A DNA stretch of 64,000 bases, taken from an uncultured Acidobacteriota bacterium (lineage in GTDB: Bacteria > Acidobacteriota > Terriglobia > UBA7540). Positions 1 to 64,000 of this stretch are shown here, in pieces; positions within the stretch are counted from its first letter, which is position 1; the number at the start of each line of letters is the position of its first letter. The translations under genes and the position numbers were made by a program. The notes under the pieces were generated by a model. That model did no database searches, had not been told where the DNA came from, and was given only the letters and a program-made list of their open reading frames with translations. Location of the stretch: positions 864,001-928,000 of the forward strand of contig CAWDSK010000003.1 in NCBI GenBank assembly GCA_963804995.1. The letters are read 5' to 3'.

Positions 1-7
1 TAGGGGA

Positions 8-1363
8 GTGCAGAGGGGGACGCTGCCGCCGTTGCTTGTCGCGCTACTTGCCGCTGGACTGAGCTTTGCGGCGCAGGCTGTGGCGGGGCCGCTCGATGTC
101 CGGCTGTCGGGCTTCAAACCGGTGGAAGGAGGATTGCCGCCGGGGTGGAAGACCTGGGCGCCGCGAGCCGAAGTCATGCCACGAACCTTCATCGACACTG
201 TCCACTTCCGGACTGGGCCGGGCTCTCTGGCGGTAAGTGGCAACAGCAATCCGGCGGAGTTGGGTGGCTGGGAGTACGTGGTTGAGGGTGTCAAGCCAGG
301 CGCCTGGTATCACTTCGAGGCATGGTACAAGGCGGAAGGCCTGACCTACGAGCCCGTGCAGGCGTTCGCCAAACTGAACTGGATGGGCGCGGATGGTAAG
401 CGGGAGGGCCCCCCTGACTTTCCCACCACTGTGAACCCCGAAGGCGGTTGGACACGGCTAACCCTTGATCTTGCGGCGCCTGAGAAAGCGAGCGCGGTGA
501 AAATCCAGCTCCTTCTGGCCAATGCTCCCCAAGCCACCGTTTGGTGGGACGATATCTCGTTTGAAGGAATTCCGGCGCCACTGGCACGGCCTGTCAGGAT
601 CGCAACCATCAGGTTTGAGCCGAAGGGCGCCGGCTCAGCCGCTGAGGCAGTACGCCGCTGCCTCGAGGTCGTCGACAAGACTGTTACAGGCCCAACCGAT
701 GTAATTCTGATGGGCGAGACGATCACTTGGGCAGGGACAAGGGGTTCGTACCGCGAGGTTGCAGAACCGATCCCCGGCCCGTCGACGGCGCGGCTGGCCG
801 AAGTGGCACGAGCCCGCAAGACGTATATCGCGACCAGCTTGGTCGAACAGGAAGGGCCGGCGTTCTATAACACGGCGGTGCTGATCGATCGCGAGGGCCG
901 TCTGGTGGGCAAATACCGCAAGGTGAACCTGCCGTACGATGAATTCGAAGATGGCATCACACCGGGCAGCAAGTATCCAGTCTTTCAAACCGATTTCGGA
1001 AAAGTCGGCATGATGATCTGTTGGGACTCGGAGTTCCCGGAACCGGCGCGTGCCCTGGCCCTCCAAGGCGCGGAAATCATTCTCATGCCCATCTGGGATT
1101 GGAGCGCCCCGCTCGTCCTGGCTCGGGCCATGGAAAATCAAGTATTCATCGTCACTTCGTCATACGGCGACCCCTCCGTGATTCTTGACCCCGAGGGGGA
1201 ACAAGTTGCTTCTGCGAAAGAGGAAGGCGCCGCCGCGATCGCGACCATTGATCTCAATCGGCGCTATAAGTCGCCTCTGGTGAATCTAGGAGTCATGCGC
1301 GAACGGATCGTGCGTGAGTTACACGCTGACATTCCGGTGAAGCGGCCGGGATTTGTTCAATGA
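8..1363 (+). CDS. Secreted carbon-nitrogen hydrolase (nitrilase superfamily) with N-terminal carbohydrate-binding-like domain
   Basis: Signal peptide; E-K-C triad motifs ILMGE, KYRKVNL, MICWD; N-terminal ~160-aa beta-rich domain ending in VWWDDISF. Confidence 0.85.
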   Translation: MQRGTLPPLLVALLAAGLSFAAQAVAGPLDVRLSGFKPVEGGLPPGWKTWAPRAEVMPRTFIDTVHFRTGPGSLAVSGNSNPAELGGWEYVVEGVKPGAWYHFEAWYKAEGLTYEPVQAFAKLNWMGADGKREGPPDFPTTVNPEGGWTRLTLDLAAPEKASAVKIQLLLANAPQATVWWDDISFEGIPAPLARPVRIATIRFEPKGAGSAAEAVRRCLEVVDKTVTGPTDVILMGETITWAGTRGSYREVAEPIPGPSTARLAEVARARKTYIATSLVEQEGPAFYNTAVLIDREGRLVGKYRKVNLPYDEFEDGITPGSKYPVFQTDFGKVGMMICWDSEFPEPARALALQGAEIILMPIWDWSAPLVLARAMENQVFIVTSSYGDPSVILDPEGEQVASAKEEGAAAIATIDLNRRYKSPLVNLGVMRERIVRELHADIPVKRPGFVQ

Positions 1364-1509
1364 ACGCCTTTAACCTTTACCCCCGCGCGGTGTTGCGCAG
1401 CGTCTGATTTATTTAGGTTCCACCGTGCTGACACGACCGCGCGACAAGGGGATTAGCAGTGGAAAAACGGGTCTGGGTAATACGTTTAAATTGATAAGGA
1501 GGTTGGGTA

Positions 1510-4500
1510 ATGCGACTCAAGAGCATCTGGTTCTTAACCCTGGCGCTTTTATATTTGGGCGCGGCCGTTGCGCTCTACGGACAGGAAATCAGGGGATCCA
1601 TCGTCGGGAACGTCACCGATTCAACCGGTGCAGCAGTTCCCCAGGCCCACATCACTGTGAAGAATGAAGGCACCGGAATCGAGTCCAGGACAGCTACCGA
1701 CGGTTCCGGAACCTATACTATTCCCGACCTGCTGGGGGGATTGTACACGGTCATGGCCGTCAAAGAGGGGTTCAAGACCTACCAGGCTACCGGAGTTCGG
1801 CTCCTCTCCTCGCAGACAGCCCGGCAAGATGTGGTGTTACAGGTCGGGACGGTCCAGCAGACCGTGGAGGTCACCGCGCACACGTCACTGGTGCAAACGG
1901 ATTCTCCCACCATTGGCGGAACGCTCCAAACCCACGAACTGGCGGATCTCCCCTACATCACGACGACGACGGATGGACTGATGAACCTCGTGCCGGGGAT
2001 GTCGCTGGGAATCAGCAATGGAAACTCCAATCCCACGATCGGTGGTGCTTCCTATTTTGGTATGAGCAACTTTACGGTTAACGGGATTAGCACCAACAAT
2101 CCCGGACAGGGAGGGGGCGGCAACGTCACCTACGTCGGCTCCAACGAAATGATCGCCCAGGCCAACCTGCCTTCGATCGGGACGCTGCAAGAGTTCAAGG
2201 TTGACGTCTCAGTGGTGGGCGCTGAATACCGCTCGCAAACCGCCATCAGTATGGTGACCAAGCAGGGAACCAATAAGTTTCACGGGCAGGCCTACGAGTA
2301 CAACGAGAACAAGTCCCTGCTTGCCAACTCCTTCGACTTAAACAAATACAATGAAAACCAATACCCCTTTAACCGGAATCAATTTGGCGCCACGGTGGGG
2401 GGGCCGATCCTTAAGGACAAGCTGTTCTTCTTTGCCAACTACGATGGCATACGGGAGATCCACCCCCAGCCTATAGCCGCAAATTTCCCCACCCAGGCCA
2501 TGCGCCAAGGGGACTTTTCAAATCTGTGCGACACCTGGAGCGCGGGGCTCTGTACCGACACGACCTACGGCCAGCAGTTGTATAATCCGCTAACGGGGCA
2601 GCCGTTCCTGAACAATCACATTGATGCGGGGATGTTTGCCGCCCAATCTCAGGTGCTGGGCGCCTATATGCCCCTGCCCAACGTCAATTTTGCTCCTACT
2701 CCGGTACCCGGTACGAGCTCCGTGATTTATCAGGGGTCGCCTAATGCAATGTACGATTGGGCCAGCGCCGTCCCTCTCCGCTTCGGAACCAACAACGCCC
2801 AATTGCGCCTGGACGGACAGCTTGGAAGCAAGGACTCCATCGTGGTCTTCGCCACGATGTCGAAGGGGGACCCCTGGTTCTTTGGCTACGCCTGTTGCGT
2901 AACCTATGGAAGCTGGTCAGACCATGGTTACAATTGGTATAACTCCAGCGCCACGGAGACCCACACGTTCGGCCCCGGCACGGTCAACGAGTTTCGGCTG
3001 GGATGGGTGGAATCCGTGACGCGCTCCTACGGCCAAAACCTTGGTTTCGAGCCCTGGAGCCAGTTCCCAGGAATACCCTCCAGCCCCGACCGAGGCCTGC
3101 CGACCATCTACATCGGTAATTATGGAGGAACGAACTACGGCGGCACTATCAGCGACGTGGGCAAGGCCCACGGGCAGCAGAAGACTATCGACATCGTGGA
3201 CAACCTTACTCTGGTCCGGGGCCGGCACACGATCAAAACCGGCGTTGAGGAACTTGGATACAAGGAAAACGACTTCTGCTATTTCACCTGCGTAGGGCCC
3301 TTGGGCAATTTCAGCGCCTCAGGGCAATGGACAGGCAACCGCGGCTGGAACTTTGGCGGCGCTCCTCAGTCGGCCGGGAATGCGTTCGCCGATTTCATGC
3401 TCGGCGATGTTGATTCCTCCGGTTACGGTTCACCCCTCAGCCAAAACTTTTACGATCGGGAATGGGATTTTTACGTTCAGGATACCTTCAAGGCCTCGCC
3501 GCGCCTGACCTTGAGCTATGGCGTGCGCTATATGTACCAGAGGCCCTGGACGTTCCGGGACCATAACGCAACCTTCTGGGATCCCGCTAGCAACCAGTTG
3601 GTTTTGGCTGAAAACTCCAGCACGGTTACGGTTCCTCCCGGGGCAGATGCTGCACTCGTGTCCGCCTACCCGTTCGAAACCACGAAGCAGCTTGGCGCCT
3701 CGATCAATAACTTCACGAACGATACGAACAACTGGGCGCCGCGCGTAGGCTTTGCTTATCGCCCCTCCAGCAACAACAAAACGGTCATCCGCGGTGGGTA
3801 TGGTGTGTACTATGCCTTCAACGCGGGCTGGGTGGGGCCGCTAGGAAGCCTGGAGGACATACCTTGGGGACCCGCCGCGAACTATTCTTCCCGGTTGCCC
3901 GGCAATCCCACCACGGCTTACCTGCCTGACATAACCTTCGCCGATCCCTTCCCCACGGGCCTCGTGGCGGGCGCGCCGGCGAACCCCTCCTTCACGGCGA
4001 TGGATCGACACGAAATCAATCCCGTATCGCAGCAGTGGAACTTAACGGTGGAACGGCAGGTCGGAGACAACTGGTCGTTCCGGGGCACTTACATGGGGGA
4101 CCAGGGACACCACTTGGTGGATACCGGCGCGAATCTGAATAAGCCCATTGTCCAACAGCCCAATGTGCCCACCCAGTTGCAACTTCCTTTCCAACCCTGG
4201 AGCGGCATTGCCTGGACCACCTATTCGGGAACCAGCAACTTCCACCAGCTTCAACTCGAAATGCAAAAGCGGTTTGCGCACGGATTGATGTTCCGAGCTG
4301 AGTACGACTGGTCCCGCAACCTTGCCAACATGAGTGGAGATAACACCTTTGTGGGTTTACAGGATCCCTGGAACCTGCGCTCGGAGTACGGTAACGCCCA
4401 ATTTCAGTTCCGTCACCGGTTCATAGCGTACTATATCTACGAACTCCCGGTGGGCCACGGTAGGAAGTTCCTCGGAAATGTGAACAAGTTCGAGGATGGC

Positions 4501-5004
4501 GTGCTGGGCGGCTGGCGAGTCTCCGGCATCACCACGTATCACAGCGGTGATCCGATCTCACCGAGCTTCGAGAATCCTCAGACCCTGGTCGGTTGGCAAG
4601 CGCTCCGGCCAGACCGTGCCGCGGGTGTACCGCTTTACAACGACCGTGGATCGGGCCACGACACGGTCCATGGTGTGCAATGGTTCAACCCGGCGGCCTT
4701 CGTTCCTCCCCAGCCGTGGAATTACGGCAACGCCGCGCCCTTCTCGATTTTTGGTCCAGGGTTCGGTGAGTGGGATGTCAGTGTGTTGAAGCAGTTTCAA
4801 CTACCCAAGGGCGAGTCCAACAAGCTGGAGCTCAAAGTGGACTTCTTCAATTTTCCCAACCACTACAGCCTGGGTGACCCTAGTGTGGGTGTCGCTGATA
4901 TTCGGGATGGAGGTTCTTCTGATCCTGGCACCGGCAAAGTCTATGGAGGAGCCGGCCAATATCAACCCCGCCTGATCCAGATTGGATTGAGGTTGTTGTT
5001 CTAG
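1510..5004 (+). CDS. TonB-dependent receptor (Oar-like, carboxypeptidase-regulatory-like N-domain)
   Basis: Signal peptide; GNVTDSTGAAVP N-domain; NQFGATVGGPI and NNWAPRVGFAY motifs; C-terminal PRLIQIGLRLLF; AGGAGG RBS. Confidence 0.93.
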   Translation: MRLKSIWFLTLALLYLGAAVALYGQEIRGSIVGNVTDSTGAAVPQAHITVKNEGTGIESRTATDGSGTYTIPDLLGGLYTVMAVKEGFKTYQATGVRLLSSQTARQDVVLQVGTVQQTVEVTAHTSLVQTDSPTIGGTLQTHELADLPYITTTTDGLMNLVPGMSLGISNGNSNPTIGGASYFGMSNFTVNGISTNNPGQGGGGNVTYVGSNEMIAQANLPSIGTLQEFKVDVSVVGAEYRSQTAISMVTKQGTNKFHGQAYEYNENKSLLANSFDLNKYNENQYPFNRNQFGATVGGPILKDKLFFFANYDGIREIHPQPIAANFPTQAMRQGDFSNLCDTWSAGLCTDTTYGQQLYNPLTGQPFLNNHIDAGMFAAQSQVLGAYMPLPNVNFAPTPVPGTSSVIYQGSPNAMYDWASAVPLRFGTNNAQLRLDGQLGSKDSIVVFATMSKGDPWFFGYACCVTYGSWSDHGYNWYNSSATETHTFGPGTVNEFRLGWVESVTRSYGQNLGFEPWSQFPGIPSSPDRGLPTIYIGNYGGTNYGGTISDVGKAHGQQKTIDIVDNLTLVRGRHTIKTGVEELGYKENDFCYFTCVGPLGNFSASGQWTGNRGWNFGGAPQSAGNAFADFMLGDVDSSGYGSPLSQNFYDREWDFYVQDTFKASPRLTLSYGVRYMYQRPWTFRDHNATFWDPASNQLVLAENSSTVTVPPGADAALVSAYPFETTKQLGASINNFTNDTNNWAPRVGFAYRPSSNNKTVIRGGYGVYYAFNAGWVGPLGSLEDIPWGPAANYSSRLPGNPTTAYLPDITFADPFPTGLVAGAPANPSFTAMDRHEINPVSQQWNLTVERQVGDNWSFRGTYMGDQGHHLVDTGANLNKPIVQQPNVPTQLQLPFQPWSGIAWTTYSGTSNFHQLQLEMQKRFAHGLMFRAEYDWSRNLANMSGDNTFVGLQDPWNLRSEYGNAQFQFRHRFIAYYIYELPVGHGRKFLGNVNKFEDGVLGGWRVSGITTYHSGDPISPSFENPQTLVGWQALRPDRAAGVPLYNDRGSGHDTVHGVQWFNPAAFVPPQPWNYGNAAPFSIFGPGFGEWDVSVLKQFQLPKGESNKLELKVDFFNFPNHYSLGDPSVGVADIRDGGSSDPGTGKVYGGAGQYQPRLIQIGLRLLF

Positions 5005-5027
5005 AGAGCTCGAATTGTGTAAGTACG

Positions 5028-5052
5028 GGGGGAGGCGCCTGCCTCCCCCTTT
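5028..5052. terminator. Hairpin between convergent genes, probable intrinsic terminator
   Basis: GGGGGAGGC-gcct-GCCTCCCCC followed by TTT. Confidence 0.55.
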
Positions 5053-7476
5053 CATTCGTACCTGAGCGCCACCAGGGGATCGACCTTGGTCGCCCGGCGC
5101 GCGGGGATATAGGTCGCCAGCATCGAGGTTGCGACCAGAAGCAACGCCACGCTCACGAAGATCAGTGGGTCGTCAGGCTGGACTTCGAACAGCAGCGTAG
5201 TCAGCAGCAGGCGGGAGGCTGCGAGCGCGCAAGCGAGCCCCGCCAGCACCCCGGCCAGAACCGGCCGCATACTTCGGCCGCTCACCCAGCGCAAAATGTC
5301 TCCACGCGTTGCGCCGAGCGCCATGCGCACGCCAATTTCCTGCGTCGACTGCGTCACCAGGAAGGACATCACACCGTAAATCCCCACCACCGCCAGCAGC
5401 AGTCCCATGCCGGCGAATAAGGAGAGCAAGGCGGCGTTGAACCGCGCCCTCTGTGCCAGCTTCCCCACGCGCTGGTCCATCGTCTCGATGGTGACGGGCA
5501 GGGTGGGGTCGATTGCGGCAATTTCTTTCCGTAGCCATGGCGCCATGGCGCGGGGACTTAAGCTGGTGCGGACCAGCACGCTCGACGAGCGCGTGGCATC
5601 GTCAGGCGATTGCGTGCGCACCAGATAATATTCCGGGTCGGGTGCGGCGGCCAGCCCACCGTTCTTGGCGTCTGCCGCAACCCCCACCACCGTATACCAC
5701 GGTCCGTTGGAACCTGGCTGTAGTTGTTGGCCTACCTGGTCAAGGCTTCCGAACAACTTTTTGGTCAACGACGCGCTCAGAATAATCGCGTGGGCATTCA
5801 GATTGCGGTCCTCCTCGCGGAAGCCCCGGCCGCGCAGAATGGGGATTTTTAGCGCGGAGAAATAATCCGGCGTCACGGTTCGGTAAACCACGGTGCCGCC
5901 GGTTCCTTTCAGGTAGGGCTCGTGGCCTCGCACTTGAATTGTGCCGTATATCATGGTGAGCGCAGGGCCGCCCGGTGGAAGAGAATCACTTAGGGCGAGG
6001 GCTGTAACTCCCGGCAGCCGTCGCAAGCGCGGCTCAAGTTCGTCGAAGAATGCCACCACTTGCTCTGGTCGCGGATAACGCTGCTGGCCGAGGACAAGGT
6101 TGGCGGTTATCACGTGAGAGGTTTCGATCCCCATGGGATCATTCTGGAGCTTCCACAGACTGCGCAGCAGCAGGCCCGCCCCCGCCAGCAACACCAAAGA
6201 AATCGCCACCTGGGCCACCACCAGAAGCTGACGAAACCAGGAACGCCGGCCGGCCACCACTTGCCGGCCGGTCAGCGCCTCAGCGGGAGGCAAATGCAGC
6301 ACAGGGGCGAGTCCGAACAGAGCGCCCGAGAGCAGTGAAACAGCAAGAGTAAATAGCAGAACGCGGAAGTCGAGGGTCGCTTGCTGGAGGCGTGGGATGC
6401 CTTCCGGGGCGATAGCCAGGAAGCCCCGCAACATCAGACCTGCCAAGACACAGCCCAGCGCTCCCCCGGTGACCCCCAACAGAACGCTTTCGGTCAGTTG
6501 TTGGCGGATCAGACGCGGGCGGCCCGCTCCCAGGGCGCTGCGCAACGCCACCTCACGTTGGCGGGACGCGGCCCGTGCCAACAGGAGATTGGCCACGTTG
6601 GCGCAGGCAATCAGCAGCACCGCAAACACTGCGGCGAGCAAAATCCAGGCGGCCTGCTTTGAATCATGGGTTTGTCGATCTCGGAGCAATTGCACCCGCA
6701 GATGTATGTCCTTGCGGAATTGCGGTGAAACCCACTGGAGCGATTGCTGGAATAGGGGATCGAGCGCGCCGAGGGCCTGAGCAGGCGTGATCGCAGGTTT
6801 GAGCCGGGCGAAAGCATAGATCAGGTTGGCAGTGTCGTGGCGCGGCGAAAGTTCCGCCTCCGTGAACACTTGCGGGACGATGACCTGGGCAGACGTAAGG
6901 CTGGGCAATTCGAAATCCGCGGGCAGCACGCCGATAATTCGCGTGGGCTGCGCATCCAATGAAAACGTGCGGCCAACTACGCCCGGCTCGCCTCCAAAAC
7001 GGCTCTTCCACAGGCCGTAAGAAATCAGGGCGACCTTGGGCCCGTTCGGCCGGCTCTCGTCGGGCGTGAAATTCCGTCCCAGGAGCGGTTGCATGCCGAA
7101 GGTCGAGAGGAAGCTGGATTCCACTTTCGCGCAAACCATGCGGACAGGGTTCTGCTCCGTCAAATCGCAATCAGCCACCCCGCTCCAGGAACGTCATGGA
7201 TTCGAATGGCGTTTGGGCGGCGCGCCAGTCAACGTAGTCATAAGACATGACAAACTCGTTGGGATCAATGGGCGCCAACATGCCGAGAGAGACCAGGCGA
7301 TCCGCCTGAGGATACGGAAGGCTACGAAACAAGAGACGGTCAACCACACTAAACACGGCAGTGGTTGCGCCGATGCCGAGAGCCAGCGTCAACACCGCGA
7401 CAGTGGTGAAACCGGGACTCTTCCCGAGCATGCGCAGACCGTAACGAAGATCTTGCACCAGGGTTTCCATTACCAT
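5052..7476 (-). CDS. ABC transporter permease, ADOP/MacB-FtsX type; split by a +1 frameshift near 7193
   Basis: [22 protein letters not shown]-terminus (7171-7476) joins [15 protein letters not shown]...[13 protein letters not shown] (5052-7178); removing one T restores [13 protein letters not shown]. Confidence 0.9.
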
Positions 7477-7598
7477 CTCCTGAATCGAGCCATTGGGTCA
7501 TCCCGCCTTTGAGCTAGCGGCGGGGCCGCAACCAGGGCGTGCCACGGCCGACCTGCCCCGATTCATCGGAGTCTTGGCCGTGCCGGTCACGGGCGGGA

Positions 7599-7726
7599 GA
7601 AGCTGTGAAAAAATCCCATCAAACCTTTCACCGCGGAGACGCTGAGGCGCAGAGGCTTGAAAACAAAGGGTCATTTCTCTGCGTCTCAGCGTCTCAGCGG
7701 TGAAAATGGTATTTTTTCACACCTTC
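7599..7726. mobile_element. MITE-like element: 16-bp terminal inverted repeats around a REP-like palindrome
   Basis: GAAGCTGTGAAAAAAT ... ATTTTTTCACACCTTC (15/16 match); inner TTTCACCGCGGAGACGCTGAGGCGCAGAG / CTCTGCGTCTCAGCGTCTCAGCGGTGAAA. Confidence 0.65.
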
Positions 7727-7744
7727 GGACGCCCGTGGTACATC

Positions 7745-7797
7745 GTAGGGGCCAGCGGCGCTGGCCCGGGCCGAACGGTCGCCGCGGCGACCCCTAC
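7745..7797. repeat. GTAG-type REP doublet
   Basis: GTAGGGGCCAGCGGCGCTGGCCC ... CCCCTAC; related copy at 41029-41076. Confidence 0.65.
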
Positions 7798-7836
7798 GTC
7801 ATTGAACCAAAACTTACGGCATTGCGGCGAAAACCC

Positions 7837-9001
7837 TTAAGCCGCATTCTCGTGCGCCGCCCGTAAGACCTTCCGAGCGTTGTCGCCGTACACTTTCTTG
7901 AGGATGTCGTCCGGCAGACCCAAACCGTACAGCGGCCAGTGGTAGGCAAAGGCTCCGGTGGTGGTCTGGAGTTCCGTATCCCATTCGTAAAAGTGCTCGT
8001 CGAGTGTCTCCAGAATCCGGAAGGTGGCGCGAAACATCGGCCGCGTGTAGGCCATGTCCGTCCCGTAGAGCACCCGGTCGGAGTGACTTTCGATAAACTG
8101 AGCTGCGAATCTTGCAATCGGCGACATCTCCGCGAAGCGCGCCCCCAGGTCAACATAAAGATTGGGATTGCGATCCAGCATTTGGCCCAGGCGCGTCAGG
8201 TCGTACTCCAGGTTGGCAATGTGGCACGCGATGACCGTCGTCCGGGGATGCTTTTTTACGGCGCGCTCCAGACTCTCAATCAGTTCGTCGTGCCCCAGGA
8301 CGCCCGGACCCGTGGTGATTCTCCACGTGTAGCAATTCATGAGCCCGTCATTGGTATTGTCCATGGGCTCATAGGCCCAGATCGGATCCGAAACGTGGAT
8401 ATTGATGGGCATCCCCAAGCGCGCGCATTTGTCGAAGAGGGGATCCATGCGCGCGTCATCCACGTGCAGGCCGGAGCCCTTGGGGGCGCTCCAGATGCCG
8501 GTGCCTTTGTCGCCTATTTCCCCGACTCCAAGAGCCCCCCGGCGATGGCACTCCTCCAGGGCCTTCACGGCGTTCGGGCCGAATCCCGGCTGGTCGCAAC
8601 CGGAAAGATCAAAGCCGCACCACAGGTCGAAACGGTCCGGATACTTGGAGAACAGTTGGCTCATCGCGGAAACTTTTTCCGGACTGCCCGTCCTGACGAA
8701 CGTCACGGTCTTCTCCACGCCCGCCTCGTCCATAAGTTTGACCACCTCGTTCGAGGTGTTGCGGAGAGCGAACCCATTCCGCATGAAAGTGCACATCGAT
8801 GGCCGGATACTTCGCCTTGGTGACTTCGGTTTTGGGAACCTTGTAGATAGATCTCGGGCGGTAGTCCTTCAGCAGGAGCTTATCCGGCGAGGTCTCAGGC
8901 TCGTTCGCGGGGCTCGGGGCCTGCCGCGCCAGCGCGGATCCCGGTCGCATCACGGCGGCCGCTCCGGAAAACATCATCCACTGTCTGCGATTCATGGGCA
9001 T
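7837..9001 (-). CDS. Tat-exported amidohydrolase (Amidohydro_2 family); +1 frameshift near 8751
   Basis: MNRRQW Tat-like leader and IDVHFH metal motif in 8609-9001 continue into INIHVSDP, IACH and LYGTD in 7837-8796. Confidence 0.85.
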
Positions 9002-9172
9002 TCCTTAGAAATTGAGACTACCCAGGAGGCAGGTTGGCGCCCCGACCAGTCGGGGCGCCAGCCGGCCTCTCAACCGTTATCCCAACATTGGCAGCAGGTA
9101 TAGTATCTTTACTCGATACTTAATGCGTGTGCGCCCGTATGTAGCATTGTAAAGACGAATGTGAACATTCGA

Positions 9173-10087
9173 TCAGGAAACCACGCTGAGAATTCGCCGG
9201 ACACGGTCGCAATTTTCCTTTATCTCGTCTTTATACCGGGGATACATTCCCACCACGACGCAGTCTTTTTCCTTGATACTGTCAAACGCTTCTTGGAAAG
9301 CTGCGTCAACGGCAGCGGGCGTATGAGTGACGCGGCCGGCGGCCAGAATTTTGAATAGGAAGCAGGTCTTCTGAGTCTGCCGGGCGACCTTATAGGCGCG
9401 CGCAGGATCGGTTTCGAGGTAGAGTTCCCAAGCCGGCACCGGCAGCACACCCAAGAGCTTGCGAATTTCCTCCGGTGTTCGCCTGCGGTTGTAAGCACAC
9501 AGCATATAGAAATCAACGTCCCACCCTTTATCCTCTATATACTCGACCACCTCGGGCATGTGGGTTCCAACCCCGACCAGGACTCCTCCCTGGCGGAGCT
9601 TTTTGGTGTACTCCAAAACCTGGTCCATCTTTCCTTCGCGGAACAGATCGTCAGTCAATTCGCCATGATGATACAAAGCCGTCACGCCACTGCGCCGTAC
9701 CGTCTCCTCCACCGGATGCTTTTCGATGTCCACGGCAATGAGGTGCATCTTCCCGCCCTTGGAGTGGAAAAGTTCCAGGTCCGCCAACGAGCGGTCGCGG
9801 TGGCTGTATTGATAGGCATTGATTCCGTTCTGCTGACACTGTAAAAGAGTTTCACACACGCGCTCGGGGGTATTCCACTCAACCATGACCTGATCCAGTA
9901 TGTGGTTGAAGTGGGAGTACCCATAAAACTGGTTGCTGCCGATGATTAATCGGCTGATGTCATATTTGCCGAACCGTACTTTGGGAAGCGATCCCGTAAC
10001 AACTTCCGGCGCTCCCATCAGGGGATTGCCTGCCAGCGCTGCCACCGCTCCCACCGTGGTTTTGAGGAAGGTTCGTCTGCTACTCAT
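9173..10087 (-). CDS. Tat-exported aldo/keto-reductase-like TIM-barrel protein
   Basis: MSSRRTFLK twin-arginine leader; LPKVRFGKYDISRLIIG and FKILAAGR resemble AKR-fold proteins. Confidence 0.65.
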   Translation of the reverse strand: MSSRRTFLKTTVGAVAALAGNPLMGAPEVVTGSLPKVRFGKYDISRLIIGSNQFYGYSHFNHILDQVMVEWNTPERVCETLLQCQQNGINAYQYSHRDRSLADLELFHSKGGKMHLIAVDIEKHPVEETVRRSGVTALYHHGELTDDLFREGKMDQVLEYTKKLRQGGVLVGVGTHMPEVVEYIEDKGWDVDFYMLCAYNRRRTPEEIRKLLGVLPVPAWELYLETDPARAYKVARQTQKTCFLFKILAAGRVTHTPAAVDAAFQEAFDSIKEKDCVVVGMYPRYKDEIKENCDRVRRILSVVS

Positions 10088-10221
10088 GGGATTTTCACCT
10101 CGTTGGCCGCTCGAAAGGTACTCTGTGAGCTAACTTCCCCACTACTGTCCACTACACCGGGCAGGAGTGCAAAAAGGAAGCCAAATCATGCTTTTGATTC
10201 CAGATCGCGCAGGGGATTCAG

Positions 10222-12441
10222 TCAAAAGGTCCCACTTTGTCCATGATGATCGTAAAGACCACCCAGCAGGGGAACAGCCGTTTGGTCTTCCACGTGTGCG
10301 GTCGGAACGCCGGCGCCGGTCAATACGACGGGCAGTGGGGGTAGTGCATCCCCTTCGTGGGAGCCATCCGAAAATTGCTTCATCCTCTCCTGAACGTTTC
10401 TCCAGTATTGGTATTCGGCATCCCATTGCCCCAGGGCGGAGTCCATACGGTAAGGCGTGTATTCAGCAAGCCACTCACGCCGGTATATGGATCGAAGGCC
10501 CGTGAGCGTGTCCATTAAATCAACTAAACGGGAATGGTCGGGATACGTGACTTGCGATCCCCATTCGTTCCACCACAATTCGTCATTGGGGCGGCGGGGT
10601 CCGAGGTGTTGCCACATTGCTACCAGTTCCGGCGCCGTCTGAAACTTTTGTCCAGCGTAGTCGAGAAGCTGGCTGCCGAACAAAAGGCTCTCCAGCGTAA
10701 CGGGATCGCCTCCCCGCGCCAACGCCTCCTCAAGATGCTCTTCGGCATCTTCGGCTTTGAGCCGCGTCGCGCGCAGGTCAGCGAGATGCTCCGTGGTTCG
10801 CTTGAGCATTGCCGGAGAAAAAGGGTTCGCCCACATGGCCAGCATACTTTCATCACCGAGCACCTTCTGGAGCTCGAATTCCGATTCCGTCAGGTCTTTC
10901 AGGGCGGCGGCCACTTCCGGCGCAACCGTTGGAGCGTACAGGAGCCGTGCGTAATCCGAGAAAAATGCCTCTCGATCCATGGGCGCTGACTGCCAAGCTG
11001 CCGCCGCGCCATAAGCCATGCCCGGCCACGCTGTGCGCAGTAGATTCTGCGCGTCATCGGTCCAGATGGTATTAATCAAACCCATCGTGCCTGCCTTGCG
11101 CCCGGAGGCCAGAAACGTATCGATGTTTTCGAAGCTCCGCGCATAATCGGGCATAACCTGGTTCCAGCAGGTCACCCCGGTAGCGATCATATTCGGGATA
11201 TGTCCGGCGGCAAGCGGTCCCAGCCAATGCTCGTAGTGCGACTCGGGACCCGGGTCATACTCCCAAGCCACCGCAATGAGTCCGGGAGGAAGTTGGGAGA
11301 CTATCGCCGGATACTTCACCATGATGTCACCCCAGGCCATCACGGTTTTCCCATGCTGCTTAAAGAGATTGTCCACGTTGCTCAGTTGCCGGACGAACAA
11401 CTCCGCAGGCTGTGCGGCGGTCCCATGTTCCTGGGCCGCGATTTCAATCTGAAAGGTTTCGTCAAATCCAATGTGGACGAAGGGGCTGGGGAAGAGCCGC
11501 ACGAGCTGACTGACCCAGTCGGTGAGAAGCGTCATCACCTTCGGATTGCGAGGGTCGAACTCGGTGCCGTGGGGCAAGTCAGAGAGGTCCGAGTATTTCT
11601 CGACCCGGAATAAATCGTGGAGGTGGCCGAAAAGCTCGAGGCAAGGGACCACGTCAATGTGCCGCTCGCGCCCGTAAGCAATGATCCTTCGGACCTCATC
11701 CTGCGTGAACCGGCCTTCGGGATTGATGAGACGAAATCCCTTCAACTCGATACTCGCCTCACTGTAAAAGTAATATTGGTTGGATTTCCAGCGCGCCAGA
11801 AAATCAAGCTGGCGCTCGACTTCCTTTTCCGTGGGCAGCGCGCCGTGGCTCATATCCATCATCACGCCGCGATAAACCAGCGACGGCCAGTCTTTAATCT
11901 CCACGACAGGCAGAACCCCCTGCGCGCCCTTCCCTTCCACCAACTGTTCCAGCGTCTGAACTGCATAATACAATCCGGCCGATGAGCGGGCGCTGGCCTT
12001 CGCGCCATCCGCGGTGACCTTCAACGAATAGGCCTCGCGTGAGTCCGGCCCGGGGTGCTCGCCAGGAACCGGCAGCGCGTCGATGCCTCCCGTGCGCTCA
12101 AGGACTATTCCGTGCTCGCACCCGCCCCCTTCCCTAACGGGGATGGAAACTTCCGCTCGCGCCGACAGGACATTCGAAAGATCTTTGGCCGCAAACCGGT
12201 CTTCAGAGGCAGGGGTCGAAGCAAGGCAAATGGTTAGGCCCCGTAATGCCAACTTGCCGGCTCCATAATGGATTTCCTGCGGGCGGGGCAATAAGGGATT
12301 GTGCTCCGCCGCGCACGTACCGGGAAGGATCAATATCAGCACGAACAACATTCCAACGATTTTTCGAAACAGCGCCAGTGCGCAGAAGCCCTGCGAATAT
12401 AGGCGCGATCTCTGACTTTGTTTAAACGCCGATGAGGCCAT
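10222..12441 (-). CDS. Glycoside hydrolase family 20 (beta-N-acetylhexosaminidase-like)
   Basis: EAYSLKV, IKDWPSLVYRGVMMD and catalytic HIGFDE; start placed at the ATG after GGAGG. Confidence 0.88.
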   Translation of the reverse strand: MASSAFKQSQRSRLYSQGFCALALFRKIVGMLFVLILILPGTCAAEHNPLLPRPQEIHYGAGKLALRGLTICLASTPASEDRFAAKDLSNVLSARAEVSIPVREGGGCEHGIVLERTGGIDALPVPGEHPGPDSREAYSLKVTADGAKASARSSAGLYYAVQTLEQLVEGKGAQGVLPVVEIKDWPSLVYRGVMMDMSHGALPTEKEVERQLDFLARWKSNQYYFYSEASIELKGFRLINPEGRFTQDEVRRIIAYGRERHIDVVPCLELFGHLHDLFRVEKYSDLSDLPHGTEFDPRNPKVMTLLTDWVSQLVRLFPSPFVHIGFDETFQIEIAAQEHGTAAQPAELFVRQLSNVDNLFKQHGKTVMAWGDIMVKYPAIVSQLPPGLIAVAWEYDPGPESHYEHWLGPLAAGHIPNMIATGVTCWNQVMPDYARSFENIDTFLASGRKAGTMGLINTIWTDDAQNLLRTAWPGMAYGAAAAWQSAPMDREAFFSDYARLLYAPTVAPEVAAALKDLTESEFELQKVLGDESMLAMWANPFSPAMLKRTTEHLADLRATRLKAEDAEEHLEEALARGGDPVTLESLLFGSQLLDYAGQKFQTAPELVAMWQHLGPRRPNDELWWNEWGSQVTYPDHSRLVDLMDTLTGLRSIYRREWLAEYTPYRMDSALGQWDAEYQYWRNVQERMKQFSDGSHEGDALPPLPVVLTGAGVPTAHVEDQTAVPLLGGLYDHHGQSGTF

Positions 12442-12575
12442 GCTTCCTCCGATGCGACCTGGGGTGGGAAATTCGAACTCGGTTCTTTGTGTTGCCAGCG
12501 GATCAATTCGAGTCTGGCTCATCAAAAGCCTGGACGCTTTCCCCCAACGGTTTTGAGGCCTGCATAATACAACTA

Positions 12576-12804
12576 ACTAGTGTCCTGAGTCAGAAGTTCG
12601 CTGACAAAGTCTCACTGGCTTCAAAGGGGACCCCCTCACCCGTCCCGCCCCGGCTGATGAAAACGCCGGCGGCGGGCCACCCTCTCCCCCAAGGGGGCGA
12701 GGGCAGTAATTTCAAATGAACTCTCCCCTCGCCCCCTTGGGGGAGAGGGGCCGGGGGGAGGGGGTTTTCCAATAATCAGCGAACTTCTGACTCAGGACAC
12801 TAGT
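12576..12804. mobile_element. MITE with perfect 29-bp inverted ends (CTAG-bounded, IS630-like) carrying a REP-like core
   Basis: ACTAGTGTCCTGAGTCAGAAGTTCGCTGA ... TCAGCGAACTTCTGACTCAGGACACTAGT; core CCCCTCACCCGTCCCGCCCCGGCTGATGAAAACGCCGGCGGC shared with 14102, 30778 and 58020. Confidence 0.8.
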
Positions 12805-12838
12805 GTTCGAGCTTACTAGATCCAGCGGACGCCCGCAG

Positions 12839-14071
12839 CTATCTAAACTCTCTCCAGGCTTCGATCATGGCTTCGACGCTCGACCAGGGCGTATCGGGAT
12901 CAAGCGAGCATACCGGCGCCAGTATAAATCCTGTGGGTCCCAATTGCTGGATGGCCTTCTCCACTGCCTGCCGAATCTCCTCCCGCGAGCCGCCATGCAA
13001 CGTCACGGCGTTGCTGATTCCTCCGGCCACGGCCAGGCGTCCTCGGAATTTATCTTTAACGTCTGCCAGACTGCCGCGCTCTTTCGTCGGGTCAACATAG
13101 AAGAGCAGATCAATATTTGCCGCCAGTAGTTGCTCGGCCATATGCAGCGCTCCTGTGGTCATGACATAGATGAAGAGGGCGCCCGCCTGGTGCGTCAAGT
13201 GGGACATGCGCTCGATGCCTGGCGTCAGGAAGCGCTGGAAGAGAGCTGGAGACCAGAAGTCCGTTGAGCTGTACCAACCATATTGCACAACCGCGTCCAC
13301 CCCGCCCACCTCCAACATCATCTCCGTCCGCCGCCGGTCAAAGTCGTAAATCAGGTCGACGAGTTCCTGGAAAAAGTCTGGCTCGGTCATGGCGGCCAGG
13401 ATCGCGCGCTCAACCCCACACAATTGCGTTATGGCGTCCATGCCGAAGGCGCTCCAACCCAGGACCAGCACGCCCAACTCTTGGGCGAATTGCCGGACCC
13501 TGGTCATCCTGGCGCGGTACTCGGCGAGTTGACTGGCACTGGGGTCCCGCAAAAGGTAGCGCAGCTTGGGAAGATCTTCGGGGCCTACCACCGCGTGCCG
13601 CACGCCGCGCGACACATTGAAGTCCTCAAACAACGCGACGTGGCCGGGCTGCACCACCCAGCCCGGAGCACGTTGTTCATCCGTCCGCCGAACCACGTGG
13701 CGCAGCGTTCCCGCTGGAGTGTCGTATTCGCGGCACAGCAGCCAATAGCGCTCCGAGGGCGTGGGCGGTTCCTGCCAATCGCGGATTCGCACATGCGGGT
13801 GGATTCCCCAAGGGGGCGCGACCTCCAGCACATCGTCTACGCCGAGGCTTGCCCAGCGGCGGACGCGCTCCACATCATGCTCAACGCTCCACGGCTCCGG
13901 CCACGTATGATCGTGCTCCTGGCGCATGGAGTACCAGTGCCGGACTTCCCGGCTGTTCTGCTGCCATCGTAAGTAAGGGGGAACCCCGACGCCAAAGCAC
14001 TGGCAGTAGAGAGGAATATGATCCGGCTTCTCATGCTTGATCGCGGCCAGTAAACGCTCGCGGGAATTCAT
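12839..14071 (-). CDS. Uroporphyrinogen decarboxylase (URO-D/MtaA) family protein
   Basis: MNSRERLLAAIKHEKPDHIP N-terminus; GGISN, GFILAPVCS..PWSSVEAM C-terminus. Confidence 0.85.
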   Translation of the reverse strand: MNSRERLLAAIKHEKPDHIPLYCQCFGVGVPPYLRWQQNSREVRHWYSMRQEHDHTWPEPWSVEHDVERVRRWASLGVDDVLEVAPPWGIHPHVRIRDWQEPPTPSERYWLLCREYDTPAGTLRHVVRRTDEQRAPGWVVQPGHVALFEDFNVSRGVRHAVVGPEDLPKLRYLLRDPSASQLAEYRARMTRVRQFAQELGVLVLGWSAFGMDAITQLCGVERAILAAMTEPDFFQELVDLIYDFDRRRTEMMLEVGGVDAVVQYGWYSSTDFWSPALFQRFLTPGIERMSHLTHQAGALFIYVMTTGALHMAEQLLAANIDLLFYVDPTKERGSLADVKDKFRGRLAVAGGISNAVTLHGGSREEIRQAVEKAIQQLGPTGFILAPVCSLDPDTPWSSVEAMIEAWREFR

Positions 14072-14101
14072 GGGGTTTCGATCTCCAAGACTCCTGGCAA
14101 T

Positions 14102-14313
14102 CTAGTGTGGTGTCCCGGTTAATATTTGACAAGGCTGTCCGACCCCCTCACCCCCCAGCCCCTCTGTCGCCGCGGCGACCGAGGGGGGAGTTAATTTTCT
14201 TACCCTCGCCCCTTTGGGGGAGAGGGTGGACCGCCGCCGGCGTTTTCATCAGCCGGGGCGGGACGGGTGAGGGGGTCGCGAATAATCAACGAATTTCTGA
14301 CTCAGGACACTAG
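14102..14313. mobile_element. CTAG-bounded MITE with two different ends and the same REP-like core
   Basis: Left CTAGTGTGGTGTCCCGGTTAATATTTGAC (as at 30778); right GAATTTCTGACTCAGGACACTAG (as at 12576-12804). Confidence 0.75.
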
Positions 14314-14352
14314 TTTCTGAGTGACGATGCAACGTGCGGAGTTGCAAGCACC

Positions 14353-17028
14353 TCATGGCTCAAGGGTGGTTTTGGGTACGTTCCATCCCTCCACTTCAAT
14401 CACGGGCGCGGCTCCCTCTAAATCCTGCCTCCGATAACTGGCACTGACCTCCCGCTTCTCCCCCGGCATCAAGGAAAGATAGTTGTCCTCCCACAAAATG
14501 AGCGCCACTTCTTCCCCTTGCGGCCCCTTCTTGATTCCCACGTGCACAAAAAACGCCAGGTGGTTCGTGGGATTCTCAATCGTGACGGTGGTGCGGTCTT
14601 CATCTCCCTGCTGCTCCGTGCGGCTTTCCGCTTTTAACGGCACAGCGGGCAATCCCTGAAGACCGCTCAGATCCCCGAAGGAGAGGGTGGGTGTGTACCA
14701 ATAAAAGTGCTCGTTTGCCCATTCCACCACATCCGGCTTGGTAGAGAGCCAATAAAAGTTGGTGCTCGCTAAGTGGCCGTCCGCGTCCTCGAGCCTGAGC
14801 CTGACGAAGTAGGCGGTAGAGAGACCTGCCAGTTCTGGAATGGTCACCACCTTGGTGGAGCTGTCAGCGGGAACGTCCACCGTAGTTTCGCGAGAGAATT
14901 GCGGCGTCAAATCCAGATTGTAGACTTCCGCCCTCGCCTTCAGGTTTTGGAACCCGTGGTAGGCCGAGTTCACCACCACGATGGACCGATCGTCATAAGA
15001 GTATTGGATATGCAAAGGCTCGCAGGCCTTCTTGGTGCCGAAGTAGCCTCCCCCGGGGTAGAGATAATAGTCGTAAAGGTGAAACATCACGGAAGGCCAG
15101 GCGTTGTTCAGCATTTGCCGCAAAATTCCCGTGGAGGTGTATTTGTTCCGCGCATAGGCCTCGTACATGGCGCGCTCACCTTCGTAGGCAATGACTTGAC
15201 CCTTCATGACGAAGTCTTCGAGACCCTTGGCCTGTCCGTAACGCGCATCCATGGCCCGTGTAAAGAGTGAGAGGTTGAGGTACGGCTCGCCCGCGATGTG
15301 CAGGTTCCAGTAATCGTTGAGGGGCCACACGTGATCTTCCGGCAAGAACTTGCGAAGGCTTTGGACGGGCGGGATCGTGGGGCCGGGGCTCGTCTCCGTG
15401 TTGAAGCCGAATGCCCCGCCGCGATGCTTGTCCATCAGCCAGTACGACGGCGGAATGTAGCCGTAGGGCCCGCGCATCTTGACTCCCGTCGGACCCGTCA
15501 GAGAGGTGGCAGTTTCGGTGGCCGAGGAAAGGTAGGGGTTCGGCCAGTTCTCCTCTTTGAGCACTTTGATGTATTGCCCTTCCACCGTGGCGGAAGGCGG
15601 CTTGTTGTCGGCATTCAGCCAAGCCAGAAGACAAGGATGGTTCCGGAAGCGGCGAATCTGGTCGCGCAGGGACTCCGGCCCCACGGTGTATTCCTCGCCC
15701 TTCCACTCTTTCCACCTTTCCCAGTGGTCACAACAGCACCACCCTGGCAGCAGCAAAATGCCGGCACGGTCACACAGATTCAAAAAGTTTTCGTCCTCCA
15801 GCTTTCCATCCATGCGAATGGCATTCAGATGCATGTCTTTGACATAGCGGATTTCCGCCTCCTGCCTCGCTGCGGAGGGCCGCAAGAGCATGTCAGACCA
15901 CCACCCGGCGCCGCGAATCAGCAACTTCTGCCCGTTGACTCGGAATAGCCGATAACCCTTGTCCGTCAGTTCCGAGCTGACTTCGCGAATGCCAAACGGC
16001 ACGGCTTGCCGGTCTGACACCTGGCCCTTGAGTTCGCAGGTGAGTTGGAGGTCATAGAGATTTTGCTCGCCCATCTGCCAGGGCCACCAGATACGCGGAC
16101 GGGATAGGTTGAGCCGGGGGAACCGTTCGGGGGTGAACGTCACCACGCTTGACTCCCGAGGGCCGAGGGCGAAGGGTTGCGTGAATTCCGCATCCGCGAT
16201 TTGGCCCCTCAAGACTCCCTGGACCGCCCCCCCACTGGTGTTCCTCAACTCCGCCGTCACCGTCAGATGAGCCGTCTCCAAAGAAGGTAAATCCAGGTGC
16301 GTGACCACTTGCGGGTGACGAAGGGCAACCGGCCCGCTGGTGGTGATGTAGACCTCGTGCCAGATGCCCATGTTCTTGTCAGGAGGGCCCGGGTTCACGT
16401 TCACCCAATTGATCGACAGGTTGTCCGGCTGCGGCGGGAAAATTTCGACAGCCAGAACGTTCGCTGCTCCAACCTTTGCGCCCTCCGTGATGTTGAATTC
16501 AAAAACGCGATAGGCGCCCGCCACCTTTTTGGAATCCGCGATCTGGCGGCCGTTGAGCCAGATGTTGGCCCGATAATTGATGCCCTCGAAGTCCAGCCAA
16601 ATCTGCTTCCCTTGAGCAGCGGTGGGAATCTGGAACTCCGTGCGATACCACCAGGGGACGCGATAGGGGCTGTCGGGCGGCATGAGGTGGTTTGAAAAGT
16701 TCTCCGTGATGCTGCTTCCCACGGGATAGTCGGTTCCCGGGAGGAGCCGCATGTTCAGGCCGAAATAGGGATCGGGAACGACCCGGTTGTCAACAAGGGC
16801 AGCGAGTACCGTGGAGGGTATGGAGGTAGGGTACCAACCCTGGGGCGTGAATCCTGATGCGGAAATGATTTCCGGTTTCTCCTGGACTTTCGCCGACGAT
16901 TGAATCATCCATCCGGCCTTGAGGTATTGTCTCGAACTGGGTTCGTTCTCACTCTGCGCTTTGGCCAACCCACCCAGCACCGCCAACATCACCCATGCGG
17001 TCGCAAGTAAGCGATATGACTTCGTCAT
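14353..17028 (-). CDS. Glycoside hydrolase family 2 (exo-beta-D-glucosaminidase / beta-mannosidase-like)
   Basis: Signal peptide; LDFEGINYRANIWLNG, FGIREV, RNHPCLLAW, GFNTETSPG, MLNNAWPS motifs. Confidence 0.9.
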   Translation of the reverse strand: MTKSYRLLATAWVMLAVLGGLAKAQSENEPSSRQYLKAGWMIQSSAKVQEKPEIISASGFTPQGWYPTSIPSTVLAALVDNRVVPDPYFGLNMRLLPGTDYPVGSSITENFSNHLMPPDSPYRVPWWYRTEFQIPTAAQGKQIWLDFEGINYRANIWLNGRQIADSKKVAGAYRVFEFNITEGAKVGAANVLAVEIFPPQPDNLSINWVNVNPGPPDKNMGIWHEVYITTSGPVALRHPQVVTHLDLPSLETAHLTVTAELRNTSGGAVQGVLRGQIADAEFTQPFALGPRESSVVTFTPERFPRLNLSRPRIWWPWQMGEQNLYDLQLTCELKGQVSDRQAVPFGIREVSSELTDKGYRLFRVNGQKLLIRGAGWWSDMLLRPSAARQEAEIRYVKDMHLNAIRMDGKLEDENFLNLCDRAGILLLPGWCCCDHWERWKEWKGEEYTVGPESLRDQIRRFRNHPCLLAWLNADNKPPSATVEGQYIKVLKEENWPNPYLSSATETATSLTGPTGVKMRGPYGYIPPSYWLMDKHRGGAFGFNTETSPGPTIPPVQSLRKFLPEDHVWPLNDYWNLHIAGEPYLNLSLFTRAMDARYGQAKGLEDFVMKGQVIAYEGERAMYEAYARNKYTSTGILRQMLNNAWPSVMFHLYDYYLYPGGGYFGTKKACEPLHIQYSYDDRSIVVVNSAYHGFQNLKARAEVYNLDLTPQFSRETTVDVPADSSTKVVTIPELAGLSTAYFVRLRLEDADGHLASTNFYWLSTKPDVVEWANEHFYWYTPTLSFGDLSGLQGLPAVPLKAESRTEQQGDEDRTTVTIENPTNHLAFFVHVGIKKGPQGEEVALILWEDNYLSLMPGEKREVSASYRRQDLEGAAPVIEVEGWNVPKTTLEP

Positions 17029-17197
17029 GAGTCCCCCATACTTCACCTGGAATCTTCTTCTTCAACGCTATTTTCAACATTGAGTAATCTCTTCGCCGGG
17101 TCTTATACACCCGTCCCGTGTCAACTAAAAGCGTATTTTGGTGGTGGTGTCATTTGGGAGGTGGAGGATCGGCTGAAACTTGTTGTCGAGGGGCGGT

Positions 17198-18404
17198 TCA
17201 GGCTGCGGGGGCGGCTGACAAGACCCTCACGGTCTCTCGCGCCACCATCAATTCTTCATTCGTGAAAACCACGAGAAGGGTTACGGGCGAGCCGGCTGTG
17301 GAAATGATGCGGTCCCCACGCGCGGGCAACCGGTTAGTTTCCTGGTCCAAGTTGATCCCCAGGAATTCCATTCCAGAACAAACCTGCTCGCGCGTGCGCC
17401 AGGAGTTTTCTCCGATGCCGCCTGCAAAGGCTACGGCGTCAAGCCCGCCCATGGCGGCCGCGTACGCTCCGAGATGCTTTTTTATTTGATAGATGTATAC
17501 GGCAAGCGCCGTCGCGGCGCGCGTGTGCCCTTCGGCAGCGGCTTGCTCAAGATCCCGCAGGTCGTTGCTGAGGCCGGAGATTCCCGCCAGGCCGCCCTGC
17601 TTACAGAGCAGGCACCCCATTTCAGCCGGACCCAGCTTCTCCTGATCCATGACCCGCAACACCACAAACGCGTCCAGGTCTCCCGCCCGTGAGGATTGCT
17701 CCAGTCCCGACTGCGGTGAAAATCCATGGCTGATATCCACGGACTTGCCGTTGTGGATGGCGCAGATTGACGAACTTCCGCCCAAATGGCAGGAGATGAG
17801 GCGCAAGCCCTCGGCCGAGCGGTTGAGAAGTTGCGGCACGCGCTGCGCAATATAGCGGTGCGATGAGCCATGAAAGCCGTAGCGCCGCACACCATATTTT
17901 TCACGCCATTCGTGAGGCACGCCGTAAAACGAAGCCCGGTCCGGAAGGGTTGAGTGAAACCCCGTTTCAAATACCGCCACCATGGGCACGCCGGGGAGAA
18001 GTTCGCGGAAGATCTGCATCGCCTGAATGTAAATAGGATTATGGACCGGCGCCACGGGAACAAAATCCTGCATGGCGGTAAGCAGCTTGTCGTTGACAAG
18101 GAAACTGCCGCAATAGTGCGGGCCGCCGTGCACAGCCTTGAATCCCACGGCGGCAATCCCTTGATTCGAGGCGCCCCCGCACGCCCGCGAGACGATCGAC
18201 CAGAATCTTGATGGCGGCCCGGTGATCGGGAATCTGGGCCGTGCTCCGTGATTCCTCCGTCATACCGCTCTGCCAAGTGATGACCTGCGATTCGGTGCCG
18301 CCGATGCGGTCGATCTTGCCGCGCGCCAGGACGGTTTCATTGTCAGTTTCAATGAGCTGATACTTCAGCGAGGTCGAGCCGAGATTGGGAACCAGAATTC
18401 GCAT
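17198..18404 (-). CDS. ackA: Acetate/propionate kinase; +1 frameshift in a G run near 18176
   Basis: ILVPNLGSTSLKYQL, GFKAVHGG, APVHN, RRYGFHGSSH, HLGG, FAGGIGEN and TNEE motifs across two ORFs. Confidence 0.9.
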
Positions 18405-18434
18405 GACGACTCTCCTTGCCTTATGAAAGCCCGT

Positions 18435-18521
18435 GTAGCGCGGACCTGTCTTGTAGGTCCGCGGCTCGTTCCGTAGGGGGGCGAGGAAAAGCCGCGGACC
18501 TACAAGACAGGTCCGCGCTAC
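18435..18521. repeat. GTAG-type REP doublet
   Basis: GTAGCGCGGACCTGTCTTGTAGGTCCGCGGCT ... AGCCGCGGACCTACAAGACAGGTCCGCGCTAC; related copies near 26828, 29581, 38028 and 59584. Confidence 0.8.
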
Positions 18522-18611
18522 GCTTCTCGCTGGCCACGTGGTCACCGTAGCGGCAAGTTTACCTCGCCATGTGGCGGCGTCCCGATTAGACCGGGATGAA
18601 TTCCGTCGCCT

Positions 18612-19532
18612 CTACGAAGGCTGCCGCTGGTGATGCATGGCGAGAAGGGCCAGGCAGATGGAATGAATCTTCGTCTCCGGCGGTTCGGCCCGGGATAGCA
18701 AGACCAGCGGCACGCGAGCGCCCATGATGATGCCACCGGACTGGCCTCCCGCGAAATAGGTTATGGCGCGATAGAGAATGTTTGCTGCTTCGATATTAGG
18801 CGCAATGAAAACATCCGTGGCCTCCACGACGGGGCTTTGGATGGATTTCCGTTCGGCGGCGAATCGGCTGAGCGGCACATCCAGCGCCAAGGGGCCTTCG
18901 AGGTAAGCGCCCGAAATTTGTCCACGCCGATTCATTTGCACCAGCGCCGCCGCATCCACGGTGGCAGGCATGGCGGCGTTAACGAATTCCAGCGCGGTGA
19001 GCAGCACCACCTTCGGGTTCGCTGATGCCGAGGGCGTGCGCGACATCGATGGCGTTGCGGCAGATGTCGGCCTTCTGCTCCAGCGTGGGGGCAATGTTGA
19101 TCGCGGCGTCGGTCATGACCATCAGCCGCGGTATCCCCGGCGCCTGGAACACAATCACCTGGCTCAACAGTTTCCCGGTTCGCAGGCCGTGTTCCTTATC
19201 GAGAACCCCGCGAATCAGGTGGGCCGTGGTTACTTTTCCCTTCATCACCAGATCCGCTTTGCCTTCTCTCACCAGACCCATCGATTGCTGAATCGAGGCT
19301 TCCTCACTCGGGCGTGGAAAGGAGCATCTCCGGGCGCAGTTTATAGCCGACTTTATTCGCCGCCACTTCAATTTTGGCCGGATTGCCAACCAATATCGCC
19401 TCTGCCAGCCCCAGCGGTTCTGCCTGCGCCAGGCTCTCCAGCACGTCAGGGTCATGCGCCTCGACGACGGCAATCCGCGCGGGTCCGTATTGTTCGAGCC
19501 TGCTCAATCAGTTCGTGGAAGTTTTGAATCAT
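18612..19532 (-). CDS. Phosphate butyryl/acetyltransferase (Ptb-like); three +1 frameshifts (~19493, ~19320, ~19016)
   Basis: Reconstructed MIQNFHELIEQARQYGPARIAVVEAHD...ADLVMKGKVTT...TDAAINIAP...EGPLALD...PNIEAAN...GARVPLVLLSRA. Confidence 0.85.
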
Positions 19533-19661
19533 TGGGCCATCCTCGCCGAGGCACACAACCCCTGCACATTCACCTCGCACTGCAGAATTGCCAAGTGGAG
19601 AGTTGCTTCTCAGACGCTGTCATCTGACGGCGCCATAACCTGGATTTCGCACTACGGGTTT

Positions 19662-19852
19662 GGAAGGGCGGGGCTTTACAGGTTGCGGAAAAACTCCTCA
19701 CCCCGTCATCCTGAGGAGGCGAAGCCGGTCCTGAGCATAGCGAAGGAAGGACCTCTGTATTTGCCTGAATGTTCAAATACGGGGGTCCTTCGCTTCGCTC
19801 AGGATGACACCATGGGGGCGTTATTCCGTAACCGCTGAAGCCCCGCCCTTCC
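19662..19852. repeat. Nested composite repeat (REP, then IS-like ends, then REP, then a short insert)
   Basis: GGAAGGGCGGGGCTT/AAGCCCCGCCCTTCC outside; CAGGTTGCGGAAAAAC/GTTATTCCGTAACCGCTG; GTCATCCTGAG/CTCAGGATGAC inside. Confidence 0.7.
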
Positions 19853-19893
19853 GGCAGCCCCCACGACTCTTTAAGCATTTTGAGAAACCCGGG

Positions 19894-21130
19894 TTAACTG
19901 GCTTTGGCAGCCTGGCTCAGCACCCGGTCCACGATGGCTCGGAATTCGCTCTCGGTGAGCAGATCCTTCTTCTCGAAAGATTTTTCTTTGATCAGGCGCA
20001 CCATCTCCATCATCTGCTCTTCGTTCGCTGCGAGGTTTAGCTTCTCACACCACTCCTGAACGGAGGCCAGTCCACTGTTTTTGCCCAGCACAATTGAGAC
20101 CGGTTGCTGCCCCACCAATTCCGGAGCGAACGGAACGAACTCGAGAGGGTGCTTGGCGCGGGCCTTGCGGACGAATCCCGCCACGATTCCCGATTCCACC
20201 TGATAGAGCATGTCGCCCACGATCGGCCGGTTCCCGGGGATGTGCACCTTGGCCAGGTCCAGAACGAAGCGCGAGGTCTCACACATCTTCTCCGTGCGGA
20301 TGCCCAGGTTCACGCCATACTGGCAAAGGAGGGAGAGCACCACGTCTTCCATGGGAACGTTGCCGGCGCGCTCGCCCAGGCCGGTGATGGTGGTGTGCGC
20401 CACGCTGGCTCCCGCCGCCAGCGCATAGATGGTGTTGGCCACGCCCAGTCCGAAATCCTGATGGCAGTGAATCTCCACGGGCTTCTTCAGGCGTTTGACG
20501 GCCTTCTTCACCACGTGGTAAACCGCTTCCGGCGTGCATCCGCCAAAGCTGTCGGCGATGGTGAAGGCATCCATGTGGCCTTCCGTCGCCACGCGCTCCA
20601 CCAGGTCGAGCAAACGCTCCACTTCCGTGCGAGTGGAGTCGATGGTGAAGAAGACCGTGTACAGGCCGGCTTCCTTGGCGGCCTGCGTCGCCTCAATGGA
20701 AGACTTTCATGGCGCGTTCGAGCGGCCATCCGTAGGCGTTCTTGATGATGTGTTCGCTGGACGGAATCTCAACGATCACGCCCTTGCAGCCACACTCCTT
20801 GGCGGCTTTGATGTCGTCAATCACACAACGCGCAAAAGAAAAGATTTGCGCCTTAAGTCCCAGGCTGGCGATGTCGCTGATTGCCGCCCGGTCCTGAGGA
20901 GACACGGCCGGCATCCCCGCCTCGATGCGATGCACGCCCATGGCGTCCAGCCGCTTGGCGATCTCCACCTTCTCTTCCCGGCGGAATACCACGGCCGTCT
21001 GCTGTTCGCCATCGCGCAGGGTCACATCGTGAATCTTGATCTTTGAGGGAAACTTGAATCCCTTGCGAACTTCGGGTAAATAACACCAAGGGCTGACAAA
21101 CCACTTCTTGGTCTTCCACGGCTGTTGCAT
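19894..21130 (-). CDS. DRE-TIM metallolyase (isopropylmalate/homocitrate synthase-like, no regulatory domain); +1 frameshift near 20701
   Basis: DVTLRDGEQ, HCHQDFG, GLGERAGN and LGKNSG motifs. Confidence 0.88.
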
Positions 21131-21247
21131 GACAACCTCCAACGGAATTTATGAAAGCGAGACTTCCCGGGGCTTCCCATCCGGAACCCTGGGCAGGTGC
21201 GATTGTACACCGGCTCAGGCAAATTAGGGGTAGTTACTGCTGGGCGG

Positions 21248-21336
21248 GTGCTGTCCTAATTTGAAATGTAGCGCCGGCTTCCAGCCGGCATTGAGCCCCG
21301 ATGCATCGGGGCGCTACGTTCAAATTAAGACAGCAC
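21248..21336. mobile_element. Small MITE-like element: 18-bp inverted ends around a GTAG REP
   Basis: GTGCTGTCCTAATTTGAA ... TTCAAATTAAGACAGCAC (17/18) enclosing GTAGCGCCGGCTTCCAGCCGGC...GGCGCTAC. Confidence 0.65.
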
Positions 21337-21551
21337 TACGTGGCGGTGGGGGTGAAAGCTGGGAGGGGCAGGGCGGCTGGAGTCTACACCGGCCGAGGGG
21401 GGGCCCCGGCTGTAAGAATCAACGCTTCGGCGCCGGTCGCGAGCGGCGTCAGCTTATGGAATGGTGTTGGCACGCGGTATCTGAGCCCCACTGGATTGCA
21501 GCGCGCTCACTGCATACCCAGCAACGCTCGCGTGCTTCACCTGGCAGCTCG

Positions 21552-21908
21552 TCACGTGGCTAACCACTCCATCGCTGCGCATTGATTCGGAACAACCGCG
21601 ACTTGTACTCCTCTATTCCACAGGACGTTCTCGAAGTACTTGTCGACCCCCCCTACAGGAGAGACGATGGCGATTCTGAAGGCCAGTTTCCAGACTTCCG
21701 AACAATGCTCACCGAGCCCATGCATGTCCAGAATTGGAACGTTTCCGGCAACCCCGGTGATATCGAGAATTACTCTCTGCTTGGCGCGTTTTTTACTCTC
21801 TTCTTTTACGGTGTCGAACAGGGCGTATAAATCTTCCAGACTGTATTGGCCCACCGCTTTTATTGACAGATGAGAGTCAACGTCATGCACCTGTACTTCC
21901 AGGCTCAT
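21552..21908 (-). CDS. Hypothetical STAS/SpoIIAA-like small protein
   Basis: AGGAGA RBS; RVILDITGV, RIAIV, FENVLWNRG..AAMEWL pattern. Confidence 0.6.
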   Translation of the reverse strand: MSLEVQVHDVDSHLSIKAVGQYSLEDLYALFDTVKEESKKRAKQRVILDITGVAGNVPILDMHGLGEHCSEVWKLAFRIAIVSPVGGVDKYFENVLWNRGVQVAVVPNQCAAMEWLAT

Positions 21909-21992
21909 AGTTCTCCTTCTAGTGGATTGTCTTGGGCTGACTGGAGGCGGCCCGCGAAAAATCCCTTGTGGGCGCCGGAGCCAGGATCGGCG

Positions 21993-22355
21993 TCACACAG
22001 AGTATTCGGAGTCCCCGTGTACAGGGAGGACCGACTGGAGTCTCTCCACTTCACGCTCCAGGCTTTTGCTGGCGCCCTGGGCGGCCTCCAAATTGCCTAT
22101 GGCTGCCATCGCCTCGAGCTGCACGGCGGATTCATACACCCTTTTTGCTGAGACGTTTCGTGCGGCGGCTTTGGCAAGGCGCGCGGTTATCCCCACGGCA
22201 ACAAGGTTTCCCCGCGCCATCCCTTCCCGAATATCAGCCAAAAGGGAGGGCCAAGCAGCTTGCACCAGACCCACAACTTCGGCGAGAAATTCCCGGTCAC
22301 CCCCGACACTGCGCAGCGCCAGGGCCTCATTAAAAACTTCGGCGTGCTGCTCCAT
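21993..22355 (-). CDS. Hpt-like domain protein lacking the phosphoacceptor His
   Basis: ALRSVGGDREFLAEVVGL helix pattern; ARLAKAAARNVSA where AHxLKGxxxNxxA is expected. Confidence 0.7.
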   Translation of the reverse strand: MEQHAEVFNEALALRSVGGDREFLAEVVGLVQAAWPSLLADIREGMARGNLVAVGITARLAKAAARNVSAKRVYESAVQLEAMAAIGNLEAAQGASKSLEREVERLQSVLPVHGDSEYSV

Positions 22356-22394
22356 TGTCTCTCTCATTTTTTTCCGCTTCCCGGCGAAACTCAC

Positions 22395-22600
22395 TTATGA
22401 ACCCCCGGGGACCAGCCCCAGTTCAAGCGCCGCCGCATCCCTCAGAACTTGCACCGCCTCCGCGACCTTGTGGAATTCAGCAGACTTGTCAAAAAAAAAG
22501 CGAGCCCCGCTCTGCAGGCATTTTTGGCGATATTGCCGACCGCTGTAGTTGCTCAGCATGATCACGATCGGCATGATCTCATCTTTCTTCATACCTTCGA
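22395..22600 (-). pseudogene. C-terminal half of a response-regulator receiver domain
   Basis: PIVIMLSNY..QYRQKCLQSGARFFFDKS; no recognisable N-terminal half upstream. Confidence 0.6.
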
Positions 22601-22987
22601 GTACAGGGACATGCAAACCTCTCTTCATTTCCTCCTGGAAGGGCCTGCCCAAAGTGCCAGGCAGGAGCGGGAATAGTTTTAGCAAGCGTTGCGCGGATCC
22701 GTTGTATAGGTCCGAGGCCTTTCGCACCGGAAGGCGGGCACTCGCCTCTTGGGAAGGTATACACAAGATTATTATCTCTGTCAACAAGAAAATAAATCTA
22801 CATCTTAAAGCTATAGATTATGACAAAACGTCATAACCTTTTCGTAAAGGTAGGGAAAATCCTTTAGGAGGGTGTCTAATTGCCCGAACTCCTCCCTGCG
22901 CGCCAGCCCGGCCATTGTCATTATTATATTGACAGGTTGATAAAAAAGAATATGATGCACATCAAAGCAAGGGGTTGAGTTCGTTTA

Positions 22988-23632
22988 ATGGATTGGACGC
23001 ACCTGCGAAGGTACCCGCGAGTATCGGTGGACCTCCCGGCCGTGTACACCCTCAATGACCGCGTAGGACAAACTCGCATTTTGACTCTCGGCGGTGATGG
23101 GCTCTTCCTGGCGATTCCCGAGCCCATAGCCTTGGGCGCCAGGCTTTCGATTGGGTTCCGGCCTGCGAAACACTTTCCCTACTTGGAGGTAATGGCAGAA
23201 GTTCGTAACCTGATTCCCGGCAAAGGCATGGGGGTAGAATTCATCAAGGTCGATCCCCAGTATCGTCAGAGATTGATGACGTTCATACTTCACCGGATCG
23301 GAGATACCCGGCAATTCCCTCGGGCCCCGCTTGCCGTACAAGTTGAGCACGGGGGAGTGACACAAATCGGCTTTTCAAGAAACATTAGCGTGGGCGGTAT
23401 GTTCATTGAGACGAAAGAGCCGGTCGCCACGGGCACGCATCTCAAAATACGTTTTAATCTTGATGACGGCGGTCCGATCATCGTCGTTGGCGGGGAGGTC
23501 CGCTACGCTGCCGGGAAGATAGGCATGGGCGTGCAGTTCCTTGACCTTCTACCTGATGACCAGAACCGCATCCAGGTTTACCTCACCAGGGGAGACGCCA
23601 GCACCGGACTTCAACAGGAGACTTCCGCATAA
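22988..23632 (+). CDS. Tandem PilZ-domain protein
   Basis: RRYPR...GMGVEF and RQFPR...NISVGGMFI...GMGVQF. Confidence 0.88.
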   Translation: MDWTHLRRYPRVSVDLPAVYTLNDRVGQTRILTLGGDGLFLAIPEPIALGARLSIGFRPAKHFPYLEVMAEVRNLIPGKGMGVEFIKVDPQYRQRLMTFILHRIGDTRQFPRAPLAVQVEHGGVTQIGFSRNISVGGMFIETKEPVATGTHLKIRFNLDDGGPIIVVGGEVRYAAGKIGMGVQFLDLLPDDQNRIQVYLTRGDASTGLQQETSA

Positions 23633-23715
23633 CGATTTCTCGCTCGAATAGGATAGGGCAAGCAACCTACGGCGACAACGTGCTCGGTGGGCAAAATAAC
23701 CTGGAAGAGATAGTC

Positions 23716-23898
23716 ATGCCGTACGAGACCAATATTGAACTCGCCCAAGAAAAAATGCTGCAAGCGGAGAGTGCACTAGAGAATTACTTCCGAAGTGCCG
23801 CGTACGATCCTGAACAGGCGAGACAACTTATAAATGCGGAGACAGTCGCCAGGGATGAATACATCAGGCAGGTGGCCCGTCTGTATCCAATCAGATAG
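23716..23898 (+). CDS. Small helical hypothetical protein
   Basis: MPYETNIELAQEKMLQAE..., GAAGAG upstream; 60 aa. Confidence 0.5.
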   Translation: MPYETNIELAQEKMLQAESALENYFRSAAYDPEQARQLINAETVARDEYIRQVARLYPIR

Positions 23899-23949
23899 TG
23901 GACTTGTGGCACTCTAGGCGAGTGAAGAACGGAACAGAGAAAGGGCAGC

Positions 23950-24342
23950 ATGAGTACTCAAGCGCAGCTTTTAAGAAAGGCCCGCGACTTCCTGTCTAAG
24001 GTTACGTTAAAAAAGGCCCCAGAGTATCAGGTGTTCTGCCCACTGGAATTGAGGAAATCATTTAAGCAAAAGCGCGCCGAATGGCCTAAATGGTCGGAAC
24101 TTCCTGGTGTTTACTATGTATTAGGAAAAGATGGATCGGTACTCTCCATTGGCGTAGGAACGGCCTGGTACGGAATAGTATGGAAGGTTGAGCAGACTAT
24201 CAAGCGCGAACACCTCCCAGAGAAAACGAGAGCGGGGGGAATACTGTTCGATAAGTCAGACTTGTCTTGGGCATTTTCATTGGAGAAGTTCCTGAAACAC
24301 GCCATTAAGCCACCACTCAATATTCAAAGAGGACCAAAGTAG
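23950..24342 (+). CDS. GIY-YIG-like nuclease-fold protein (degenerate)
   Basis: LPGVYYV...VLSIG, later LEKFL...KPPLN. Confidence 0.55.
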   Translation: MSTQAQLLRKARDFLSKVTLKKAPEYQVFCPLELRKSFKQKRAEWPKWSELPGVYYVLGKDGSVLSIGVGTAWYGIVWKVEQTIKREHLPEKTRAGGILFDKSDLSWAFSLEKFLKHAIKPPLNIQRGPK

Positions 24343-24353
24343 CCCGCTACCCG

Positions 24354-24590
24354 TCACTTCTTTCCGGTGGTGCTTGGGGTGGGTGACGGTGCGCGAGGGG
24401 CAGGAGCGGGAGTAGTCGGAACAGGCCGTCGCCCTCTATCCTCTGTTGTCGTGGTGGCATGGTCCACCATATGAATAGCACCACTGGGCTCGACAGGAAG
24501 TAATGTTATTCCCACCGGTTGGCGTCCCTGTAAGACCCTATCGGTAAACACCGGCTTAACTTCTGGCTTGTTGGTATTATCTTCAGTCAT
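24354..24590 (-). CDS. Small Pro/Thr-rich hypothetical protein
   Basis: Start overlaps the stop of the upstream gene (TGATG); GGAGGA RBS. Confidence 0.5.
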   Translation of the reverse strand: MTEDNTNKPEVKPVFTDRVLQGRQPVGITLLPVEPSGAIHMVDHATTTTEDRGRRPVPTTPAPAPRAPSPTPSTTGKK

Positions 24591-25078
24591 CAGTTGATCC
24601 TCCGAAAGTTTTTAAACACGAATACCATTGTACAGATTATGCCCAGTAAAAAGAAACCTCCTCCGAGGACGCTGCACCAACTGACAGCCTTTGACCACAG
24701 ATTTTGCTTGGCAAAGTACTCATCTTTTTTCTCAATGTAGTATTTTCGTACATGTTCCAGGTTTAGCTTTAAGGCCTGGACGCTGATCTGAAACGAAAAT
24801 AGCGTCACGATAATACAGACGACGAAGCTCATCCACGAAACGTAAAGCCAAGAAACACCTACCGCGGCCTTAAACGGCACGAGATCCTTGATGAATGCCA
24901 ACGAAAGGGCAAGCGCCCCACTGGAGAGCGTCAGCAAACTTTTATCGAACTGGTCTGTGCTCGCCTGGATGTCTTGCCATGCCTGCTTCCTGTGCTCGTT
25001 AAAAAGCTCCAAACGTGTATCAGATACGGATTGTATGGCCTGGTCATCTGCATGGGCGGGTTTTGACTGGTTTCGCAT
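24590..25078 (-). CDS. Hypothetical 3-TM membrane protein
   Basis: FDKSLLTLSSGALALSLAF plus two more hydrophobic helices; GGAGG RBS. Confidence 0.7.
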   Translation of the reverse strand: MRNQSKPAHADDQAIQSVSDTRLELFNEHRKQAWQDIQASTDQFDKSLLTLSSGALALSLAFIKDLVPFKAAVGVSWLYVSWMSFVVCIIVTLFSFQISVQALKLNLEHVRKYYIEKKDEYFAKQNLWSKAVSWCSVLGGGFFLLGIICTMVFVFKNFRRIN

Positions 25079-25152
25079 AAACCTCCGCCCTCCTTAACTA
25101 TGGGATGAGTAGCGGCAGTCGCCACAAACTCCTCTTGGCGCTACATCCGAGC

Positions 25153-26907
<1,755 letters not shown>

Positions 26908-27364
26908 TTAACCCGTAGCAGCGCATGGGTTGCTCCCCGCTTATGCGGGAATACTCGTTCACGCTGCACCATCGCCAAGGTGTGGAAACCTGCGCCGCTG
27001 GAGCAGGCGCACCGTGACGAAAAAAGAATCGATCGGAAAGAAACGGGCGACGCAGCCGCGACACACCGCTCGAATACAGCACCGTTGTCGGAATGGCCAG
27101 TCAAGCTATGCCTGCTTCGGGCAGTGTCCTAAATGTGTGTTGATTTCTCGTGGCGGCCTCGGAAGGTAGTATCGCCACCGCCTCATTCGGAAGAAGTTCA
27201 GCCGAGCTACAAATATTCGGACAGAACATGCCACCCTTTAAGGGAAAATATCAAGGGGGTAGGGCCGTTAGTTATACAAGGCATAATTGATCGTTTCAGG
27301 TGGGAAACTTGCGAGGCTTTGTTGGCGGGACGGCTCCCCCCTTATATCACTAACTTCCTATATT

Positions 27365-27430
27365 TGGTCGGGGCGCGCCGATTCTGACGGCGGACCTCTT
27401 GGCCCAAGGCAAGCACGCTACCTAGCTGCG
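27365..27430 (-). pseudogene. 5'-truncated, degenerate tRNA-Pro(TGG)-like sequence, possibly an att remnant
   Basis: Minus strand CGCAGCTAGGTAGCGTGCTTGCCTTGGGCCAAGAGGTC-CGCCG-TCAGAAT-CGGCG-CGCCCCG-A-CCA; 5' acceptor strand absent. Confidence 0.6.
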
Positions 27431-27465
27431 GCTGCGAGAAGATGGGAAAGGGGCGGTCGAAACTT

Positions 27466-27562
27466 TGGTGTGCCCGGAAGGATTCGAACCCTCGACCAAG
27501 GGATTTCCTGGGCCGCCCCTCTCCAGATTCGGTCCCGTGCTTTCCCACTGAGCTACGGGCAC
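27466..27562 (-). tRNA. tRNA-like gene with intact acceptor, D and T arms and CCA, but a 29-nt anticodon loop; identity unassignable
   Basis: GTGCCCG-TA-GCTCAGTGGGAAAGC-A-CGGGA-[29 nt]-TCCCT-TGGTC-GAGGG-TTCGAAT-CCTTC-CGGGCAC-A-CCA. Confidence 0.7.
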
Positions 27563-28014
27563 ACTTTGTTTTGAGATGCTAAAACCCAGCAAGAGGTTGC
27601 ACTCAGCATTGCCATGCTCAATCTCTAAAAGCGTTTGGCCTTCATTCCTCCCGCGCCCCCCTGCCCATCAAGTCAGTCCTCGGCACCGAGCCGTCCTGAG
27701 TGGGAGGATTGCCAGGACGGAAGTGGGATGACACGCCCACCAAGCAAGAAAGCCAAGCAATGCCACCCAGCCCAGGAATTGCAGCCATGGCATAATGCGG
27801 GGGACCCAGTCAGGCGTTCTGTGCTTCCATGCCCAATGATCCTCCCTCGCGATCTGGTACTTGATCTGGTATCTAGCGGCAAGGTAAGCCCTTGTTCCCC
27901 ACGAAAGCAGACACACGCTAAGACACCCCGCTTCTCCAACCATCTTCCACCTCGGAGGTTGCGAGGTTCGCGGACAAGAAATTATGCCCGACCCCTCCCT
28001 GGCGATCCCGACTT

Positions 28015-28353
28015 CTACGCAGCTTTCCTGGTCTCGTGGCTTTCTGCGCCTGAAATTATTGTGGGGGCGAGTGCCTTTGCCATTGCCTTCGCGGTCGCGA
28101 CTGCAACGAACGCTCCCACAAAGGCACCCAGCAAGGCCGGAATCAAGTATATGTCGGCGATTTTGACTCGCTCAAACCAGTGACCGATGATGGGTGAACC
28201 CAGCCAGGCTCCCACCCAGCCGGCGATCACCTTAACAAGAAAGCCATCGAAACTCTCCAGGACCCGATAGCGAACCAGGTAATGGATCACGAAGGCTGCA
28301 ATCACGCCTGCCACCAACAAAACCAAGAATGCCCGGAAATTCATTCCGATCAT
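28015..28353 (-). CDS. GlsB/YeaQ/YmgE-like (transglycosylase-associated) small membrane protein
   Basis: Three hydrophobic helices, AGWVGAWLG and IPALLGA; GAGGAGG RBS. Confidence 0.7.
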   Translation of the reverse strand: MIGMNFRAFLVLLVAGVIAAFVIHYLVRYRVLESFDGFLVKVIAGWVGAWLGSPIIGHWFERVKIADIYLIPALLGAFVGAFVAVATAKAMAKALAPTIISGAESHETRKAA

Positions 28354-28507
28354 GTTTCCGCCTCCTCAACTAACCACTCTTGGGACCTCGGTCCTTCACA
28401 CAAAGGAACATCAAGAAATGAGTCCCACCGCTGAATCACGAACACCGAGCAGCTACTATCATCCGCACTGAAAACTGAACCACCCGTTATCGCGTAGCTC
28501 CGCTCAT

Positions 28508-28936
28508 TCAGGCCGCAATGCTCTGAACCCGCGGATGGTTTTCTAAAACTCGGCCTATTTCCAAAACCGTCAACGGCTCGACCAAATAATCCACAGCCCC
28601 CAACTGCATTGCCTCCAGGTAGCAGCCCATGTCAAGGCACCGCGCCACGACCAAGACGGGCAAGCTGCGGTTGGTCTCTGTCGCGCGCTTCAGCACACAG
28701 CTCCCTTCGAAGTTGGGAGTCCCCTGACTCACCATAACGAAGTCGAAGACTTCGTCCGCCAGGCAGCGGACAGCCTCCTGATAAGAGTTGCACGCCCGGA
28801 CCCGATACCCATACCCTTCGAACATGTTGAAATAATATTGAAGATCTCCGGGGTCTTCGTGCACTAGGAGCGCTTTTGCTCTCGGAACACGGAGAGGTTG
28901 TGTGCTCTCTTTTTGGTTCGTGCCTCTCGGCCGCAT
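28508..28936 (-). CDS. Atypical single-domain receiver protein
   Basis: ALLVHED, FDFVMVS, AMQLGAVDYLVEP: receiver fold with phospho-Asp and Lys substituted; AGGAGG RBS. Confidence 0.75.
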   Translation of the reverse strand: MRPRGTNQKESTQPLRVPRAKALLVHEDPGDLQYYFNMFEGYGYRVRACNSYQEAVRCLADEVFDFVMVSQGTPNFEGSCVLKRATETNRSLPVLVVARCLDMGCYLEAMQLGAVDYLVEPLTVLEIGRVLENHPRVQSIAA

Positions 28937-29639
28937 AAGTCACCTCCTAAGTGTCGGCCATCCGTGTTCTACCCTCGGCGGAAGAAACTCATCTTGCGGG
29001 CCGTTCCCTGGGCTTTCGCCCCTGTTGCCAATGACACAGCCTTTGCGCACACAAGGCGATCAATCGGCGCGCTCACCGGGAGTTATTTGTTGCCTCGTTA
29101 AATCGTCTGCACGCAGGAAATTTCGCCAACCGCAGGGGCGGGCGCCGTTCTATCAACAACTCGGCGACGCAGGCACACACAGGGATAGTGAGGTCTGGCG
29201 TGAGGATGTCGTCTGTCGGAGGAAGTCAGCGTCACTGACTACTGGAAGGTCGCCCTTCCCTGGATCGACGAAGATCAGCAATGGCACAAAGCGGAACGTA
29301 TAGCTCATTGAAGACCTCCGTATATGCAACAGCTTACTCCCAAAAAGTTCCAAGTCAAGCCGAATAACCTCGCGCACTCTGCGGCTCTTAATATGATAAA
29401 CATACACTGTATTATTAACACACGGCTTTGCCGCCTGGCAGTACAGGGAAGAGGGAACGGAAGGACAGGGAACAGGTGGAAAGTGACGACAGGTTAGTCG
29501 AGAGGGGGCTTGCTCAAGAACTGCCCCCATGCATCGGGACAAAAGAACGTAGTGCGGCGCGGCGGAGCCGCAAGGGAATTGTAGCGCCGACCTCCGCTTG
29601 GTGAGGTCCGCGGCTTTCAGCCTCAGGCCCTCGCGTTCT

Positions 29640-30633
29640 CATCGGCTGGCCATCGCACCCGTGGTAGGGCAATAGAGCCTCATCCCGGTCCACCTTGCGG
29701 GCCACACTGTCTCCCACCGCGTTGATTCGACGCGCCGCACCGAGGACCCGCACCCCCCGATAGTCGATGAATTCGCCGAAGGCCACATCGCTCTCGCGGG
29801 CCACGCGCGACTCAAAGGATTCCCCGTTCGAGCGGTCGGCGGAAAACCGCCTCCACTCCCTGAATGCTGAGGCGCGGAGAATAGATGAAGGCATCACGAT
29901 CTCTCTTCCACACAATCAGAGTCTCACTGGTGCGAGTGGGGAAGCTTTCGAAGGCAATCAGGGGGTCAATGTCCTTCCAGGTGTCCGACACCATGACCAC
30001 CGCCCCCAGCTTACGCGGGGAAACTTGAGCCGGTGTCAAGGCCTCGCCCCCGGCGATAACCGCAACCGAGTATGCTACCCAGACGTGCCCCCGTTCCATG
30101 CCGAAGCCGTCCACCCGCAAGGCGCCGGTGGGCTTGACCTGCTGACAAGCATCCTGCACCGCGGGGAGCATTTCTGGGCGGATGCCCACCTGCGCCGCGA
30201 TTCGGCAATGGCTGTCCAACACGGCGCCGGCCAGATATCCAAAGGTTTGGCGTACGGCCGCAAGTTCCCTTTCCACGCCTTCCTGGGCAGCCGTTGACTT
30301 CCCCACGCTGCCCGAACTCGAAAGCAAGCGTGGGGTGTAAGGGTCCCTTATAATCAGCTCAATGTCCGTCCGTCGCTCCTTGAGCCAAAGGGCACCGGAC
30401 TTTACCCGCGCCTCCGCAGAACTGGACAACTGCACATTCCAGTAGGCGAGAGTGTCAAGGTAGCCCGCGCGCAAGTCGTGCCAGATGAAACCCACGACGA
30501 CCAGGGCCAAAAGCAAAAAGCTGATCGCATAACGCCAGGAGATCTTACTGAGCGGACCCGGTGTGACACGACTTGCCGCGTCAGGTCGGCTGCCGGCCGC
30601 AGCATCTTTCTTTCCTGTTTTAAAAAGATTCAT
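29640..30633 (-). pseudogene. Truncated Cache-type sensor (N-terminal TM plus periplasmic domain only), frameshift near 29820
   Basis: TM helix; ETLIVWKRD...YSPR and DYRGVRVLGAARRI...VARKVDRDEAL motifs; breaks off next to a REP at 29581. Confidence 0.65.
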
Positions 30634-30777
30634 ATGAGCACCACGTCAAGGAATATCATTATGGCGCTAACGGTATTGCTAATCAATGAATCGTTAAGAA
30701 TTCCTGATGAAGGTGCAGCATTCCTGGGGAAACCTGCGCAGAGTGGCGGAGCCGCAACCAAACTGGAAAAGGCGCTG

Positions 30778-31016
30778 CTAGTGCGGTGTCCCGGTTAATA
30801 TTTGACGAGGCTGTCCGACCCCCTCACCCCCCAGCCCCTCTGTCGCCGCGGCGACCGAGGGGAGAGTTAATTTTCTTGCCCTCGGTCGCCGCGGCGACAG
30901 AGGGGCTGGCCGAGGCGTTTTCATCAGCCGGGGCGGGACGGGCCTACGCCCACCGAAGGGGTACCTGGAGACGTAAACGTCATAAGCTTCGGCCCGCAGG
31001 CGGGTGAGGGGGTCGC
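30778..31016. mobile_element. Partial copy of the 14102 MITE with an extra nested insert
   Basis: First ~100 bp nearly identical to 14102-14205; core interrupted by CCTACGCCCACCGAAGGGG...GGCCCGCAGGCGGG as at 58084. Confidence 0.75.
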
Positions 31017-31528
31017 CCATGAAGCAATCGACGAGCAGCCAGCGAAGCACGATCCAACCACAACCAAACGATCAAACCGTTCTTATTGTCGTAATGCAAC
31101 AATTGACACAAAATCCTTGCTAAAGAAACAAGAAATTACCGTAATGCAAGGCAGAGTGTGCGCGTTCCAAATTCTGCGGCTTCAATAGGGTGAGCGTTGG
31201 CGTGAAAACCAGGGGTGGGAAATCTGCAGATCCGGCCCTGCGAAGGACGAGGAGTTGGGGCTCTGCCTCGCGTGATTTCTAACTCTACTTATGTGGACCC
31301 ACGACTTTTTGTCAATGCAGAATTGTCCCACTTGTTGCCCTCCGCGGGGCATAGCGGGCGAGGTCCCACATACTTTCCCAAACTCATGCGTTTTTGTCAT
31401 GTTACTTTCCATATGCGGCTCCGTCGCGTTAAGCTATCCCCTACCCTCCGCGACTTCGCTTATCCCCCAAGCTGCGGAACGCATCGGCCAAATGCCGGCG
31501 CGCAATCTTGGATCACCAAGGAGCGGAA

Positions 31529-33757
31529 ATGAAACAAATCAACCGCCGGGAATTTCTCGCCATCGGCACAATTCCAGTTTTGGTTCCGAGCGCGGTTAGC
31601 GGATTGGAACCACGCGCGGTGGAACCCCTGGGCGCTCGCATCACTATGCAACAGGGACGCCCCACTCTGTTTCTGGATGGCCAGCCGGTGCTCCCCGATA
31701 TTTATGCCTTGGGCCATTGCCCCGGTTACCGCTTCGCTTGGGAAGAGAGAGCGCAATACAGCGTCGCCGAATTCGCCCGCGCCGGAGTGCGGCTTTTCCA
31801 GGCGGAGGTGTGGATGGAACATCTCTGGCCCTCCGAGCGCGAGTTCAGCATCGAGCCCGCCCGCAAGCAGGTCCGCGGCATTCTGGACGCCTATCCGGAG
31901 GCTGCCGTCATGCTGCGCCTGCAAGTCAATGCACCGGCCTGGTGGAACGAGGCGCATCCGGAAGAATGCGTGCAGTGGGCGAACGGACCGCTCGAGAATC
32001 CGCACGGCTGGGGACTCCCCGCCTTGGTGCCCATTGAATTTGACCTGCAGCGATCGCCGCGCGCCAGCATGGCTTCCGAGCGTTGGCTCGATGAGTGTGG
32101 CGCGAAAACCCGCGAGTTCTGCCGCGCCCTGGCCGCAACACCCGAGGGCAACGCGCTCTTCTGCATTCAGGTGGCCTCCGGGGTTTACGGCGAATGGCAC
32201 TACTACGGGTTCATCGACAACGAACCCGATACGGGTCCGGCAATGACTCGCCATTTTCGCGAGTGGCTGCGCGCGAAGTACGGCACCGACCAGGCGCTTC
32301 AGGCGGCGTGGAATGGCCGCGACGCAACTCTCACCACGGCCACAGTCCCTGGCACAGAGGAACGGATGCGTTCGGACGGGTATCTCCGCAATCCCCAGCG
32401 CGACCGCAAAGTAATCGACTATCTGCACTGCCAGCACCAGGCCGTCACGGATGCCTTCATCTATTTCTGCCGGACCGTGAAGGAAAGCTGGCCGCGACCC
32501 ATTGTGACCGGCGGCTTTCATGGATACTGGTTCACAATGTTCGGGCGCATGGGCATGGGTGGCCACCTGGAAATCCGGCGGGCGCTGGAATCACCCTACG
32601 TGGACGTGCTGTGCGCGCCGCAATCGTACAACCACCTGGATTTGGGGAAGCCGGGAATGTCGCGCGGTGTGTCTGATTCCGGACGGCTGCACGGCAAGCT
32701 GTGGCTCGACGAAATGGATACTGAGCCGGATATCTGGGATCCGAAAATCGCGGATAAGCAGCAGGCTCGCGCCCAGAGCGTAGCCATTCTCCGCCGCAAC
32801 GTCCTGGGCCCTTTCAGCCGCGGAATGGGCCTCTGGTATTACGACCTGGTTTGCGAACGAGAGCCCCAGCCACCTGGCGGAGCGGCCGGCTGGTGGGATT
32901 CGCAGGAGATGCAGGCGGAAATTGTGAAGCTCGAAAAGCTCCAGGCCGAACGTTACCGGCGGCCCTTCGCGTCCGGGGCCGATGTCCTGCTGGTCTTTGA
33001 CACGGAGTCGTTCTACTACACCGCCCACAATGGCAAACTCGACCCTGTCTCGACGGAGCTGCTGGACGGTACCACGGCTGACCTGTTCCGCAGCGGCTCG
33101 GCATTCGATATGGTGTACCTGTTTGACCTGGAGAAGGTCGATTTGCGGCCTTACAAAGCCGTGATTTTTGCCAACACTTTCTGCCTCGATCCCCGCCAGC
33201 GGAAATTCATCCAAACCCGAGTGGCCCAAGACGGCAGGCACCTGTTCTGGTCCTGCGCCCCGGGCCTGATCGACGGCGCCACCTCGGACCCTGCAGGAAT
33301 CTCAGGGCTGATTGGAATCACGGTGGTTCCGGTCAAGACCTCTCCGGCGCGCGTGGTGGTTCAAACCGCAGGCGCTCCGGCCTGCACGTTCGGTTTCGAC
33401 CGGGCCATCGAACCGCTGTTCGCGCCCGCTGACTCCGCTGCCACGGTACTGGGGAAACTTGAAGGGAGCGAATACGCTGGCCTGGCGCGGAAGAAGGTGG
33501 CCGGTCACACGGCGTGGTTCGCCAGTGTTCCTTTGCGCGATCCCAACTTGCTGCGATATCTGCTCAGACAAGCCGGCGCGCATATTTACAATGATCAGAA
33601 TGATGTCATCTATGCAGGCAGCGGTCTGCTGATCGTGCACTCGGCTGCGGGCGGATCGCGCACCCTGACCCTGCGCAATGGGCGGCGATTTGAAACCCAA
33701 TCGCCCGCCGCCTGTACTTGGGTATTGGACGCCGAAACAGGCGAGCAATTGCTGTAA
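31529..33757 (+). CDS. Tat-exported beta-galactosidase-like (GH-A TIM barrel, GH42-like) protein
   Basis: INRREFL leader; GVYGEWHY, FREWLRAKYGT..ALQAAW and LWLDEMD motifs; C-terminal trimerisation-like domain. Confidence 0.65.
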   Translation: MKQINRREFLAIGTIPVLVPSAVSGLEPRAVEPLGARITMQQGRPTLFLDGQPVLPDIYALGHCPGYRFAWEERAQYSVAEFARAGVRLFQAEVWMEHLWPSEREFSIEPARKQVRGILDAYPEAAVMLRLQVNAPAWWNEAHPEECVQWANGPLENPHGWGLPALVPIEFDLQRSPRASMASERWLDECGAKTREFCRALAATPEGNALFCIQVASGVYGEWHYYGFIDNEPDTGPAMTRHFREWLRAKYGTDQALQAAWNGRDATLTTATVPGTEERMRSDGYLRNPQRDRKVIDYLHCQHQAVTDAFIYFCRTVKESWPRPIVTGGFHGYWFTMFGRMGMGGHLEIRRALESPYVDVLCAPQSYNHLDLGKPGMSRGVSDSGRLHGKLWLDEMDTEPDIWDPKIADKQQARAQSVAILRRNVLGPFSRGMGLWYYDLVCEREPQPPGGAAGWWDSQEMQAEIVKLEKLQAERYRRPFASGADVLLVFDTESFYYTAHNGKLDPVSTELLDGTTADLFRSGSAFDMVYLFDLEKVDLRPYKAVIFANTFCLDPRQRKFIQTRVAQDGRHLFWSCAPGLIDGATSDPAGISGLIGITVVPVKTSPARVVVQTAGAPACTFGFDRAIEPLFAPADSAATVLGKLEGSEYAGLARKKVAGHTAWFASVPLRDPNLLRYLLRQAGAHIYNDQNDVIYAGSGLLIVHSAAGGSRTLTLRNGRRFETQSPAACTWVLDAETGEQLL

Positions 33758-33762
33758 TTCTA

Positions 33763-35172
33763 TTAGGCAGAAAGGGGCGGGCGCTGATGGTGCCAGGTAG
33801 TTTTTGCCTGGAAGGCGCGGCCCACCTCGATGATCGTAGCTTCCTCGAAAGGCTTGCCCACAATCTGCAGGCCTACGGGCAAGTGGTCGTGTCCAAATCC
33901 ACAGGGAACGGAAAGCGCGGGCAATCCGGCAAGATTCCCCGCCGCCTCGATTTCCCCGCCCCCTTTGAAAACCTCGTCCAGGTTCGCGTCGATTGCCGGC
34001 GCCGCAATCAACACGCTGGGCGCCACCACGACGTTGAGAGTGGCAAACAGCTTTGCGACCTCTTGTTGAAGGAGCGAACGGATGCGCTGCGCTTTCAGGT
34101 AGTCCGCGGCCAGGATGGCGCGTCCCGCATAGAGCCCCACCTTACCTCCACCATCGATCAGTTCGCCGGCGTGACCGGTGCGGACGAAATCCTCGAAAGC
34201 GGCGGCCGCTTCGGCAGACACAATGGTGCTGGCCACAGCGTCGTAAGGAAAATCCGGGAGTTTCACCTCGTCAACCTTCGCGCCGGCCGCTTTGAGATCC
34301 GCAATCGCCTTTCGGTAAGCCTGCTCAACTTCCGGCTCACCAACATTTGCGAAATCCTCGCGGATAAATCCAATGCGCTTACCCGTGATGCTAAGGGGAG
34401 CAGTGCGAACGGGCATATGAAATGACTTGCCGGAGGAGGTCGGGTCAGCAGGATCGTGTCCGGCGATGGTGGCCAGCACGAGCCCGCAGTCTTCCGCCGA
34501 GCGGGCCAGGGGGCCGAGCTTATCCATTGACCACGCGACCGTCATGGCTCCCTGCCGGCTAACCAGGCCATAAGTGGGGCGAAGGCCGCTGACTCCGCAG
34601 AAACCCGCGGGCGTCACAATCGAACCCCAGGTTTCCGATCCCAAGGCAAATCCGACGAGGCCAGCAGCCACGGCGGCGGCCGGACCGCTGGAAGAGCCTC
34701 CCGCCCAGCGCGCGAGGTTCCAGGGATTCAGCCCCGGGCCTGACAACGAAGCGTTCGCGGACCGGTACCCGGCGGCCCCTCCCAACTCCACCATGGCCAG
34801 CTTGGCAACCAGGATCGCACCGGCCTCATGCAAGCGCCGCACCACAGTGGCATCCTCAGTAGGCACCTGCTCCGCGTAGTGGGAGCAGCCCCAGGTGGTC
34901 TTAATACCTTTGGTGGCCAGCAGATCTTTCAGGCCATAGGGAATTCCGTACAGCGGGCCCCGGAATTTTTTCGCCGCCATTTCTTTGGCCGCCTGCTGGG
35001 CCTGCTCGCGGGCCAAGTCAGCCGTGATCGTCACGACCGCGTTCAGCTTGGGGCCGAGGCGATCGAGGCGATCGAGATAAGCATCGGTTAGTTCGACTGG
35101 ATGCAACTTGCCGGTGCGCAGGCCGCGCCCTAATTCCGCTACCGTCGAATAGAGAACGTCTTCACTTAGCAT
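33763..35172 (-). CDS. Amidase signature family protein (GatA/AtzE-like)
   Basis: GLKDL, GGSSSG, GSETWGSI and GLRPTYG motifs. Confidence 0.9.
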   Translation of the reverse strand: MLSEDVLYSTVAELGRGLRTGKLHPVELTDAYLDRLDRLGPKLNAVVTITADLAREQAQQAAKEMAAKKFRGPLYGIPYGLKDLLATKGIKTTWGCSHYAEQVPTEDATVVRRLHEAGAILVAKLAMVELGGAAGYRSANASLSGPGLNPWNLARWAGGSSSGPAAAVAAGLVGFALGSETWGSIVTPAGFCGVSGLRPTYGLVSRQGAMTVAWSMDKLGPLARSAEDCGLVLATIAGHDPADPTSSGKSFHMPVRTAPLSITGKRIGFIREDFANVGEPEVEQAYRKAIADLKAAGAKVDEVKLPDFPYDAVASTIVSAEAAAAFEDFVRTGHAGELIDGGGKVGLYAGRAILAADYLKAQRIRSLLQQEVAKLFATLNVVVAPSVLIAAPAIDANLDEVFKGGGEIEAAGNLAGLPALSVPCGFGHDHLPVGLQIVGKPFEEATIIEVGRAFQAKTTWHHQRPPLSA

Positions 35173-35268
35173 CCCGATTGCTCTGATGTGGAGACTGTGG
35201 AATTTGTCCCGATCTTATCGGGACGCAATTTGGCGCGCCAAACTTGCTGCGACACCCCGCGCTCTTGG

Positions 35269-35566
35269 CTATTTCGGACGGAATACCATGGCCGGTTCAA
35301 TCGCAGGATCAACCTGAATCTCCCGGATTTTGGCGACCGCTTTCCGGTCTTCCTGGATGCCGCGTCGCAGCTCCGCCAATTCCGGCGCGCCCAGACGCGC
35401 CGCGTTGCCGTTGGTCGCGAGTCGAACTAAGGCCTCAACGTTTGCGTCCTCAGTTTTCCGGAGGCCTCGCCTGCGGCGAAGCTATGGCCGACGCCGCCAC
35501 ACCCAAACCCAGAAGCTTGGCAAAGTCGCGCCGCGAAGCCCCGCGCCGCCTGTCCCGTGAATTCAT
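35269..35566 (-). CDS. Small Tat-signal amidase-partner protein (GatC/AtzG-like); +1 frameshift near 35455
   Basis: Reconstructed MNSRD..SRRDFAKLLG...KTEDANVEALVRLA...IREIQVDPAIEPAMVFRPK*, immediately upstream of the amidase. Confidence 0.6.
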
Positions 35567-35860
35567 GCTGTCACCTGACCCTAACTCTGCGTCATCATAA
35601 AGAAACCCAGGCCGTTGTGCAAGTCGAGGCGACTTCACGCCGCCATATGGGGAGCCAGTCCAGGGCGGACGCGTTTCACATGCTCACGCTGGCGACATGA
35701 GGTTGCTGCGGGGCTATCGCGCATGAGAAAATCCCACGGTCAGCGCGTGTCGCCCACCATTAAGATCGGCGAATTCGCTTTGAGTTTTGCGCTTTGCATT
35801 TTGCCCTTCTCTTGCAACTCTGCCGCGCCGCGCTCTTTGCATTCCGGCTAAGGGACGCAC

Positions 35861-36799
35861 ATGATGAAGAATGGTCAGCGTAATCGAACACCGTCCACCT
35901 ACCTGCCGGCCAGCCTGATTCTGTGCTCTGCTGTACTCATCATGGCCGCATGTTTATTCGCGGCTGAGAACCGCGAGATTTCCGCTCCCTGGAATTCCTC
36001 GATTCAAATTCGCGGCCCGTGGACTGATTCCGGCGGTTTCACTGAGTACCAGACACTGAGCGAGTATCAGCCGGGATGGCTTCCGGTGCGGATTATCCTT
36101 CCTGCACATCTCGAAACCGGCCACCGGTATCCAATTCTCTATCTCCTCCCTGTTGAAACCGAAGCGACGGAAAAGATGAATTGGGGGAGCGCCCTGTTGG
36201 AGGCGCGCAAACTGGATTTCGCGAACCACTACGGCTTCATCTGTGTGGCGCCGGTCTTCGCCCAGATACCCTGGTATGCCGACCACCCCACGGACCCGTT
36301 GATGCGCCAGGAGAGCTATTTTCTGAAGGTCATTGTTCCCTGGGCGGAGCACTTTCTGCCCGCGCGTAACGATCCCGCCGGCCGCCTGTTGCTAGGATTC
36401 AGCAAATCCGGTAACGGGGCGTTTTCATTGCTGCTTCGCTACCCGGAGCGATTCGGATGCGCGGCCGCTTGGGATGCGCCGCTCGTCCAAGCATCGCCCG
36501 ACCGTTATGGAATGGATAAGGTGTACGCCACACAGGCGAATTATGAAAACTACAGTTTCCTGCCACTCCTGGCGCAACGGGCCGAGGAGTTGCGCCGGAC
36601 GCGCAGCCGGCGGCTTACCGTCCTAGGGTACAACGTCTTTCAAGACCAAATCCAGCAGGCGGGTGATGAGCTGCAAAAGCTGGGAGTGCCGCATTTCTTC
36701 CATAACGATACTCAACGAAAACACGCCTGGGATAGCGGCTGGTTGTCGGAAGCCGTCCAGGATTTGGCATCGTGCAGTTCTGAGTTGGGAGGAAAGTAG
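35861..36799 (+). CDS. Secreted alpha/beta hydrolase (esterase family)
   Basis: YPILYLLP, GFSKSG nucleophile elbow, C-terminal HAW. Confidence 0.75.
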   Translation: MMKNGQRNRTPSTYLPASLILCSAVLIMAACLFAAENREISAPWNSSIQIRGPWTDSGGFTEYQTLSEYQPGWLPVRIILPAHLETGHRYPILYLLPVETEATEKMNWGSALLEARKLDFANHYGFICVAPVFAQIPWYADHPTDPLMRQESYFLKVIVPWAEHFLPARNDPAGRLLLGFSKSGNGAFSLLLRYPERFGCAAAWDAPLVQASPDRYGMDKVYATQANYENYSFLPLLAQRAEELRRTRSRRLTVLGYNVFQDQIQQAGDELQKLGVPHFFHNDTQRKHAWDSGWLSEAVQDLASCSSELGGK

Positions 36800-37072
36800 A
36801 AGGGCTCGGGGGCTAGGGGCTGGGCAGTACGATTCGGCCCACGGCACAGCGCGGGCTGCGGCCCTCTCGCTTGCTCCGACTCTGTCGGGACTCGCACAAA
36901 GCGCTCGCTGCCCTCTGCTTTCTTCCTTCTGTTTTTCCTGGCGCGCTGACGGGTGACACTCAATATCGTAGTTGCGAACTGGCCGGTGGGGTGTACACTG
37001 CTGATGCCCGGATGGAAATCCTGGGCCCCAGATTTCGCCTCGTATACAACTTCGTTCTTCAAGGGGTCACTG

Positions 37073-37930
37073 ATGCTCAAAATTACCCGCCGTGAATTTC
37101 TCGGTTCTGCCGCAGTCGCCGGATTATGCTCTCAAATGGTCTTCGCCAAGAAAGGGAAACTGCATATTGGGGTGACGGACTGGAATCTAAAGCTGGGCGC
37201 CAACCCAGATGCGGTGCCGCTCGCTGCCAAGCTTGGATTCGAGGGCGTACAGATGTCCTTCGGGCGAAAGCTTGTGGACGGCAAGCTGCCCACCGACAAT
37301 CCGGAAGTGATCGCGCGCTACCTCAGCCTATCCAAACAAAATAAGATTCCCATCGACGGAACCTGCGTCGACATGCTGCACGTCAATGGCTTGAAGAGTG
37401 ACCCGCTGGGCCCGAAGTGGGTACTCAACTCCATTCGACTGACCAAGGACTTGGGCACACAGGTACTTCTGCTGCCCTTCTTCGGCCGCTGGGCGCTGGA
37501 GACTAAAGACGAGATGGACCACGTCGGCGATGCGCTGCGCGACCTCGGAGTGGAAGCCACCAAGGCGGGAGTTATCCTCGCCCTTGAGGACACCATCTCC
37601 GCCGAGGACAACGTCCGCATCATGGAGCGGTCACAATCCCCCAGCGTGCAGGTTTACTACGACGTGGGCAATTCCACGAAGGCCGGGTTCGATCCGGTGA
37701 AGGAGATTCGCTGGCTCGGCAAAGACCGGATTTGCCAATTCCATCTGAAGGATAATCCCCACTACCTCGGGGATGGAGATATTAAGTTTGCGCCCATCAT
37801 GCAAGCCATTCGCGATATTGGCTTCGCGGGGTTCGCGAATCTGGAGACCGATGCGCCTTCGAAGGATATAGAGGCCGACATGCGCAAGAATTTGACTTAC
37901 ATCCGCGGCGTCATGGGGGGAAAGGCGTAG
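37073..37930 (+). CDS. Tat-exported sugar phosphate isomerase/epimerase-like TIM barrel (AP endonuclease family 2)
   Basis: ITRREFLG leader; LALED, YYDVGN, FHLKD, NLET. Confidence 0.85.
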   Translation: MLKITRREFLGSAAVAGLCSQMVFAKKGKLHIGVTDWNLKLGANPDAVPLAAKLGFEGVQMSFGRKLVDGKLPTDNPEVIARYLSLSKQNKIPIDGTCVDMLHVNGLKSDPLGPKWVLNSIRLTKDLGTQVLLLPFFGRWALETKDEMDHVGDALRDLGVEATKAGVILALEDTISAEDNVRIMERSQSPSVQVYYDVGNSTKAGFDPVKEIRWLGKDRICQFHLKDNPHYLGDGDIKFAPIMQAIRDIGFAGFANLETDAPSKDIEADMRKNLTYIRGVMGGKA

Positions 37931-37990
37931 GCGGAAAGCGGAAGGCAGTAGGCAGAAAGCAGAAGGCAGTAGGCGGAAGGCAGAAGGCAG
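37923..37990 (+). repeat. Heptameric tandem repeat (AGGCAGW-like, ~9-10 units)
   Basis: aggcgga aagcgga aggcagt aggcaga aagcaga aggcagt aggcgga aggcaga aggcag. Confidence 0.8.
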
Positions 37991-38027
37991 CGCCCGTTTC
38001 TTGCGAACCCCGGGCGCACAGGAGCAT

Positions 38028-38114
38028 GTAGTGCAGACCCGTTCTTTAGGTCTGCGGTTCTTCCCTCCTATTGACACCGAAAAGCCGCGGACCTACCGAA
38101 CAGGTCCGCGCTAC
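38028..38114. repeat. GTAG-type REP doublet (family of 18435)
   Basis: GTAGTGCAGACC...GGTCTGCGG / CCGCGGACC...GGTCCGCGCTAC. Confidence 0.75.
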
Positions 38115-38118
38115 ACGC

Positions 38119-39369
38119 TTATTCCTTCAATCCCACCAAATGTGGTTCAAGGACTTCTTCCGACCGCATCAACTCCTCCCAGGTGAACTCCGCGAGCTTG
38201 TAGGCGGCGGTGCGGCCGAGTATCGTTGTCAGGTTGCTTCGCACCGAGGGCGCTATGGTTGAGTAATCCAGCCGCCCGGAAGTGACCTGCTCATGGAAGG
38301 TCGCAATATTGCGGACGGCGCCCGTGGTGTACAGCATTCCGTCGCGCCCCCCCGCGTAATTCGCCTTGCCTTTGATTCCGACATCGCCCGCGTAATGCGT
38401 GTCGATGACGCCTTCCGTGCCGAACATCTGGCAGCGGATATCGTCCGCGCCCTCGCCATACTGCTTGGAGTAGAAAGTGACGAGCACATCATCTGCGAAC
38501 CAGAAAGTCACCGAGAAGTGGTCCCACACGTCCCCGAGGGTGCGGGACTTGAGGCCGCCCGTTCCCAGCGCCTTCAACGGATGCTGGTCAAGAACCCAGG
38601 TCATGACGTCGAGCGAGTGGATGTTCTGCTCGGTGATGATGTCGCCGGAAAGCGCCCGGCTCACTCCCCAAGCGCGCAGGCGGAGTTCGGAATCCTGGGG
38701 ATTTGCCTCCAGGTCCTTCACCGGGCGCGTCCAGGGAGAGCCCGCCACGTACGATACCTCGCCGTTGATGATGCGGCCAATGCTGCCTTCGGTCTGCACG
38801 CGCCGGATGGCCTCCTGATAAAAGGGATCGGTGCGCGTTTGGAAATCGATCAGGTAGGCAAGCTTCTTCGCTTCCGCTTTCTTCGCGCTCGCCTCAATGC
38901 TGCGGCAGCCGGGAACGTCCACCGCCATGGGTTTGGCGAGGTACACGTGGGCGCCGGCCTCCACCGCCGCGGCAGCCTGCTCATGATGAAAGTACGGTGG
39001 GCTCTCGATGACGACCGCGTCCACCTTCGCCTCCAGCAATCTTTGGTAACCCTTCAGCCCCGTGAAGCGCCGGGCGGCAGGCAGGTTGAACTTGTCACCA
39101 AAGGCGTTCACCCGGTCCGGGAAATAATCCGCGGCGGCGGTGATTTCGTATCCGCCATGCTTTTGGAAGAGGTTGGCGATCCACGTCCCGCGACCGCCGC
39201 AGCCAATCGAGCCCAGGGAAATTTTGGAACTCACCTCTGACCCGCGAGCCAGTCCCGGCTTCATAATGCTGAATGACATGGCAGCGCCACCCGCCCCCGC
39301 AAAGAATTGGCGGCGATTCAGGCCGCTGCGGTCATCGTCCCGGCTAGGCTTTCCCGATTTATTCCTCAT
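38119..39369 (-). CDS. Tat-exported Gfo/Idh/MocA oxidoreductase
   Basis: LNRRQFF leader; IGCGGRG, HVYLAKP, EQNIHSLD. Confidence 0.9.
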   Translation of the reverse strand: MRNKSGKPSRDDDRSGLNRRQFFAGAGGAAMSFSIMKPGLARGSEVSSKISLGSIGCGGRGTWIANLFQKHGGYEITAAADYFPDRVNAFGDKFNLPAARRFTGLKGYQRLLEAKVDAVVIESPPYFHHEQAAAAVEAGAHVYLAKPMAVDVPGCRSIEASAKKAEAKKLAYLIDFQTRTDPFYQEAIRRVQTEGSIGRIINGEVSYVAGSPWTRPVKDLEANPQDSELRLRAWGVSRALSGDIITEQNIHSLDVMTWVLDQHPLKALGTGGLKSRTLGDVWDHFSVTFWFADDVLVTFYSKQYGEGADDIRCQMFGTEGVIDTHYAGDVGIKGKANYAGGRDGMLYTTGAVRNIATFHEQVTSGRLDYSTIAPSVRSNLTTILGRTAAYKLAEFTWEELMRSEEVLEPHLVGLKE

Positions 39370-39511
39370 TTTAAGACCTCCTGGCTATGAAGCGATTTTT
39401 GCGTGGGCAGAGTAACACCGGAGGGAGCCAATGTCTATGAGGAGCGGGTAGCACCGCACGACACGGCCGACTTGGAGTTTCGACTTGCTTTTGCGTATGG
39501 GGCGCACTGTG

Positions 39512-39814
39512 CTACCTGTCACCCCCCGCGATCGCCCCCACCACCAGAAAGGGTTCTACTCCTTTCGCGACGGCGTCAGGCAGTGGCGAGTCCGGGGATT
39601 CGTGCGACAGATCCTCTTCACAAGCAAAGAACCTTATAAACGGCCGGCGCTTTAGCGTCACGTGGTCGCGCATCGTCCCGCACAGCACGGGATAGCGGGC
39701 CTCGAGCGCGTCAAGCACCGAGCGTTGCGAGACTACGCCCTGGACTTCGAGCTTCACTTCGCCCTCAACGCCCGCCAGCGTCCGCAAATGTTGGGGAAGC
39801 ACGACTCGGATCAT
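39512..39814 (-). CDS. MoaD/ThiS ubiquitin-like protein
   Basis: [15 protein letters not shown]...VGAIAGG(DR); ATGA overlap with the upstream gene; one more G in the G6 run would give a terminal GG-stop. Confidence 0.85.
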
Positions 39815-40989
39815 TGCAGCGTCTGAACCTCCACAGAAAGTACCGCGGGAAGATCGCGGACGGCAGGCGCCCAGGTGTCTCCGGCATCCGCCGAAACATA
39901 CACCTGTCCGCCCGTGGTGCCGAAGTACACGCCGCAAGAATCAAGTTGGTCGACGGCCATCGCGTCGCGCAGCACGTCGACGTAGCAATCGCGCTGCGGC
40001 AGACCCTTGGAGAGCGCCTCCCACTCGTTTCCGCCCGTGCGGCTGCGGTAGACGCGCAGTTTGCCCTCCGGCGGATAGTGCTCGGAATCGCTCTTGATGG
40101 GGACCACGTAAATCGTCTCCGGCTCGTGGGCGTGGACGTCGATGACGAAGCCGAAGTCAGTGGGCAGGTTCCCGCTGACCTCCTGCCACAAATCGCCGGC
40201 GTTGTCGCTGCGCAAGACGTCCCAGTGCTTCTGCATGAACAGCACGTTGGGACGCGACGGGTGCAAGGCGATGCGATGCACGCAGTGGCCGACCTCGGCC
40301 TTCGGGTCTGGAATGTATTGGGACCGCAGTCCCTGGTTGATCGGTTTCCAGGTCTTGCCACCGTCGTCGGTGCGGAAGGCGCCCGCGGCCGAGATGGCAA
40401 CGTAAATCCGGTTGGGGTTGCTGGGATCAAGAAGAATGGTGTGCAGGCCCATTCCGCCCGCGCCCGGCTGCCACTTGGGACCGGTGCCGTGGCCGCGCAG
40501 TCCGGAGAGTTCCTGCCACGAATGGGCGCCGTCGGTCGAGCGGAATATGGCGGCGTCTTCCACTCCGGCGTAAACGGTGTCCGGATCGGTCAGCGACGGT
40601 TCAAGGTGCCAGACGCGCTTGAATTCCCAGGGGTGCTGCGTGCCGTCGTACCACTGATGCGTGGTGAGGGGTTTGCCGGTTTCAGGAGTGGTGTCGTAGA
40701 CGAATTTGTTGCTCTCGCCCTGAGGCATTTGGCCGGGCACAACGGTGACCCCGCCTCCGGGCGCCTCCCACGTTTTGCCGCCGTCACTCGAGCGCTGGAT
40801 CACCTGCCCAAACCAGCCGCTGGTTTGCGACGCATACAACCGGTTCGGATCCGCGGGCGAGCCCTTGACGTGATAGATCTCCCATCCCGCAAAGTGTGGA
40901 CCACTGACCTCCCACTGTTGGCGCTTGCCGTCCGATGTCAGGATAAACGCACCTTTGCGTGTGCCAACCAGTACTCGTACACTGCTCAT
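39811..40989 (-). CDS. BNR/Asp-box beta-propeller protein (sialidase/sortilin-like)
   Basis: Repeated S/TxDxGxTW Asp-boxes; [13 protein letters not shown]-terminus. Confidence 0.85.
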
Positions 40990-41138
40990 TCCTCTCTCCT
41001 TTCTGGGCTTTGCCCCGATGAAGTCTAGGTAGGGGCGAGCGGCGCTCGCCCTGGGCCGAATGCTATTCGGCCCAACACAAGCAGGGTAGCGGACGAAAAG
41101 CCGCAGAGTCTCTGGGATGCGCTACCCCTCTTCCATAA

Positions 41139-41687
41139 TCACGCATGCGAATGAATATGCCAGGGCACGCGTCGGGTTCGTGCCAACTTACGAATAGCGC
41201 CCCTGCTTTCATACTTGGGCAGGAGTGGAGTCGAATCCCGTTCCCGCCACCGCCGCCGCGCTTCGGCCAGAACCTCTTCGCGATGCTTCGCCATTTCCTC
41301 GATGAGAGCGCAAGGCGCCCCCGTCGCTTCGTGCCGCGCCCCCCAAATTAGCAATTCCAGAAGCACCGGCGCCAGGTCAATTCCCTTCTCCGTCAGCCGG
41401 TAGTTCACCCGTCTTCGATCATTCTCTTGTTGCTCGGCGGTAATGATTCCCGAGGCCTCGAGTTTCTTCAGGCGGTCTGCCAGGATGTTCGTGGCAATCC
41501 CTTCGCCCGCCTCCACGAACTGTCGAAATGTCCGTAATCCGCGGACCATCAAATCGCGGATGATCAGCAACGACCAGCGATCTCCCAGCATTTCAAGGGA
41601 GACACTTACCGGACACTCTGAGCGACGTTTTGACTTGGACTGCCCTGGCACTAGCGACAAAATATCCGAACTACTTGCGGAATGCAA
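41139..41687 (-). CDS. HxlR-family transcriptional regulator (start uncertain)
   Basis: CPVSVSLEMLGDRWSLLIIRDL, LADRLKKLE, YRLTEKGIDL. Confidence 0.88.
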   Translation of the reverse strand: MHSASSSDILSLVPGQSKSKRRSECPVSVSLEMLGDRWSLLIIRDLMVRGLRTFRQFVEAGEGIATNILADRLKKLEASGIITAEQQENDRRRVNYRLTEKGIDLAPVLLELLIWGARHEATGAPCALIEEMAKHREEVLAEARRRWRERDSTPLLPKYESRGAIRKLARTRRVPWHIHSHA

Positions 41688-41855
41688 GCGATAAAGTAAG
41701 GTATGACTATCCTGTGGTCGGTCCCCTCGGTTCAGGACGAAACGCGGGGATTGCAGTCGAGGTCAGGGTTCCACTGAAGGCCCGAAGTCCTTAAGGGCTA
41801 GGCAGTTAGCCCGGCATTCTCACCCGCAATGGTGGGGGCGTGGTAAGAAGTCCCG

Positions 41856-41978
41856 CTAGCAGGTTGCTGAAAAATCCTCCCGGTGCGACGTAGCGGCGGG
41901 TTTACCCCGCCATATCCGATTTCAACAGGGGATGGCGGGATGAACCCGCCGCTACGTCGTTTTTCGTCAGCCCGCTAG
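41856..41978. mobile_element. CTAG-bounded MITE-like element around a GTAG REP doublet
   Basis: CTAGCAGGTTGCTGAAAAA ... TTTTTCGTCAGCCCGCTAG; inner GTAGCGGCGGGTTTACCCCGCCAT / ATGGCGGGATGAACCCGCCGCTAC. Confidence 0.65.
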
Positions 41979-43204
41979 GCCGGAATTTCCCGGGTGACGC
42001 CGAGTTGGGGAATGAGCCACTGGACGAAAACAAATCCGATCAGGTAGACAACGGCGCAGACGGCAAAAATCGGGGTAAAGGAGAAGTGCTGCACAATCCA
42101 GCCAATGCTGAGTTGGGTGAGGATACCAAAAAAGCCGCCCGCCGCGCCGCCCAGACCTGATATGGTGCCCACGACCTCGGGCGGAAACACTTCAGAGGGC
42201 AGCGTGACGTTGGCCCACGCCGCGTGACAGTACATCATGCCGGCGAGTAATCCGAGAGCGACGTAGGGCGACCCCACCTGCGTCAACAGCAGGCAGCAGA
42301 CCGGCATCAGGAACGATGTGACCAGCATGTTGGTCTTGCGCGCCCGGTTCACGGTCCAGCCACGACTGGTCAAGTAGCGCGGGATCGCTCCCCCGGCAAG
42401 GTTCCCCACTGCCAGAGCCGCAAAGGGAATCCACCCCAGGCGTCCTAAATCTTTCAGGCTGAAGCCACGCGTTTCCTGAAGGTACTTGGGAATCCAAAAA
42501 ACCAGGAAGTAGGTTACGGGATCGATGAGCGCCCGTGCCAGGATGCAACCCCAGGCTTCCCGCATGCGCAGGAGCCTCTTGAGGCTGGGGGCGGCTTGCC
42601 TGACCGCCTGCGCTGCCGTTACCACCGAACGCGGTGGCCGGTAGGTGAACCCGAAGAGGATAACCCAAAGCAAACTCAGCGAGCCGGTGGTTACGAATGC
42701 CACCCGCCACCCAAAAGCCAGCGAGATGAATGAGACTACCGGTACGGCAACCGCCGCGCCTAGGGCCGTCCCGGAGTTGAAGATGCCCACCGCGAGAGCC
42801 CGCTCTTCCATCGGGAACCATTCGGAAACGGCTTTAACGCTGGCCGGAAAGTTGGCCGCTTCCATCCCACCCAGCAGAAAGCGGAACGCTCCCAGCCCGA
42901 AAGCACTGCGCGCAAAGGCGTGCAGGATGTCGGCGACTGACCATCCCGACACGAAAATCAGAAAGCTGCGGCGCGTGCCCAGGCGGTCCACCAACCTGCC
43001 GCCGATGGCGTACATAATGGTGTAGCTTAAGAGGAAGGATGAAGTGATGTAGGAGTACTGGGTGGTGCTTAGTTTAAGATCTTGCTGGATGGTGTGCGCA
43101 AGGACCGCCAGGTCTTGCCGGTCCAAATAATTGCACAGGGTGGCGAGACATAACAGAATCGCTACATACCAGCGATAGGGATCACCCGACTCGTGATTCT
43201 CCAT
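41975..43204 (-). CDS. MFS transporter (ExuT/ACS hexuronate-type)
   Basis: NYLDRQ, GRLVDRLGTRR, EWFP.EERALAVGIFNSG. Confidence 0.9.
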   Translation of the reverse strand: MENHESGDPYRWYVAILLCLATLCNYLDRQDLAVLAHTIQQDLKLSTTQYSYITSSFLLSYTIMYAIGGRLVDRLGTRRSFLIFVSGWSVADILHAFARSAFGLGAFRFLLGGMEAANFPASVKAVSEWFPMEERALAVGIFNSGTALGAAVAVPVVSFISLAFGWRVAFVTTGSLSLLWVILFGFTYRPPRSVVTAAQAVRQAAPSLKRLLRMREAWGCILARALIDPVTYFLVFWIPKYLQETRGFSLKDLGRLGWIPFAALAVGNLAGGAIPRYLTSRGWTVNRARKTNMLVTSFLMPVCCLLLTQVGSPYVALGLLAGMMYCHAAWANVTLPSEVFPPEVVGTISGLGGAAGGFFGILTQLSIGWIVQHFSFTPIFAVCAVVYLIGFVFVQWLIPQLGVTREIPA

Positions 43205-43341
43205 ACTTACTCCTTGGAAATTCTGTCGCTTCCGCGCCTCCCGGAGGGCCACCTAACGTATCACGCACCGAAGCCAGCGCAAAGGGGATAGACGACAGGG
43301 TGTGGGGCAATTTGAATCCGCAAGCCGGGTGGTTCGTTTGT

Positions 43342-43512
43342 GACGCATACATACAAGGCAGTGTATGCGCCACCCTTGATTTGCCTTTTGCGACGTATAG
43401 ACAAAAGGGAATTCATGCGCACGGATGGCGCATACATTGCTTTTTACGATGCATATATAGATGGCAATGTATATACACGGGTGGCGCATACATCGCTTTT
43501 TATGTATGCGAC
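43342..43512. repeat. AT-rich array of CGCATACA-N10-TGTATGCG palindromic units with 34-bp inverted outer arms
   Basis: 43342-43375 vs reverse complement of 43479-43512: 29/34 identical; degenerate units between. Confidence 0.75.
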
Positions 43513-43526
43513 CCCCCGCGGTCGGT

Positions 43527-44708
43527 TTATGCGGCGGATGAAAGCCCCAGGCGTTCGTACACCAGCGCGCCGCTTTGGTACGTTCGGAGGATATCAATCG
43601 TAGGTCCTTGGGGATTGTAGCGGAACTCCACGACATCGCCGCGCTGGCCAAGGGCGAGACCTTTGTCACGTCCCTTCAGTTTCCCCGCGCGGGCGGGGTT
43701 GACGGTGGCCATGCTGACGGCTTCCGCAAGATTCAAGCCACCCAGGCGAACCAGGTTGGCAACTTGCTTGTGCATGGGCAGACCCGAGCCGGCAAGCGTT
43801 TTTTCGGCCGCGTTTTTTCCCACCAGCACCACGCGATCGTCCGCTGTCAACTCAACCTCTTTGCCCATCAGATGGTAGCGTCCGGGCGTAGCTCCGGCAG
43901 GCCACACCACATCCGTGACCACGAACCGTCGCGCCGGCCCTTTGGCCCGGAAGGCGGCTTTCATAAACGCCCCCGGCAGGTGCATTCCATCCGCAATGAA
44001 GCAGGCGGTAAGGCGGTCTTCAGCGAGCTGATCCCAGATGTAGTTAGGATGGCGCGGCAACAGCGGGTGAGCGCCATTTCCCAAATGCGTGGAAAGAGTC
44101 GCACCGGCGTCGACTGCGGCGGCAATCTGCTCAGCGTTGGCGTTCATATGACCGATCGAAACGATAATGCCCTCGCGGACCGCGGTTTCGATGTAGTGCG
44201 GAGCTTCGGGCCACTCCGGTGACAGCGTCACCAGGCGGACGAGGCCACCTGCGGCCTCCTGCATGCGGTGCAGCAGATCAACGTCGGGCGGACGAATCCA
44301 TTCCCGCGGGTGAGCGCCCCGCGGTCCGTCCACGGGCGAGAGGTGCGGCCCCTCCACGTGAACCCCCTCAATGGCCACGCCTTCCGGGAGGCGCCGCTTC
44401 GCTTCCGCGATGTTTCGCAGGCAGGCGAGCATGCTCTCAGCAGAGTTCGTAACCAGGGTGGGATAAAAGCGCGTGACACCCGTGGCGTACAAGGCCCGAA
44501 TCGAGCGGGCGATTGCATCGAGCGGCGCGGTGGGCAGGTTATAGTCCACTCCCGCATATCCGTTCACCTGGAGATCGATGAATCCGGGAGCGAGGAATAA
44601 TCCAGGAGGAGCAGAAGCAACGCTCTCTACCGCCTGGATCTCTGTCCCGAATGAAACGGCAACGGGCAGGCCCGTAAGGGAATTAGTGCCGGTGCATTTC
44701 ATGGTCAT
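43527..44708 (-). CDS. nagA: N-acetylglucosamine-6-phosphate deacetylase-like amidohydrolase
   Basis: PGFIDLQVNG, HVEGPHLS, GAH, VTLSPE, THLGN, DGMH, LAGS. Confidence 0.8.
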   Translation of the reverse strand: MTMKCTGTNSLTGLPVAVSFGTEIQAVESVASAPPGLFLAPGFIDLQVNGYAGVDYNLPTAPLDAIARSIRALYATGVTRFYPTLVTNSAESMLACLRNIAEAKRRLPEGVAIEGVHVEGPHLSPVDGPRGAHPREWIRPPDVDLLHRMQEAAGGLVRLVTLSPEWPEAPHYIETAVREGIIVSIGHMNANAEQIAAAVDAGATLSTHLGNGAHPLLPRHPNYIWDQLAEDRLTACFIADGMHLPGAFMKAAFRAKGPARRFVVTDVVWPAGATPGRYHLMGKEVELTADDRVVLVGKNAAEKTLAGSGLPMHKQVANLVRLGGLNLAEAVSMATVNPARAGKLKGRDKGLALGQRGDVVEFRYNPQGPTIDILRTYQSGALVYERLGLSSAA

Positions 44709-44725
44709 GGGAATTAACCTCTCAC

Positions 44726-45895
44726 TCAATAACCCGGAACCCCAGCTTTTTGGTAAAACTCTTCGACGCGCTGGTATTCCTCCTGCTCCTCCATCAGGTT
44801 CAGGCTGCGCAGCATGTGGCGGATCGTCATGTGCGGGTCATTTGACCAGAACATCCCGCAATCCTCATCCTCGTAATACCGGTAGCCCACTTTATCGCCA
44901 TAGAGCGCCTTAAGACCTTCCCCGTTTTTCAAGGCCGAACTCCAGGAGAGGATGGCGTAACTTAAGTCCAACTCCTGAACCAGGATATTATCTTCGGGGG
45001 CAACGAGGTTGCCGGCCTCAACCTTCTTTTGCATCACAGGCCATTTTATTTGGGAGACGATTTTGCCCGTCGGTTCAAAGATGGAGGCGTTGTTCCGCCA
45101 GGTACTGGAGACGATGTAGTAGTGGCCCCGCTTGGCACGAGAGGCAGGTTGGGAAGTCTGTGGCGATTGGGTTGGCCAGGCAACGATCTCCGCGCCCTTG
45201 CGGGCCAATTCCTTCCAGCCATAATCAAAATCCATGTCGTAACAGATCTGTATCCCCAGCTTGCCGAAATCACAGTCGAAGACGGGTTCTTCCGTGCCGG
45301 GAGTGGAGCCCTGTTCCATGGAGCCTGTGTCGGTATCAACCACGAGGTGCACCTTGCGATAGATGCCTACGACTTCGCCGCTCCGTCCAAAAAGAATGGC
45401 GGCGTTGGAACATCGCTTCGTAGCTGGATCCTCGAGCAGGAACGTAGGTACAACGACATAGCAATGGCACTTGCGGGCCTCGCGAGCGAAGGTGTCGTTG
45501 ACCGCGCCTTCCAGTGGATACGACCAATCCGCCACGCCTCCTACCGGCCCGCCTTCACCGGTCAGGGCCATCTCCGGAAGTATCGCCAAGTCCAAACCGC
45601 GCCCATACTTCTTTTCCGACTCCGCCTGCAGGCGATCGACGAGCACGGTCAGTTGATCCATGCGTTTCTGCAGGCCCGGATGCGGCCCCCAGAACGGTTG
45701 CATGACCGTCCCGACGATGACTTTTCGAGGCGGTTGATCCGAGGTGCTCTTCAGACTGAGGTCCGCACCCGCGACGGGCAGGGTCAGCAGAAGTCCTGAG
45801 AAGCCTATAACTAGCTTGGCCAGTATGCGTGTATGAATTACGTGTTTTGTAGTCACAACAAATCCTCCATTACGGAATGATCGAGGCACAATCAA
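44726..45895 (-). CDS. Secreted carbon-nitrogen hydrolase (start uncertain)
   Basis: ILPE, YRKVHL, QICYD triad; hydrophobic leader. Confidence 0.85.
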   Translation of the reverse strand: MIVPRSFRNGGFVVTTKHVIHTRILAKLVIGFSGLLLTLPVAGADLSLKSTSDQPPRKVIVGTVMQPFWGPHPGLQKRMDQLTVLVDRLQAESEKKYGRGLDLAILPEMALTGEGGPVGGVADWSYPLEGAVNDTFAREARKCHCYVVVPTFLLEDPATKRCSNAAILFGRSGEVVGIYRKVHLVVDTDTGSMEQGSTPGTEEPVFDCDFGKLGIQICYDMDFDYGWKELARKGAEIVAWPTQSPQTSQPASRAKRGHYYIVSSTWRNNASIFEPTGKIVSQIKWPVMQKKVEAGNLVAPEDNILVQELDLSYAILSWSSALKNGEGLKALYGDKVGYRYYEDEDCGMFWSNDPHMTIRHMLRSLNLMEEQEEYQRVEEFYQKAGVPGY

Positions 45896-46172
45896 GGGGA
45901 ACGGCTTTCCCGAAAACTTTAATCTTGAATAGCTCGGGCATCATACCATGGCCAACCTTTCCTCGGCCCGGTGGCTTTCTGTGCAAGGTCCGCGCCATCG
46001 CCAGAGTCGGCCTGCACCCAAAACCTGACTTTGGTCATTTGTATATGGGAGCGGTCAGAGGTATATTGCCACCCGTCCGAAATCCGGGTAATAGGATGAA
46101 TGTGCTGCGCCATAATGCGTAGTTCGGTGACGCTTGGCCCGGTATAAACCGAGGTCGAGAAGAGGGGGAGAC

Positions 46173-47504
46173 ATGGATATCCGTGATGTCGAAAAGAAAA
46201 TCGGTGAGGCCCTAAGAACGGTGAAGGTCATTGATCCGCACTGCCACCTGAACGCCGCGAAGCCTGCGGGCGCTAATCTAGCTGACATCGTGCTCTATCA
46301 CCACGTGTGGATTGAGCTCGTTTCCTCCGGGATGGGGCAGACGGAAGTGACAAAAGCTGGACTCCCCCATGAGCTGGTGGACCCGCAGATGGAGCCCCTG
46401 GAACGCGTGAAGCGCCTGCTCCCCCACCTGCCGAAGATCCGCAATACGACTGTGGGAACTCTACTCGGTTGGCTGCTCCAGGACCTTTATGGCATCAAGG
46501 GCACGCTTGACCAATCCAACCTGGAAAAGTTGGCAGCAGCCGCCGAGAAGACGGGGAGCGATCCCACCTGGCCGGAACGACTCTTCTCGGATATTTGCGG
46601 GATCGAGCAGGCCATCACCGTCGAGGCCTGGAAAGGAAAGCGATTTGAGAGGATCCAGGGCGCCGACGAACGCTTTCGCCTGCTCAACTTCGCCGACGGC
46701 AAGGTGAGCATTCCCGAGCGGCTGGGGCAGATGGCTTCCATCCTGGGGCGAGATGTCAGGACGAGCTCCGACTATCGGGATTTCGTCGCGAAGCTGGTAG
46801 CTGACCCCTCGCGTGGCGCCCCCGTGTTCATCGGCGCCTGGATGCCTGCCTACTTTACTGACGAGCTGGCGGATGACGCAAACATCACGCGTATTATCGA
46901 GAAAGCCCGCGAAGGTAAGCAGCTATCGCGCGTCGAGTACGGGAGCGTTTCCTACTACGGTATGGTTAATGCCCTGGAGGAGTTGCGCAAGACACCCCTT
47001 CGCGTCATCCAGCTTATTGTCGGCGCGGAGGTTCTGCTGCCGCACCGGGCTATCACCGAATGGGATGGGAGCTTCCCTGCGGCAGCGGGGCGTCTGGCTT
47101 GTAAGTTTGAGGATTTCCGCTTCAGCGTCAGCACGGCGTCTGACCAGTACACTCAGGACATCGCGATCATGGCCAAGCACATCCCCAACCTCAGCGTGGT
47201 CGGGTACTGGTGGCACACGCTGTACCCTCACTACATCCGCAAATCGCTGGAGACCAGGCTGGACATGGTGCCCGCGAGCAAGATCATCGCCTTCTTCTCC
47301 GACGCCTACCATTGCGAGTGGTGCTGGCCGAAGCTCCGCATGGTGAAGCAGATCATGGGTGAAATCCTCGTCGAGCGGGTCGCCAAGGGTTGGTACGATC
47401 TGGACACGGCTTTAGCGATTATCCCCACCGTGTTCTACGACGCGCCCAAGGCCATCTACGGGCTTAGCGATTACAAATCCGCCAAATCCACCGTGGCGGC
47501 ATAA
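46173..47504 (+). CDS. Amidohydrolase-superfamily protein (uronate isomerase-like)
   Basis: IDPHCH, GYWWH and FFSDAY motifs; GAGGGGGAG RBS. Confidence 0.7.
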   Translation: MDIRDVEKKIGEALRTVKVIDPHCHLNAAKPAGANLADIVLYHHVWIELVSSGMGQTEVTKAGLPHELVDPQMEPLERVKRLLPHLPKIRNTTVGTLLGWLLQDLYGIKGTLDQSNLEKLAAAAEKTGSDPTWPERLFSDICGIEQAITVEAWKGKRFERIQGADERFRLLNFADGKVSIPERLGQMASILGRDVRTSSDYRDFVAKLVADPSRGAPVFIGAWMPAYFTDELADDANITRIIEKAREGKQLSRVEYGSVSYYGMVNALEELRKTPLRVIQLIVGAEVLLPHRAITEWDGSFPAAAGRLACKFEDFRFSVSTASDQYTQDIAIMAKHIPNLSVVGYWWHTLYPHYIRKSLETRLDMVPASKIIAFFSDAYHCEWCWPKLRMVKQIMGEILVERVAKGWYDLDTALAIIPTVFYDAPKAIYGLSDYKSAKSTVAA

Positions 47505-47606
47505 AACCCAATGGCAAGCACTCAACTGTTGAATTCGGTCTGGGCTTGGGATATTTAAGGCCATCCCACCTTCTGAATCGGAAACGGAGTACGGGGAACA
47601 CTGTCT

Positions 47607-49103
47607 ATGCGTGAGACCTTTCTGACGTTTGACCTGGGCACCACGGCGCTCAAGACTGCGCTCGTCTCCGGCGAGGGTAAGATGCTGGCAGTCTTCAGCC
47701 GCGAATACACTCCCCGTGCCCCTCGGCCCGATTGGGCGGAACTCGACGCCGAAGTCTATTGGCAAGCGGTAGTCGAGGGAACCCACGCGGTCTTGGCACA
47801 GTCAGGCGCAGAGCCCGCCAGTGTCGCCGGTATCGGATTCGGCTCGCAGGGTCAGACCTTTCTACCTGTTGATGCCGCCGGGCAGCCCCTATACAACGTC
47901 ATCATCTGGCTGGACACTCGGGCCCAATACATCGCCGACGCCTGGGAAGCGTCATGGCTCACCCGTGATAAATTCCAGCGCGCCAGCGGCTTCCCCTGGC
48001 TGGCTGCGAACCTGACGGTCTTCAAGATTGCCTGGTTCGCCGAACACGCCCCTGCCGCGCACAAAGCCTGGAAGTTCCTCCTCCTGCCAGATTACCTGAT
48101 CTACCGCATGACGGGCGAAACCGCCACCGACTACGTCACCGCGCGCATGAGCGGTCTGTTTGATCTAGAAACCGGCGCCTGGGACCCCGTGCTCATGGGT
48201 GCTGCCGGCGTCACACCTGACCAGTTGCCAGTTGTCCTCGCGCCAGGCTCGGTCGCTGGCAAATTGCATTCGGCGGCAGCAATGGAACTGGGAATTTCCC
48301 CGGGGGTGCCGGTCACCGTAGGTGCGAACGACCAGGTAGTGGGAGCTGTGGGAGCAGGCAATGTCAGTCCCGGTGTGGTGACGGAGATGACCGGCACCGC
48401 GCTCGCCCTTCTGGCCACCACGCCCACCCTGCTCAAAGACCGTAGCGCGATTGTGGGCAAGCATGCCGTGCCGGAGTTCAGCTACGCGATGACGTTAGCT
48501 ATGACTTCCGCCATAGTGCTGAAGTGGTTTCGAGATTTGTGCGCACCGGGGCAGGATTACAAGGAATTCCTGAAGGGCATCGAGGAGATTCCCTGCGGCT
48601 GTGATGGATTGTCAGTGGTCCCGCACTTCATGGGCACCGCGATGCCGCCCTTCAATCCACGCGTCCGCGGGGCGTTCATCGGCCTGTCGCTCGGCCACAC
48701 GCGCGCTCACATGGCACGGGCGATATTGGAATCATGCGCCTGCCTCCTCAAAGAACTGATGCGCCCCATCACGGATCAGGGGCTCACCGTGAACAGCGTG
48801 CGGTCGCTGGGCGGAGCGGCTCGCAACGACCTGTGGATGCAGATGAAGGCTGACCTGTTGGGGATCCCGGTCGAGCGCCCTGCGTGCGCCGACGCTGCGT
48901 CCCTCGGTGCTGCCATGTTCGCAGCCGCGGGCACCGGCCACTTCGCGAATATTGCGGAAGCTTCGCGGGCGTGGTACCGCTCTGAGCGCCTCTATGAGCC
49001 CGACCCCGCTCGGCGGCAAGTGTACACCGAAGTTTACGCCCGTTACATGGACGCCATGCAGCGGCTCTATGGTGATGCAGTTTCTTCAGCGGCAGCGAAG
49101 TGA
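47607..49103 (+). CDS. FGGY-family carbohydrate kinase (xylulokinase-like)
   Basis: FDLGTTALK, IIWLDTRA, GANDQ, GGAARNDLWMQMKAD. Confidence 0.9.
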   Translation: MRETFLTFDLGTTALKTALVSGEGKMLAVFSREYTPRAPRPDWAELDAEVYWQAVVEGTHAVLAQSGAEPASVAGIGFGSQGQTFLPVDAAGQPLYNVIIWLDTRAQYIADAWEASWLTRDKFQRASGFPWLAANLTVFKIAWFAEHAPAAHKAWKFLLLPDYLIYRMTGETATDYVTARMSGLFDLETGAWDPVLMGAAGVTPDQLPVVLAPGSVAGKLHSAAAMELGISPGVPVTVGANDQVVGAVGAGNVSPGVVTEMTGTALALLATTPTLLKDRSAIVGKHAVPEFSYAMTLAMTSAIVLKWFRDLCAPGQDYKEFLKGIEEIPCGCDGLSVVPHFMGTAMPPFNPRVRGAFIGLSLGHTRAHMARAILESCACLLKELMRPITDQGLTVNSVRSLGGAARNDLWMQMKADLLGIPVERPACADAASLGAAMFAAAGTGHFANIAEASRAWYRSERLYEPDPARRQVYTEVYARYMDAMQRLYGDAVSSAAAK

Positions 49104-49145
49104 TATCTGCCAGAGCTTGGGAACGAGAATGGTTGTGCCGAAGGG

Positions 49146-49249
49146 ACCTTGGAGTGCGGTAGCAGCAGCTACCGCCTTCCGCTTTTGGTCCACACGGCAA
49201 TAGCGCAGGAGCAAGAAAGGCGGTAGCTGCTGCTACCGCACTCCAAGGT
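49146..49249. repeat. REP-like doublet, perfect 33-bp inverted repeat
   Basis: ACCTTGGAGTGCGGTAGCAGCAGCTACCGCCTT ... AAGGCGGTAGCTGCTGCTACCGCACTCCAAGGT. Confidence 0.85.
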
Positions 49250-49261
49250 GAGGTTCCTCGA

Positions 49262-50038
49262 ATGTCCTTTCTCTATCGCGATCAATCATGGCCACAGATT
49301 CAGGAGTACTTAAAGAAGAAAACGCTGTTGATTCTCCCCGTCGGTACCACCGAGGAGCACGGACTGCATTTACCGGTAGACACCGATGCGCGCATCGCCG
49401 ATGCCTACGGCGCGCGCCTAGCAGAGAGCTTGCTCCCCGAAATGCCCGTACTGGTGATGGATTGCATCCGCTACGGCTATTCCATAAAGGTTATGCAACA
49501 GTGGCCCGGCACGATTGTGGTGCGCAGCCGGGTAGTGATGGACATGGTATTCGACATCTGCAAATCGGTCCTGGATATGGGGTTTGAAAAACTGGCGCTA
49601 CTCGATTGCCACGGCCACCACGGCTCGCTGCTCGGCACCATCATGCGCGAAATTGGCGATGCTTGTAACAAGGCAATCACGGTCATCCAGCCCTCGGCGA
49701 TGTCGCGGGATGAGTTCGCCGCTATCCGCAAATCGGTCCAGGGCGGGGCGATTCACGCAGGCGAGTGGGAAACTTCCCTGCTCCTCCACCTCAGCCCGGA
49801 AGTAGTGGACATGTCCAAAGCCACGGACGTGGACATCATGCGTTATCACTCCGATTTCGTCGCGGGAGACACCTTTGCAGGACGCCAGCGCGTGGGCTGG
49901 TCCACTTGGTTCGTTCAGCCGAGCCAGACGGGCACCTACGGCGACCCCACCGTCGCCAGCGCTGAAACCGGCAAGATCATCATGGACGCCGCGGTCCGAA
50001 ACGGAGCGCGCTTCCTCAAGGAGTACTATAGCCACTGA
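49262..50038 (+). CDS. Creatininase-family amidohydrolase
   Basis: PVGTTEEHGLHLPVDTD, DCHGHH, HAGEWETS, GTYGDP. Confidence 0.9.
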   Translation: MSFLYRDQSWPQIQEYLKKKTLLILPVGTTEEHGLHLPVDTDARIADAYGARLAESLLPEMPVLVMDCIRYGYSIKVMQQWPGTIVVRSRVVMDMVFDICKSVLDMGFEKLALLDCHGHHGSLLGTIMREIGDACNKAITVIQPSAMSRDEFAAIRKSVQGGAIHAGEWETSLLLHLSPEVVDMSKATDVDIMRYHSDFVAGDTFAGRQRVGWSTWFVQPSQTGTYGDPTVASAETGKIIMDAAVRNGARFLKEYYSH

Positions 50039-50078
50039 CTTCTCAAACACAGTTACGATAGCAAGGGAGGGACTCATC

Positions 50079-51254
50079 ATGGCTGGAAAGATTCGAGTGG
50101 GAATTGTGGGAGTGGGCGTGGCCGCAAGCTTTCACTTCGAGGATTATCGGCGCGTCTTCGATGTGCCGGTCGAGGTGGTGGGCGTCATGTCCAGGACGCT
50201 GGAAACGACCCAGGCCTTTGCGCGCGAGCGCGGCATAAAAGCTTATGCAACCTTCGAAGAGCTGTGCGACGCCGTCGATGTGCTCAACGTCTGCACTCCG
50301 AGCGCGACTCACGAGGCGATGACGCTTGAGGCGTTTGCGCGTGGGAAAGATGTGATCATCGAGAAACCCTTTACGGGCTACTTCGGACCCGCGACAGGGG
50401 ACTTCCGCGGTGATACCTTCAGCAAAGAGGTCATGCTGCGCGAGGCGATGGCAAGTTCTGAAAGAATGCTGGCCGCGGCTCGGAAGGCCGGCAAGCACAT
50501 CTGCTATGCGGAGAACTGGGTATATGCGCCGGCCATTCAGAAGGAGCGGGAGATTCTGACCAAGAGTGGTGGGCAAGTCTTGCGGATTATGGCGGACGAG
50601 TCGCACAGCGGGTCGGCCTCCGTGTATGGTGGGATTTGGAGACATTCCGGTGGCGGAGCGCTGGTAGGGAAAGGTTGTCACCCGCTTTCGGCAGCGCTCT
50701 ACCTGAAGCGGGCGGAGGGCCAGGCACGAGGGTCGGAACCCATTCGACCGGTAAAGGTCTCCGCACACGTCCATGAGATTACCCGCCTCAAGAATTATCG
50801 CGATGAGGGTTTCCTGCGCACCAGTTACGAAGACGTCGAGGATTATTGCCAGACTCACGTTGTATTCGACGATGGCACGATTGCTGACATCTTCTGCTCG
50901 GACCTGGTGCTGGGAGGCGTGCACAGTTGGCTGGAGGTGTTTGCCAACAATCATCGGACACGCTGCAATCTGAATCCAGTTAACTCGCTGGAAACGTACA
51001 ACCCGCGCGAGGATTTCCTGAAGGATGTCTTCGTGACCGCGCGGATTGGCACCAAGCAGGGCTGGACGAATCCCTCGTCCGATTTTGACTGGCAGCAGGG
51101 ATACCCGCAGGAGTTTCAGGATTTCGTGGAAAGTATTGCGCACCATCGCGAGCCGCTTTCAGGGGGCGAACTCGCGCGTGATACGGTGGCGGTGCTGTAC
51201 AGCGCCTATCTCTCTGCAGAGCGGAATGGAGCGGACGTCGAGATTCCCCGCTAG
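50079..51254 (+). CDS. Gfo/Idh/MocA oxidoreductase (cytoplasmic)
   Basis: VGIVGVG, VIIEKP, GGGALVGKGCH; GGGAGG RBS. Confidence 0.88.
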   Translation: MAGKIRVGIVGVGVAASFHFEDYRRVFDVPVEVVGVMSRTLETTQAFARERGIKAYATFEELCDAVDVLNVCTPSATHEAMTLEAFARGKDVIIEKPFTGYFGPATGDFRGDTFSKEVMLREAMASSERMLAAARKAGKHICYAENWVYAPAIQKEREILTKSGGQVLRIMADESHSGSASVYGGIWRHSGGGALVGKGCHPLSAALYLKRAEGQARGSEPIRPVKVSAHVHEITRLKNYRDEGFLRTSYEDVEDYCQTHVVFDDGTIADIFCSDLVLGGVHSWLEVFANNHRTRCNLNPVNSLETYNPREDFLKDVFVTARIGTKQGWTNPSSDFDWQQGYPQEFQDFVESIAHHREPLSGGELARDTVAVLYSAYLSAERNGADVEIPR

Positions 51255-51262
51255 CGAAAGAA

Positions 51263-51973
51263 TTAGCGCGGGATACTGATTTCACCCTTCGGGGTGGTAA
51301 TCCGTGCACACAGGAGTGGTTTCACGCCTGGCTCAACGGTCACATCAACACCCAGAGTTCGACAGGCGCATGCCAGTTCCTGCGCCGCGGGAGACTCCAG
51401 GTGGAAGCTGCTGAGGTGGCACCCGGCAGGCGCGTCTGCGGAAGGGTGAACCGAATCGGGCGCCCATTCGATAAAGAACGGCAGCAACCCGCCGCGGTCA
51501 TCTTTCAAATGAAATAATTTCCAGCGCAGGACCTTGCCGTCCGGTCGCGTGCGCGCCCCATCTGCGGGCCCGTCGATCGCAAAACCCTCAGCCGCCGCCT
51601 GCTTCGCGAGGGCCGCAAGATCATTCGAGTGCACAGCCCAGGCGATGAGTTTCGGTTCACTTAAGGCGGGCAGTTCGGTGTACCAAGAGAGCGACGTTTG
51701 CCCGGGATCGGGTGCGAGGATTTCGAGGTAACAATGCGGGCCGAGGGAAAGCAAAGCATTCCGAGTGCCTCGGCCCGGATGCACCCCACCGAAAACCGCC
51801 CTCACTCCTGTTTGCTCCTCCAACCAGGCAATACCCCGGTCGAGGTCATTAGTTCCAAGAATAATATGGTCAAGGTTTGTGGGCATAGTGTTCTCCAGGC
51901 AGAAGGCCGGGGGCGCGGCAATTGCAGTTCCGGCAAGGCCGAGAAACGACCTCCGCGAGAGCACAGTTGTCAA
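51263..51973 (-). CDS. VOC/glyoxalase-like protein, possible Tat leader
   Basis: LDHIIL, GGVHPGRGTRNALL, YLEILAPDP, LPFFIEW; SRRSFL upstream. Confidence 0.85.
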   Translation of the reverse strand: MTTVLSRRSFLGLAGTAIAAPPAFCLENTMPTNLDHIILGTNDLDRGIAWLEEQTGVRAVFGGVHPGRGTRNALLSLGPHCYLEILAPDPGQTSLSWYTELPALSEPKLIAWAVHSNDLAALAKQAAAEGFAIDGPADGARTRPDGKVLRWKLFHLKDDRGGLLPFFIEWAPDSVHPSADAPAGCHLSSFHLESPAAQELACACRTLGVDVTVEPGVKPLLCARITTPKGEISIPR

Positions 51974-52131
51974 GCTTACATCCTTTCCACAATATCGCGG
52001 CTTGTCCCCTTTAACCTAGTGCCGAAGTCCCCAACGGGCTCTAGATTATCACGCCCAGTTCCGAAGGGCTTGAGCCCAGACCCCTTTTAGACCACAATAG
52101 CAGGTTCAACATGATCCTAAAGGAGCCTCCG

Positions 52132-53505
52132 ATGAAACCCTATCGATGGTGCGGGGTGTTGCTCACTGTCATGGTGTTGGCAACGCACCCTGGGCGGGCA
52201 GATGAGCCCAAGCTACCGCGCGTGGAATTCACCGATCAGAAATTGGAAAACGGCCTGCGCGTGATTATTGCAGTCGATCGCACCGCCCCGGTCTTTGGCA
52301 TTTCGGTCACTTACAACGTGGGATCGCGCAACGAGCGGCCGGGCCGTACAGGTTTCGCGCATCTGTTCGAGCACATGATGTTCCAGGGTTCGGAGAACGT
52401 GGGCAAGGGCGAACACTTCATCCTCATCTTCAACAATGGTGGCAACATGAACGGCACCACCAACGAGGATCGCACCAACTATTTCGAGTCGCTGCCAAAG
52501 AATCAGTTGGACCTGGCGCTGTTTCTGGAAAGCGACCGCATGCGCTCCCTAGCCGTCAACCAATCCAATCTCAACAATCAGCGCAACGCGGTGCAGGAAG
52601 AGCGCCGGCTCGGTGAAGACAACCAGCCCTATGGCCACGCCTACCTGGATATCGATAACCTCGCTTACGACAACTTTGCCTACAAGCATTCCACGATCGG
52701 CGAGATGACTGACTTGAACGCGGCATCGGTAGCCGATGTGAAGGATTTCTTCCGCATCTACTACGCGCCGAACAATGCGGTGCTGACGCTGGTGGGCGAT
52801 CTTGACCCCGCCGAAGCTCTGGAAAAGGTGAGGAAGTATTTTGGCACCATCCCTTCCCAGCCTGCACCCCCACCCGTGGACATGACGGAACCACCTCACT
52901 ACGGCGAGCGGACGGAGACCATCATGGACCCGTTGGCCCGTACCCCGCTGGTGCTGATGGCGTATCACATTCCGGCCGGCAACACGCCGGACAACTACGC
53001 CATGCGCGTGCTGGCGAGTGTCCTCGCCCAGGGAGAGAGCTCGCGGCTCTATCAGCATTTGGTGAAGGAGAAGCAATTCGCCACGCGGGTCTTTGTGCAG
53101 GCCGATACCCGGCGCGGCCCGAGCCTGTTGTACCTATACGCCTTCCTGCGGCCGGGCGTGAAGCCGGCAGATTGCGAAAAGGTGTTCCAGGATGAGATCG
53201 CCTCCGTGCAGAAGGACGGCATTACGCCGCAGGAGCTCGAAAAGGCCCGCATCCAATTCCTGCGGCAACAGATTCAGAGCCGCCAGACGGATCTCGGCAC
53301 CGCCATGCAAATTGGGCAGTATACGGTTTACTTCGATGACCCGAACCTGATCAATACCATCGTGGACAAGTTTGATGCCGTAACCGCGGACCAAGTGAAA
53401 GAGGCAGCCCGGAAGTATTTGGTCCCGGAGCAACTCGCGGTGATCACGGATCTGCCAGCGGCGCGACAGGGCCAAGCGGCGCAAAAGCACGAGGAGGGAA
53501 AATAG
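52132..53505 (+). CDS. M16 (pitrilysin-family) zinc peptidase, catalytic subunit
   Basis: GFAHLFEHMMFQG (HxxEH), NGTT..DRTNY, YAPNNAVL; signal peptide. Confidence 0.92.
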   Translation: MKPYRWCGVLLTVMVLATHPGRADEPKLPRVEFTDQKLENGLRVIIAVDRTAPVFGISVTYNVGSRNERPGRTGFAHLFEHMMFQGSENVGKGEHFILIFNNGGNMNGTTNEDRTNYFESLPKNQLDLALFLESDRMRSLAVNQSNLNNQRNAVQEERRLGEDNQPYGHAYLDIDNLAYDNFAYKHSTIGEMTDLNAASVADVKDFFRIYYAPNNAVLTLVGDLDPAEALEKVRKYFGTIPSQPAPPPVDMTEPPHYGERTETIMDPLARTPLVLMAYHIPAGNTPDNYAMRVLASVLAQGESSRLYQHLVKEKQFATRVFVQADTRRGPSLLYLYAFLRPGVKPADCEKVFQDEIASVQKDGITPQELEKARIQFLRQQIQSRQTDLGTAMQIGQYTVYFDDPNLINTIVDKFDAVTADQVKEAARKYLVPEQLAVITDLPAARQGQAAQKHEEGK

Positions 53506-53507
53506 TC

Positions 53508-54999
53508 ATGACAACCAAGCGTGAATTCTCGCTGTTCCTAACCCTGTTGGCCGCGCTGGCGGTGGCGTTGCCCGCCTTCGCGCAAGAACAGCACGAAGCT
53601 GAACTGTCCAAGGTGGTCCGCCTCAACCGCGCCCCCGTGAGCAACGAAGTCCTCGAGGTGCATCTGCCCCGGCCCGTGGTGACCAAGCTCCCGAACGGGC
53701 TGACGGTTCTGGTGATCGAGCGGCACAAGCTGCCCACGGTCAACTTCATGCTCTGGATTGGAGCTGGCGACATGTCTGATCCCCAGGAGATGCCGGGTCT
53801 CGCCAGCTTCACGGCTGAGATGCTTCGCGAGGGCACTGCGCATCGGACGAGCGCACAACTCTCGGCAGAGATCGACGCCCTCGGCGCTTCGCTCAATGCC
53901 TCTTCCGACTTCGGCTCCACCAATTCCTCCCTGTCGGCATCAGGTCTCGCGCCGAGTGCCGAGCACATTTTGGAATTGATGAGCGACGTCGTGCTGAATC
54001 CCACCTTCCCCGCCGACGAGCTGGAAAAGTACAAGCAGCGCCAGCTATCGGATCTCGAGCAGGTGCGGTCCCGCCCCGCGGAGCTGGCGCAAGAGAGGTT
54101 CCATCAGGCCCTCTACCGTGAGTTCCCTGCTGCGGTTACCTTGCCCACGCCGGAATCCATCAAGGCCGCCACGCCGGAGCGGTTGAAGGAATTCCATGAC
54201 CATTACTACGTTCCTGGCAACGCCATACTGGGCGTCGTCGGTAACGTCAAACAAGAAGAGATCATGGGACTCATCCGCAAGAGTTTCGGCGGTTGGAAAG
54301 GCCAGCCCGTAACCAAACAGGATTGGAGCCATCTGCCGCCGCCCGCTCCCGCCAAAATCTACCTCGTGGACCGGCCCGACTCCGTGCAGACGAACATCGT
54401 CGCTGGAGACTACGGGGCGCGGCGCACCGATCCGGACTACATCGCGCTTTATGTGATGAACCGGGTGCTCGGCGGTGGTCCGCAGGCGCGCCTGTTTCTG
54501 AACCTGCGTGAGGTGCACGGGTACACCTACGGCGCCTATAGCAGTGTGGGAGATGACAAGTACCGGGAAGCCTGGGCGGCCAACACGGAGGTGCGCAACG
54601 CCGTGACGGACGGCTCGCTCGAGCAGTTGATGCTGGAGTTCAAGCGCATCCGTGACGAGAAGGTGCTCGATACTGAACTGGACGAAGCGCGCCATTCGAT
54701 CGTGGCGAACTTCGCACTCTCTCGAGCAGCAACAGCAACTGCTGTCGCGCTGGATGCTGGTCGAGGACTATGGTCTACCCAAGGATTATTGGGACCGCTA
54801 CCCGGTGGAAGTGGCCCACACCACTGCGGACGCTGTGCAGGCCGCGGCCCGTAAGTACGTCGACCTCGAGCATCTGCAAATCGTTTGCGTGGGCGATGCC
54901 AAGCAGCCTGGGAACGATCAGAAGCAGGCCATCCGGGAAGTGCTGAAGAAGTATGGGACCGTGGAAGTTTACGATACGAATGGAAAGAAGGAGGAGTAA
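53508..54999 (+). CDS. M16 peptidase partner subunit lacking HxxEH; frameshift near 54720
   Basis: LPNGLTV, LGGGPQARLFLNLREVHGYTYGAYS; C-terminus continues in the 54652-54999 frame. Confidence 0.88.
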
Positions 55000-55193
55000 G
55001 GACGGGCCATGGTTTCAGCGCTGCTCACCAGTAAAGCAGAGGGCTCGCGGCGTCCGAGTTGCGTATATACCGCAAACCTGGACAGCCCCGAGCCCTTCCA
55101 GCCACTACGATCCTCTTGAGCAGCTTTACAACTTAGGAAATACTCCCGGCAATATACCCTCATCTGATTCTTGCCGGGAGCGTTAATTCCCCG

Positions 55194-56576
55194 CTAACTA
55201 ACCAGTTCGGCGGAGTACTTCTGAACTTTCACAAAAGCCTCAACGATGTCGTCCATATCCTTACGGGGTCCCGACAATACCCAGTGATTGAAACCCAGGT
55301 TCGTGTCGCAGTATTCGTCGTTGTGGGGGCACTTGTTCTGTTCGCGGTACTTATCCAAACGCTCTTTCGAATAGATCCTTTGGAAACCCCGTGAGTTGAA
55401 ATTGGCTTCCAGGTAGGGTTCGCGATTGATGGCCACCGAGTAATTGCTCGTGTGCACCCCTTCTAACGCCAGGGCGTGCGCAAACTGTTCGCGCGTGGCG
55501 CCACTGAAGTGCTTGGGGTCATAACGGAAGCCATACCACCAGTAGTTCTGGCGGGTGACCTCCGCGTAACGCTTCTGCGGGATAATGCCGGGCACGTTCT
55601 TCGCCAACTGTTCGTTCAGATACAGGGCATTCTTCTCACGCGTGAGGATGTTCTGGTCCAGCCGAGTTAACTGCGCCAACAGCAGGGCCGGAACCAGGTC
55701 GGAAATCCGGAATTTGGTGGCGCGGATATGACAGTTGTTCGGCCGGTGGTCGTTGGGATCCATACCGAAATTGCGATAACTATAGGCTTTGGCGATCAGG
55801 TCCTCGCGGTTGCTGATCATCATTCCGCCCTCACCGCCCGGCATCAGTTTGCTCTGGTTGAAACTGAAGCAGCCCATCACTCCCATGCTGCCGGCTTTCT
55901 TGCCTTTCCACTCCGCCCCGTGGGCCTGGCAAGCATCTTCGATTACCGGAATGTTGTGCTTCTTGCCGATGGCCAGAATCTTGTCCATATGGGAAACACC
56001 ACCAAAGATGTGAACCGGGATGATGGCGCGGGTGTTTTCGGTAATGCGATGCTCGATGTCCTCGGGGTCCATGTAAGCTGAGTCGAGTTCAGTATCCACA
56101 AACACCGGCAGCGCGTAGGTCATGAGCGTGGCGCAGGCGGTGGCCACGGCCGTCATGGGAGAGAGCAGGACTTCGTCGCCCGGGCCAACGCCCAAAAGCT
56201 CCAAAGACATGTTGAGGGTGTGCGTCCCACCCGTCGTCATCACCGCGCCGGTTGTTCCCATGTACTGGGCAAAAGCCTTTTCGAACTTGGGGCCAAATTC
56301 CCCATCGTAGCTGCACCAGTGGTTGCTCCTGACTGCCTTGAGGACATATTCCTCGTCAATAGCCGCCGATTGCGGCCAGGTCGGAAACGGCGTGGTGCGA
56401 ACCGCGGTGCCGCCCTTCAGAGCCAGGGCGTTGGGATTCCCGGTGACAGAGGGAGCACTATTCCTCGCGGGGCTGCCGCTTGCCGATGTAACTTTATGCG
56501 CGGCCACACCAGCGACCGCAAGACCTGCCGTCGTCTTTCCCAAGAACTCCCGTCGGGTCAAATCTTTGTTCTTCAT
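55194..56576 (-). CDS. Tat-exported DegT/DnrJ/EryC1/StrS PLP aminotransferase
   Basis: LTRREFLG leader; IEDACQAHGA, FSFNQSKLMPGGEGG. Confidence 0.9.
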   Translation of the reverse strand: MKNKDLTRREFLGKTTAGLAVAGVAAHKVTSASGSPARNSAPSVTGNPNALALKGGTAVRTTPFPTWPQSAAIDEEYVLKAVRSNHWCSYDGEFGPKFEKAFAQYMGTTGAVMTTGGTHTLNMSLELLGVGPGDEVLLSPMTAVATACATLMTYALPVFVDTELDSAYMDPEDIEHRITENTRAIIPVHIFGGVSHMDKILAIGKKHNIPVIEDACQAHGAEWKGKKAGSMGVMGCFSFNQSKLMPGGEGGMMISNREDLIAKAYSYRNFGMDPNDHRPNNCHIRATKFRISDLVPALLLAQLTRLDQNILTREKNALYLNEQLAKNVPGIIPQKRYAEVTRQNYWWYGFRYDPKHFSGATREQFAHALALEGVHTSNYSVAINREPYLEANFNSRGFQRIYSKERLDKYREQNKCPHNDEYCDTNLGFNHWVLSGPRKDMDDIVEAFVKVQKYSAELVS

Positions 56577-56863
56577 CTGAATCTCCTCCATTCGAGCGGC
56601 ACTCTGGGCCGCGGTTCCATGGCTTCATATTGGGGGATCATCCACTCAGGCGGGGCTGGGCTCCAACTATGCAATCCTTGCGTGTAAAGGCCTTGAAATG
56701 CCGCACCCTGGTGCAACGTCGCGAATCGTATTGGACCCTCAGTAGGCAAAAACGGTGAGCCGGCGAAACTTTCTGAATTATGTTGCGAGCAGCCATGTCC
56801 CCGAACAGAGACTGCTCCCTTGCTTTCCCTAAGTGGAATATCCACTACCAATTTTGATTTGGG

Positions 56864-56879
56864 GCACACCATGTGCCAA
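56864..56879 (-). promoter_or_regulatory. Candidate sigma-54 (-24/-12) promoter
   Basis: Minus strand TTGGCAC-ATGGT-GTGC, ~290 bp upstream of the aminotransferase; one mismatch at -12. Confidence 0.4.
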
Positions 56880-57299
56880 ACTTTTACTCCAAGCCATCGC
56901 TTAAAACCAAAAGGTGAGAAGCTAGATTGCACGGCTAAGTTGCTTGTTTTCAATGGGAACACCCGTAGCTTACGGAATTCTTGTAAGGGAAGGCCGCAAG
57001 TTGGCAAAATCCTGGACTTAGCGGACCGGTCGCAGTCTGGCCAGTGTGTCGCCTCACGCAGCACCAAGCTTGCCCCGAACATGGAAGCATTTGTCCCCCA
57101 CACTTGGAGGAATCATAGACGAGACTCGCGGGTAGATCAGAAAGAGGACATTTAGTATACTGCGGGAAATGGTCGCATCGTTCCAACTTCTGTGATTAAT
57201 GTTGAAAGTGGGGCATTGCAGGGCTGTAGTATGTTGTAAAGGCTCTACCAACTCAGCCAGCGCGGCCAGGCCCAGGTGGCGCGCCTCCGGGAGGCAAGC

Positions 57300-57662
57300 A
57301 TGGCAACATCCCAGGTAGTGAAAGTACGGTTGAGCATTGGATTCTGGATTATCGCGATTCTTACCGCCCTCGTTACCTGGGGCGTGATGGGTATCTTCTT
57401 CTTTTGGGTGTCCCGCTCCTGGGTGGGATCTCTTGACGACGAGGGCCTGACCTTGCGTAATGGAAAGCGCTTCTTGTGGAAAGACCTGATCAGCGTGCGC
57501 GCGGTTGCGGTGCGCCACACCACCGGCATCCGCCTCACCGGCCGCGTGGAACTCAGTTTCTATACGGGCCCGAAAATACGCATCGTGCCCTTCTCAACCG
57601 GGAACAGCAATGAAGTGCTGGCATTTCTGAGTTCCCAAGTTGGATCCAAAGTAAGCGTCTAG
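57300..57662 (+). CDS. Small membrane-anchored hypothetical protein
   Basis: GGGAGG RBS; N-terminal hydrophobic hairpin then LDDEGLTL...FLWKDLISV beta-rich domain. Confidence 0.65.
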   Translation: MATSQVVKVRLSIGFWIIAILTALVTWGVMGIFFFWVSRSWVGSLDDEGLTLRNGKRFLWKDLISVRAVAVRHTTGIRLTGRVELSFYTGPKIRIVPFSTGNSNEVLAFLSSQVGSKVSV

Positions 57663-57663
57663 T

Positions 57664-58290
57664 GAGTCGGGAGATCGGGAGATCGGTTGATCCGGCGATC
57701 GGGTGATCGGCCGATTTGTGAATGGTGATTCGTGATTGGCGATTTTCGAAGTCGGCATTTGATTCATCTTCTCACCTGACACCGCCGATAACCGAAGCGG
57801 GGGAGTGTGGGCCGGCGGGGGCTGAGGATCGGGAGATCGGGTGATCTGGAGATCGGGTGATCGGGTCATTTGTGAATGGCGATTGGTGATTGTCGATTTT
57901 CGATGTCCGCATTTGATTCATCTTCTCACCTGAGGCCGCCGATAACCGATTTGGGGGAGTGTGGGGCGGCCGCGTCAGACAATCGGGTGATTTGATCATC
58001 GGTCCATGGCGAAAGTTCATAGCCCTCTCTCGGGGGAGAGGGTGGACCGCCGCCGGCGTACTCACCAGCCGGGGCGGGACGGGCCTACGCCCACCGAAGG
58101 GGCACTTGGAAACTGTAAACAACTTCGGCTCCGGCCCGCAGGCGGGTGAGGGGTCAAGCCGCTTGTCACGGGCCACTGAATTTGCCTCATCCCTGGCGTC
58201 GAACCCGCCGATAACCGAAGCGGGGGAGTGCGGGCTGCCGGGGGCTGAGGATCGGGAGATGCGGTGATCCGGAGATCGGGTGATCGAATG
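57664..58290. repeat. Composite repeat tract: 8-mer CGGGWGAT runs, a 154-bp duplication and a REP core
   Basis: CCGCCGATAACCGA..GGGGGAGTG at 57782, 57936 and 58205; REP core at 58020-58153. Confidence 0.8.
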
Positions 58291-58650
58291 ATAGGAGCAG
58301 CAAGTTACTGCCAGGCTCCGGTCGGCCGAATTGAGCTCATGTTCCTGTGCCGTCCATCCGATTACTGATGTGGGGAAGTGCGTCACGGCCGGGCGATTTT
58401 CGGTAGATGGGGTTCGTGGCTCGCCGCGGGGCTTCCGGGCCGTTGCGGTTTTCTGTCCCCGCCGTGACAACCGGTGGCCGAGGTAGGGGGCTGCGGCGGG
58501 TCGGTTGGGGCAGCGGGCCTCACCGCTTTTGACCTCCCGTCCAACGCCTGTCGCGCCTTCCAGCTTCGCTCCGAACATCACGTCACCCGTTCCTTTAAGC
58601 CCTCTTCTCGCCGGAGGGTTACTTCTTTCCTCGTCCCTGTCATCTTCAGT

Positions 58651-59032
58651 AACTCCATATATTTTCATGAACATATTGGCATACCGCCTATAACTAGTTT
58701 CTTTTCATCAACATCTTGGCCTGCCCCAAAACGGTCATTTTTTCTACATGTGTTTTCAACAACATATTGGCAGTTACCTTCATATTTCCCCCCCGCGTTT
58801 TTCGTGACCCTATTTCCACAGAAATCAATTAACTCTTCTTGTTTCAATTAGATGGATTTATGCCAAGTTTCCTCCCTCCATCGTTAAACCCTTTTATTTC
58901 TGTAACATATTGGCCTATTGCCCCGTGTAAGTTCCCGCAGATTCGATTACTCTTCTCTTTTCAATGAGATACATTTTGCAAGGTTTTGCTTCTTTTCCCT
59001 AACCCCTTTCCTTTCCGAGACATATTGGCATA
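58651..59032 (+). repeat. Array of seven AT-rich ~30-bp direct repeats
   Basis: Five units end TTTC-N4-ACATMTTGGC; two are ACTCTTCT..TTTCAAT.AGAT. Confidence 0.75.
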
Positions 59033-60148
59033 GGGTCGTGAACCAACGTGATGCCGACGTGACGGAATCCATCCCGATCCTATCGGGACGCCCACCTTGG
59101 GCGAGGTGAACTCGCCGTTACGCCCTCCATTTGACCACCACCTTCCGCCCGTCTGGGGAGCCTGATCGGGGGCAGGCTGGCGCATAGCGAGCTCAGCTAT
59201 GCGATCCACGTCAATCACCGCAGCCAGCGAATGATTCGTCCGTCTTGAGCATGCTTGATCCACACTAAATCGCAGGGCTGCGCTCGCCCTGCGCCAGCCC
59301 CCGATAACCGATACGGGGAAGTGTTCGGGGAGGGCTCTAAAGGTCGGCGCTGGTTCGCCCCGATTTATGGTGTAATCCGCGTATTTTCGGCCCACAATCC
59401 CGATCGATTGCCCTCCATAGTCGCAAAACTCGGGAATATTCTGCAAAAAGCCTGAACAATAGCCTGACAAATTGTCACCCTCTCCTGTGTTTTCATACAC
59501 ATCCCCGGAGGTTCCTTCATTTTTAACATCTCTACGGGTCAGTGCCTCTTCCCGGACGTTTGTCGGCGTGTTCGTGAAGCATGGCAGACCCCCGATCTTG
59601 GGGTCCGCGGTTCTTCGAGGGCTGCCTGGACACATCAGGGCGCTAATCTTCCTCACCTCTATTGTGCTCTTAGTCGACTGGCCTATGTCAATAGGCAATG
59701 TATGTGTTTGGGCTACCGGTAGCCCAAAAATGCAAGGCGGGCAGCAAATTGTCCGAAAAAAGGTGGCAGGGGCACTCTTGGCTGTGTCGATATGCTCGAA
59801 CATCGAGCCGCATTCACAGGCAGGAGTGCCTGTGCTACCGTGCGGGCTCGGCGCTACTTGTGCTGAGGATAGCCGCTTGTATCTACCCTGTGCTCTTCCA
59901 TGGGTCGAACCAACACGCCGAAAGCTGACGCGTAGTGATTCAATTTGGCGCCGTAGCGGCGAGTTTACCTCGCCATTGGCGGCGTCCCGATAAGGCCGGG
60001 ACAGGCTTCGCCGCCTCGATATGAAACTGAATCTCCACACAAATCATCGCTGGACATATTAATAAGTGCTAAGATAAACCCCGTCGAGAAGCTAGACTCT
60101 TGCCAGGCCAGTCAGTCAGCCACACCGCCACCCCGTGAGGAGGTGTGC

Positions 60149-63100
60149 ATGTTTCACACGCCTCGCGACTTCGGCGCCCGCAAGGCCCCTCTTAGCCCAC
60201 AGGCCGCCTGCGTCCTAATCGGATTAATGCTCGGGTTTCTGATATTGGAAACGAACCCGAACCTTCCAGGCAACCAGCCTTCATCACCGTCTGCTGCTTC
60301 CCCCACTCGCCTGGTGGCGAACTACGGAAAACTACCCTTGAGCTTTGAAGTTAACGAAGGGCAAACGGATCGAGCCGTGAAGTTCCTCTCGCGAGGAAGC
60401 GGCTATCGATTGTTTCTCACCGGCGATGAGGCAGTGCTGGCGCTGAACAAGTCGTCAGTTGTCAGTGGTCAGTCGTCAGTAGGAACGAAACTGAAGCCAG
60501 GAATCGGAGTTCGAGAGTCAATCGCCCAGCCTAGGCAGGGGACAACAGACCACCGACCGCGGACCACGACCAGCGTTCTGCGGATGCGCTTGGTGGGCGC
60601 GAATGCAGCCGCAAAGACGGTGGGCCAAGAGGAGCTGCCCGGCAAGGTCAACTATTTTCTCGGCAATGATCCCAAGAAGTGGCGAACGAACGTACCGACC
60701 TACGCGCAGGTGAAGTATCAGGACATTTATCCCAGCATTGACTTGGTTTATTACGGCAACGAGGGCGGACAATTGGAGTACGACTTTGTGGTTGCGCCGG
60801 GCGCAGACCCCGGAGCAATTCGGTTCGCTCTCAGCGGGGGGCTGGAAGTAGGGCAGTCGGCAGTAGGCAGCGGGATACCCGACCAGAAACTCAAAATCCA
60901 AGGTCTAACATCCAAAATCGAATCGACCGGCGACCTGGTGATCGAAACCGCTGGTCGAGACATACGCCTCCATATGCCGTTGGTGTATCAAAGCCCATCG
61001 GTGGGTGGGCAACGGACAACTGACAACGGACTACGGACAGTTGATTGCCATTACGTGCTTACGGCGTCAAACCAAATCCGCTTCGCACTAGGCGCTTACG
61101 ACCGCACCAAACCCCTGGTCATCGACCCTGTGCTTAGTTATTCGACCTACCTGGGCGGCAGCATTTTTGGCTATAGCAACGGCATCGCTGTCGACTCCTC
61201 CGGCAACGCCTACGTGACCGGATTTACCCTGTCGCCCGACTTTCCCACCGTCAACCCGTTACAGGCCACGTACGCTGGGTCCTTGAGCGGAGACAGTTAC
61301 GACGTTGGCGACGTAGTTATAACAAAATTGAACGCAACTGGTTCGGCATTGGTCTACTCCACCTACCTGGGCGGCAGTGGTAACGACACTGGCTACGGTA
61401 TTGCCGTCGATTCCTCCGGCAACGCCTATGTAACAGGCTATACCACGTCGCCCGACTTTCCTACCGTCAACCCCTTGCAGGCTACCTTAATTGAGGGCTC
61501 AGATGCGTTTGTGGCGAAGTTGAATACCACTGGCTCAGCCCTGGTCTACTCCACCTACCTGGGCGGCAGTCCCTTCGACACCGGCTACGGCATCGCCGCC
61601 GATTCCTCTGGCAACGCCTACGTGACGGGCCAGACCTACTCAACCGACTTCCCGACCGTGAACCCGTTGCAAGCGACTTTGCAGGGTAACAGTAACGCGT
61701 TTGTGACCAAGTTGAATGCAGTCGGCTCGGCGGTCTACTCAACCTACCTGGGCGGCGGTGGTGACCGGGGCAACGGCATCGCCGTCGATTCCTTCGGCAA
61801 CGCCTACGTGGTGGGAAGTACTATCTCAAGCGATTTCCCCACCGTTAACCCGCTGCAGGCGACTAACCTGGGGGGTACGGTTACAGTGTTTGTGGCCAAG
61901 TTGAATGCCACCGGCTCGGCCCTGGTGTATTCCACTTACCTGGGCGGCAGCATGCGTGACTATGGCAACGGCATCGCGGTCGACTCCTCCGGCAACGCCT
62001 ATGTGACGGGAGAAACTTTCTCAACCGACTTCCCAACCGTTAACCCAATTCAAGCCACTTGCGGTGCCCCTCACTTAGGCTGCGATGACGCGTTTGTGGC
62101 GAAGTTGAATGCCGCCGGCTCCGCCTTGGTCTACTCCACATTCCTGGGCGGCACTTCGGCTAATGGCGGCGGCAACCCCGGCCTCGGCGGCAACGCCTCC
62201 ATCAATGAGGGGGCCGGCATCGCCGTCGATTCCTCCGGCATTGCCTACGTGACGGGGTCCACTGTTTCGCTCACCTTCCCGATCGCTAGCCCGATCCAAG
62301 CCACGTGCGGTAGCTGCGAGGGCGTGTCGACCGCGTTTGTGGCGAAGTTGAATGCTGCTGGCTCGGCGCTGCTCTACTCCACCTACCTGGGCGGCAGCCT
62401 CAACGATCAGGGATTCGGAATCGCCGCCGACTCCGCTGGCAACGCCTATGTGACAGGTCTGGCCACGTCGACCAACTTCCCGGTTACGCCGGGAGCCTTC
62501 CAGCCCACGCTGCATTCGGGGGACTTGTGCGGAGGCGCTTACATTACCCCCTGTACCAGTGCCTTTGTGGCCAAGCTCTCACCCGCGCCGTATACAAACC
62601 TTTCCGGCAGTAGCTTGAGTTTCGGAAGTGTGCTTGTCGACGCAACGAGCCCCACACAAAGTGTGGTTTTGACCGCTGGCGGCGACGCTCAGTTGAACCT
62701 CACCAGCATTACCGCCAGTGGTGACTTTGCGCTCGTCACTACCGGCACCTCCTGCCCTTATGGGGGCGGGCCTATAGCATTCCAAGCCACGTGCACGATC
62801 GATGTCTCGTTCAAGCCGACGGCGACCGGAAATCGTACTGGCACGGCGACGATCACCGACAATGCCCCTGGTAGTCCCCACTTGATCCAATTGAGTGGTA
62901 CGGGGATTGTAAGTGCGCCCAATATTTCGCCTATGAGTTTGAGCTTTAGCGGCCAGTTGGTTGGAACCTCCAGCGCTTCCCAACCCGTTACCTTCACCAA
63001 CACCGGCCCGGTGGCGCTGAACATCAGCAGTCTGACGATCTCGGGCGGCTGGACGCAAAGCAATAATTGCCTGCCTTCCGTTGCCGCCAACGCGAGTTGC

Positions 63101-64000
63101 ACGATCAATGTCAGCTTCCAACCCACTTCCTCCGGGCCGCTTACTGGCGCGCTGACTCTGACGGATTACACCGCCACCAGCCCGCAAACGGTAACCCTGA
63201 CCGGTACAGGGCTTACACCGGTGGTCAGCCTCTCGGCAACGAGCCTGACATTTGTGGGGCAAGGAGTTTCAACCACCAGCGCCTCGCAGCCTATCACGCT
63301 AACCAACACGGGGACTGGTTCGCTGACTTCCCTCACGATCATGGCCAGCGGTGACTTTGCCCAGACGAACAACTGCACTGCCCCGGTTGCCCCGACCGCC
63401 GGATGCACGATCAATGTCACGTTCACGCCCACGGCCCCCGGGAATCGAGCGGGCGCAGTAACACTTACGGACAGCGCAGCCAACAGCCCCCAAACGGTCA
63501 GCCTGAGCGGCACAGGGCTGGCGCCGGTGGTCAGCCTCTCAGCATCCAGCCTGACGTTTGCCGGACGATTAGTTTCGACCCCCAGCGCCTCGCAACCCAT
63601 CACGTTATCCAACGCCGGCCCAGGTGTGCTGACCTCCCTCACGATCGCTGCCAGCGGTGACTTTGCCCAGACGAATAACTGCACTGCCCCGGTTGCCCCG
63701 ACCGCCGGTTGCACAATCAATGTCACGTTCTCGCCCACCGCTATTGGCAATCGAACGGGTTCGGTGACGCTGACGGACAACGCGACCAACAGCCCCCAAA
63801 CGGTCAGCCTGAGCGGCACAGGGCTGGCGCCGGTGGTCAGCCTCTCAGCATCCAGCCTGACGTTTGCCGGACGATTAGTTTCGACCCCCAGCGCCTCGCA
63901 ACCTATCACGTTATCCAACGCCGGCACAGGCGCGGTGACCTCCCTCACGATCGCGGCCAGCGGTGACTTTGGCCAGACGAACAACTGCACTGCCCCGGTT
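60149..64000 (+). CDS. Large secreted/surface protein with seven SBBP beta-propeller repeats and tandem Ig-like (choice-of-anchor D/ASPM-Hydin-like) domains; runs off the window
   Basis: GAGGAGG-ATG at 60149; YGKLPLSFEVNEGQTD; seven ST(Y/F)LGG..GIAxD..GxAYVxG repeats; same frame confirmed at 61142, 62582 and 63962. Confidence 0.9.
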   Translation, partial: MFHTPRDFGARKAPLSPQAACVLIGLMLGFLILETNPNLPGNQPSSPSAASPTRLVANYGKLPLSFEVNEGQTDRAVKFLSRGSGYRLFLTGDEAVLALNKSSVVSGQSSVGTKLKPGIGVRESIAQPRQGTTDHRPRTTTSVLRMRLVGANAAAKTVGQEELPGKVNYFLGNDPKKWRTNVPTYAQVKYQDIYPSIDLVYYGNEGGQLEYDFVVAPGADPGAIRFALSGGLEVGQSAVGSGIPDQKLKIQGLTSKIESTGDLVIETAGRDIRLHMPLVYQSPSVGGQRTTDNGLRTVDCHYVLTASNQIRFALGAYDRTKPLVIDPVLSYSTYLGGSIFGYSNGIAVDSSGNAYVTGFTLSPDFPTVNPLQATYAGSLSGDSYDVGDVVITKLNATGSALVYSTYLGGSGNDTGYGIAVDSSGNAYVTGYTTSPDFPTVNPLQATLIEGSDAFVAKLNTTGSALVYSTYLGGSPFDTGYGIAADSSGNAYVTGQTYSTDFPTVNPLQATLQGNSNAFVTKLNAVGSAVYSTYLGGGGDRGNGIAVDSFGNAYVVGSTISSDFPTVNPLQATNLGGTVTVFVAKLNATGSALVYSTYLGGSMRDYGNGIAVDSSGNAYVTGETFSTDFPTVNPIQATCGAPHLGCDDAFVAKLNAAGSALVYSTFLGGTSANGGGNPGLGGNASINEGAGIAVDSSGIAYVTGSTVSLTFPIASPIQATCGSCEGVSTAFVAKLNAAGSALLYSTYLGGSLNDQGFGIAADSAGNAYVTGLATSTNFPVTPGAFQPTLHSGDLCGGAYITPCTSAFVAKLSPAPYTNLSGSSLSFGSVLVDATSPTQSVVLTAGGDAQLNLTSITASGDFALVTTGTSCPYGGGPIAFQATCTIDVSFKPTATGNRTGTATITDNAPGSPHLIQLSGTGIVSAPNISPMSLSFSGQLVGTSSASQPVTFTNTGPVALNISSLTISGGWTQSNNCLPSVAANASCTINVSFQPTSSGPLTGALTLTDYTATSPQTVTLTGTGLTPVVSLSATSLTFVGQGVSTTSASQPITLTNTGTGSLTSLTIMASGDFAQTNNCTAPVAPTAGCTINVTFTPTAPGNRAGAVTLTDSAANSPQTVSLSGTGLAPVVSLSASSLTFAGRLVSTPSASQPITLSNAGPGVLTSLTIAASGDFAQTNNCTAPVAPTAGCTINVTFSPTAIGNRTGSVTLTDNATNSPQTVSLSGTGLAPVVSLSASSLTFAGRLVSTPSASQPITLSNAGTGAVTSLTIAASGDFGQTNNCTAPV
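63221..64000 (+). repeat. Near-identical 306-bp (102-aa) intragenic tandem repeats
   Basis: GTGGTCAGCCTCTC at 63221, 63527 and 63833. Confidence 0.9.

Follow-up and report, generated by a model that had tools for sequence, protein, structure and literature searches.

The identity of bacterial tRNA-Ala resides in A73, G2-C71, G3·U70 and G20, and the accessible part of PMC9976931 places none of it in the anticodon, so that a tRNA lacking an anticodon can stay chargeable. Alanine identity without an anticodon is a property of tmRNA (RF00023), and YrlA-type Y RNAs, as presented in the available portion of Chen et al. (PMC4201824), are non-decoding tRNA mimics with D and T arms. In soil Acidobacteria, irregular tRNA-like genes including the allo-tRNAs lie near toxin-antitoxin genes and a transposon gene; some irregular tRNAs of this group are inactive in translation, and the supplement lists a G3U70 type (Mukai et al., PMC5389517, in the sections open to us). 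Here we describe a family of RNA genes from Acidobacteriota which has something in common with each of these groups. With bacterial tRNA-Ala (RF00005) it shares the cloverleaf, the 7-bp acceptor stem, CCA and A73 and, in most members, G2-C71 and G3·U70; with intron-bearing tRNAs it shares an anticodon loop enlarged by additional sequence, whose length is typical of archaeal introns. We found no published description of such an RNA in a literature search covering chiefly openly readable papers, and no matching architecture in Rfam 15, which returned generic tRNA-clan matches only. Non-decoding tRNA mimics as such are already known; what appears to be undescribed is this family, with the latching of its trailer and the IS1-type elements that carry it.

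A tRNA-like gene with an enlarged loop and its relatives

The window analysed here is a 64,000-nt stretch of DNA, and coordinates are positions in it. The genome that carries it is called G000, and other genomes and loci bear G and L numbers, respectively. The features of the locus are as follows.

27466–27562, minus strand: tRNA-like body of 97 nt including the encoded CCA; acceptor pairs G1-C72, U2-A71 and G3-C70, with A73
27504–27532, minus strand: 29-nt loop replacing the anticodon loop; pyrimidine-rich at its 5′ side, followed by a purine-rich pairing strand and a short purine-rich tail
27513–27524, minus strand: loop strand of a 12-bp loop:trailer helix (11 Watson-Crick pairs and one G·U)
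27457–27465, minus strand: A/U-rich linker behind CCA, with an RNWUU (RNase E-type) word at 27460–27464 where cleavage is predicted
27445–27456, minus strand: trailer strand of the loop:trailer helix, pairing with 27513–27524
27143–27444, no strand assigned: downstream stretch kept in related strains, whose contigs differ at ~3–7% of letters; REP-like palindrome near 27372–27398
27120–27142, no strand assigned: IS1-type terminal inverted repeat, with one mismatch in 22 to the end of the G1023 mini-transposon

The initial annotation had described a cloverleaf with a 29-nt loop, a perfect acceptor stem, CCA and a canonical T loop, all of which we confirm on the minus strand: the acceptor stem has 7/7 Watson-Crick pairs, and a T stem of five pairs closes a canonical T loop. 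The D arm and the anticodon stem which it listed are also present, each with one open pair (C13·A22, leaving 3/4 pairs, and C27·U43, leaving 4/5). The branch is 7/5 and the variable loop is 5 nt long. The proposed resemblance to Lys/Ile2-type genes holds for the window copy, whose body shares 49 of 58 positions with a putative tRNA-Ile2(CAU) from its own genus, compared with 42/58 for tRNA-Ala(CGC) and 35–42/58 for the other family members; the body of L196 also leans to tRNA-Ile2 (47/58) while retaining G3·U70. Rfam and the ARAGORN intron search, both of which had been suggested as checks, gave a tRNA match of 48.3 bits (gathering score 29, E 2.8e-7), with the loop handled as an insert, and a forced tRNA-Pro only. 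ARAGORN in default mode missed the gene, and tRNA was the only Rfam model above threshold there, with no tmRNA match. Default tRNA annotation misses or mislabels the family. Folded to its free-energy minimum, the 97-mer does not give a cloverleaf, nor does it do better than shuffled sequences (z −0.91), and no sigma-70 promoter was called upstream of the window copy. Elsewhere in G000 (C2–C6 and C9), the ARAGORN intron search calls one 93-nt repeat tRNA-Tyr eight times, which looks like a dispersed repeat.

The family comprises nine distinct clear members (the window copy, G039, G293, G970, G1023, L188, L196, L214 and L217) and a tenth, diverged one (G007), which ends in CCG. All nine clear members are 95–101 nt long with loops of 26–32 nt, and a 7-nt anticodon loop with U33 does not occur in them; L190 and L197 are identical to G293. 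Six of the ~1,050 genomes searched, with uneven sensitivity, carry the gene, and these genome-borne copies all belong to Terriglobia, the same class as the host. The named protein closest to the host's SmpB is 88% identical to it and carries a Terriglobia label. BLAST in 60 relatives returned short matches only, mostly to T arms of ordinary tRNAs. A long-loop pattern matched 3/151 genomes (the window, G039 and one duplication artefact), 6/401 genomes, yielding G293, and 3/121 in a further set, and a class-wide pattern matched 3/401 (the window, G039 and G293). The pattern used for metagenomes required a tRNA frame together with the 5-nt loop motif GYGGC and asked for neither U70 nor the trailer; among its 36 loci were six family members (L188, L196, L214, L217, L190 and L197). 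A covariance model, R1, built from the first seven members (the window copy, G039, G293, L188, L196, L214 and L217) without the loop:trailer pairs, but with a trailer sequence profile, added G007, G970 and G1023 from 101, 150 and 137 genomes searched, respectively. A generic long-loop pattern applied to 4/64 parts of a genome-contig collection gave 120 loci, mostly archaeal intron tRNAs and none of them a family member, and this set was reused as controls. Viral contigs gave one and four matches in two pattern scans, with no family member, and plasmids gave five short T-arm matches only. A one-mismatch pattern for the trailer only proved too loose, matching ordinary tRNAs in 102/301 genomes.

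The first seven members share 57–85% of their stem positions; their acceptor, anticodon and T stems vary on both sides yet stay paired, and the D stem is complete (4/4) in six of the seven. The homologs keep the enlarged loop and the covarying stems, which supports a tRNA-mimic non-coding RNA, one of the options raised by the initial annotation. In Rfam 15, the eight other members match the tRNA clan only and eight members score 48–58 bits; for L196, the best kept match is to the tRNA portion of the tmRNA model and falls short of the cut-off of that model. L212 (G3·U70, 24-nt loop) and G556/L045 are without a trailer helix and were left uncounted, as were L184 and L199, which look like archaeal Ala tRNAs with introns.

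The scans also brought up tRNA-like genes of other kinds. Those with enlarged loops outside the family, bacterial or phage, are L212 (4001–4093), L045 (1494–1603), L254, L255, L038, L056, L082, L125 and L172. L134 (DATIYC010000113.1) is a tRNA-Ile gene with a short intron that looks archaeal; its contig bears the title Candidatus Acidiferrales and may be mis-binned. Long-variable-arm tRNAs with a UAU anticodon are widespread in bacteria and phages (L039, L040, L058, L098, L154, L158, L185, L187, L191, L194, L200, L202, L252 and L253); this group recalls the UAU allo-tRNAs in the accessible sections of PMC5389517 but appears with a 7-bp acceptor stem.

As for alanine identity, G3·U70 is found in 7/9 clear members and G2-C71 in 8/9, and acceptor pairs 4–6 vary freely. 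A73 was demanded by the metagenome pattern and by the parsing, so it is not independent evidence. The exceptions to G3·U70 are the window copy, with G3-C70 alongside U2-A71, and L217, with A3-U70; the related strains X2 and X4 have U70. The family members are likely alanine-loadable, non-decoding tRNA mimics. The window copy, given its U2-A71 and G3-C70, may be uncharged now and, with G3·U70 lost, is possibly drifting. Ordinary tRNA-Ala(GGC) is present in G039 and G293, where the mimic is additional.

Four public runs (X1–X4) had a small share of the region, and their assembled contigs were used. X4, a soil metatranscriptome, contains a 348-nt contig of depth 8 that spans 27229–27569 with the whole loop, unspliced. 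This independent contig rules out misassembly, which the initial annotation had considered. It has 17 letters differing from the window and one gap lying outside the gene; among the 14 listed of the 17 differences, three fall within the gene, and all three agree with the structural model. A change of C70 to U gives G3·U70, U63 is replaced by C, and a loop G becomes A, converting the sole G·U of the loop:trailer helix to A-U. A 232-nt contig from X2, a peat metagenome, extends over the 3′ half and into the loop and shows the changes C70 to U and U63 to C, as read from distances to the contig end; X1 and X3 have short pieces only over the gene. As contigs rather than reads, these data speak for presence and not for expression level, and the RNA library may contain DNA.

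Pairing between the loop and the 3′ trailer

Each of the nine clear members has, in the purine-rich segment of its loop, a stretch complementary to its own trailer, 8–15 nt behind CCA. It is this helix of loop and 3′ trailer that is conserved, and it reaches beyond the 97-nt gene to which the initial annotation had confined itself. Its predicted strands are ordered as in an H-type pseudoknot based on the anticodon stem, and 8–9 bp make up its conserved core. When the helices of the nine members are anchored on the motif, offsets 1–5 are paired in 45/45 cells, and offsets 0, 6 and 7 in 8/9 each; offset 7 is G-C in four members and A-U in four, and offset 8 is A-U, G-C, C-G or G·U. G1023, found with the model that lacks loop:trailer pairs, has a 12-bp helix made of new letters. 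After swapping of trailers, the observed Watson-Crick count outside the core was reached in 12/5040 permutations of seven members and in 134/20000 of nine, figures which overstate the effect because the members are related. A helix with at least 8 Watson-Crick pairs is found in 7/7 of the first members versus 7/116 other long-loop tRNA genes, the distinct ones among the 120 control loci, and 0/19 parsed among the 30 other metagenome hits. Caveats to the pairing evidence are that the loop motif GYGGC was part of the metagenome pattern and that R1 contained a sequence profile of the trailer. Energy alone does not separate the family, some control tRNAs pairing equally strongly (lowest −28.3 kcal/mol). 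The helix of G970 has 7 bp only (shuffle p 0.07), and G007 pairs weakly, with 6 Watson-Crick pairs.

The inner helix TCTGG/CCAGG, claimed by the initial annotation within the loop, can be formed on paper, shares letters with the trailer-pairing strand and is not kept in the homologs. Folded alone, the loops of seven members adopt weak, differing structures (−2 to −8 kcal/mol). The loop:trailer helix can also form nested after the cloverleaf opens. The tethers (the CCA end with 8–15 nt, and 7–9 nt of the loop) should by estimate suffice to reach across a tRNA of standard dimensions. A resemblance of the trailer's start to Cas9 repeats was considered and a Cas9 guide reading rejected: RuvC_III was detected in 1/5 genomes, G000 being without it. 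The RuvC_III model gave a match in 0/14 controls.

RNWUU, described as an RNase E motif in the available part of PMC5222698, occurs within 12 nt of CCA in 8/9 members versus 6/44 ordinary tRNAs of G000, and RNase E is encoded in 4/4 genomes tested. Downstream of the trailer, G293, L188 and L217 have terminator-like hairpins.

Transposon carriers and neighbouring genes

IS1-type ends were found at 4/10 loci: both ends in L188 and G1023, and one end in the window and in L196. At the other six loci none were found, some of the flanks being short. The G1023 copy travels in a 329-bp element that has inverted ends, an 8-bp target duplication and no other cargo; such a mini-transposon suggests that there is a benefit in carrying the RNA itself. 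The L188 copy is found close to one end of a 4,100-bp element whose ends are identical over 27 nt and which shows no target duplication. This element encodes an IS1-like transposase (93.1 bits with NF033558, cut-off 100; NF050000 above its cut-off) and, as passengers, an XRE-ImmA protein and a DUF4411 protein. An end like that of G1023 lies 324 nt behind CCA in the window and 32 nt behind CCA in L196. Ends and duplications of this kind are usual for IS1 elements, for which a particular duplication length is expected. The gene is positioned near the element end and points outward in L188, L196, G1023 and the window. The partner end of the window repeat was not found in this genome, and no IS1-family transposase lies beside the window copy; in strain X4, different DNA joins at this repeat (loose end at 27119). 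A candidate left IS end at 27591–27613 was discarded, because nothing closely similar occurs elsewhere in the genome and a target duplication is missing. The word TTTGACAAACC, located upstream of the gene's 5′ end, is common to G039, G293, L217 and G970 and may represent a −35 box or another element end.

The neighbouring genes vary, with PIN-like genes at 2/10 loci, SIR2-STAND at one and a methylase-Mrr fusion at one. G293 is accompanied by PIN-like and HTH antitoxin-like genes, L196 by SIR2-STAND and a REP transposase, and the window copy by the methylase-Mrr fusion. The last of these (25153–26904, minus strand) joins an N6/N4 DNA methyltransferase to an Mrr-like domain and has partial paralogs on C2, C3 and C5. 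The window also holds, at 26930–27085 and 26832–26858, the internally deleted remnant of a REP-associated tyrosine transposase beside a REP-like palindrome; the remnant matches the intact gene of L196, and the palindrome has ~50 copies in the genome. On the other side, the block at 27631–29375 is paralogous and 91% identical to G000:C1:15242–16991; the similarity ends 70 nt short of the RNA gene, which has no counterpart in the paralog.

Possible roles and comparison with known RNAs

Our preferred reading, to which we assign a probability of about 0.5, is that these genes encode mobile, anticodon-less tRNA mimics which are latched by their trailer, likely loaded with alanine after a predicted cut and most likely used as toxin decoys; charging, processing and the decoy role are what we infer from the features described above. 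The gene would be transcribed as a precursor carrying a short trailer, and the trailer would fold back on the loop as a pseudoknot, which would keep exonucleases from trimming the RNA to CCA in the usual way. RNase P would generate the 5′ end, and CCA would become free through an RNase E-type cut within the linker, after which the trailer piece would remain bound or be released. AlaRS would then charge the G3·U70 members, because it needs no anticodon, and the product, unable to decode, would titrate tRNA-directed toxins on behalf of the element or the host. Use as a decoy is tentatively placed above other uses because of the cargo context and the similar setting of Acidobacterial allo-tRNAs in the accessible sections of PMC5389517. 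The neighbours are inconstant, which counts against the decoy step; what favours it is this context. With a molecule of <150 nt, charging, processing, structure and toxin protection are directly testable in E. coli or in vitro.

A further step, which we regard as rather doubtful, would be a two-piece alanine-charged tRNA spread by IS1-type transposons, in which the clipped trailer serves as a built-in message on the anticodon loop. If true, the two-piece RNA could engage EF-Tu and the ribosome, or tRNA-directed toxins, without mRNA or SmpB, and the Ile2-like body of the window copy would imply that the loop-plus-trailer module is graftable onto other tRNA bodies.

The outward orientation near the element end in L188, L196, G1023 and the window, together with the terminator-like hairpins after the trailer in G293, L188 and L217, also fits a processing and termination signal of the transposon's own transcripts. 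RNase P and RNase E would then cut at the tRNA-like body, and the helix would act as a switch or, with mature RNA binding the trailers of new precursors, as a feedback latch limiting read-through from passenger genes; the L217 loop can indeed alternatively pair over 13 bp with the 5′ arm of its terminator, and the nested form of the helix suits the same role. Such a signal leaves unexplained why G3·U70 is retained in 7/9 members amid changing neighbouring acceptor pairs, no fixed downstream gene is found, and in the G1023 mini-element the RNA alone is the cargo, so we consider this unlikely. The Ala identity, as in tmRNA, the normal T stems and a self-contained duplex at the decoding end would be compatible with an alanylated RNA that enters stalled ribosomes with EF-Tu, the helix replacing the codon-anticodon helix or SmpB, as a message-free rescue or alanine-adding RNA. 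But G000 already has a standard tmRNA and SmpB, separate from the window gene, the helix far exceeds 3 bp and would probably be bulky for the A site, and the patchy, mobile distribution is not that of a housekeeping RNA; we judge a rescue role improbable. That the gene is a dead tRNA carried passively by IS elements, its loop insert being an old inverted copy of the trailer, would suit its rare, patchy occurrence, the three stem or identity departures of the window copy and the partly decayed look of G007 and G970. Against this, members 57–85% identical in their stems keep four stems and the helix through double changes, and strain differences respect the structure. A recent pseudogene, as the initial annotation had offered, is not supported for the family, and passive carriage is very improbable.

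Splicing of the loop was also considered. The remark of the initial annotation that the insert is too short for a group I intron stands, since the excess is 19–25 nt with no catalytic core; no group I intron matched in the window at the gathering score, nor at E up to 10 around the gene. Its other suggestion, a protein-spliced mini-intron, would have the trailer as guide and a missense tRNA as the spliced RNA. RtcB occurs in 3/3 host genomes (it is also common in controls, 10/14), and a cut after position 33 gives a correct Ala GGC loop in G293. Cutting at each of eight positions nevertheless yields no anticodon shared by the seven members (after position 33: GGA, GAG, GGC, GGA, AGG, GGG and AGU), and the tRNA splicing endonuclease domain EndA (PF01974), detected in four archaeal controls, is present in 0/3 host genomes (92–100% complete). 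G039 and G293 have ordinary tRNA-Ala(GGC), the RNA-library contig is unspliced, and no joint skipping the loop was seen in the contigs of the four runs, from which rare spliced forms could be dropped. Among the readings considered, this is the least probable.

The tRNA complement of G000 deserves separate mention. This genome, 92% complete, has neither an intact Ala(GGC) nor an intact Ile2 gene, and no Pro(UGG) gene outside a tRNA array. It holds a 3′ fragment of Ala(GGC), and of tRNA-Ile2(CAU), a gene distinct from the window RNA gene, the 5′ half only (C1:70212–70251, L303), ending just past the anticodon loop; neither a matching 3′ half nor an intact Ile2 gene was found in the assembly. The array (G000:C5:1304904–1309125) comprises ~26 divergent tRNA genes and encloses an RtcB gene (C5:1307108–1308217). 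Replacement of a missing tRNA by the mimic was rejected, given the normal Ala(GGC) of G039 and G293 and the fact that no loop cut yields CAU.

Compared with known systems, the family differs from tmRNA in that it possesses a genuine D stem, lacks a tag reading frame and does not continue into a long body past the position of the anticodon stem. Unlike the YrlA-type Y RNAs in the available portion of PMC4201824, it is not permuted and is without the GNCGAAN(0–1)G motif, which was not seen by eye in the aligned members, and Ro60 (TROVE) is absent from 3/3 host genomes. tRNAs with archaeal bulge-helix-bulge or bacterial group I introns, as covered in the accessible part of Williams (10.1101/2020.01.27.920355), are set apart by the family's lack of a consistent anticodon, of EndA and of room for a ribozyme, and by its trailer, which is a partner in a conserved pairing. 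Allo-tRNAs, according to the sections of PMC5389517 open to us, have an 8/4 or 9/3 branch, a long variable arm and a 7-nt loop, none of which is seen in the window element, whereas the family combines the 7/5 branch and short variable loop with a large anticodon loop and the trailer helix. Bacterial tRNA-Ala remains the nearest in identity elements, and from it the family is distinguished by a loop of 26–32 nt without an anticodon, by its conserved trailer pairing and by its rare, mobile occurrence.
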